A stretch of DNA of 37,238 bases from an uncultured bacterium (GCA_964400565.1 CAYNUP010000045.1:1-37238); one strand, 5' to 3'. Counted from the first letter of the stretch, positions 1 to 37,238 are shown. The notes: generated by a model not told the origin, from the sequence alone. Program-made: numbers and translations.

Positions 1-237
1 ATTCTTTCCTATTTCAAGTTCAATTTTTCTTATCAATTTTTCCTGAGATGTAATAAATTCTTTATGTGTTTCTACATCTAAATTTAAAAAGAGAGTCCTC
101 CCTCCCTTTTCATCAATATGTTTTTTTAATAATAGCATCAATGTTGTTTTTCCTGATTGTCGTGGACCTACTATAAATGTAATTTCTTTTTCTCCAAGAT
201 GCTTTTTAATTTTTTCAAATAATTTTCTTTTAATCAT
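1..237 (-). CDS. AAA+ ATPase of the COG1373/DUF4143 type. N-terminal fragment only; the C-terminus runs off the window start.
   Basis: Own translation of the reverse complement 237->1 gives MIKRKLFEKIKKHLGEKEITFIVGPRQSGKTTLMLLLKKHIDEKGGRTLFLNLDVETHKEF... with no stops. Walker A GPRQSGKT lies about 25 aa from the ATG at 237. Absent from the ORF track because it is truncated. Confidence 0.6.
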   Translation of the reverse strand, partial: MIKRKLFEKIKKHLGEKEITFIVGPRQSGKTTLMLLLKKHIDEKGGRTLFLNLDVETHKEFITSQEKLIRKIELEIGKN

Positions 238-273
238 ATTTATATTTTAACCCGATTTTTTTAAAAGTAAAGT

Positions 274-1125
274 TTAAATTTTATCGTGTAAAGATTTTTT
301 CATTATTTCAATCGGTGCTTTTTTTCCTGTCCATATTTCAAATGATATAGCACCTTGATAAATAAGCATTGACAAACCATCAAGATTTTTAATTTTTAAT
401 TCTTCAGCAACTTTTAACAATTCTGTTTTTCTGTTATACACAATATCATAAACAAATTTTACTTTTTCAATATTCACTTTTTCTATTAATAAAGGGTCAT
501 TTTCTTTCATCCCAACAGAAGTAGTATTTATAAGTAAGTCAATATTTTCCCAGATATATTTTTCATTTCTTTTCTCAAATGGAATTACTTCAACATTTTT
601 GAAATTCAGTTTTTTATTAAGATGTTTTCTAAGTTTTAAAGCATTTTCGTAAGTTCTATTTGAAATGAAGATATAATTCACTTTTTCTTTTATTAAAGCA
701 CCACATATTGCATAAGAAGAACCACCTGCTCCAAGAATAAATATATTTTTCCCTTCGGGGATAAAATTCCCATTCTCTTTCAAAGACCTTATAAATCCAT
801 CTCCATCTGTTATATAACCTTTAAGTTTTCCATCAATATTATGAATTGTATTTACAACCCCAAGAATTTTTGATGTTTCATCAAGTTCATCAATATATTT
901 CATGATTTCTTTCTTATGAGGAATTGTTACATTTACACCAATCCAATTAAAAATCCTTAATGCTTCTGTGGCAATTTTTAAATTTTCAGGTTTCACTTCA
1001 AGAGGGATATAAATATAGTCAAGACCAAGAAATTCAAAGGCAGCATTTTGAAATACAGGTGAAAGAGAATGAGAAACTGGATATCCAAAAACTCCTGTAA
1101 TTTTAGTAGTCCCTTTTATTTTCAT
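274..1125 (-). CDS. aroE: Shikimate 5-dehydrogenase
   Basis: 283 aa. N-terminal GVFGYPVSHSLSPVFQNAAF block and the ILGAGGSSYA dinucleotide-binding glycine motif. ATG at 1125. Confidence 0.9.
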   Translation of the reverse strand: MKIKGTTKITGVFGYPVSHSLSPVFQNAAFEFLGLDYIYIPLEVKPENLKIATEALRIFNWIGVNVTIPHKKEIMKYIDELDETSKILGVVNTIHNIDGKLKGYITDGDGFIRSLKENGNFIPEGKNIFILGAGGSSYAICGALIKEKVNYIFISNRTYENALKLRKHLNKKLNFKNVEVIPFEKRNEKYIWENIDLLINTTSVGMKENDPLLIEKVNIEKVKFVYDIVYNRKTELLKVAEELKIKNLDGLSMLIYQGAISFEIWTGKKAPIEIMKKSLHDKI

Positions 1126-1138
1126 AGTTTTATTTTAA

Positions 1139-1167
1139 ATTATAACCTGTTTTTATTTTCAAAACAA
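1139..1167 (-). promoter_or_regulatory. Candidate sigma70-type promoter for aroE: -35 TTGTTT, 17-nt spacer, -10 TATAAT
   Basis: On the minus strand TATAAT is at 1144-1139 and TTGTTT at 1167-1162. Only 13 nt separate the -10 from the aroE ATG, and no SD is present, which implies a very short leader. Confidence 0.35.
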
Positions 1168-1179
1168 CAAATAAAAAAC

Positions 1180-1207
1180 TTGACATCTAAATTTTGTTTG
1201 TTAAAAT
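1180..1207 (+). promoter_or_regulatory. Sigma70-type promoter for parA: -35 TTGACA, 16-nt spacer, -10 TAAAAT
   Basis: TTGACA at 1180-1185 and TAAAAT at 1202-1207 in a 107-nt intergenic region. AGGAAG SD at 1221-1226 and ATG at 1233 follow. Confidence 0.6.
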
Positions 1208-1232
1208 AAATTATGAACTTAGGAAGTTAAAA

Positions 1233-2000
1233 ATGAGAAAAATAGCAGTTATAAATCAAAAAGGAGGTTCTGGAAAAACAACTACAGTTGTCAATTTAGG
1301 ATATTATCTTACAGAATATGGGAAAAAAGTTTTACTGGTAGACCTTGACCCACAATCTCATACAACAATACATCTTGGATTTGAACCACCAGAAATCAAA
1401 AAATCTCTTTATGATTTGCTTGTTAACCAAACTCCTTTAAATGAGGTTTTAAAAGAAACAAAGTATAAAAATTTATATTTAATCCCATCTAAAATTGAAC
1501 TCGCAAGTGCTGAAATTGAACTTGTTAATGAAGTTGGAAGAGAAATAATTCTGAAAAAAATTATTGAAAAAAATAAGGTGAAGTATGATTACATAATTAT
1601 GGACTGTCCCCCTTCTTTAGGTCTTCTCACTTTGAATGCTTTAACTACTGCTCGGGAAGTTTTTATTCCAATCCAGGCAGAATTTTTTGCTCTTGAGGGG
1701 CTTACAAAACTTTTTCAAACGATAAAAATTATAAAGGATAGAATTAATCCAGAACTTGAAATTACAGGCATAATAATCACAATGTATGATAAAAGAAAAA
1801 ATATATGCAGAGATGTTGAAAAAAAGATTCAGGAATATTTCAAAGAAAAAGTTTTTAAAACAAGGATAAGAGAAAATGTTCGTCTTGCAGAGGCACCGAG
1901 TTATGGAAAAGTAATTAAAGAATTTGACCAAAATAGTCATGGAGCAGAAGATTATAAAAATTTGGCAAAAGAAGTAATAAAACAGGAGAATAAAAAATGA
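1233..2000 (+). CDS. parA: ParA/Soj-family partition ATPase
   Basis: Deviant Walker A MRKIAVINQKGGSGKTTT, plus DLDPQ and MDCPPSLG. I start it at ATG 1233, which has an SD. The track ORF start at 1194 is a TTG lying inside the predicted promoter spacer. Confidence 0.9.
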   Translation: MRKIAVINQKGGSGKTTTVVNLGYYLTEYGKKVLLVDLDPQSHTTIHLGFEPPEIKKSLYDLLVNQTPLNEVLKETKYKNLYLIPSKIELASAEIELVNEVGREIILKKIIEKNKVKYDYIIMDCPPSLGLLTLNALTTAREVFIPIQAEFFALEGLTKLFQTIKIIKDRINPELEITGIIITMYDKRKNICRDVEKKIQEYFKEKVFKTRIRENVRLAEAPSYGKVIKEFDQNSHGAEDYKNLAKEVIKQENKK

Positions 2001-2368
2001 AAAAAGGAGGACTTGGTAAGGACCCTTTAAGTTGGATAAGTTCAACCGTTATAGAAGAAACAACGAAAACTACAAAAAAAGAGGAAAAAGAAAACATAGA
2101 GAAAGCAGAAAAATCAATCCCAAAATATCAAACCTTTGAAATTAGACTTACAACTCTGTTGAGAGAAGACCAACTTGAATTTCTTGAAAAACTTATAAGG
2201 GAAATACATAAAAACAGAGAACCACAATATAGAAAAGAAAGAATTACAAAAAACACATTGATAAGAGTGTTTATTGATGCTTTTAAAGATGTAAATTTTA
2301 ACATTAAGAATATTCCTGATGAAAATACATTACTTGAAAGAGTTCTTGAGAAGGTTATAAAGGATTAA
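1997..2368 (+). CDS. Small (123 aa) ParA-coupled protein; putative ribbon-helix-helix (ParG-like) centromere-binding partner
   Basis: ATGA overlap with the parA stop and an AGGAG SD 8 nt upstream. The N-terminus KKGGLGKDPLSWI resembles the ParB N-terminal GLGKG..AL peptide. A K/E-rich linker follows. The C-terminal FEIRLTTLLREDQLEFLEKLIREI...ITKNTLIRVFIDAF fits a strand-helix-helix pattern. Confidence 0.5.
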   Translation: MKKGGLGKDPLSWISSTVIEETTKTTKKEEKENIEKAEKSIPKYQTFEIRLTTLLREDQLEFLEKLIREIHKNREPQYRKERITKNTLIRVFIDAFKDVNFNIKNIPDENTLLERVLEKVIKD

Positions 2369-2391
2369 ATTTGTTTCATCCATTTTAAAAT

Positions 2392-3354
2392 ATGAGAATT
2401 TTTAAAAAGTTTTTTTTGATATTTATATTTTTTTATTATCTGAGTTTTTCTGAAATTCTCAATTTTTTAAATAGAAAAGAAATTCTACTTGATACAATAT
2501 TTGAGATCAAAATAGAAAATGTGAAAAATGCTGAAAAATTATTGAATGAATCTTTTAATCTGGTAAAAAATCTTGAAAGTAGGTTGAGCATTTTCAAAGA
2601 GGAAAGCGAAATTTCTATATTGAATAAATATAAAAAGTATAAAGTTTCTCCTGAAGTTTTTGAAGTTATAAAAAAGGCAATTTATGTTTCTGAAATTACA
2701 GAAGGGGCTTTTGACATAACCTGTAAGCCAATTATTGACCTCTATAAAGCAAAAAGCAAGTTAAATGAAATACCATCAAAAAAAGAGATAGAAGAGGTTT
2801 TAAAAAAAGTAGGGTGGGAAAAAATAAAAATTAAAGGAGATTTAATACTTCTACCGGATGGAATGGAAATTGACCTTGGAGGAATTGCAAAAGGATATAT
2901 TGTGGATAAAGTGGCAGAGTTTTTAAAATCAAATGGAGTGAAAAATGGTATTATAAATGCTGGTGGAGATATATATTGCTGGGGAACCAATCCTGAAAAG
3001 AAAAAATGGAAAATAGGAATTGAAAATCCTTTTGAAGAGGAAAAAATAATAGAAAGTTTTGAAATTACGGATAGAGGAATTGCAACAAGTGGGAATTATA
3101 AAAGATACTTAAAAATAAAAAATAAAAAAATAGGGCATATAGTAAATCCAAAGACAGGGTTACCAGCAGAAAAAATTCCTGTGAGTGTCACTGTTATTGC
3201 TCCTGATTGCACAACCGCTGACGGACTTGCAACTGGTATTTTTGTTCTTGGAATTAAGAAAGGATTAAAACTTGTTAATAATTTAAAAAATACTGAGTGT
3301 TTAATCATAGATAAAAATAGAAAAATTTATAAATCTGCTAATTTTCCTTTTTGA
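2392..3354 (+). CDS. apbE: FAD:protein FMN transferase (ApbE family)
   Basis: 320 aa with a hydrophobic N-terminus. ApbE blocks AFDIT, DLGGIAKGY, GIATSGNY and ADGLATG. Confidence 0.85.
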   Translation: MRIFKKFFLIFIFFYYLSFSEILNFLNRKEILLDTIFEIKIENVKNAEKLLNESFNLVKNLESRLSIFKEESEISILNKYKKYKVSPEVFEVIKKAIYVSEITEGAFDITCKPIIDLYKAKSKLNEIPSKKEIEEVLKKVGWEKIKIKGDLILLPDGMEIDLGGIAKGYIVDKVAEFLKSNGVKNGIINAGGDIYCWGTNPEKKKWKIGIENPFEEEKIIESFEITDRGIATSGNYKRYLKIKNKKIGHIVNPKTGLPAEKIPVSVTVIAPDCTTADGLATGIFVLGIKKGLKLVNNLKNTECLIIDKNRKIYKSANFPF

Positions 3355-3416
3355 TTTAAGAAATATTTACAAACATCTTAAAAATTATTTTTTACAAAGG
3401 AAGTCAACAAAATATT

Positions 3417-3444
3417 ATTTGACCAATTGAGCAATTGGTCAAAT
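3417..3444. terminator. Perfect 13+13 nt palindrome ATTTGACCAATTG-AG-CAATTGGTCAAAT between convergent apbE and lysA; probable terminator hairpin, better for lysA
   Basis: Arms at 3417-3429 and 3432-3444 are exact reverse complements. On the minus-strand RNA the hairpin is followed by a U-rich UAAUAUUUUGUU. On the plus strand no U-tract follows directly. Confidence 0.45.
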
Positions 3445-3487
3445 GGTAAAAAGGGCAATTTTTTAATACTTTTAAGAATAATAATTT

Positions 3488-4750
3488 TTAAATTTTTTCT
3501 AAATTAAACAGGTAGGAATATGTTTCTCTTTTTCTTATCAACTTTATTTTTTCTCCATTAACAAGAACTTCAGATATTCTTAATCTTGTATTGTAATTTG
3601 AAGACATAGAAAATCCATATGCACCTGCATTCATAATAACTATATAATCACCCCTTTTAACATCAACCGGAAATTCTCTATCTTTACCAATATAATCTCC
3701 TGTTTCACAAATAGGTCCTACAATATCAAACTTTGCTTTTTCACCATATTTTAAATTTAAAGGACATATAATATGATAACTTCCATAGAGAGAAGGTCTT
3801 ATTAAATCATTCATTCCAGCATCAATGATAATAAAATTTTTATTTTTTCTTTTTTTAACATAAAGAATTTTTGAAATTATTACTCCACTGTTTCCAACTA
3901 TAAACCTACCTGGTTCTATTATAAGTTGTTTTATATTCATATCCTTTACTTTTTCTATTATTTTCCTTCCAAATTCTTCAATTGGAGTAATTTCATCATC
4001 AAAGGAATAAGGAATCCCGAAACCTCCTCCTATATCAAGTATTTCTGGATTAAATTTATTTCTTTCACAGAATTTTTTGACTTCTTCAATTGCCTTAAGA
4101 TATGGTAAAACTTCTTTTATCTGCGAACCAAGATGAAAATGAATTCCTTTAATTTCTACAAAGTTATATTTTTTCTTCAAAATTTTCTCAGCAGTATCTA
4201 AATCCAGTCCAAATTTATTTTCACTCTTGGATGTCTTAATATAATGATGGGTATCTATATCAATATTGAGATTTAACCTCAAATTTACATTTACTTTCTT
4301 TTCATATTTTCTCCCAAATTTTTCAGTAATATCAATTTCTTCCTCGTTCTCTACATTAAAACAAAATATATCTTTCTTAACTGCAAATTCAATTTCCTCT
4401 TCTTTTTTTCCAACTCCTGCAAAAACTATATCCTGGGGAGAAAAACCTGCAAGAAGTGCTTTCCTTATTTCACCTTCTGAAACAACATCTGCTCCAAGAC
4501 CATTTTCTTTCATTATTTTTAAAATTGATAGATTTGAATTCGATTTCACAGAAAAACAGATTTTAGAAGAAAAATTTGAAAATGAATTTTTTATTTTTTT
4601 AATCTGATTGATCAAAAAGTTATAACTGTAAACATAAACAGGCGTTCCAAATCTTTCTGCAATTTTTTTACCTTCTATTCCTTCAATATAAAATTTTCCC
4701 TTTTTAAACTCAAAATATGGAGAGAAGATTTTTTTAAATTTCTCTTCCAT
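3488..4750 (-). CDS. lysA: Diaminopimelate decarboxylase
   Basis: 420 aa. Motifs FGTPVYVY, CFSVKSN (PLP lysine), HFHLGSQ, DIGGGFG, EPGR and CETGD. AAGGAG SD 8 nt upstream of ATG 4750. Confidence 0.9.
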   Translation of the reverse strand: MEEKFKKIFSPYFEFKKGKFYIEGIEGKKIAERFGTPVYVYSYNFLINQIKKIKNSFSNFSSKICFSVKSNSNLSILKIMKENGLGADVVSEGEIRKALLAGFSPQDIVFAGVGKKEEEIEFAVKKDIFCFNVENEEEIDITEKFGRKYEKKVNVNLRLNLNIDIDTHHYIKTSKSENKFGLDLDTAEKILKKKYNFVEIKGIHFHLGSQIKEVLPYLKAIEEVKKFCERNKFNPEILDIGGGFGIPYSFDDEITPIEEFGRKIIEKVKDMNIKQLIIEPGRFIVGNSGVIISKILYVKKRKNKNFIIIDAGMNDLIRPSLYGSYHIICPLNLKYGEKAKFDIVGPICETGDYIGKDREFPVDVKRGDYIVIMNAGAYGFSMSSNYNTRLRISEVLVNGEKIKLIRKRETYSYLFNLEKI

Positions 4751-6099
4751 TTTTCTATCTCCTTTTTTACATTTGAAGAAGATGTTCCACCTGTTGAAAT
4801 CTTAGAATTTACAGAATTCTCAAAACTAATTATTTCAAAAACAGTATTATCAAAAAGTGAAGAAAATTTTTTGAATTCTTTTAATGATAGAGAAAAAATA
4901 TCTTTTTTGTTTTCTATACAATAATTGACAATCCCGCCGACTATTTTATGTGCCTTTCTAAAAGGGACACCCTTTTTTACAAGATATTCTGCAATATCTG
5001 TGGCAAGCGTAAATGAAGAAATAGAATTTTTTATTTTTTCAATATTGAATTTGATTTTTTCCATTATTTTTGACAATATTTTGAGAGAAAAGTTTAATGT
5101 TTCTATTACTTCAAATAACATCTTTTTATCCTCCTGTAAGTCTCTATTATATGAAAGCGGAATACCCTTTAAAAGTGTTAATATACCTGCGAGAAGCCCG
5201 ATTGAAATAGATGTTTTCCCTCTTATTAATTCCAGAGCATCAGGATTTTTTTTGTGAGGCATTAAACTTGAACCTGTACAAAGTTTATCAGGTAGAATTA
5301 TAAAATTTATTTCATCTGTATTCCATATAATTAAATCTTCACATAAATTTGAAAGATGGATTAAAGTTAAAACACAATTAAACATAATTTCAACAAGGAA
5401 ATCTCTATCAGAAACAGTATCTAAACTATTTTTTGAAATTTCGGAGAAATGTAACAATTTAGCAAGATATTCTCTATCTACGGGTAAAGAAGTCCCTGCA
5501 CATGCACCAACTCCTAAAGGAAGTATATCAAGTGATTTGTAAGAAGAAATAAATCTTTTTTTGTCCCTTTCAAGTTTTTCAATATAAGATAGTAAATAGT
5601 GAGAAAGTAAAACTGGTTGACTCTGTTTTAAATGAGTATAAGCAGGGATTATTATACTAAAATATTCCTCACTTTTTTTAAGAATTGTTCTTTGTAAAAT
5701 TATTATTTTTTCTATTAAAATTATAGTTTTATCTCTCAGATACAATTTTTCATCCAGAACAATCTGGTCATTTCTTGACCTTGCTGTATGCAATTTTTCT
5801 CCTGGTTCTCCTATCAATTCAATCAATCTTCTTTCTATTGCTGTGTGAATATCTTCATCTGTTGGTAATATTTTAAATTTATTTTCTTTAATCTCTTTTT
5901 CAATTTTTTTAAGACCTTTCAATATTTCATTTTTATCTTTTTTAGTAATTAATCCAACTTTTGAAAGCATTTTGGCATGTGCGATACTCCCTTCAATATC
6001 ATAGAAAGCAAGTTTTTTATCTATATCAATAGATTTTGTAAATTCAATTATTTCCTTATCTACCCTTTCCTTAAATCTTCCCTCCCACATATATTTCAT
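4675..6099 (-). CDS. argH: Argininosuccinate lyase
   Basis: 474 aa. MWEGRF start, HTARSRNDQ, and the fumarate-lyase signature GSSLMPHKKNP. The C-terminal tail of about 20 aa overlaps the lysA start. Confidence 0.9.
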   Translation of the reverse strand: MKYMWEGRFKERVDKEIIEFTKSIDIDKKLAFYDIEGSIAHAKMLSKVGLITKKDKNEILKGLKKIEKEIKENKFKILPTDEDIHTAIERRLIELIGEPGEKLHTARSRNDQIVLDEKLYLRDKTIILIEKIIILQRTILKKSEEYFSIIIPAYTHLKQSQPVLLSHYLLSYIEKLERDKKRFISSYKSLDILPLGVGACAGTSLPVDREYLAKLLHFSEISKNSLDTVSDRDFLVEIMFNCVLTLIHLSNLCEDLIIWNTDEINFIILPDKLCTGSSLMPHKKNPDALELIRGKTSISIGLLAGILTLLKGIPLSYNRDLQEDKKMLFEVIETLNFSLKILSKIMEKIKFNIEKIKNSISSFTLATDIAEYLVKKGVPFRKAHKIVGGIVNYCIENKKDIFSLSLKEFKKFSSLFDNTVFEIISFENSVNSKISTGGTSSSNVKKEIEKWKRNLKKSSLHILSLKRENFILKE

Positions 6100-6162
6100 T
6101 TTTTCTCCTCTTGTTTTTTTATTTTATCAGAAGTAATATAATAAATCAAAGAGAGGAATTTT

Positions 6163-8040
6163 ATGGAAAAAAAACTTGTAATTGTAGAATCACCGACAAA
6201 AGCAAAAACTATTGGTGGAATCCTTGGGAAAGAATATATTGTTTTTGCCACTATGGGACATATAAGGGACCTACCTGAAAATGAATTTGGAGTTGATATT
6301 GATAATAATTTTTCTCCTAAATATATAATAATTCCGGGGAAAAAAAAGATTGTGAACAAACTAAAAAAAATTTCTAAAAATTCAATCTCAATATATCTCG
6401 CTACAGATGAAGATAGAGAAGGAGAAGCAATTGCATATCATACAGTTTGTATTCTTGATAAAAATATAGATGAGGTTCAAAGAGTTGCTTTTCATGAAAT
6501 AATTCCTGAAGCAGTAAAAGAAGCGTTTAAAAATCCAAGGAAAATATCTATTGACCTTGTAAATGCCCAGCAGGCAAGAAGAATTCTTGATAGAATAGTT
6601 GGTTATACTATAAGTCCATTACTTGGGAAACATCTTGAAATGGGACTTTCTGCAGGAAGAGTTCAATCAGTTGCTTTAAGATTAATAGTAGAGAGAGAAA
6701 AAGAAATTGAAAATTTTGTTCCTGAAATTTACTGGATTATTAAGTGTGAAGTGGATAAAGAAGGCGAAAAATTAATTTTTAATCTGGTCAAAATTGGGGA
6801 AAGAATAGTTGAAAAGGAAAAAATAAAAGAAGAAAAGGAAGCAGAAGAAATTATAGAAAAGTTAAAAAATGGAAATTTATATGTAGTAGAAAAAATTGAA
6901 AATGTGAAAAATTTAAATCCTGTTCCTCCATTTATTACAAGTACTTTACAGCAGGAAGCATCAAATATTTTAAATTTTTCATCTTCAAAAACTATGTTTA
7001 TAGCCCAGCAACTTTATGAAGGGATTGAAATTGAAGGGAAAAGCATAGGTCTCATTACTTATATGAGAACTGATTCTCCATCTATTGCAAAACCAGCACA
7101 GAATCAAACATTAAAATTTATAAAAGAAAATTTTGGAGAAAATTATATCCCAGAAAAACCAAATGTTTATTATACAAAATCAAAAGTTTCACAGGAAGCG
7201 CATGAAGCAATAAGACCCACATCAGTTTATAGAACTCCTGAAAGTATTAAAAAATATTTAAATTCTGACCAGTTTAAACTTTATGATTTGATATGGAGGA
7301 GATTTGTTGCAAGTCAAATGAAATCAGCAGTTATGAAGAATGTTAAAGTTCTTGCAAGAAATGATATTTATTTATTTGAAACGGATGGAACTTTTATTTT
7401 ATTTGATGGATTTTTAAAATTATGGCCACTAAAAGTTGAAAAAGGGAATAAAGTTATTGAAAAATTTGAAAAAGAGGAAATGCTCAATGTTAAGAGGTAT
7501 TTTAAAGAAAAAAAGCAAACTCAACCACCTCCAAGATATACGGAAAGTTCCTTAATTAAAACTCTTGAAAAATATGATATAGGAAGACCTTCTACATACG
7601 CACCAACTATATCAACATTATTTGCAAGGAGATATATAAAAAGAGAGAGGAAGTTCCTTGTTCCTTTAAAAATGGGAAGAATTGTTTATGAGATATTAAA
7701 AAGGTTTTTCCCTGAAATAATAGAAATTGATTTTACAGCAAAAATGGAGGAAGACCTTGATAAAATAGCAAATGGTCAAAAGAACTGGATAGAGGTATTA
7801 AAAGAATTTTATAATAATTTTAAACCAACTCTTGATAAGGCAAATGAAATGATAAATAGGGACCTTTTAAATGAAATTATCCTTGAAGATAGAAAATGTC
7901 CAAAATGTGGAGAAAAATTGACTATAAGGAAAAGTAAATATGGTATATTTATAGGATGTGTAAAATATCCTGAATGTAAATATAAAGAGGAGATAAAAGA
8001 AAATGCTAATAATTCCCGCAATAGACCTAAAAAAAGGTGA
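6163..8040 (+). CDS. topA: DNA topoisomerase I (short form with a single zinc ribbon)
   Basis: 625 aa. TOPRIM motifs LVIVESPTKAKTI and DEDREGEAI, active-site Tyr region ITYMRTDS, C-terminal CPKCG...CVKYPEC. Confidence 0.92.
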   Translation: MEKKLVIVESPTKAKTIGGILGKEYIVFATMGHIRDLPENEFGVDIDNNFSPKYIIIPGKKKIVNKLKKISKNSISIYLATDEDREGEAIAYHTVCILDKNIDEVQRVAFHEIIPEAVKEAFKNPRKISIDLVNAQQARRILDRIVGYTISPLLGKHLEMGLSAGRVQSVALRLIVEREKEIENFVPEIYWIIKCEVDKEGEKLIFNLVKIGERIVEKEKIKEEKEAEEIIEKLKNGNLYVVEKIENVKNLNPVPPFITSTLQQEASNILNFSSSKTMFIAQQLYEGIEIEGKSIGLITYMRTDSPSIAKPAQNQTLKFIKENFGENYIPEKPNVYYTKSKVSQEAHEAIRPTSVYRTPESIKKYLNSDQFKLYDLIWRRFVASQMKSAVMKNVKVLARNDIYLFETDGTFILFDGFLKLWPLKVEKGNKVIEKFEKEEMLNVKRYFKEKKQTQPPPRYTESSLIKTLEKYDIGRPSTYAPTISTLFARRYIKRERKFLVPLKMGRIVYEILKRFFPEIIEIDFTAKMEEDLDKIANGQKNWIEVLKEFYNNFKPTLDKANEMINRDLLNEIILEDRKCPKCGEKLTIRKSKYGIFIGCVKYPECKYKEEIKENANNSRNRPKKR

Positions 8041-8860
8041 AGTCGTTCGTCTTTATAAAGGCAGGTTTGATAAAATCTCTTATTATGATGTAGAGATTGA
8101 AAAACTTGTAAAAGAATACTTAGAGGCGAATGCCAAAAGGATTCATATTGTTCTTTTATATGGTGCCAAAACAGGGAAAATAGAAAAAGAAGAGGAAGAA
8201 AAGATAAAAAAAATAATAGAAATAAAAAAACTTAATAATAAAGATTGTGAAATTCAGGTTGGGGGTGGAATAAGAAGAAAAAAACAGATAGAGAAATTTT
8301 TGGAACTGGGAATAAATTACATAATTATAGGAACAGCATTTTTAATCCCATTTGCATTAAGTGAGGGATATGGATTACAGAATATAAAATTTTTCTATCA
8401 AAGAAGTGGTAAAAATTTTGAACTGGAAAAAGAAGTGCCTGAATTTGAACTGATTGATTGGCTTGAACCTTATATAAAAGAAAAAATTATTATTTCTGTT
8501 GATTATGTTGGCGATGAAACTGCATTAAGCGGATGGGAAGTAACTATCCCTTTAAAACCATCATATGTAATAAAAAAATTTGTGGAAAAGGGTTTTAAAA
8601 AGTTTCTTATAACAAGTATTGAAAGTGATGGAACACTTGCCGGTGTAGATATAAAAAATATTGAAAGGATATTGAAAGAAATAAGTGGGTTCAGAGAAAA
8701 AATAGAAGAAATAATTGTGGCAGGAGGGATTTCTAAAGAAGAAGATATAATTTCACTTGATTCTTTGTCATATAAACCCACTGGAATTATAATTGGAAAG
8801 GCACTTTATCAGAAAAAACTGGATTTAAAAAATGTTATTCAAAAATATCAAAAAATTTAG
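8003..8860 (+). CDS. HisA/HisF-family (ProFAR isomerase-like) TIM-barrel protein, divergent
   Basis: 285 aa. Motifs MLIIPAIDLKKGEVVRLYKG, VGGGIR, ISVD, SDGTLAGVD, AGGIS and IIIGKALY. It carries an insertion of about 30 aa and reads VLLYGA where HisA has VDLDGA. Confidence 0.6.
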   Translation: MLIIPAIDLKKGEVVRLYKGRFDKISYYDVEIEKLVKEYLEANAKRIHIVLLYGAKTGKIEKEEEEKIKKIIEIKKLNNKDCEIQVGGGIRRKKQIEKFLELGINYIIIGTAFLIPFALSEGYGLQNIKFFYQRSGKNFELEKEVPEFELIDWLEPYIKEKIIISVDYVGDETALSGWEVTIPLKPSYVIKKFVEKGFKKFLITSIESDGTLAGVDIKNIERILKEISGFREKIEEIIVAGGISKEEDIISLDSLSYKPTGIIIGKALYQKKLDLKNVIQKYQKI

Positions 8861-9395
8861 AGTTTTTATAATTTTACTCTTAATTTTCAATCTATGTCAT
8901 AGCCAGTATAAGGCAACTGTATCTCCTTTGATAAATAAAGAATATGGGAAAAATCTTTTAAATTTTATTAAAAATTCCAAAAAATCAATTTATGCAGTTA
9001 TGTTTCAAACAGGTTATTACCCTGAATACCCTGAAAGTATTTCAAACCAGATATTAAAAGAACTGGTAAATGCTAAAGGGAGAAATGTTAAAATTGAAAT
9101 TATTCTGGAAATGTCAAAAGAAGGAGATGTTAAAGAAAAAAATTTGAATACAGCAAGATTTCTTACAGAAAATGGTATAAAAGTTTATTTTGATAAGGAA
9201 ACAAAAACAACTCATATAAAACTTGTTATAATTGATGAAAAATATGTTTTTATCGGTAGCCATAACTGGAATTATTATGCTCTTGAAAAAAACAATGAGA
9301 TGAGCATTTTGATTGAATGTGAAGAATTTGCAAATTTGCTTATTGAATATTTCAAAAAACTTAAAAAGGATTGTAAATTATTCCGTCCTTTTTAA
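8832..9395 (+). CDS. Secreted single-HKD phospholipase D-family protein (Nuc-like endonuclease)
   Basis: 187 aa. N-terminal signal-like FRVFIILLLIFNLCHS. One HKD motif HIKLVIIDEKYVFIGSHNWN, i.e. HxK(x4)D(x6)GSxN. Confidence 0.7.
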   Translation: MLFKNIKKFRVFIILLLIFNLCHSQYKATVSPLINKEYGKNLLNFIKNSKKSIYAVMFQTGYYPEYPESISNQILKELVNAKGRNVKIEIILEMSKEGDVKEKNLNTARFLTENGIKVYFDKETKTTHIKLVIIDEKYVFIGSHNWNYYALEKNNEMSILIECEEFANLLIEYFKKLKKDCKLFRPF

Positions 9396-9402
9396 TAAAA
9401 TC

Positions 9403-11750
<2,348 letters not shown>

Positions 11751-11763
11751 ATTGACTCCCTAA

Positions 11764-12261
11764 TTAAATCTGGAATTTTTTATACTTTTTCAAATAGTTT
11801 ACCACCCCTCCAATTTTTATAATTTCAATAAGAAAATCAGGAATTTTTGTCCCATAAATTTCTATATTCTTAGTTATGTTTTTTATTTTACCTTCTTCAA
11901 GATATATTTCAATTTCATCACCACTATCAAGTTTATCTGTATCTGCTTCAATTAAAACAAGACCATTATTTATACTATTTCTGTAAAAAATCCTTGCAAA
12001 ACTTTTAGCAATAACTGCAGGAATTCCTGCATATTTAATAACAAGTGGTGCCTGTTCTCTACTGCTTCCACATCCAAAGTTTTTTCCTGCCACTATAAAA
12101 TCCCCTTTATTTACCTTTTTGTAAAAATCAGGGTCAATATCTTCCATTAAATGTTTTGATAACTCTTCCATATCAAGTGTTTTAAATTTATACTTACCAG
12201 AAATTATATAATCAGTATTGATATTATCTCCAAATTTATGAACCTTACCCTTTAACACCAT
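11764..12261 (-). CDS. Aconitase-family small subunit (LeuD/HacB-like), copy 1
   Basis: Motifs [21 protein letters not shown] and [17 protein letters not shown] start it at ATG 12261, which has an AAGGAG SD 8 nt upstream. The track start at 12282 is a TTG. Confidence 0.8.
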
Positions 12262-12285
12262 TTTTATTCTCCTTTTGTTCAATAA

Positions 12286-12314
12286 TTTTTACCATAAATT
12301 TCTAAACATTTCAA
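12286..12314 (-). promoter_or_regulatory. Candidate promoter for the leuD-like/icd/purA operon: -35 TTGAAA, 17 nt, -10 TAAAAA
   Basis: On the minus strand TTGAAA is at 12314-12309 and TAAAAA at 12291-12286. Back-to-back with the nusA promoter. Confidence 0.3.
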
Positions 12315-12357
12315 ACTCTTTTCATACCCCATAAAATTCTTCTGAAAAAATGGCAAC

Positions 12358-12386
12358 TTGACACTTAAAGGCAAATTTAATAAAAT
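12358..12386 (+). promoter_or_regulatory. Sigma70-type promoter for the nusA array: -35 TTGACA, 17 nt, -10 TAAAAT
   Basis: TTGACA at 12358-12363 and TAAAAT at 12381-12386. GGAGG SD at 12397-12401 and ATG at 12410. Confidence 0.65.
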
Positions 12387-12409
12387 TAAAATATATGGAG
12401 GTTCTATAA

Positions 12410-13381
12410 ATGAAAAAGGAGATTGTTGCTTTATTAGAATATTGGGAGAAAGAAAGAGGGATTGAGAAAAATTATTTGATAGAATCCCTGGAAGACGGCC
12501 TTTTGACTGTTTATAGAAAAAAAGCAGGTCTTCCAGAAGATATAAAAATAAAAATAGATTCTGAAACAGGTGAAATAAAATTTATAAATGAAAATGGAGA
12601 AGAAGTCCCTCCACCAAGTTTTCCATGGGAAAGAATTGCTGCACAAACAGCAAGACATATTTTAATTCAAAAGATAAGGGAGGCAGAAAAAAATACAATC
12701 TATAACGAATTTAAAAATCTGGAAGGTGAAATTATAAGTGGAAGAGTTGAAAGGTTTGAAAATGAGAATATTGTTATAAGTATTGGAAAAGCTGAAGGAA
12801 TACTCCCTCACCATCATAAACTTCCAAACGACCATTTTAAAATTGGAGATGGTATAAAATGTTATCTTCTGGAAGTTAGACCCCCTTCAAAAGGCAATTA
12901 TCAACTGATTCTTTCCAGAACGCATCCTAATTTTGTTAAAAAATTACTTGAAAATGAAATCCCTGAAATAAAGGAAAAAATTGTTGAAATAAAAGCCATA
13001 GCAAGATTTCCAGGTGATTTAACAAAAGTTGCGGTATCTTCTAAAAATGAGAAAGTAGACCCTGTGGGAACATGCATTGGAGATAAAGCATCAAGGATAA
13101 AAAATATTGTGAAAGAATTAAGAGGAGAAAAAATAGAAATTATTCCATGGGAAGAAGATATAGTAAAATTTATTAAAAACTCTCTATCACCCGCAAAATC
13201 TAACGAGGTGTATATAGATGAGGATAAAAAGGAAGCAGTTGTAATTGTAGATGATGACCAGTTATTTCTTGCTATTGGAAAGAAGGGACAAAATGTTCGT
13301 CTGGCTTCAAAATTAACAAACTGGAACATTAAAGTTTTTAAAGTTTCTGAATACAAAAAGGAACCAAATAAACAAAAATGA
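12410..13381 (+). CDS. nusA: Transcription termination/antitermination factor NusA (short form, no C-terminal AR repeats)
   Basis: 323 aa. NusA N-domain, S1 domain (GEIISGRVERFE) and two KH domains (CIGDKASRIKNI, AIGKKGQNVRLASKL). Confidence 0.92.
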   Translation: MKKEIVALLEYWEKERGIEKNYLIESLEDGLLTVYRKKAGLPEDIKIKIDSETGEIKFINENGEEVPPPSFPWERIAAQTARHILIQKIREAEKNTIYNEFKNLEGEIISGRVERFENENIVISIGKAEGILPHHHKLPNDHFKIGDGIKCYLLEVRPPSKGNYQLILSRTHPNFVKKLLENEIPEIKEKIVEIKAIARFPGDLTKVAVSSKNEKVDPVGTCIGDKASRIKNIVKELRGEKIEIIPWEEDIVKFIKNSLSPAKSNEVYIDEDKKEAVVIVDDDQLFLAIGKKGQNVRLASKLTNWNIKVFKVSEYKKEPNKQK

Positions 13382-15303
13382 GAATTTATGAGTTGTCTAA
13401 AAAATATAATCTTCCCACAAAAAAATTTCTGGAAGAACTTGAAAAAATTGGAATTAAAGGGAAGAAAAGTTTAAGTGCAATCACTGATACAGAATTAAAA
13501 GAAATTGAAAATTATTTTGGAAAAAAAGAGGCAAAAGAAGAGATAAAAAAAGAAATTATTCTAACAGGGAACGAAAAAATTAAAGAACTTTCTGAAAAAT
13601 TAAATGTTCCAGCATCTGAAATTTTAAAATATTTATTGAATCTGAAAATTATCGCTAATATAAATCAAACCCTTGAAAAAAGTGTAATCCAGAAAATATG
13701 TGAAAAGTTTAATTTCATACCTGTCTTTAAGAAAGAAAAGGTTAAAGTCCAGCCAAAAATAGAAGAAAAGGAAATAAAACCCATATTGGTTCCTAAGGCA
13801 CCTGTAGTGACTATTATGGGACATGTAGATCATGGGAAAACTACAATTCTTGACAAAATAAGAAAAAGTAGAATTGCAGAAAAAGAAGTAGGACAGATAA
13901 CTCAAAAAATTGGGGCATATAAAGTCCATCTTCCAGAAGGAGATATTGTCTTTCTGGATACACCAGGACATGAAGCATTTACAGCAATGAGGGCAATGGG
14001 AGCGAAAGTTACAGATATAGTAGTACTTGTAGTTGCTGCTGACGAAGGTGTTAAACCTCAAACAATTGAAGCATTAAATCATGCAAAGTCTGCAGGTGTT
14101 CCCATAATAGTAGCAATAAACAAAATTGACAAACCAAATGCAAATCCTGAAAAAGTGAAACAGCAACTCTCTGAATATGGGCTTATTCCTGAAGAATGGG
14201 GAGGAGATACTGTATATGTAAATGTTTCCGGATTAACAGGTCAAGGTATAAATGAACTTCTTGAAATGATACTTCTCATGGGAGAAATGTTAGAATTAAA
14301 AGCGAATATAAATTGTAAAGCAGAAGGAACAATTATTGAATCTTTAATTGATAGGTTCAGAGGACCTGTTATAAGTGTAATTATTGAAAATGGAAAATTG
14401 AAAATAGGAGACCCTTTTATTGCAGGAAATACATGGGGAAAAGTAAGAGCCATGATTGATGACTGGGGAAATCGCATAGAAGAAGCAGGACCTTCTACTC
14501 CGGTAGAAATTCTTGGGGCACATGAAATTGCTTTTCCAGGAGAAAAATTCAAAGTAGTAGATTCAGAAAAAGAAGCAAAAGAATTCGTGGAAAAAATTAA
14601 AAGAGAAAAAGAGAGTAAAGTTGTTCCAGTTAAAAAATTGAGTTTAAAAGACCTTTACAAAGAAATAAAAAAGGGAGAAATAAAAGAACTTCATATTGTT
14701 CTTAAAACTGACTTTTATAATTCAATAGACGCCATAAAAAATATAATAGAAAAAATCCCTCAAAATGAAATAAAGGTCAATATTATTCATGCAGGAACAG
14801 GACCTATAAGTGAATCAGACGTTCTTCTTGCATCTGCTTCAAATGGAATTGTTCTGGGTTTTAAGGTTCCCGTTGAACCTAAAGCAAAAGAACTTGCAAA
14901 AAGAGAAAATGTTGAAATAAGAACATATGAAATAATATATGATATTGGAGATGATATTATAAAAGCGATAGAGGGAATGCTTGAACCAGAAATTAAAGAG
15001 GAATTACTTGGACAGGCTCTTGTAAAAAAAGTTTTTAAACTGTCAAAAGGTATTGTAATTGCAGGTTGTGTTGTTGTTGATGGAAAGGTTGTAAAAAATT
15101 CAAAAGTTAAAATTGTAAGAAATGGAAAAATAATTTTTGAAGGGACTCTTTCAAGTTTAAAAAGATTCAAGGATAATGTGAATGAGGTGAGTTATAATAA
15201 TGAATGTGGAATAGGTATAGAAAATTTTTTTGATTTTCAAGAAGGAGATATAATTCAGTGTTATAATATTGTTGAAATTCCAAGAAAATTGAAAGGAGTT
15301 TAA
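13378..15303 (+). CDS. infB: Translation initiation factor IF-2
   Basis: 641 aa. ATGA overlap with nusA. G-domain motifs [17 protein letters not shown] and NKID. Confidence 0.95.
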
Positions 15304-15304
15304 A

Positions 15305-15640
15305 ATGGACTGTATATTTTGTAAAATTGTGAATAATGAAATAAAGAGTGAAAAAATTTATGAAGATGAAGATGTAATAGGGATAAAAGATATAAATCCT
15401 CAGGCACCTATTCACATTCTTATAATTCCCAAAAAACATTTTGAAAAATTATATCAAATAGAAGATACTGAACTACTGGGTAAAATGATAAAAGTCGCCT
15501 CTTTAATTGCGGAAAAAGAAGGAATTAAATACTCTGGATATAGATTAGTTATTAATACAAATAGAAATGCTGGACAGAGCGTTGACCATGTTCATATACA
15601 TCTTTTGGGTGGAAGAATAATGCTCTGGCCACCTGGTTAA
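15305..15640 (+). CDS. HIT-family nucleotide hydrolase (HinT-like)
   Basis: 111 aa. CIFCKI start and histidine triad HVHIHLLGG. Confidence 0.85.
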   Translation: MDCIFCKIVNNEIKSEKIYEDEDVIGIKDINPQAPIHILIIPKKHFEKLYQIEDTELLGKMIKVASLIAEKEGIKYSGYRLVINTNRNAGQSVDHVHIHLLGGRIMLWPPG

Positions 15641-15645
15641 TAAAA

Positions 15646-16209
15646 ATGAAAAGTTTAATTAGATATATAATAGTGCTTTCCTGTTTGTCTATTTTAATCA
15701 GTTGTGGGAAAAAAGATAAGGGAAATATTATTTCTGATGAGGAAAAACTTACTGAATTTTCTTTAAAACATTTTTCTAAAAATTATTCATTTACATTAAC
15801 AGGGGAAAGTGCCGAAATTGTCTCTAATAAAAGTACAAGAATTTCTGCTCCTTCTTTTTCCTTAAGAACTGCATCAGAAATAATTGAAATCAAAACAGAT
15901 AAAGAAGGAAAAGGCGAAATAAAGGTTGACCCAGAGGCAAATAAGTTGAAAGAGGTAGTTATAACAGGGAAAATTTTAATTTTATATAAAGATAAAAAAG
16001 ATGGAAAAATAACAATGGAGGTCTCCTGTGGAAGAGTAACATATGTAGATGAAAAAAAAGAAATGGTTTTTGAAGAAAAACCAATAATCAAAAGAGGCAA
16101 AAATATATTTTCAGGCGAAAAAATTATTTACAATATAGAAAATAATTTAATAGAAATAAAAGGAAATGTAAATGTGGAGATTTATCCTGAAGAAAAATCT
16201 GATAAGTAG
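15646..16209 (+). CDS. Lipoprotein, possibly LptC/LptA (OstA)-like
   Basis: 187 aa. Lipobox LISC after a hydrophobic h-region. The beta-rich repeats, including GKNIFSGEKIIYNIENNLIEIKGNV, are reminiscent of OstA-like domains. The function call is weak. Confidence 0.4.
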   Translation: MKSLIRYIIVLSCLSILISCGKKDKGNIISDEEKLTEFSLKHFSKNYSFTLTGESAEIVSNKSTRISAPSFSLRTASEIIEIKTDKEGKGEIKVDPEANKLKEVVITGKILILYKDKKDGKITMEVSCGRVTYVDEKKEMVFEEKPIIKRGKNIFSGEKIIYNIENNLIEIKGNVNVEIYPEEKSDK

Positions 16210-17068
16210 TATATTTCTAATTTTAATCTATTATGGATTTACTCAAAACTTGTTGTATGTAAAATTACTTGATGGAAATGTTATAAAAGAATTGGAATTT
16301 GAAGAGTATATCGCAGGTGTTATATCAAAAGAAATGGGAGAAAATTTTCCAGTAGAAGCATTAAAAGCACAGGCAGTTGTTTCAAGAACATACTTAATCT
16401 GGAAAAAAAATGTAAATAAAAATAATATTCATGATATTGAAAATTCAATTTATAATCAAGTTTTTAAAGAGTGCAAAAGTGAAAAAATAAAAATAGCCGT
16501 AAACCAGACAAAAGGAGAAATTCTGGTTGATGAAAAAGGAGAAATAGTTCCTGTTTTTTTTCATGCATGCTGTGGAGGTAAAACTGCAAATCCTTCAGAT
16601 GTATGGGGGGGTGATTATCCTTTAAATATCTCAACTTCTGATATTTATTGCGAAAAATGTCCTTATTATACATGGAAAAAAAGCATTTCAAAAAAATATC
16701 TCTCAGAAATTCTGGGATTAAAAATTGATAGGATAGAAATAATAGAAAGAGACCAGACAAATAGAGTAAAAAATTTGCAAATTTTAACAAAAGATGGTAA
16801 AATAAAAAAATTTAGCGGACATGAGTTTAGATTAAGAATAAATGAGAAAACTGATGTATACTTTAATAATCCTTATATAATTCCAAGTACTATGTTTGAA
16901 ATTGAAGATTATGGAGATAAGATCATTTTTAAGGGAAAAGGTTATGGGCATGGAGTGGGAATGTGTCAGTATGGAGCAAAGCAGATGGCAGAAATGGGAT
17001 TTAATTATAAGGAAATATTAAAATTTTATTTCCCAAATTTAAAAATCCAAAATTTAAAAAGTGATTAA
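16172..17068 (+). CDS. SpoIID/LytB-domain protein (lytic transglycosylase/amidase enhancer family)
   Basis: 298 aa with a signal-like N-terminus. Motifs ALKAQAVVSRTY, FHACCGG and GHGVGMCQYGA. Confidence 0.8.
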   Translation: MWRFILKKNLISSIFLILIYYGFTQNLLYVKLLDGNVIKELEFEEYIAGVISKEMGENFPVEALKAQAVVSRTYLIWKKNVNKNNIHDIENSIYNQVFKECKSEKIKIAVNQTKGEILVDEKGEIVPVFFHACCGGKTANPSDVWGGDYPLNISTSDIYCEKCPYYTWKKSISKKYLSEILGLKIDRIEIIERDQTNRVKNLQILTKDGKIKKFSGHEFRLRINEKTDVYFNNPYIIPSTMFEIEDYGDKIIFKGKGYGHGVGMCQYGAKQMAEMGFNYKEILKFYFPNLKIQNLKSD

Positions 17069-17077
17069 GGAGGGAAA

Positions 17078-17374
17078 ATGAATATTAAAATTTATTCAGA
17101 AGTAAAGATAGACAAGATTTTTGAAGATTATATAAAAAAGAAAATTGAAAAATTTCAGAAATTCATTTTTGATGATGGATATACAGAATTTTATATAAAG
17201 AAAGATGGTCCAATGTTTTTAACCGAAATTTATCTCCATTCAAAAAATTTTAAAGTTTTTTTAAAAGAATCTGATGGCGATTTAAATAAAAGCGTGGAAA
17301 ACCTTCTTGATAGAACAAAAAAGAAAATCAGAAGATTACATGAAAAAGTGGTAAATAAAAAGGAGGCAAAATGA
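17078..17374 (+). CDS. hpf: Ribosome hibernation promoting factor (short HPF/RaiA family)
   Basis: 98 aa with an AAGGAGG SD. The N-terminal pattern, size, and position directly upstream of ptsN fit the S30AE family. Confidence 0.7.
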   Translation: MNIKIYSEVKIDKIFEDYIKKKIEKFQKFIFDDGYTEFYIKKDGPMFLTEIYLHSKNFKVFLKESDGDLNKSVENLLDRTKKKIRRLHEKVVNKKEAK

Positions 17375-17844
17375 AAGTGAGTGAATATTTAAAAGAGGAT
17401 TGTATTATAATAAATCTGAAAAGTAGAGATAAAGAGGGCTCTCTGAAAGAACTTATAAATTTACTTGAAAAAAATGGATATATTAAAGACAGTAAGCAAA
17501 TTCTGGAAACTGTTATGGATAGGGAAAAACTTGGTTCAACAGGAATTGGACAGGGAATTGCTATCCCTCACGCAAAGACAGATCAAATTAATGACATTAT
17601 ATGTGCATTGGGAATATCTAAAAGTGGAGTAGATTTTGACTCTCTTGATGGAGACCCTGTATATATTATATTTTTAGTCCTCGCACCTACAAAATCTATA
17701 GGGCAACATTTAAAAACTCTGGCAAAGATAGCCCGTCTTCTCAAAGATAAAGTTTTCAGAACTTCTTTAAGGAATTGTAAAACTCCTGCTGAAGCATTAA
17801 AAATCATTAAAGAAGATGAAGAAAAGTTGAATAGTTTAACTTAA
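17371..17844 (+). CDS. ptsN: PTS EIIA-Ntr-type regulatory protein
   Basis: 157 aa. ATGA overlap with hpf. EIIA_2 active-site block GIGQGIAIPHAK. Confidence 0.8.
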   Translation: MKVSEYLKEDCIIINLKSRDKEGSLKELINLLEKNGYIKDSKQILETVMDREKLGSTGIGQGIAIPHAKTDQINDIICALGISKSGVDFDSLDGDPVYIIFLVLAPTKSIGQHLKTLAKIARLLKDKVFRTSLRNCKTPAEALKIIKEDEEKLNSLT

Positions 17845-17846
17845 AA

Positions 17847-19556
17847 ATGAAAAAATTAAAAGGTATTGGTGTTTCTCCTGGTATAGGTATTGGAATAGCA
17901 AAAAAAATAAGTAATGATTTTTTCTCAGTATGTATAGGAAAAAAAATAAAAGATGAGAAGGTTGAAAAAGAAATAGAAAGATTTTATGAAAGTATTAAAA
18001 AAACAGAAGAGGAAATTTTAAAAATTAAAGCAACCACAGAAAAACTTGCAGGAAAAGAGTACTCAGAGATCTTTTCCTTTTACATTTCAATCCTTAAAGA
18101 TAGAAATTTAATAGAAAAAATTGAAAGAACAATAAAACAAGAAAAGGTCTCTGCTGAAACTGCTTTAAAAAAGTTTATTGACGGGTTAAACAAAGATCTT
18201 CTTGAAAATAATTTTTTAAAAGATAGAAAGAAAGAAATTTTTGATATATTGGGAAAAATAATTTCAAATCTTTGTAATAAACCTGATGAAATTGAAACAT
18301 TGAAAAATACTATTCTTGTTGCAAATGACCTTTCTCCAACTCAAACAGTTTCTATAAATAAAAAATATGTGAAAGGTTTTATTACCTGTGTAGGAACAGG
18401 AACTTCTCATACAAGTATAATAGCAAAAGCACTTGAAATACCCGCAATTGTTGGAGTTGAAAATGCCATGGATGAAATAAGGGAAAATGACATTCTATTG
18501 ATTGACGGCACTGATGGAATTATAATCGTCAATCCATCTCCTTCTGAAATAAAAAAAATAAAATCTCGGGAGAGAAAAATTGCTCAACTTAAAAAGAAAA
18601 TATATATTTTAAGAAATAAAGAAACAGTAACAAAAGATGGAAAGAAAATTGGACTATATGCTAATATTGAACTTCCAGAAGAATTGGACTCTGTTATAAA
18701 ATATGGTGCAGAAGGAATAGGTCTTTTCAGAACAGAATATCTTTATTTAAAAAGAAAAGATTTACCAACAGAAGAAGAACAATTCCTTTCTTACAAAAAA
18801 ATAGCAGATAAAATGAAAGATAAGCCAATTATAATAAGAACAATTGATGTAGGTGGAGATAAATTTATTTCTGCATTTGAAGGTCCAAAAGAATTGAATT
18901 CTTTGTTGGGATTAAGAGGGATTAGATTTTCCCTTGAAAAAAAGGATATTTTTCTAACACAGATAAGGGCTATTTTAAAAGCAAGTTATTATGGCAATTT
19001 TAAAATGATGTTTCCCATGGTAACAACTGTGGAAGAAGTGATAGAAGCCAAAAAAATTGTTGAAATAGCAAAAAATGAACTGATTAAAGAAGGAATAAAA
19101 TTTAATGAAAATATAGAAATAGGCATTATGATTGAAACTCCTTCTTCTGCCATTATTTCAGATGAACTTGCACAAGAAGTAGATTTTTTCAGTATAGGGT
19201 CTAATGACTTGATTCAATATACACTTGCTATTGATAGGGTAAGTGAAAAACTCTCTTATTTATATAAACCATGCCATCCCTCTATTTTAAAACTTATAAA
19301 ATTAACTATTGAAAATGCTAAAAAAAATAACATAAAAGTGGGAATATGTGGCGAAATGGCATCAATACCTGAAATAGCATGTCTGTTGATTGGTTTGGGA
19401 ATAGATGAATTGAGTATGGCACCTGTTGCGATTCCTTCTGTAAAAGAAAAGATTATCAAAAACTATTATTCAAAAATTAAAGAAATCGCAGAAAAAGTTA
19501 TTAATTTTAACTCTCATGAAAAAATAATGAGTTTTCTTAAAAAAAATCTTAATTAA
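17847..19556 (+). CDS. ptsI: Phosphoenolpyruvate-protein phosphotransferase (PTS enzyme I, no GAF domain)
   Basis: 569 aa. Phospho-His block GTGTSHTSIIAKA, plus GLFRTEYLY, IGSNDLIQY and CGEMAS. Confidence 0.9.
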   Translation: MKKLKGIGVSPGIGIGIAKKISNDFFSVCIGKKIKDEKVEKEIERFYESIKKTEEEILKIKATTEKLAGKEYSEIFSFYISILKDRNLIEKIERTIKQEKVSAETALKKFIDGLNKDLLENNFLKDRKKEIFDILGKIISNLCNKPDEIETLKNTILVANDLSPTQTVSINKKYVKGFITCVGTGTSHTSIIAKALEIPAIVGVENAMDEIRENDILLIDGTDGIIIVNPSPSEIKKIKSRERKIAQLKKKIYILRNKETVTKDGKKIGLYANIELPEELDSVIKYGAEGIGLFRTEYLYLKRKDLPTEEEQFLSYKKIADKMKDKPIIIRTIDVGGDKFISAFEGPKELNSLLGLRGIRFSLEKKDIFLTQIRAILKASYYGNFKMMFPMVTTVEEVIEAKKIVEIAKNELIKEGIKFNENIEIGIMIETPSSAIISDELAQEVDFFSIGSNDLIQYTLAIDRVSEKLSYLYKPCHPSILKLIKLTIENAKKNNIKVGICGEMASIPEIACLLIGLGIDELSMAPVAIPSVKEKIIKNYYSKIKEIAEKVINFNSHEKIMSFLKKNLN

Positions 19557-19580
19557 AATATTTTTAAAAAGGAAGAAAGA

Positions 19581-20612
19581 ATGAAATTTTCACAGAAAAA
19601 ATTAAAAAAGTATGATAAACAAAATATGTTGTCTTTACTTGAAAATTTTCCACACCATTGTTATGAAGGATATAATTTTGAAACTCCAGAAATTCCTGCG
19701 AAATTTAAGAAAATAGTTTTTACAGGGATGGGCGGTTCTGGAATAAGTGGAGAAATAATGAAAATTTTAATAGAAGAAATCAGTTGTACACCTGTTTCTG
19801 TAATAAAGGACTATTTTCTTCCAGAATATGTAGATACTGAAACTTTGGTTATAGTTGAAAGTTATTCTGGAAATACGGAAGAAACATTGAGTGCATATAA
19901 AGTTGCAAAAGAAAAAAAGAGTATAATTTTATGTATTTCAAGCAATGGAGAAATAGAAAAAAGATGTGAAGAGGACAAGACCCCGATAATCAAAATACCA
20001 CCTGGAATGCCCCCAAGATGTGCTTTAGGATATTTATTTTTTCCTGTTTATAAACTTTTTGTAAATATGAAAATATTACCCGAATTAAAAAAAGATTTTT
20101 TTGAGAAACTTGAAAACTGGAAAAGCGAATTTATTCCAAATAATAAAAATAATCTGGCTATGGAAATTGCTGAAAAAATATATAAAAAAATCTCTCTTAT
20201 TTATTCAGAAAATAGATTTTATCCCGGAATTTTAAGATGGAAAACACAAATTGCAGAAAATTCCAAAAGTTTTTCTTTTATAAATGTTTTTCCTGAAATG
20301 AATCATAATGAAATAATGTCCTTCAGTTTCCCGGAATGGTTTGTAAAAAAGTTGGTTATCCTATTTGTTATTTCAGAACTTGAAAATGATAGAATTAAAA
20401 AAAGGATTGAAATAACAGAAAATATAGTAAAGTTGAGGATAAATGAGATATTGAAAATAAAATTAAAAGGAGATACAATTTTAGAAAAACTTCTTTATTT
20501 AATAATTCTTGGAGACTGGATAAGTTATTATTTAGCAATTTTAAATAAGGTTGATCCTACGGAGATAAAAGAGATAAATATTTTAAAAGAAGAATTAAAA
20601 AAGGAGGGATAA
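19581..20612 (+). CDS. Bifunctional phosphoglucose/phosphomannose isomerase (SIS domain)
   Basis: 343 aa. SIS motifs GMGGSGISG and SYSGNTEET. Length and layout match archaeal/Aquifex-type PGI/PMI. Confidence 0.7.
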
Positions 20613-20613
20613 G

Positions 20614-21756
20614 GTGAAAAATCCATATTTTTTTACATCAGAATCTGTATGCGAAGGACATCCCGATAAAATATGTGACCAGATTTCTGATGCAATCCTT
20701 GATGAAGTTTTAAAACAGGATAGAAATGGGAGGGTTGCCTGTGAAACATTAACAACAAGAGGTTTGATATTTGTTGCAGGTGAAATAACTACTTCTGGAT
20801 ATGTGGATATTCCTGAAGTAATAAGAAATTTATTGAAAGAAATAGGATATACTGAACCATCCTATGGATTTCAGTATGAATCAGTTGGAATTATTACCTC
20901 GATTCAGGAACAAGCACCTGAAATAGCAATGGGTGTAGACAAAGGAGGAGCAGGAGACCAGGGTATGATGTTTGGATATGCAACAGATGAAACAAAAGAA
21001 TTAATGCCTCTACCAATAATTCTGGCTCATAAACTTGTAATGCGTCTGGCTGAAATAAGAAAGAAAAAAATTGTTGATTATTTAAGACCTGATGGAAAAT
21101 CCCAGGTAACCGTTCTTTATGAAAATGGAAAACCTGTAAGTGTTGAAAGTGTCGTTGTTTCTGCTCAACATAATCCTGATGTTCCTTATAGTAAAATCAG
21201 AGAAGATATTATAGAACTTGTGATAAATTATGTAATTCCAGAAGATTTGAAAAGTAAAAATATGAAAATTTTTATAAATCCAACAGGAAGTTTTACCATT
21301 GGAGGTCCAATGGCTGATACAGGTGTTACTGGAAGAAAAATTATAGTTGATACATATGGAGGGGTTGGAAGTCATGGAGGAGGATGCTTTTCTGGCAAAG
21401 ACCCTACAAAAGTTGATAGGTCTGGTTCATATATGGCGAGATATCTTGCAAAAAATATAGTTGCTTCAGGAATTGCAAAAAAATGTGAAATACAGATTGC
21501 TTATGTTATAGGACAAGTAGAGCCTGTATCTTTAATGGTAAACACATATGGTACAGGAATTATTCCTGAAACAGAAATTATAAAAATAATAAAAGAAAAC
21601 TTTGATTTGTCTCCAAGAGGGATTATAAAAAAACTTGATTTATTAAGACCAATTTATAGAAAAACTGCCTGTTATGGACATTTTGGAAGAAATGACGATG
21701 ATTTTACATGGGAAAAAACAGATGCTAAAGAAACATTTCTCAAAAATATTAAATAA
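20614..21756 (+). CDS. metK: S-adenosylmethionine synthetase
   Basis: 380 aa. GTG start with an AAGGAGGG SD (20601-20608). Motifs [23 protein letters not shown] and [16 protein letters not shown]. Confidence 0.95.
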
Positions 21757-23010
21757 ATGAAAAAATATTCAATAAGAAATATTAATCTTTTTAAGGAAGG
21801 AGAAAGAAAAACATTATGGGCATTAAATCATATGCCTGTAATTAAAAAATTGCGGGAGATATATTCTAAAAATAGAATTCTTAAAGGATATAGAATATCT
21901 GCATGTCTTCACATAACATCTGAAACTGCAAATCTTGTTTTAAATTTAAAAGAAGCAGGTGCTGAAGTATTTCTCTGTGCTTCAAATCCTTTATCCACTC
22001 AGGATGATGTGGCAGCATATCTTGTTAAAAAGGGAATTTATGTTTTTGGGAAGAGAGGAGAAAGTGTTAAAGAATATAATAAAAATATTGAGGAAGTTGG
22101 GAAAAAATTACCTCACTTTGTTATAGATGATGGAGGGGATTTAATTACATTTCTACATCAGAACGAAAGGTATATAAAAAATATTATTGGTGCAACAGAA
22201 GAAACAACAACAGGTGTTATACGACTTAAAAATTTACATAAACAAAATCTTTTGAAATTTCCTGTTATTGCTGTAAATAATGCAAAAACTAAATATCTTT
22301 TTGATAATAGATATGGAACAGGACAATCAACTATTGATGGATTACTTAGGGCTACAAATCTATTAATAGCGGGAAAAAATGTAGTTATCTGTGGATATGG
22401 TTGGTGTGGTAAAGGAATTGCTAATAGATTTAAAGGAATGGGAGCAAAAGTAATAATTGTAGAAGTTGACCCTATAAAAGCACTTGAAGCAGTTATGGAT
22501 GGATTTTCAGTTATGTCTATAAAAGATGCAAGCAAAATTGGTGATATATTTATCACTGCTACAGGAAATACATCAGTGATTACTTTAAAAGAGATAAATA
22601 GAATGAAAGATGGTGTTATTCTTGGTAACGCCGGACATTTTAATGTAGAAATAAAAATGGATGAAATAGAAAAGTATACCAGAAAGAAAAAAAGAATAAG
22701 GAATGGGCTTGATGAATATACACTTAAAAATGGGAAAAGAATTTATATACTTGGAAAAGGAAGACTTCTTAACCTTGCCTGCGCTGAAGGACATCCGCCA
22801 GAAGTAATGGATATGAGTTTCTCAAATCAATTTCTTTCAATTAAATTTCTGAAAGAAAATCCAGGGATTAAAATAGATGTTTATGATGTTCCTGAAGAAG
22901 TAGATAAACAGGTAGCAAAATATAAACTGGAAACTATCAACATAAAAATTGACACCTTAACAAAGAAACAGAAAAAATATCTCTCTTCCTGGGATTTAGG
23001 AACATTATGA
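21757..23010 (+). CDS. ahcY: Adenosylhomocysteinase
   Basis: 417 aa. Motifs ATEETTTGV, DNRYGTGQS and NAD-binding GYGWCGKG. Confidence 0.93.
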   Translation: MKKYSIRNINLFKEGERKTLWALNHMPVIKKLREIYSKNRILKGYRISACLHITSETANLVLNLKEAGAEVFLCASNPLSTQDDVAAYLVKKGIYVFGKRGESVKEYNKNIEEVGKKLPHFVIDDGGDLITFLHQNERYIKNIIGATEETTTGVIRLKNLHKQNLLKFPVIAVNNAKTKYLFDNRYGTGQSTIDGLLRATNLLIAGKNVVICGYGWCGKGIANRFKGMGAKVIIVEVDPIKALEAVMDGFSVMSIKDASKIGDIFITATGNTSVITLKEINRMKDGVILGNAGHFNVEIKMDEIEKYTRKKKRIRNGLDEYTLKNGKRIYILGKGRLLNLACAEGHPPEVMDMSFSNQFLSIKFLKENPGIKIDVYDVPEEVDKQVAKYKLETINIKIDTLTKKQKKYLSSWDLGTL

Positions 23011-23627
23011 AAAAATCCCTTATAGTTGGTATTACAGGAATTTTAGGGTCCGGTAAGACCACAGTAGGAGAAATTTTGAAAAAAGAAGGATTCAGTGTTA
23101 TATCATGTGATGAAATTGTTGATTGTTTGCTTAATAAAAAAAATATTATAAAAGAAGTGGGTAAAATTTTTGGTAAAAGTGTAATAGTTAATGAAAAATT
23201 GGACAGAAAAAAAATAAGAAAAATTATATTTGAAAATCCTCAAAAAAAAACAGAACTTGAAAAACTTATTCATCCTTTGGTATTTGAAAAAATTAAAGAG
23301 AAAATACTTGACACAAAGAAAAATGGAGGTATAATATTTATTGAAATTCCTCTACTTTTTGAAACGAAGAGTGAATTTTTATTTGATAAAATCGTTGTGG
23401 TAAGTGCGCCCCAAAAAGAAATAAAAAATAGATTAAAGGGGAAATATTCAGAAGAAGAAATAGAAAGAATATGGAAAAATCAGTTCCCTATTTCATGGAA
23501 GAAAAAGAAATCAGATTATATTATTGATAATTCCGGTTCTATTCTTAACACAGAAAAAAAAGTAAAAAGATTAATTGAAAAGTTAAAAAAAGAAATAAAT
23601 TATAATTATCATTTCAAAAAGGAGTAA
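23007..23627 (+). CDS. coaE: Dephospho-CoA kinase
   Basis: 206 aa. ATGA overlap with ahcY. P-loop [12 protein letters not shown] and the IPLLFE block. Confidence 0.85.
23308..23335 (+). promoter_or_regulatory. Perfect-consensus sigma70 promoter-like element inside coaE: TTGACA, 16 nt, TATAAT; about 295 nt upstream of rho
   Basis: TTGACA at 23308-23313 and TATAAT at 23330-23335, read directly. It is the only perfect-consensus pair I found in the window. Confidence 0.4.
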
Positions 23628-23629
23628 AA

Positions 23630-24922
23630 ATGGAAGAAAAAATTAGTGAAATTAATCTCTCAACTTTAAGAAAATGTAATATGAATAAATTGCAGAAGAT
23701 TGCCAAAGAAATGGATGTAAATGGAATAAGTGGATTAAGAAAGGAAGAATTAATTTATAAAATTATGGAAGCACAGGCTAAGAAAAATGGACTTTTATTT
23801 GGAGAGGGTGTCCTTGAAGTGCTACCAGATGGTTTTGGATTTTTAAGAGTACCTAATTATAACTACTTGCCAGGTCCGGATGATATATATGTATCTCCTT
23901 CTCAAATAAAAAAATTTGGACTTAAGACAGGAGATACTGTTTCTGGACAGATAAGACCTCCAAAAGAGAATGAAAAATATTTTGCTCTTTTAAAAGTTGA
24001 AATGGTGAATGGAGAACCGCCTGAAAATATTAGTTCAAGAATTCCTTTTGAAGAATTAACTCCTATACATCCAAATGAAAGATTTATCCTTGAAACCACA
24101 CCTGATGAAATAACAACAAGGGTAATTGATTTAATTGCTCCAATTGGAAAGGGACAGAGAGGATTAATAGTTTCTCCTCCAAGAGCAGGGAAAACAGTTA
24201 TTTTACAAAAAATAGCAAATGCAATTGCCAAAAACCATCCAGATGTATATTTGATTGTTTTACTGGTTGCAGAAAGACCTGAAGAGGTAACAGAAATGAG
24301 AAGAATTGTAAAAGGAGAGGTAATAAGTGCTACATTTGACGAATCTCCAGAAAGACACACTCAGGTTGCTGAAATTGCTCTTGAAAAAGCCAAACGCCTT
24401 GTTGAACATAAAAAAGATGTAGTAATTTTACTTGACAGTATTACACGACTGGCAAGAGCATATAATGTGCTGGTTCCACATAGTGGGAAAATTATGACAG
24501 GTGGGCTTGAATCTACAGCACTTGATAAACCAAAGAGATTTTTTGGAGCAGCAAGAAATATAGAAGAAGGAGGCAGTTTGACAATAATAGGGACAGCATT
24601 AATAGATACTGGAAGTAAAATGGACGAAGTTATCTTTGAGGAATTTAAAGGAACGGGAAATATGGAAATAAATCTTGATAGAAAACTTGCTGATAGAAGA
24701 ATCTTTCCAGCAATAGATATTAACAGGTCAGGAACAAGAAGAGAAGAACTTCTGATAAATCCTGAAGAACTTCAGTTGATATGGCTTTTAAGAAAAATAC
24801 TCGCACCTTTAAATCCAATTGAAGCAATGGAACTTTTAATAAATAAAATAAAAAGTACAAGGTCAAATATTGAACTTTTATTAAGTCTAAAAGCACAGAC
24901 GAAAGAATATTCCAATCTTTAA
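23630..24922 (+). CDS. rho: Transcription termination factor Rho
   Basis: 430 aa. Rho_N helix bundle, RNA-binding GFGFLR, Walker A PPRAGKT and the [13 protein letters not shown] block. Confidence 0.95.
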
Positions 24923-24932
24923 TTGGACAATT

Positions 24933-26060
24933 CTATGAGGAAAATGTTTTATGAATTTTTTTAAGTAAATCTCTTATATTTATTTTTTGAGGACATTTTT
25001 CTTCACACTTTCCACATTCTAAACAAGCATCCCCTTTTTTTCTAAGGTCGTCTTCTGCACTACCTATATCTTTATATTTATTTTTTGGAATTTCTGAACC
25101 GAGTAAGATATACTCATTAAAAAGTTTAAATATAAAAGGAATAGGTATATTCTGAGGACAAGGTAAGCAATATTCACATCCAGTACAAGGTATTTCTCCT
25201 TTTTTCCTTCTCTCATTTATAATTCTATTTATCAATTCAATTTCATCTTCTTTAAGAAAATCTGTAGAACTCGCAAATCCAACATTCTCTTCCACCATTT
25301 TAATTGAATTCATTCCTGAGAGAGCAATAGATACATTCTTATTTGAGAAAACAAATTTTAGAGCAATTTCAACAGGTGTTTTATACCTCTCTTTAAATAC
25401 TTCCATCAAATAAGGAAATTCAAATAACCTTCCGCCTCCAACAGGTCCCATAACAGCAATCCCAAGTCCTTTATTAGCAGCGTATTCAATAATCTCTTCA
25501 TTAGTTCTATCAAGTAAATTATATTGAAGTAAAATTGTTTCAAAAATTTCACTCTTATCAATAATTTCTTTTATATATTCAGGTTTATCATGAGATGAAA
25601 ATGAGATGTGTTTAATCAATCCTTCCCCTTTTGCTTTCATTGCCTCCTCTATAAGATTCAAACCCAAAACTTTCTCATTAAAATTTTGCCAAGTTAAAGA
25701 ATGAAAATGATAAAAATCAATATAATCTGTATCAAGTTTTTTAAGTTGCTCTTCAAGAAATTTTCTGTAATCTTCCCTTTTTTCTATCTTCCATACAGGA
25801 GATTTTGTAGAAATATATACCTTATCTCTTTCCCACAGTTTAATCGCTTTCCCTACAATAATTTCACTTTCTCCTCTACAATATCCATAGGCAGTATCTA
25901 TATAATTTATGCCGAGTTCAAATCCTCTATGAATGATTTTTATGGAAAGTTCTTCGTCAACAACTATATTTCCGTTTATCTCTTTTGTAGGAAGTCGCAT
26001 CGCTCCAAATCCAAGTAATGAAACTTTAATCCCTGTTTTTCCAAATTTTCTATAAAGCAT
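24933..26060 (-). CDS. Aldo/keto reductase with C-terminal Fe-S (ferredoxin-like) cysteine clusters
   Basis: 375 aa. AKR N-terminus (LGFGAMRL, IDTAYGY). C-terminal CTGCEYCLPC and CLECGKCEEKCP. Confidence 0.8.
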   Translation of the reverse strand: MLYRKFGKTGIKVSLLGFGAMRLPTKEINGNIVVDEELSIKIIHRGFELGINYIDTAYGYCRGESEIIVGKAIKLWERDKVYISTKSPVWKIEKREDYRKFLEEQLKKLDTDYIDFYHFHSLTWQNFNEKVLGLNLIEEAMKAKGEGLIKHISFSSHDKPEYIKEIIDKSEIFETILLQYNLLDRTNEEIIEYAANKGLGIAVMGPVGGGRLFEFPYLMEVFKERYKTPVEIALKFVFSNKNVSIALSGMNSIKMVEENVGFASSTDFLKEDEIELINRIINERRKKGEIPCTGCEYCLPCPQNIPIPFIFKLFNEYILLGSEIPKNKYKDIGSAEDDLRKKGDACLECGKCEEKCPQKINIRDLLKKIHKTFSS

Positions 26061-26090
26061 TTGACTTCTTCTTTAGTTTTTATATATAAT
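26061..26090 (+). promoter_or_regulatory. Candidate promoter for the macro-domain gene: -35 TTGACT, 18 nt, -10 TATAAT
   Basis: TTGACT at 26061-26066 and TATAAT at 26085-26090. Only 10 nt (ACTTAAAAGT, no SD) separate the -10 from ATG 26101. Confidence 0.45.
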
Positions 26091-26100
26091 ACTTAAAAGT

Positions 26101-26637
26101 ATGGTAAAAATCAAAAATGTAGAAATTGAACGTGTTAAAGGAGATATTACAGAACAGGAAGATATAGATGTAGTTGTTAATGCTGCCAATAGATATCTTG
26201 CACCAGGAGGAGGAGTAGCAGGTGCAATTCACAGAAAAGCAGGTCCTCAACTTTATGAAGAATGTAAAAAATATGCACCGATTGAAGTAGGAGAAGCAGT
26301 AATAACAGGTGGATATAATCTACCAAATCCATATGTAATCCATACACTTGGTCCTGTATATTCAGAAGAGAAAAATCCTGCAGGAAAACTTGCTCTTTGT
26401 TTTAAAAATTCACTTAAAATTGCTGATAGTAGAGGACTTAAATCCATTGCTTTTCCTGCAATTTCAACAGGTATATTTGGTTATCCTGTGGAAGAAGCAG
26501 CAGAGGTATCTATAAAAGCAATAATTGAAACTATTCCTCAATTAAAATCTATAAAATTGATAAGATTTGTCCTTTTTGACGAAAAAACATATTCAATTTT
26601 CCTTCAAAAAATAAAAGAAATTCCTATTGAGAAATAA
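26101..26637 (+). CDS. Macro-domain protein (YmdB-like O-acetyl-ADP-ribose deacetylase / ADP-ribose binding)
   Basis: 178 aa. Motifs GDITEQEDIDVVVNAAN, GGGVAGAIH and ISTGIFGYP. Confidence 0.85.
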   Translation: MVKIKNVEIERVKGDITEQEDIDVVVNAANRYLAPGGGVAGAIHRKAGPQLYEECKKYAPIEVGEAVITGGYNLPNPYVIHTLGPVYSEEKNPAGKLALCFKNSLKIADSRGLKSIAFPAISTGIFGYPVEEAAEVSIKAIIETIPQLKSIKLIRFVLFDEKTYSIFLQKIKEIPIEK

Positions 26638-26638
26638 G

Positions 26639-27271
26639 TTATTTATAAAAATCTTCTATAATTTTTACTGCTTCTTCTGGTTCATTTACAATTTTAAAAA
26701 TTTTCAGGTCTTCTTTATCAATATATCCTCTTTTAAGAAGAACATCTTTAAACCATTTTACAAAACCATCCCAGTATTTTTTATCCATTAAAACAACAGG
26801 AAACTTATGTACTCTCTTTGTTTGAATTAATGTAATTGCTTCCGTGAATTCATCAAGGGTACCAAAACCCCCAGGAAAGATTATAAATCCCTTCGCATAT
26901 TTAACAAACATTACTTTTCTTGTAAAAAAATATCTAAAAGAAACCAATGTCTTTATATATGGATTTGGTTTCTGTTCCTCTGGAAGTTCTATATTAAGAC
27001 CGATAGATTCTCCTCCTACTAAACTTGCTCCTTTATTTGCTGCTTCCATTATTCCTGGACCGCCCCCTGTAATAATTGTATATCCTTTCTCTGCAAGCAT
27101 TCTGGCTGTAATAACTGCTTTTTCATACCACTCATCTCCTGGCTTTACTCTTGCAGAACCCCAAATAGTTACTGCCTTTTCTACATTTTCAAGTATTTCA
27201 AATCCTTCCACAAACTCTGCCATTATTCTAAAAATTCTCCATGCCTCCTCTTGATATCTATTCTTTTTCAT
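26639..27271 (-). CDS. LOG-family (TIGR00730) nucleotide phosphoribohydrolase-like protein
   Basis: 210 aa. Motifs TGGGPGIMEAANKGA and PGGFGTLDEF. Confidence 0.85.
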   Translation of the reverse strand: MKKNRYQEEAWRIFRIMAEFVEGFEILENVEKAVTIWGSARVKPGDEWYEKAVITARMLAEKGYTIITGGGPGIMEAANKGASLVGGESIGLNIELPEEQKPNPYIKTLVSFRYFFTRKVMFVKYAKGFIIFPGGFGTLDEFTEAITLIQTKRVHKFPVVLMDKKYWDGFVKWFKDVLLKRGYIDKEDLKIFKIVNEPEEAVKIIEDFYK

Positions 27272-28544
27272 TATTCATCTCCTCTACAATTAAAAGTAAT
27301 CCTTCAACATCAACAACTTTAATTTTTTTATCTTTTTCAATCAAACCTGATTTGCTTTTCGCTTTCCAATATTCACCATGAATAAAAACCATCCCCTCAG
27401 GATTAAGTTCTTCTATCACCCTACCCTTTTCTCCAATTAAACCTTCTTTTCCTGTAATCACTTTTTTTCTTTTTGTTTTCCATGCAAACCAGATAACAAA
27501 CCATATAAAACTACCTGTTAAAATACTAACATATGAAACGGTAGATAAAGGAATTTTAATTCCAGAACTCTCTCTGAATAACATTAAAGAGCCAAGAATA
27601 AATGTAATAATTCCTGAAGTAATAAAAATTCCAAAAGTTGGGGTTAATGCTTCAATTGCAAAAAATATAAAACTCAACATAATTAAAATAAGACCTGCAA
27701 GATTAATTGGCAATGTGTGCAATCCAAAAAATGCAAGAATTAAAGCAATTGTACCAACAATTCCTGGGATTCCAAAACCAGGATGGGAAAGTTCAAATAT
27801 TATTCCCCATATCCCAATAATAAGTAAAAGATATGAAATAGTAGGGTCTGAAATAAACTGTAAAATTTTGTCTTTAAATTCCGCTTTCGCTTCTTTCAAT
27901 TCAGCATTTTTTGTATGAAGTATTATTTCTTTATCTTTAATATTAACTGTCATTCCATCAATTCTCTCCAGCAATTCATTTACATCTTTTGCTATTAAAT
28001 CTATAACTTTTTCTTTTAATGCTTCTTCTTCTGTTGAAGAAATACTTTCTCTAACCGCTTTTTCAGCCCATTTTTCATTTCTGTTTCTATGCCTTGCTAT
28101 TGTTTTAATAAAACTTACTGTATCATTAACAATCTTTTCTTCCATTTTACTTTCTGTCTCTCCTCCGGTTAAAGTTACTGGATGTGCTGCTCCTATATTT
28201 GTTGCAGGAGCCATAGAAAGAATATGAGAAGAAAGAGCAATAAAGGTTCCAGCAGAAGCACATTGAGCACCACTTGGATAGACAAAGCATATAACAGGGA
28301 TATTGGATGAAAGTATTTCCTGAACAATTTTTCTTGTAGAAGATAAAAGTCCACCAGGAGTATCCAATATTAATAGAACAAAATCTGCCTTATTTTTTTC
28401 TCCAAGAGATATTACATTTTTAATCTGATAATATGTGACAGGCCCAATTGCTCCCTCAACTTTCAAGACATATCCTGTATTTGGAAAAGAAAATTTTGTT
28501 ATAGAAACAATTAAAAAAAATAGGAGTAAAAAAATTTTTTTCAT
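27258..28544 (-). CDS. NfeD-family membrane-bound ClpP-class serine protease
   Basis: 428 aa. Signal sequence, protease domain (DTPGGLLSS, CASAGTFIA), a block of hydrophobic TM segments, and a C-terminal OB-like NfeD domain (VFIHGEYWKAKS). Confidence 0.85.
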   Translation of the reverse strand: MKKIFLLLFFLIVSITKFSFPNTGYVLKVEGAIGPVTYYQIKNVISLGEKNKADFVLLILDTPGGLLSSTRKIVQEILSSNIPVICFVYPSGAQCASAGTFIALSSHILSMAPATNIGAAHPVTLTGGETESKMEEKIVNDTVSFIKTIARHRNRNEKWAEKAVRESISSTEEEALKEKVIDLIAKDVNELLERIDGMTVNIKDKEIILHTKNAELKEAKAEFKDKILQFISDPTISYLLLIIGIWGIIFELSHPGFGIPGIVGTIALILAFFGLHTLPINLAGLILIMLSFIFFAIEALTPTFGIFITSGIITFILGSLMLFRESSGIKIPLSTVSYVSILTGSFIWFVIWFAWKTKRKKVITGKEGLIGEKGRVIEELNPEGMVFIHGEYWKAKSKSGLIEKDKKIKVVDVEGLLLIVEEMNNEKE

Positions 28545-29626
28545 TTTATTAAAATATCTGGCCTTAAAATTTCTTTATCTTCTATTTCAATTTTCAACAT
28601 CGGCCAGTTTTTATCCTCAGTTATTATTAAGGGCCCCCTTCCAGTTATTATTATTGTATCCTCTGATTTAGTACCTGTTATTGATGGATTCCATGCAAAT
28701 GCCTGATTTTCATAAACTAATTCATCTTTTTCTTTTGTTGCTCTAAAATATCTTGTTAGATATCCAGTAGGACCTCCCTGATGATGCTTTTTCCATTCAT
28801 GCGGATAACCTGTTTTTTCATACATTTTCACCCCTTCTATAAAAATTTCTCCAATTTTTTTGTTTATTCTTGTTGAATTTATAAAAGTTGCATCAATTTT
28901 ACAAACACATAAATGTTTATTTTTCAACTCCGGAGGCAATTCTCCAAAATGCACAAGTCGTGTGAGAGAAACAATTAGACCATATTTTCTTGCACATAAA
29001 ACAACCATAACATATTTTTCAACCTTTTTTTCAGTTGGTAATGGGTGCCTGTATTTTTCAATTCTATCATCAGAAGCAATAAGTAAAACAATAGGGACTA
29101 TATTTTTTTTCCACAATTCTTCGCTCAATTTCCCAGCAATTTCTATTTCTTTTTCTCCTATTTTTATCTCTTTACATACATGAGTCATTATTTCTGATGT
29201 TTCATTACCAAGTTTTTTATATCTTTCAACTTCTTCTGATAAAAGAGGGAAATGCAGATTTTCTATATTTAAAGTTATAAAATCAGAAAATGGTATATCA
29301 GAACCAATTAACCCATTACAGATTTTTTTTATTCCTTCATTATACTTTTCTTCATACCAGTTTTCAATTAATGGTTCAAATTCAAAATTCTTCAACTCCT
29401 CTTCCGAAATTCTTGGGTATTCAATATTATTTGTCAAATAATAAATCTTTTTTTCAGTTATAAGTAATTTGCATACACCTATTTCTGTATGAAGTCCAAC
29501 ATAATTTATTTTCCCTCCTGTAAACCATGCAAAATTACTTACCTTATTAATTAGAAATCCATCTAATCTATTTTTTTTTAGCAATTCTATAATCCTTTCC
29601 CATTTTGCTTCAATTTCTCTATCCAT
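28541..29626 (-). CDS. M24-fold (creatinase/prolidase-like) protein, with apparently degenerate metal site
   Basis: 361 aa. Creatinase_N-like N-terminus plus a pita-bread C-terminal domain (HHQGGPTGY, SEDTIIIT). Positions of the canonical D, D and one E ligand read L/V, S and N in a by-eye alignment. Confidence 0.65.
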   Translation of the reverse strand: MDREIEAKWERIIELLKKNRLDGFLINKVSNFAWFTGGKINYVGLHTEIGVCKLLITEKKIYYLTNNIEYPRISEEELKNFEFEPLIENWYEEKYNEGIKKICNGLIGSDIPFSDFITLNIENLHFPLLSEEVERYKKLGNETSEIMTHVCKEIKIGEKEIEIAGKLSEELWKKNIVPIVLLIASDDRIEKYRHPLPTEKKVEKYVMVVLCARKYGLIVSLTRLVHFGELPPELKNKHLCVCKIDATFINSTRINKKIGEIFIEGVKMYEKTGYPHEWKKHHQGGPTGYLTRYFRATKEKDELVYENQAFAWNPSITGTKSEDTIIITGRGPLIITEDKNWPMLKIEIEDKEILRPDILIK

Positions 29627-29633
29627 AATTCTA

Positions 29634-29662
29634 ATTATCTACCAAATTTTACTTTTTTTCAA
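29634..29662 (-). promoter_or_regulatory. Candidate promoter for the M24-like/NfeD/LOG operon: -35 TTGAAA, 17 nt, -10 GATAAT; predicts a leaderless mRNA
   Basis: On the minus strand TTGAAA is at 29662-29657 and GATAAT at 29639-29634. Exactly 7 nt (TAGAATT, no SD) separate it from ATG 29626. Confidence 0.4.
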
Positions 29663-29749
29663 ATTTATATAAGCAGTAAAAAGTTCCAAAAATATCTTTC
29701 ATATTTTTAGAAGATATGTTTATAAAGAACTTATTAGAAAAATTTTACA

Positions 29750-30109
29750 TTAATTTTTCTTTTTTTTACCTTCTTCTGCTGTATATTTTTTAATCTTAAA
29801 TAAAATCAATTCATTTTCCTTGGGAATAAATAGAATTTTTACTTTTTCTCCCACACTAAAGTTTTTTATTTCTTCCATCATTTCAGGAGTTATTATTTTT
29901 AATGTAATTTGAGAACCATCTGCTTGTTTTACTGTAATTGTGTTTAAATTTGTATTAATATCAACAATTTCTCCTATAAGTTTCTCAACATTTACTTTTG
30001 CTCCCTTAGGCACTTCTTTTTCTTTATCTTTCTTTTCACCTGAAAAAACTGGTGAAGAAAAACATAAAATAAGTATCGCTCCTATGATCAAACTAAAAAT
30101 TTTCTTCAT
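29750..30109 (-). CDS. Small secreted protein of unknown function
   Basis: 119 aa. GGAGGTG SD, signal peptide MKKIFSLIIGAILILCFSSPVFSG, beta-rich core and a K-rich tail. No recognisable motif. Confidence 0.6.
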   Translation of the reverse strand: MKKIFSLIIGAILILCFSSPVFSGEKKDKEKEVPKGAKVNVEKLIGEIVDINTNLNTITVKQADGSQITLKIITPEMMEEIKNFSVGEKVKILFIPKENELILFKIKKYTAEEGKKKKN

Positions 30110-30172
30110 TTTGTTTCACCTCCTTTCTATTATTTAGACCATTGAAAAATTAAAAAGTTTTAGTAAAATCTA

Positions 30173-31243
30173 CTAAATTTCTTTAACAAATTTTGCTATT
30201 AAATCTCCAACCTCACTTGTTGTCATCCCCATTTTTCCCGCTTCAAGCGATTTTATATGACCTTCTGATAACGCCTTAACAATTGATTTTTCTATTAACT
30301 CTGCTGCTTTTTTCTCTCCAAGAATTTCAAACATCATGCCACCTGCTGAAATTGTTGCAAGAGGACATGCTATATTTTTTCCAGCATACTTTGGTGCAGA
30401 ACCATGAATTGGCTCAAACATACTTACTCCTTCAGGATTTATATTTCCTCCCGCTGCTATCCCAAGACCTCCTTGAGTTATTGCTCCAAGGTCAGTAATT
30501 ATATCTCCAAACATATTATTTGTTACAATTACATCAAACCATTCCGGATTTTTAACCATCCACATACATGTAGCATCAACAAAAGCAAAATCAAGTTTTA
30601 TATCAGGGAATTCTTTCCAAACTTCATTAGCAGTTCTTCTCCATAAATCACCTTCATATATTAAAACATTTGCTTTATCAACGACTGTTAAAGATTTCTT
30701 TTTGTTTCTTTCCCTTGCAAGTTTAAATGCATATCTTATACATCTTTCAACTCCTTTTCTTGTATTTATTGATAATTGAGTTGCCACTTCATCTGATGTT
30801 CCTTTTTTAAAATTCCCTCCAATTCCACAATAAAGTCCTTCTGTATTTTCCCTCACGACTACATAATCAATCTCTTCCGGACCCTTATTTTTCAACGGAC
30901 AATCCACCCCTGGATACAATTTTACAGGTCTTAAATTTATATACTGGTCAAGTTCAAATCTAATTTTAAGTAAAATACCTTTTTCAAGAATACCTGGTGG
31001 AACATCAGGATGGCCAACTGCTCCAAGATAAATTGCATCAAGTTTTTTAAATTCCTCAATTGCACTGTCAGGTAATGTTTCTCCTGTTTTTAAATATCTT
31101 TCACCCCCAAAATCATATTCAATAAATTCAATTTTAAAATCAAATCTTTCACTTACTGCTTTTAAAACTTTAATCCCTTCCCTTATAATTTCAGGCCCTA
31201 TTCCATCTCCACCAATTACACCAATTTTATATAATCTTCCCAT
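30173..31243 (-). CDS. 3-isopropylmalate / tartrate (D-malate) dehydrogenase-family enzyme
   Basis: 356 aa. Motifs GGDGIGPE, FELDQYINLRPVKLYPGV.CPL, VVRENTEGLY, NMFGDIITD and HGSAPKYAGKNIA. From memory, the block pattern looks close to E. coli DmlA/TtuC-type enzymes. Confidence 0.85.
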   Translation of the reverse strand: MGRLYKIGVIGGDGIGPEIIREGIKVLKAVSERFDFKIEFIEYDFGGERYLKTGETLPDSAIEEFKKLDAIYLGAVGHPDVPPGILEKGILLKIRFELDQYINLRPVKLYPGVDCPLKNKGPEEIDYVVVRENTEGLYCGIGGNFKKGTSDEVATQLSINTRKGVERCIRYAFKLARERNKKKSLTVVDKANVLIYEGDLWRRTANEVWKEFPDIKLDFAFVDATCMWMVKNPEWFDVIVTNNMFGDIITDLGAITQGGLGIAAGGNINPEGVSMFEPIHGSAPKYAGKNIACPLATISAGGMMFEILGEKKAAELIEKSIVKALSEGHIKSLEAGKMGMTTSEVGDLIAKFVKEI

Positions 31244-31258
31244 ACTCCTCTCCTTTCT

Positions 31259-32542
31259 TTAAGATATAAGATCTTTATAATGCTCTGAAATTTCAAATAT
31301 TCCACCACTTAATTTATAAAATTCTTCATCAAGATTAAAAATACCTTTTTCCGGAGAAATCCATTTTTTCCCATAATAGGGATGATACTTTAAAAGATTT
31401 TCCCAGTTTTTATAATATTGGAACCCATTTGATTCAACTATTGGAATCTTCAATTCTGGAAATGTTTTTATACCCGATGAGAAAATTTTATTCCACTCAA
31501 CAAGTATAGGTATTACTGTCAAATCAGCACAAAAATAATCCATATTTCTTTTTTCTGCTTCATTTAATATTTTTAAAGTCATACTTAATGTTTTTGCAAT
31601 TGGTTTTAATGCAACTCCTTTATATCCCATCTGACTTCTTTCAATAACATTTTTATCTGTATGAGCACTTTCATCTGCAACAATTCTTACAGGTAAATCG
31701 CTCACATCCACCTCAAGTTCCTCAGGAAATGGCTCTTCTATTATAATCACATGCTCCAAAGCACCGATTTTATCAATAAAATCAATAAGTCTTTCTAATC
31801 TATCCTTTGAATCATATCTTCCATTTGCATCAAAATAATATGGTAATTTCCCATTTTTTGTATAAGGTGTATGATAATCCTTAAATTTTTCATGTATGCT
31901 TTTAATTCTTTCCATATCCCACTTAAGCATTTTTTCTCTATCTCCATCGTTGTCAGGGTCAGAACCAATTTTAATCTTTAAAACAAAAAAACCATCTTTT
32001 ACCATTTTTTCTATTTCATCTATTGAAACAGCGTAAGAAATTAAAGGAATACAGGCAATTTTGTTGTGTCTATATTTAAACATCTCTTTATATTGTTCAG
32101 GAATCATTTCAAAAAAGTTCAATTTATTATTTTCTTTTGCATATAAAACCCATAGAGCATTATCAATTGAAACAAGCGAATTTAATGTAAATGTCTCTCT
32201 TAAATCATCTCTTCCTGTTATTTTTTTTGCATAATTATGAACATCATGAAAAATTTCTTCAAGTATTTCTATTGGATTTTTTATTTCCATTCTTTTAAGT
32301 AATTTTAAAGTATGTTGAGTAACTGCAAACATTAGGCAATTTCCACCCACTTCACTATTTTCAGCAAAAACATTGCTGTCAGACCACAAAACACTTTGAG
32401 TCCCAAGACCTATTGAAAAATTATTTTCACTTTTTAGATATGTTATTATCTGCCATGCACCAGTTAAAAATTTCCCTTTAAATCCTAAGGGTTTTTTAAA
32501 ACTTTCAATTTCAAAATTTAAATTTGTATCAATTATTTTCAT
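31259..32542 (-). CDS. Divergent enolase-superfamily (mandelate racemase/muconate lactonising-like) enzyme
   Basis: 427 aa. Barrel-like pattern LKIKIG (KxK), YFDANG (D), IIEEPF (E) and IVADES (D). ATGA overlap with the upstream leuD-like gene. Confidence 0.6.
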   Translation of the reverse strand: MKIIDTNLNFEIESFKKPLGFKGKFLTGAWQIITYLKSENNFSIGLGTQSVLWSDSNVFAENSEVGGNCLMFAVTQHTLKLLKRMEIKNPIEILEEIFHDVHNYAKKITGRDDLRETFTLNSLVSIDNALWVLYAKENNKLNFFEMIPEQYKEMFKYRHNKIACIPLISYAVSIDEIEKMVKDGFFVLKIKIGSDPDNDGDREKMLKWDMERIKSIHEKFKDYHTPYTKNGKLPYYFDANGRYDSKDRLERLIDFIDKIGALEHVIIIEEPFPEELEVDVSDLPVRIVADESAHTDKNVIERSQMGYKGVALKPIAKTLSMTLKILNEAEKRNMDYFCADLTVIPILVEWNKIFSSGIKTFPELKIPIVESNGFQYYKNWENLLKYHPYYGKKWISPEKGIFNLDEEFYKLSGGIFEISEHYKDLIS

Positions 32543-33036
32543 TCATTCTCCTTTATATATTTTTTAGCAAGAGCCATAAGACCCCCTGCATTTATTATGT
32601 TTTGCAAAAAATCAGGATATTTTTGAAATTTATATTTTTTACCCGTTGCTAAATTTACAATTTCCCCTTTTTCAAAATCAACTTCAAGCACATCTTTCTC
32701 ATTTATTTCATCTGTTTCTTTAAGTTCAATTAAAGGAAGCCCTATATTTATTGAATTTCTGAAAAATATTCTCGCAAAACTTTTAGCAATAACAACAGAA
32801 ACACTGCAACTTTTAATTGACATAGGTGCATGTTCTCTACTACTTCCACATCCAAAATTTTCACCCGCAACAATTATATCTCCTTTTTTAACATTTTTTG
32901 AAAATTCTGGTCTTATAGTTTCAAAACAGTGAGATGCAAGTTCTCTTTCATCAGTTGTATTTAAATATCTTGCTGCAATTATATCATCTGTATTTATATT
33001 GTCTTTAAATTTCCAGACCTTTCCTTTTATTTTCAT
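32539..33036 (-). CDS. Aconitase-family small subunit (LeuD/HacB-like), copy 2
   Basis: 165 aa. Motifs [31 protein letters not shown] and [23 protein letters not shown]. Confidence 0.85.
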
Positions 33037-33045
33037 TTTATTCTC

Positions 33046-34062
33046 CTATTTACACCATAATTTACAATATTTTTCCATTGACTTTATTACCTGTCCTATA
33101 TTTTCTACTGGTGTTCCAGGATATGCACCATATATAAGTAAAAGCCCTCCTTTTTCTAAACCAAGTTTTTCAATACATTTTTTTATATGTTCGTCTATGT
33201 CTTCAGGTTTGCCAAAAACTGTTATTTTCTGTCTGTCAATATCAAGGTCTATCGTTATTTTCCCTTTTGCCAATCTTTCAATATTATCTAACCCATTTAC
33301 AAGGTCCTGAGGATTTAAAATTGTAACACCTGTCTCAATAAGGTCTGGAATAATATCAACAATATATCCATCTGTATGTAAAAAAACTTCAATATTCTTT
33401 TTTCTACATACAGAAAATATTTCTTTATAGGATGGTTTTATTAATTCTCTCCATGCTTCTGGTCTTATTGGAAGTGAGTTTTGATGTCCAAGGTCATCTC
33501 CAAAATAAATAACATCTGGTTCAAATTCAACAAGTTTTTTTATAACAATCTTCCAGTATTCAGTTAAAATCTCTATAAGTTTTTTCAGTCTTGGTTCTCT
33601 CAATCCAACATCAATCATAAAATTTTCAAAACCCCTTAAATATGTAAGTCGTAAATAAAAAAATCCATGTTCAACACCCGCACCTGAAAATAAACCATCT
33701 TTTTTTTCTTTTTCTATCCTATTTTTTTCTTCTTCCCAGTTTCTGTTTTTTAATGGGTCTGGTGGAATATATGAATCAAAAAAATCCCATGATGAAAGAG
33801 GATGTTTTACTACCTGACCGCTAAGATAATTACCAGGATAATGCCATAAACAACCCCACTCATCTTCTTTAAAATTTTCTTTTTCTCTTTCAGGATTTCT
33901 ACTCACACCAACTTCTACATTTTTACATTCTTTTTTTATATTTTCAAAATATTCAACATTTTCATCCCATATTTTCCCATTAATTGATACTCTACATGGT
34001 ACAAATCCGCAACCTTCTCTTCTTATTATTTTTAAAAAATTTTCTCTCTTTTTCCAATTCAT
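33046..34062 (-). CDS. Uroporphyrinogen decarboxylase (URO-D)/MtaA-CmuA-like family protein
   Basis: URO-D-like blocks FGDDLGHQNSLPIRPEAWRE, LHTDGYIVDIIPDLIETGVTILNPQD. I start it at ATG 34062 (MNWKK...), which has an AGGAGG SD 6 nt upstream and an ATGA overlap with the preceding ORF. The track start at 34086 adds 8 aa. Confidence 0.7.
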   Translation of the reverse strand: MNWKKRENFLKIIRREGCGFVPCRVSINGKIWDENVEYFENIKKECKNVEVGVSRNPEREKENFKEDEWGCLWHYPGNYLSGQVVKHPLSSWDFFDSYIPPDPLKNRNWEEEKNRIEKEKKDGLFSGAGVEHGFFYLRLTYLRGFENFMIDVGLREPRLKKLIEILTEYWKIVIKKLVEFEPDVIYFGDDLGHQNSLPIRPEAWRELIKPSYKEIFSVCRKKNIEVFLHTDGYIVDIIPDLIETGVTILNPQDLVNGLDNIERLAKGKITIDLDIDRQKITVFGKPEDIDEHIKKCIEKLGLEKGGLLLIYGAYPGTPVENIGQVIKSMEKYCKLWCK

Positions 34063-34640
34063 TTTACACCTCCTATATTTCTCCATGTTGCTTTTTGAAT
34101 AACAGAAAATCTATCTTTTACTCCAAAATCTTTAAAAAGTTGTTCTGTATATGTTCCTTCTGGATAATTTGTTTTTTCCTGAAGGTAAATTAATTCAGTC
34201 ACAACCATTAAAAATTCTACTGAAAATTCTCCTACATTATCCAATTCTTTAAATTCTTCTACATATTTAGGTTCAAAATATTGTAATTTGGGAGGAAATT
34301 CTTTTACCGGTGTAATAGATTTAAACATTTTCAAAAAGTATTCTTTTAATTTTAAAGTAAGTTGAGGGGAATATGCATACTTTACATACATCTCTATAAT
34401 TATATGAATATGCTTTGGAGTTCTTTCTCTTCTCCCGGGTTCTTTATACCTTACAATAAAATCATAGGGAGATTGTGATTTTTTACCAGGATAAACTAAA
34501 ATTTGAATATTATTTTTTGTTGTATAAATCAAGTCATCAGCAACTAATTTTCTAACTTGCTTCACTCTTTTTGTACAAATTATGTAATAAAAAACACTTA
34601 CAAAAAAATTAATTATTCTCAGCATTTTTTTCAAAAACAA
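34059..34640 (-). CDS. Orphan protein (about 190 aa) coupled to the methyltransferase; function unknown, candidate nuclease/effector
   Basis: Open frame overlapping the MTase stop, with an ATGA overlap onto the UroD-like start. The track start at 34640 is a TTG; alternative starts are ATG 34625 or a later GTG. I recognise no catalytic motif. Confidence 0.5.
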   Translation of the reverse strand: MFLKKMLRIINFFVSVFYYIICTKRVKQVRKLVADDLIYTTKNNIQILVYPGKKSQSPYDFIVRYKEPGRRERTPKHIHIIIEMYVKYAYSPQLTLKLKEYFLKMFKSITPVKEFPPKLQYFEPKYVEEFKELDNVGEFSVEFLMVVTELIYLQEKTNYPEGTYTEQLFKDFGVKDRFSVIQKATWRNIGGVK

Positions 34641-36102
34641 GTATGTATGAATGAACTATCTTAAAATTTTTTAGAATATTTGTAAACTCTTCATTTCCAT
34701 AGAAAGAAGCAATGATAATTTCCTTCAATTTTAAAAATGGAAATTCTTTTTCAAAGTTAATCACAATTTCTTTACCAGTAGGGAAAATACCAGTTGTTGT
34801 TCTAATATCTTTGGTATGCACTACAACATATCCTTTCTCTTTCAAATTAGTACTTTCTTGAGAAATTTTTTGAAGTAAAAAATTAAAAAAATCTTGCTCC
34901 TTTATTTCTTCTGAAAGAATTTTAATATAAAGAAGAGATATTTTCCCATTTTTAAGTTTTTTAGAGATATTAAGAATTACCTGATTATTGGGGAAAAGAC
35001 AAAAAATGGAATAAAGTTTATCAGGTGCATATCTTTCAATTATGTTTTTATTCAAATTTTCTTCAAATTTCTCTTTTGGGAAAATCCATAAAGTAGTAGT
35101 TTCTAATGATGACAATTTCTTTTTGACTTTTAATTTAAAGTTTGTTAAATAACTTTCAGAAGTTTCCATTATTATTTCTTTTTCTATTAAACACTTTGAA
35201 AATGGTTTTTCAAAAATTGGCAAATATTCATGTGCAAGAAGTAAAAAGTTATATTTAAGACTTTTTTCATACCAGAAACCTGTTGTTTTACAATTATGTT
35301 GTCTTTTAATAATCAAATCTTTCAATAAAAATCCTTCTTTCTGAAAAATATCTATTACTTTAAATCCTAAAGGAATTATATATTTTTTCTTTCTCAAATC
35401 ACCAATTAAAAAAACACACTTTTTCCCTGGTTTTAAAACTCTAAAAAATTCTTTCGCAACTTTTTTTATTTCTAAAAGAAATTCCTCTATATTTAACCAT
35501 GACAAATCGCCTTCTTTTTTATTAGTATAGTGGATGGCATTGGCATATGGGGGATGAGTACAAATTAGGTCTATTGAATTATCCTCTATAAACCAAAGAT
35601 TTCTTGTATCTCCAACTTTTATTTCAGGTTCATATATAGGAAAAAGTCCATCTATTTCAAATTCTAAATTTCTTTTTGTAAGTTCAACTGCTTTTTCATT
35701 TATATCAATTCCTATGCATTTTCTCCCAAGTAATTTTGCTTCAATACAAGTAGTCCCTCCTCCACAGAAAGGATCTAAAATGGTATCACCAGGAAAAGAA
35801 TATCTCAAAATTATATTACGGGGAATATAAGGAGACCAATTCCCTCTATATTCTCCTGAATGTGTAGCCCAATTGCCCCTATTTTTGAAACTCCAAACAG
35901 TTGTATTTTCTATTTTAAACTTATTAGGATAGATTTTTTTAATTTTCTTCTTCTTCAGATTACTTAAAGCAATTCCATAAAATTTTCTGAGAACTCCCTC
36001 AATAAACCTATAACTCACTTTATATTTCTCTCCTATTTCAAAATCTGAAACTCCTTTCAGTTTCTCTTCAATTATTTTTTCTTCAATACCTTCTTTATTC
36101 AT
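34609..36102 (-). CDS. HTH-fused amino-methyltransferase (N6A/N4C DNA MTase-like) with a C-terminal degenerate duplicate of the MTase fold
   Basis: Motif [12 protein letters not shown] (35749-35775) is preceded by TVWSF...[18 protein letters not shown]. Motif IV reads THPPY (35545-35559), followed by [12 protein letters not shown]. The N-terminus has an HTH-like [25 protein letters not shown] start it at ATG 36102, which has a GGAGG SD and an ATGA overlap with the leuC-like stop, rather than at track ATG 36123. Confidence 0.8.
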
Positions 36103-37238
36103 ACAACCTCCTCTGGATGACATATTTTACCTTTTATACTGCTTGCTGCTGCTACTTCTGGATTGGACAGATATACATAACTTTCTGGATGTCCCATTCT
36201 TCCTATAAAATTTCTGTTTGTTGTTGCTATTGCTACTTCTCCTTTTGCTAATACTCCCATGTGCCCCCCAAGACAGGGACCACATGTTGGAGGAGAAATT
36301 ACACATCCTGCTTCAATAAATATATCAATCAAACCTTCCTTCAATGCCATTTTATAAACTTTTTGTGTTGCTGGAATTATTATACATCTAACCTCTGGAT
36401 AAACCTTTTTACCCTTTAATATTTTCGCTGCCTTCCTTAAATCACTTATTCTACCATTTGTGCATGAACCAATAACAACCTGATCAATTTTAACATTTTC
36501 ATATTCCCTTACACTTTTTGAATTACTTGGAAGATGAGGAGCAGCAATTTGTGGTTCAATTTTACTTACATCTATCTCAATTATTTTTTCATAGTCATTT
36601 TCACTATCTGTTTTTAAATTTTTATCAATTTTGATATCCTTACCCATTTCCTTAAAATATTCTTCAGTAATTCTATCTGGTTTTATTATTCCATTTTTTG
36701 CTCCTGCTTCAATTGCCATATTACAGATTGTAAATCTATCATCAATTGTTAAATTTTCAATAACAGGTCCTGTAAATTCCATACTTTTATAATTTGCTCC
36801 ATCAACTCCAATTTTTCCAATAGTATATAAAATCAAATCCTTCCCGCTTACATATTCATTTAATTTCCCATAATAATAAAATTTAATTGTTGAAGGTACT
36901 TTAAACCATAATTTACCTGTAATCATTGCATAAGCAGTATCTGTGCTTCCAACTCCTGTTGAAAAACAACCAACTGCTCCATAAGTACATGTATGACTAT
37001 CTGCTCCTATTATTAGTTGACCCGGCAAAGTTAATCCTTCTTCTGGCAAAAGAGCATGTTCAATTCCAACTTTACCTATTTCATAAAATTTAACTCCATA
37101 TTTTTTTGAAAACTCCCTTAATTTTTTTACAAGTTCAGCACTTTTTATATCCTTGCATGGAGTAAAATGGTCTGGAACAAGAACAATTTTTTCAGGATTA
37201 AAAACTTTTTTAGCACCAACTTTTTCAAATTCTTCAAT
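36099..37238 (-). CDS. Aconitase-family large subunit (LeuC/HacA-like); N-terminus beyond the window end
   Basis: The frame stays open to the window edge: own translation of 37238->37050 gives [30 protein letters not shown]...[11 protein letters not shown]. Motifs GADSHT, GSCTNGR and [10 protein letters not shown] (Fe-S ligands). Confidence 0.9.

Follow-up and report, generated by a model that had tools for sequence, protein, structure and literature searches.

[quoted passage not shown] Such systems are recognized by an MTase with SAM-binding and catalytic motifs, an adjoining endonuclease identifiable by family or fold, and tight linkage of the two in unrelated genomes combined with a patchy distribution. 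DpnII/MboI-type cassettes, which target GATC, contain a D12 Dam-like MTase, a beta-class DpnA-like MTase and a nuclease, either DpnII (PF04556) or of the MutH/Sau3AI type. Beta-class amino-MTases, such as TTHA0409 (PDB 2zie), M.MboIIA and CcrM, are characterized by the order motif IV, target-recognition region, motif I, with motif IV of the form (D/N/S)PP(Y/F), and many of them act as dimers. In yet another arrangement, dcm shares its 3' end with vsr, a small gene that encodes a nuclease. RM units also insert into operon-like clusters (PMC2993543).

We analysed a stretch of 37,238 nucleotides from an uncultured bacterium (GCA_964400565.1, CAYNUP010000045.1:1-37238; hereafter, the window), in which an MTase gene and a gene for a 188-aa protein, p188, form a cassette within a leu operon. 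Similar to the mobile Type II RM pairs, the cassette combines an MTase with one small adjoining ORF, lacks a recombinase, is inserted in a co-directional cluster and is present or absent among relatives, and, as in the case of PabI, the partner ORF is unrecognizable by sequence and its fold is unmatched. By contrast, the cassette junctions are exact stop/start overlaps, no long target duplication is seen, cleavage by p188 is only putative, and the p188 family also occurs beside established GATC nucleases, which is atypical of a sole restriction enzyme. With the DpnII/MboI-type systems the cassette shares a probable GATC target and the company of its relatives, but the MTase represents a third architecture (helix-turn-helix (HTH), permuted core and pseudo-domain), the window contains no DpnII or MutH-like gene, and we know of no p188-like gene in the classical cassettes of this type. 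The small gene overlapping the MTase 3' end and the plausible co-transcription recall dcm-vsr, although p188 resembles Vsr in neither sequence nor fold, the enzyme is an amino-MTase rather than an m5C MTase, and the pair is mobile, with a patchy distribution.

Organization of the leuC-leuD region

All genes of the region lie on the minus strand. The 3' part of leuC (3-isopropylmalate dehydratase large subunit; 36099..37238, running off the window end) matches PF00330 (7e-102) and scores 621 bits against NCBIfam TIGR02083 (LEU2), exceeding the cut-off of 610.65, and leuD (isopropylmalate dehydratase small subunit; 32539..33036) matches PF00694 (6e-20), with 236.5 bits against TIGR02084, slightly under the cut-off of 245.85. 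The two genes are kept apart by two inserts, the methylase cassette and, outside it, a gene for a 338-aa protein of the UroD/MtaA family (33046..34062; PF01208, 9e-14), which scores far under the cut-offs of the MtaA-type NCBIfam models.

Direct reading of the upstream junction (36099..36113) places a GAGGAGG Shine-Dalgarno (SD) motif at 36107-36113 and an ATGA at 36099-36102, where the leuC-like TGA stop (36099-36101) overlaps the ATG (36102-36100) of the MTase gene. The ORF listing offers an alternative MTase start seven codons upstream of this ATG; because the SD position and the homologue alignments favour ATG 36102, the MTase is taken to be 497 aa long (34609..36102; TAA stop at 34609-34611). 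The p188 gene (34059..34625; TGA stop at 34059-34061) could start at TTG 34640, yielding 193 aa, or at ATG 34625, yielding 188 aa, of which the latter is better supported by homologue alignment and, taken as the start, gives an overlap of 17 nt with the MTase gene. Similarly, direct reading of the downstream junction (34059..34074) shows the SD motif AGGAGGTG at 34067-34074 and the p188 stop overlapping the UroD-like ATG at 34062, again as ATGA (34059-34062). Thus, the three overlaps proposed in an earlier sequence-only reading of the region hold. Since the junctions are exact stop/start overlaps, the cassette depends on host transcription and translation.

No terminator-like sites were found inside the cassette or at its edges, and promoter-like matches within it are no more numerous than in shuffled sequence, so that unbroken co-transcription through the cassette is plausible. 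Accordingly, of the suggestion that the cassette leaves both transcription and coupling intact, the coupling is directly visible in the ATGA overlaps, and the co-transcription is made plausible by the missing terminator.

Foreign origin had been proposed from hand counts of GC content, which are exact (0.200, 0.233 and 0.267 in the cassette versus 0.317 and 0.350 for the flanking lines). There is a genuine but minor contrast: with a GC content of 0.263 versus 0.289 for the window, the cassette ranks 10th lowest among 352 sliding windows of 2,044 nt (range 0.26-0.32). At the gene level, the values of 0.262 (MTase) and 0.263 (p188) compare with a mean of 0.288 (sd 0.026) for 38 window genes, whereas the GC3 values of 0.173 and 0.143, versus 0.168 (sd 0.022), are no outliers. 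Given the ordinary GC3, the gene-level deficit of about one standard deviation and the presence of the cassette in the same gap in relatives, low GC does not signal foreign origin.

Gain and loss of the cassette among relatives

Among the relatives compared, which are Ratteibacteria/Omnitrophota metagenome-assembled genomes (MAGs), the leuC-leuD gap displays five layouts. In two of the relatives (L012 and L014) the site is empty, with leuC and leuD themselves joined by ATGA. A third relative (L022) carries a deletion scar in which ~28 nt from the start of the MTase gene survive, with ATGAAAAAAGAAAACATTGAAAGGGAAA fused to the leuD start and AGGGAAA in common. This lineage survived loss of the whole cassette, an observation that counts against a restriction endonuclease reading of p188. 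The empty sites and the scar bear out the view of the cassette as an accessory unit between leuC and leuD.

Relatives with leuC and leuB proteins ~80%-88% identical to those of the window carry a diverged cassette in the same gap (58%-67% identity for the MTase and 67%-77% for p188), and the cassette and host trees are congruent; hence, the cassette is not a recent arrival. An ancestral operon member would be expected in all relatives at this position, and the pair is indeed found here in some of them, whereas others, including the closest one (L024), lack it.

The UroD-like gene, which had been regarded as a native operon member, turned out to be a second variable insert. It is present in L010, L011, L013, L024, L031 and L114, absent from L001-L003, L012, L014 and L022, and varies in position, with L114 having it on the upstream side of the cassette and the window and L031 on the downstream side.

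A permuted amino-methyltransferase with a degenerate second copy

The MTase consists of an N-terminal HTH region (~aa 9-52; weak HTH_28 match), an amino-MTase core (aa 51-299) and a degenerate MTase-like domain (aa 300-497). It matches PF01555 (9e-34), and the core is matched by the PADLOC profile MTase_II (PDLC03376) at 1e-92. There are 2,578 homologues, from many phyla among the 120 listed, which are mostly ~50% identical over nearly the full length. The SAM-binding motif I, DPFCGGGTT (aa 110-118; 35749..35775, minus strand), aligns with motif I of 2zie and is nearly invariant among the homologues, and motif IV, THPPY (aa 182-186; 35545..35559, minus strand), aligns with SPPY of the same structure, HPPY being nearly invariant across the family; we found no HPPY documented as a motif IV variant in the literature, a point against the RM-like reading discussed below. 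With motif I first and motif IV second, the enzyme has a permuted version of the beta-class order, and the halves of the alignment with 2zie are swapped, with the motif IV part corresponding to 2zie residues 24-101 and the motif I part to residues 225-284.

The C-terminal domain (34612..35205, minus strand), with CLFPN at the expected motif IV position, appears to be a degenerate duplicate of the core: an internal BLASTP comparison gives 28% identity over 141 aa (E 0.004), and the best Foldseek matches of its AF2 model (pLDDT 77) are class-I MTases, 2zie first (E 2.8e-4, probability 1.00). By analogy with the dimeric enzymes, the tandem active and inactive domains could mimic a dimer.

The MTase thus shares with the beta class the Pfam family, the SAM motif and the PPY catalytic loop, but differs in the order I-IV, in HPPY replacing (D/N/S)PPY, in the added N-terminal HTH and in the fused degenerate copy. 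It is best described as a permuted variant that shares the family and fold of the beta class. The PADLOC match and the low TIGR01177 score mark it as a DNA amino-MTase (N6 or N4), not a housekeeping RNA enzyme, in line with the original reading. A tRNA m2G10 methyltransferase of the Trm11/TIGR01177 type (UPF0020) was considered and rejected: the score against TIGR01177 is 66.9 bits versus a cut-off of 316.55, and profile searches found no THUMP domain, the N-terminus being HTH-like.

p188 is conserved and matches no described fold

Neither the Pfam, NCBIfam, PADLOC and PHROGs profiles nor the PDB sequences matched p188, and its confident AF2 model (pLDDT 90, pTM 0.80) retrieved nothing from PDB and BFVD in Foldseek searches at E<0.001. 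The earlier statement that the partner is not recognizable as a restriction enzyme therefore stands, after four profile libraries and a structure search. The predicted fold is one unseen in the libraries searched (PDB and BFVD). Homologues nevertheless number 526, in bacteria and archaea, with ~56%-67% identity among those listed, apart from two closer ones (77% and 94%), and p188 is a member of a previously undescribed superfamily.

Characteristic motifs of p188 are YPGKK (aa 45-49), D55, KHIHIIIEMYVK (aa 71-82) and QEKTNYPEG (aa 149-157). Across the superfamily, G47, D55, K82, E150 and N153 do not vary, residue 78 is acidic throughout, and a His and a Gln are nearly invariant. Taken together, the conserved D, D/E, K, E, H and N residues resemble an active site more than a surface that only binds DNA. 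The model comprises one helix, three strands and six helices, with the acidic-x3-Lys motif on the helix formed by aa 72-85. Assignment to the PD-(D/E)XK nucleases was rejected: the alpha-beta-beta-beta-alpha-beta core is missing, the motif lies on a helix and not on strands 2/3, and Foldseek returned no nuclease match.

Linkage of the pair across bacteria and archaea

Of the informative loci, i.e. those holding upstream DNA, all 79 have the MTase gene ahead of a p188 homologue in the same orientation, mostly with overlapping genes or genes no more than 36 nt apart, which bears out the expected co-occurrence of the two families. The pair is found in unrelated neighbourhoods (thrS, PCC-domain/radical-SAM genes, the his operon and transposase islands) and in hosts that include Ratteibacteria, Armatimonadota, Thermotoga, Atribacteria, Archaeoglobaceae and Thermoplasmata, thus combining tight linkage in unrelated genomes with a patchy distribution. 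In Thermodesulfovibrio yellowstonii, the MTase and a paralogue of p188, pA, separate hisA from hisF, the gaps being 1 and 21 nt, and some loci carry both paralogues, pA and p188. In two loci (L009 and L076), a frameshifted MTase, possibly a sequencing error, is located next to an intact p188.

Association with GATC systems

A DpnII-family restriction enzyme gene adjoins the pair in L089 and L027, and in L074 a 46-codon stub of such a gene accompanies the pair; this decay of DpnII with the pair kept counts against the reading of p188 as a nuclease. Distant relatives of p188 are embedded in clusters of the order D12 MTase, p188-like gene, DpnII nuclease, beta MTase, p188-like gene, observed in three near-identical viral contigs (L109-L111) and one metagenome lineage (L112). 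Other relatives adjoin a MutH-like nuclease accompanied by D12 and beta MTases (L116-L118) or a DpnII gene (P0250 contig), and one (P0364) is a fusion of D12 MTase and p188 domains. Defence-type neighbours of the family include a KAP NTPase and a CHAT-STAND protein, the latter in the case of P0281, a p188-TIR fusion adjoining a CHAT-STAND-TPR protein on a 7.3-kb contig with no MTase and no GATC site (23 expected).

Of the 4-nt palindromes, GATC shows the strongest depletion in the pooled 89 cassette loci (observed/expected 0.32), and it occurs 13 times in the window versus 76 expected (ratio 0.17), a depletion that is not specific to the cassette, since relatives without it have 1 site versus 58 expected (L016) and 0 versus 35 (L017). 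Searches of the window by tblastn with three DpnII proteins and one MutH-like protein found no such nuclease gene. Most likely, to judge from the DpnII adjacency and the family company, GATC is the sequence methylated by the MTase.

Discussion

We tentatively regard the cassette, at somewhat less than an even chance, as a compact, self-contained and horizontally mobile GATC-directed RM-like module in which p188 is a new-fold, methylation-sensitive effector, probably catalytic. The MTase would methylate GATC, with its HTH probably serving autoregulation and its inactive C-terminal half possibly acting as a built-in pseudo-dimer partner. p188 would read unmethylated GATC DNA and cleave it, and would thus be a Type II restriction endonuclease of new fold, with a candidate active site formed by the cluster D55 ... 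(D/E)78-x3-K82 ... Q149-E150-x2-N153.

A possible alternative, to which we give less credence, is a module for GATC methylation that lacks its own restriction enzyme. Its MTase would be an orphan, or would remain from a unit that comprised three genes (DpnII nuclease, MTase and p188), and p188 would be an accessory reader, regulator or guard that signals unmethylated sites. Several observations point this way. Because a bona fide DpnII-type or MutH-like GATC nuclease coexists with family members, p188 would be at most a second nuclease in several lineages; the DpnII stub shows loss of the nuclease with retention of the pair; no nuclease fold was found for p188 in PDB or BFVD; the p188-TIR fusion looks like a sensor joined to an effector; and frameshifted MTases are tolerated next to an intact p188, which sits uneasily with p188 being an active restriction enzyme. 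The fusion and the loci carrying pA plus p188 can be explained by a sensor or accessory function just as well as by a nuclease. On the other side, another nuclease is absent from the examined flanks in ~75 of the 79 loci, yet the pair spreads across phyla at 50%-60% identity, which comes more easily to a selfish, complete RM unit. In addition, the invariant residues look catalytic, and a reader of 160-190 aa without an output domain has no obvious effector.

It is unlikely that p188 is, by analogy with Vsr, a repair or housekeeping enzyme that offsets some side effect of the amino-MTase reaction. The overlap with the MTase 3' end, the seemingly catalytic residues and the association with three unrelated MTase classes, which implies a link to modification rather than to one enzyme, would suit such a role, but there is no known lesion specific to GATC amino-methylation, the structure search of PDB and BFVD revealed no similarity to any repair fold, and the TIR fusion and defence-type neighbourhoods do not fit. 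Most improbable is an ancestral, vertically inherited housekeeping pair, such as a Trm11-like methyltransferase of RNA or protein together with a cofactor subunit, which the shared gap, the congruent tree, the host-like GC3, one homologue named 'TRM11 family SAM-dependent methyltransferase' by NCBI and the collinearity of PDB Trm11 chains with MTase aa 100-231 would favour, but which is largely refuted by the empty ATGA-coupled sites, the scar, the closest relative without the pair and the scattered contexts in many phyla including archaea, as well as by the profile scores and the DpnII genes adjoining some loci.

As an RM-like module, the cassette would possess neither a promoter nor a terminator of its own, would be expressed by read-through and stop/start coupling from leuC and would hand translation on to the next gene; within the Ratteibacteria/Omnitrophota clade, it has been gained, rearranged and lost in the leuC-leuD gap, probably by microhomology-mediated events. 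The initial description of an undescribed MTase-linked system was too modest in its wording: the p188 superfamily is tied specifically to GATC-type MTases and nucleases, in bacteria, archaea and phages alike.

A methyltransferase gene pair within a leu operon

The minus-strand genes at the end of the window follow the order leuC (36099 to beyond 37238), the gene for a 497-aa DNA methyltransferase (MTase; 34609-36102), the gene for its 188-aa partner protein, p188 (34059-34625), a UroD/MtaA-family gene (33046-34062), leuD (32539-33036), a gene for a 427-aa, MR_MLE_C-like protein of the enolase superfamily (31259-32542) and leuB (30173-31243). The remaining annotated genes of the window are housekeeping genes, such as metK, ahcY, rho and the gene for PTS enzyme I. 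The junctions of the two-gene cassette proposed in the sequence-only reading proved exact when read in the sequence: the leuC stop overlaps the MTase start in the ATGA at 36099-36102, with GAGGAGG at 36107-36113, and the p188 stop overlaps the start of the UroD-like gene in the ATGA at 34059-34062, with AGGAGGTG at 34067-34074. Within the cassette, the TAA stop of the MTase gene (34609-34611) lies 17 nt inside the p188 gene, whose start, the ATG at 34625, is backed by the alignment of homologues. Scanning the cassette revealed no terminator-like site, and the matches returned by a promoter scan were no better than those in shuffled sequence. The enolase-superfamily gene, located between leuD and leuB, overlaps leuD by 4 nt; its homologues in Ratteibacteria and Omnitrophota relatives are 65-85% identical, and it is missing from the operon of one locus considered below, L114.

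The low GC content of the cassette had been read as a sign of foreign origin. The five hand counts behind this proposal were right to the digit, but the deduction is not borne out by the composition of the genes. The GC content is 0.263 in the cassette versus 0.289 in the window, which ranks the cassette 10th lowest among 352 sliding windows of the same length, their full span being only 0.26-0.32; gene by gene, it amounts to 0.262 (MTase) and 0.263 (p188), where the window genes average 0.288 (sd 0.026). GC3 in the cassette genes (0.173 and 0.143, compared with 0.168, sd 0.022) is ordinary, so that the small deficit sits in codon positions 1 and 2 and reflects amino-acid content rather than codon usage. 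Composition was accordingly rejected as an indication of foreign origin.

Turnover of the leuC-leuD gap

By contrast, the accessory character ascribed to the cassette was confirmed in related genomes. A search of species-representative genomes with the enolase-superfamily protein yielded 16 loci, from metagenome-assembled genomes of Ratteibacteria and Omnitrophota, onto which seven proteins of the window were mapped. Together with loci found through p188, these display five layouts of the gap, including empty sites and a deletion scar: leuC-leuD (L012, L014 and L022), leuC-UroD-leuD (L010, L011, L013 and L024), leuC-MTase-p188-leuD (L001-L003), leuC-MTase-p188-UroD-leuD (the window, with L031 showing the p188-UroD part) and leuC-UroD-MTase-p188-leuD (L114). 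At the pristine empty sites, in L012 and L014, ATGA joins leuC directly to leuD. L022, which belongs to the same species-level group as L001 and L003 (leuC 97-98% and leuB 100% identical), is devoid of the cassette but retains ATGAAAAAAGAAAACATTGAAAGGGAAA, which is the initial 28 nt of the MTase gene in L003, here fused straight onto the leuD start. Given that AGGGAAA is present at both breakpoints in L003 (L003:2160-2200 and L003:4190-4230, compared with L022:6590-6660), this remnant represents the scar of a microhomology deletion. The scar forms a mini-ORF of 10 codons whose TGA overlaps the leuD ATG; thus, stop/start coupling was restored after the deletion. The cassette is also absent from the closest relative of the window, L024 (leuC 95% identical).

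The cassette is old in the Ratteibacteria/Omnitrophota clade. The cassette tree and the host tree have the same shape, and the window proteins are 67% (MTase) and 77% (p188) identical to those of L001 and 62% and 67% identical to those of L114, with host proteins of the same pairs being 88-90% (leuC) and 82-84% (leuB) identical. The cassettes of L031 and L114 share 84% identity, but L031 follows the gene order of the window, indicating that either the cassette or the UroD gene moved within the gap. The UroD/MtaA-family gene, for which MtaA-type NCBIfam models scored far under their cut-offs, is itself a variable insert, present in L010, L011, L013, L024, L031 and L114 and absent from L012, L014, L022 and L001-L003; relative to the cassette, its position is upstream in L114 but downstream in the window and L031. 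All gene junctions share a Shine-Dalgarno (SD)-spacer-ATGAA pattern, and we suspect that this microhomology mediates the shuffling in the gap.

Two further irregularities were observed at these loci. In L001 (5050-5070) and L002 (2400-2425), a deletion of about 23 nt relative to L003, just past the p181 stop, has taken the leuD start and first codons; the tblastn match starts only at residue 9 of leuD, and gene calling gave no complete leuD. In that genome, leuD may be inactivated or translated from another start. In L024 (4020-4075), the leuC frame, inspected by eye, apparently lacks its usual stop and continues for about 10 codons within the UroD-like gene, out of frame with it.

The methyltransferase

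The MTase matches PF01555 (9e-34), and its residues 51-299 cover the full length of a PADLOC model for Type II MTases (1e-92). Its residues 161-237, containing THPPY, align to residues 24-101 of the PDB 2zie chain, and residues 94-153, containing DPFCGGGTT, align to residues 225-284; the swapped alignment indicates that the motif order is permuted with respect to the beta class. HPPY is almost invariant across the homologues, of which the 120 listed are nearly all of about 500-540 aa, about 50% identical and distributed over many phyla. An identity as Trm11 was rejected, the model scoring 67 bits against a cut-off of 317 and the THUMP domain going undetected. The C-terminal 200 aa were considered as a hidden nuclease, a possibility dismissed once the domain was recognized as a degenerate MTase fold: its AF2 model (pLDDT 77) matches class-I MTases, 2zie first, and it aligns with the catalytic half of the same protein (28% identity over 141 aa, E 0.004), CLFPN replacing THPPY. 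Taken together, these features identify it as a degenerate internal duplicate. Among loci checked for a split MTase beside an intact p188 gene, L075 carries an intact MTase gene with a fragment of a beta-class MTase gene next door, and L009 and L076 have a frameshifted MTase gene, possibly due to sequencing error.

The p188 family and its linkage to the methyltransferase

Linkage was counted over 80 loci from a metagenome scan together with the other loci collected. The MTase gene lies directly upstream of the p188 gene, on the same strand, in all 79 loci holding upstream DNA; the eight loci in which no MTase was detected all start less than 470 nt ahead of p188. The two genes usually overlap or are at most 36 nt apart. 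In twelve loci, the two are separated by an extra gene, for pA, a protein of 176-197 aa that is a distant paralogue of p188 (BLASTP 3e-5; hhalign E 2e-4 but only 47% probability) and has QE(K/D)xNYPxG in common with it. The same slot is otherwise variable, holding a CxxC...CxxC zinc-ribbon protein of 54-65 aa in L087, L088, L090 and L108, and ORFs without family assignment of 186-201 aa in L044 and L101 and of 85-96 aa in L057 and L099. MTase and pA occur without p188 in Thermodesulfovibrio yellowstonii and Thermatribacter velox. The T. yellowstonii pair (L026:4280-7927, BSDX01000001.1) is placed between hisA-like and hisF-like genes of the His_biosynth family, with gaps of 1 and 21 nt, and is a second case of embedding in an amino-acid biosynthesis operon; elsewhere, most loci show intergenic gaps of ordinary size (100-500 nt).

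At 90% clustering, p188 has 526 homologues, with a mean column identity of 59% over bacteria and archaea; those listed are nearly all of about 175-197 aa, one being of 228 aa. None bears an informative name in any source. Profile searches with p188 and pA against Pfam, NCBIfam, PADLOC and PHROGs produced no match, PDB sequence searches with the family and superfamily profiles gave chance matches only (E >= 0.09), and tblastn with p188, pA and the phage relative found no match among GenBank phages and PLSDB plasmids. The AF2 model of p188 is confident (pLDDT 90, pTM 0.80) and shows a long helix at the N-terminus together with a sheet of three strands and six further helices. Foldseek retrieved nothing at E<0.001 from PDB or BFVD, and the top viral match, an uncharacterised protein, came from a Streptomyces phage (TM 0.45); a resemblance to the methyl-CpG-binding domain of MBD3 was discarded as a non-significant local match of 47 columns (E 2.9). 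Neither the family libraries nor the structure sets that we searched contain a counterpart of p188. A HMMER search of 1.84 billion representative proteins expanded the superfamily to 231 clusters at 50% identity. Sixteen diverse members share an invariant G47, D55, K82, E150 and N153 and a near-invariant H72 and Q149, and position 78 is always D or E; to judge from this conservation, the set of three acidic residues and a lysine (in the order acid, acid, lysine, acid), along with His and Asn, resembles an active site.

Association with genes of GATC-type families

GATC is the site on which classical enzymes of the D12, DpnA-like, DpnII and MutH families act and, by analogy, the putative target of the genes found next to p188 relatives. 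A cluster of five genes recurs on three viral contigs, which are near-identical, and on one metagenome contig with 54-67% identity to them; its products are, in order, a Dam-like MTase of the D12 type, a relative of p188, a DpnII nuclease (PF04556, 4e-92), an MTase of the beta class and a pA-like protein. In all four (L109:3799-10307, L110, L111 and L112), the cluster is preceded by an HSDR_N-like endonuclease gene; it is followed by a 424-aa protein without assignment or, in L112, by a KAP NTPase. The arrangement looks like the MTase-nuclease-MTase order of an MboI-type cassette, each MTase gene being followed by one for a p188-family protein. On another contig, a D12 MTase gene is followed by a p188 relative, and contigs resembling a streptococcal prophage (they encode a Paratox protein) carry D12 and beta MTase genes facing a MutH-like gene and, behind the latter, a gene for a protein of 341 aa whose p188 domain is C-terminal. 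A DpnII gene precedes a 160-aa superfamily member on a further contig, and HPPY-type loci include DpnII-MTase-p188 (L089) and MTase-pA-DpnII (L027). L074 preserves only the first 46 codons of a DpnII-family gene (3976-4119), with 70% identity to the beginning of its intact counterpart in L089; the MTase-p188 pair that follows closely is intact. Here, truncation struck the nuclease gene and spared the pair. These clusters show that the superfamily accompanies three MTase classes and two nuclease families. Fusions were also recovered, namely a D12-MTase-p188 protein (P0364, from the HMMER superfamily search) and a p188-TIR protein (P0281; TIR_2 1.6e-17; L115:4408-5574). The latter neighbours a 903-aa CHAT-STAND-TPR protein on a 7.3-kb contig that holds no MTase gene and no GATC, against 23 expected.

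GATC is the most depleted 4-nt palindrome in the 89 pooled cassette loci (observed/expected 0.32). The window contains 13 GATC sites versus 76 expected, 1 versus 54 for AGCT, 0 versus 31 for CTAG and 3 versus 16.5 for TCGA. However, all four palindromes are avoided clade-wide, whether the cassette is present or not (also in L011, L013, L014, L016-L018, L022 and L024), and, as a read-out of specificity, the avoidance is only suggestive: cassette-free relatives are equally depleted, so that it is consistent with a GATC target, not diagnostic of one. Depletion this extreme suggests long exposure to several 4-cutter restriction systems.

Function and significance of the cassette

Restriction-modification (RM) units inserted into operon-like clusters have been documented (PMC2993543; PMC2853133). 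The cassette described here is a mobile module of the RM type, and its target is most probably GATC. For p188, we tentatively favour the role of a methylation-sensitive nuclease, because the MTase-p188 pair is self-sufficient in about 95% of loci and spreads across domains of life, the order of MTase then partner is kept with overlapping genes, and the invariant residues look catalytic. The main rival holds that p188 has no part in restriction and serves GATC methylation as a reader or accessory protein. In its favour are the TIR fusion, the stub of a DpnII gene in L074 and the occurrence of p188 alongside nucleases of DpnII type and MutH-like ones; we regard this reading as possible, though less likely. 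A housekeeping or ancestral-operon origin of the pair, in a gap that also occurs empty, is essentially excluded.

The two functional readings might be joined, in a less likely scheme, whereby the p188 superfamily would be a new fold that reads the methylation state of GATC. Stand-alone forms would cut or attack unmethylated GATC DNA, constituting a new restriction-endonuclease fold, and fusions would pass the signal to effectors, such as TIR, yielding 'methylation-state sensors' common to RM systems, phages and abortive-infection-type defence; the pair in the window would be the minimal form, spreading by slotting between translationally coupled genes of biosynthetic operons.

Our search for literature on the HPPY motif, accessory genes in GATC systems and the Thermodesulfovibrio methylome retrieved nothing relevant. 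New here are the p188 superfamily and its fold, the MTase architecture combining an HTH, a permuted HPPY core and a pseudo-domain, and the exact stop/start splicing into coupled junctions, with its series of empty, filled, rearranged and scarred sites. Being widespread and absent from the searched releases of Pfam, NCBIfam, PADLOC and PHROGs, the p188 family is missed by present annotators of defence systems built on them. If p188 cleaves unmethylated GATC, it would represent a new catalytic fold among restriction enzymes and a compact GATC enzyme in many metagenome-derived lineages, including thermophile-associated Thermotoga and Archaeoglobaceae. If it acts as a reader instead, prokaryotes would have in it a sensor of methylation state that has been reused with three MTase classes, two nuclease families and a TIR effector, and hence a new building block for defence systems. 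The leuC-leuD gap itself, with its empty, filled, rearranged and scarred states, offers a natural series of cassette turnover, illustrating how a promoterless cassette can persist in an essential operon through exact stop/start coupling and then leave by microhomology deletion.
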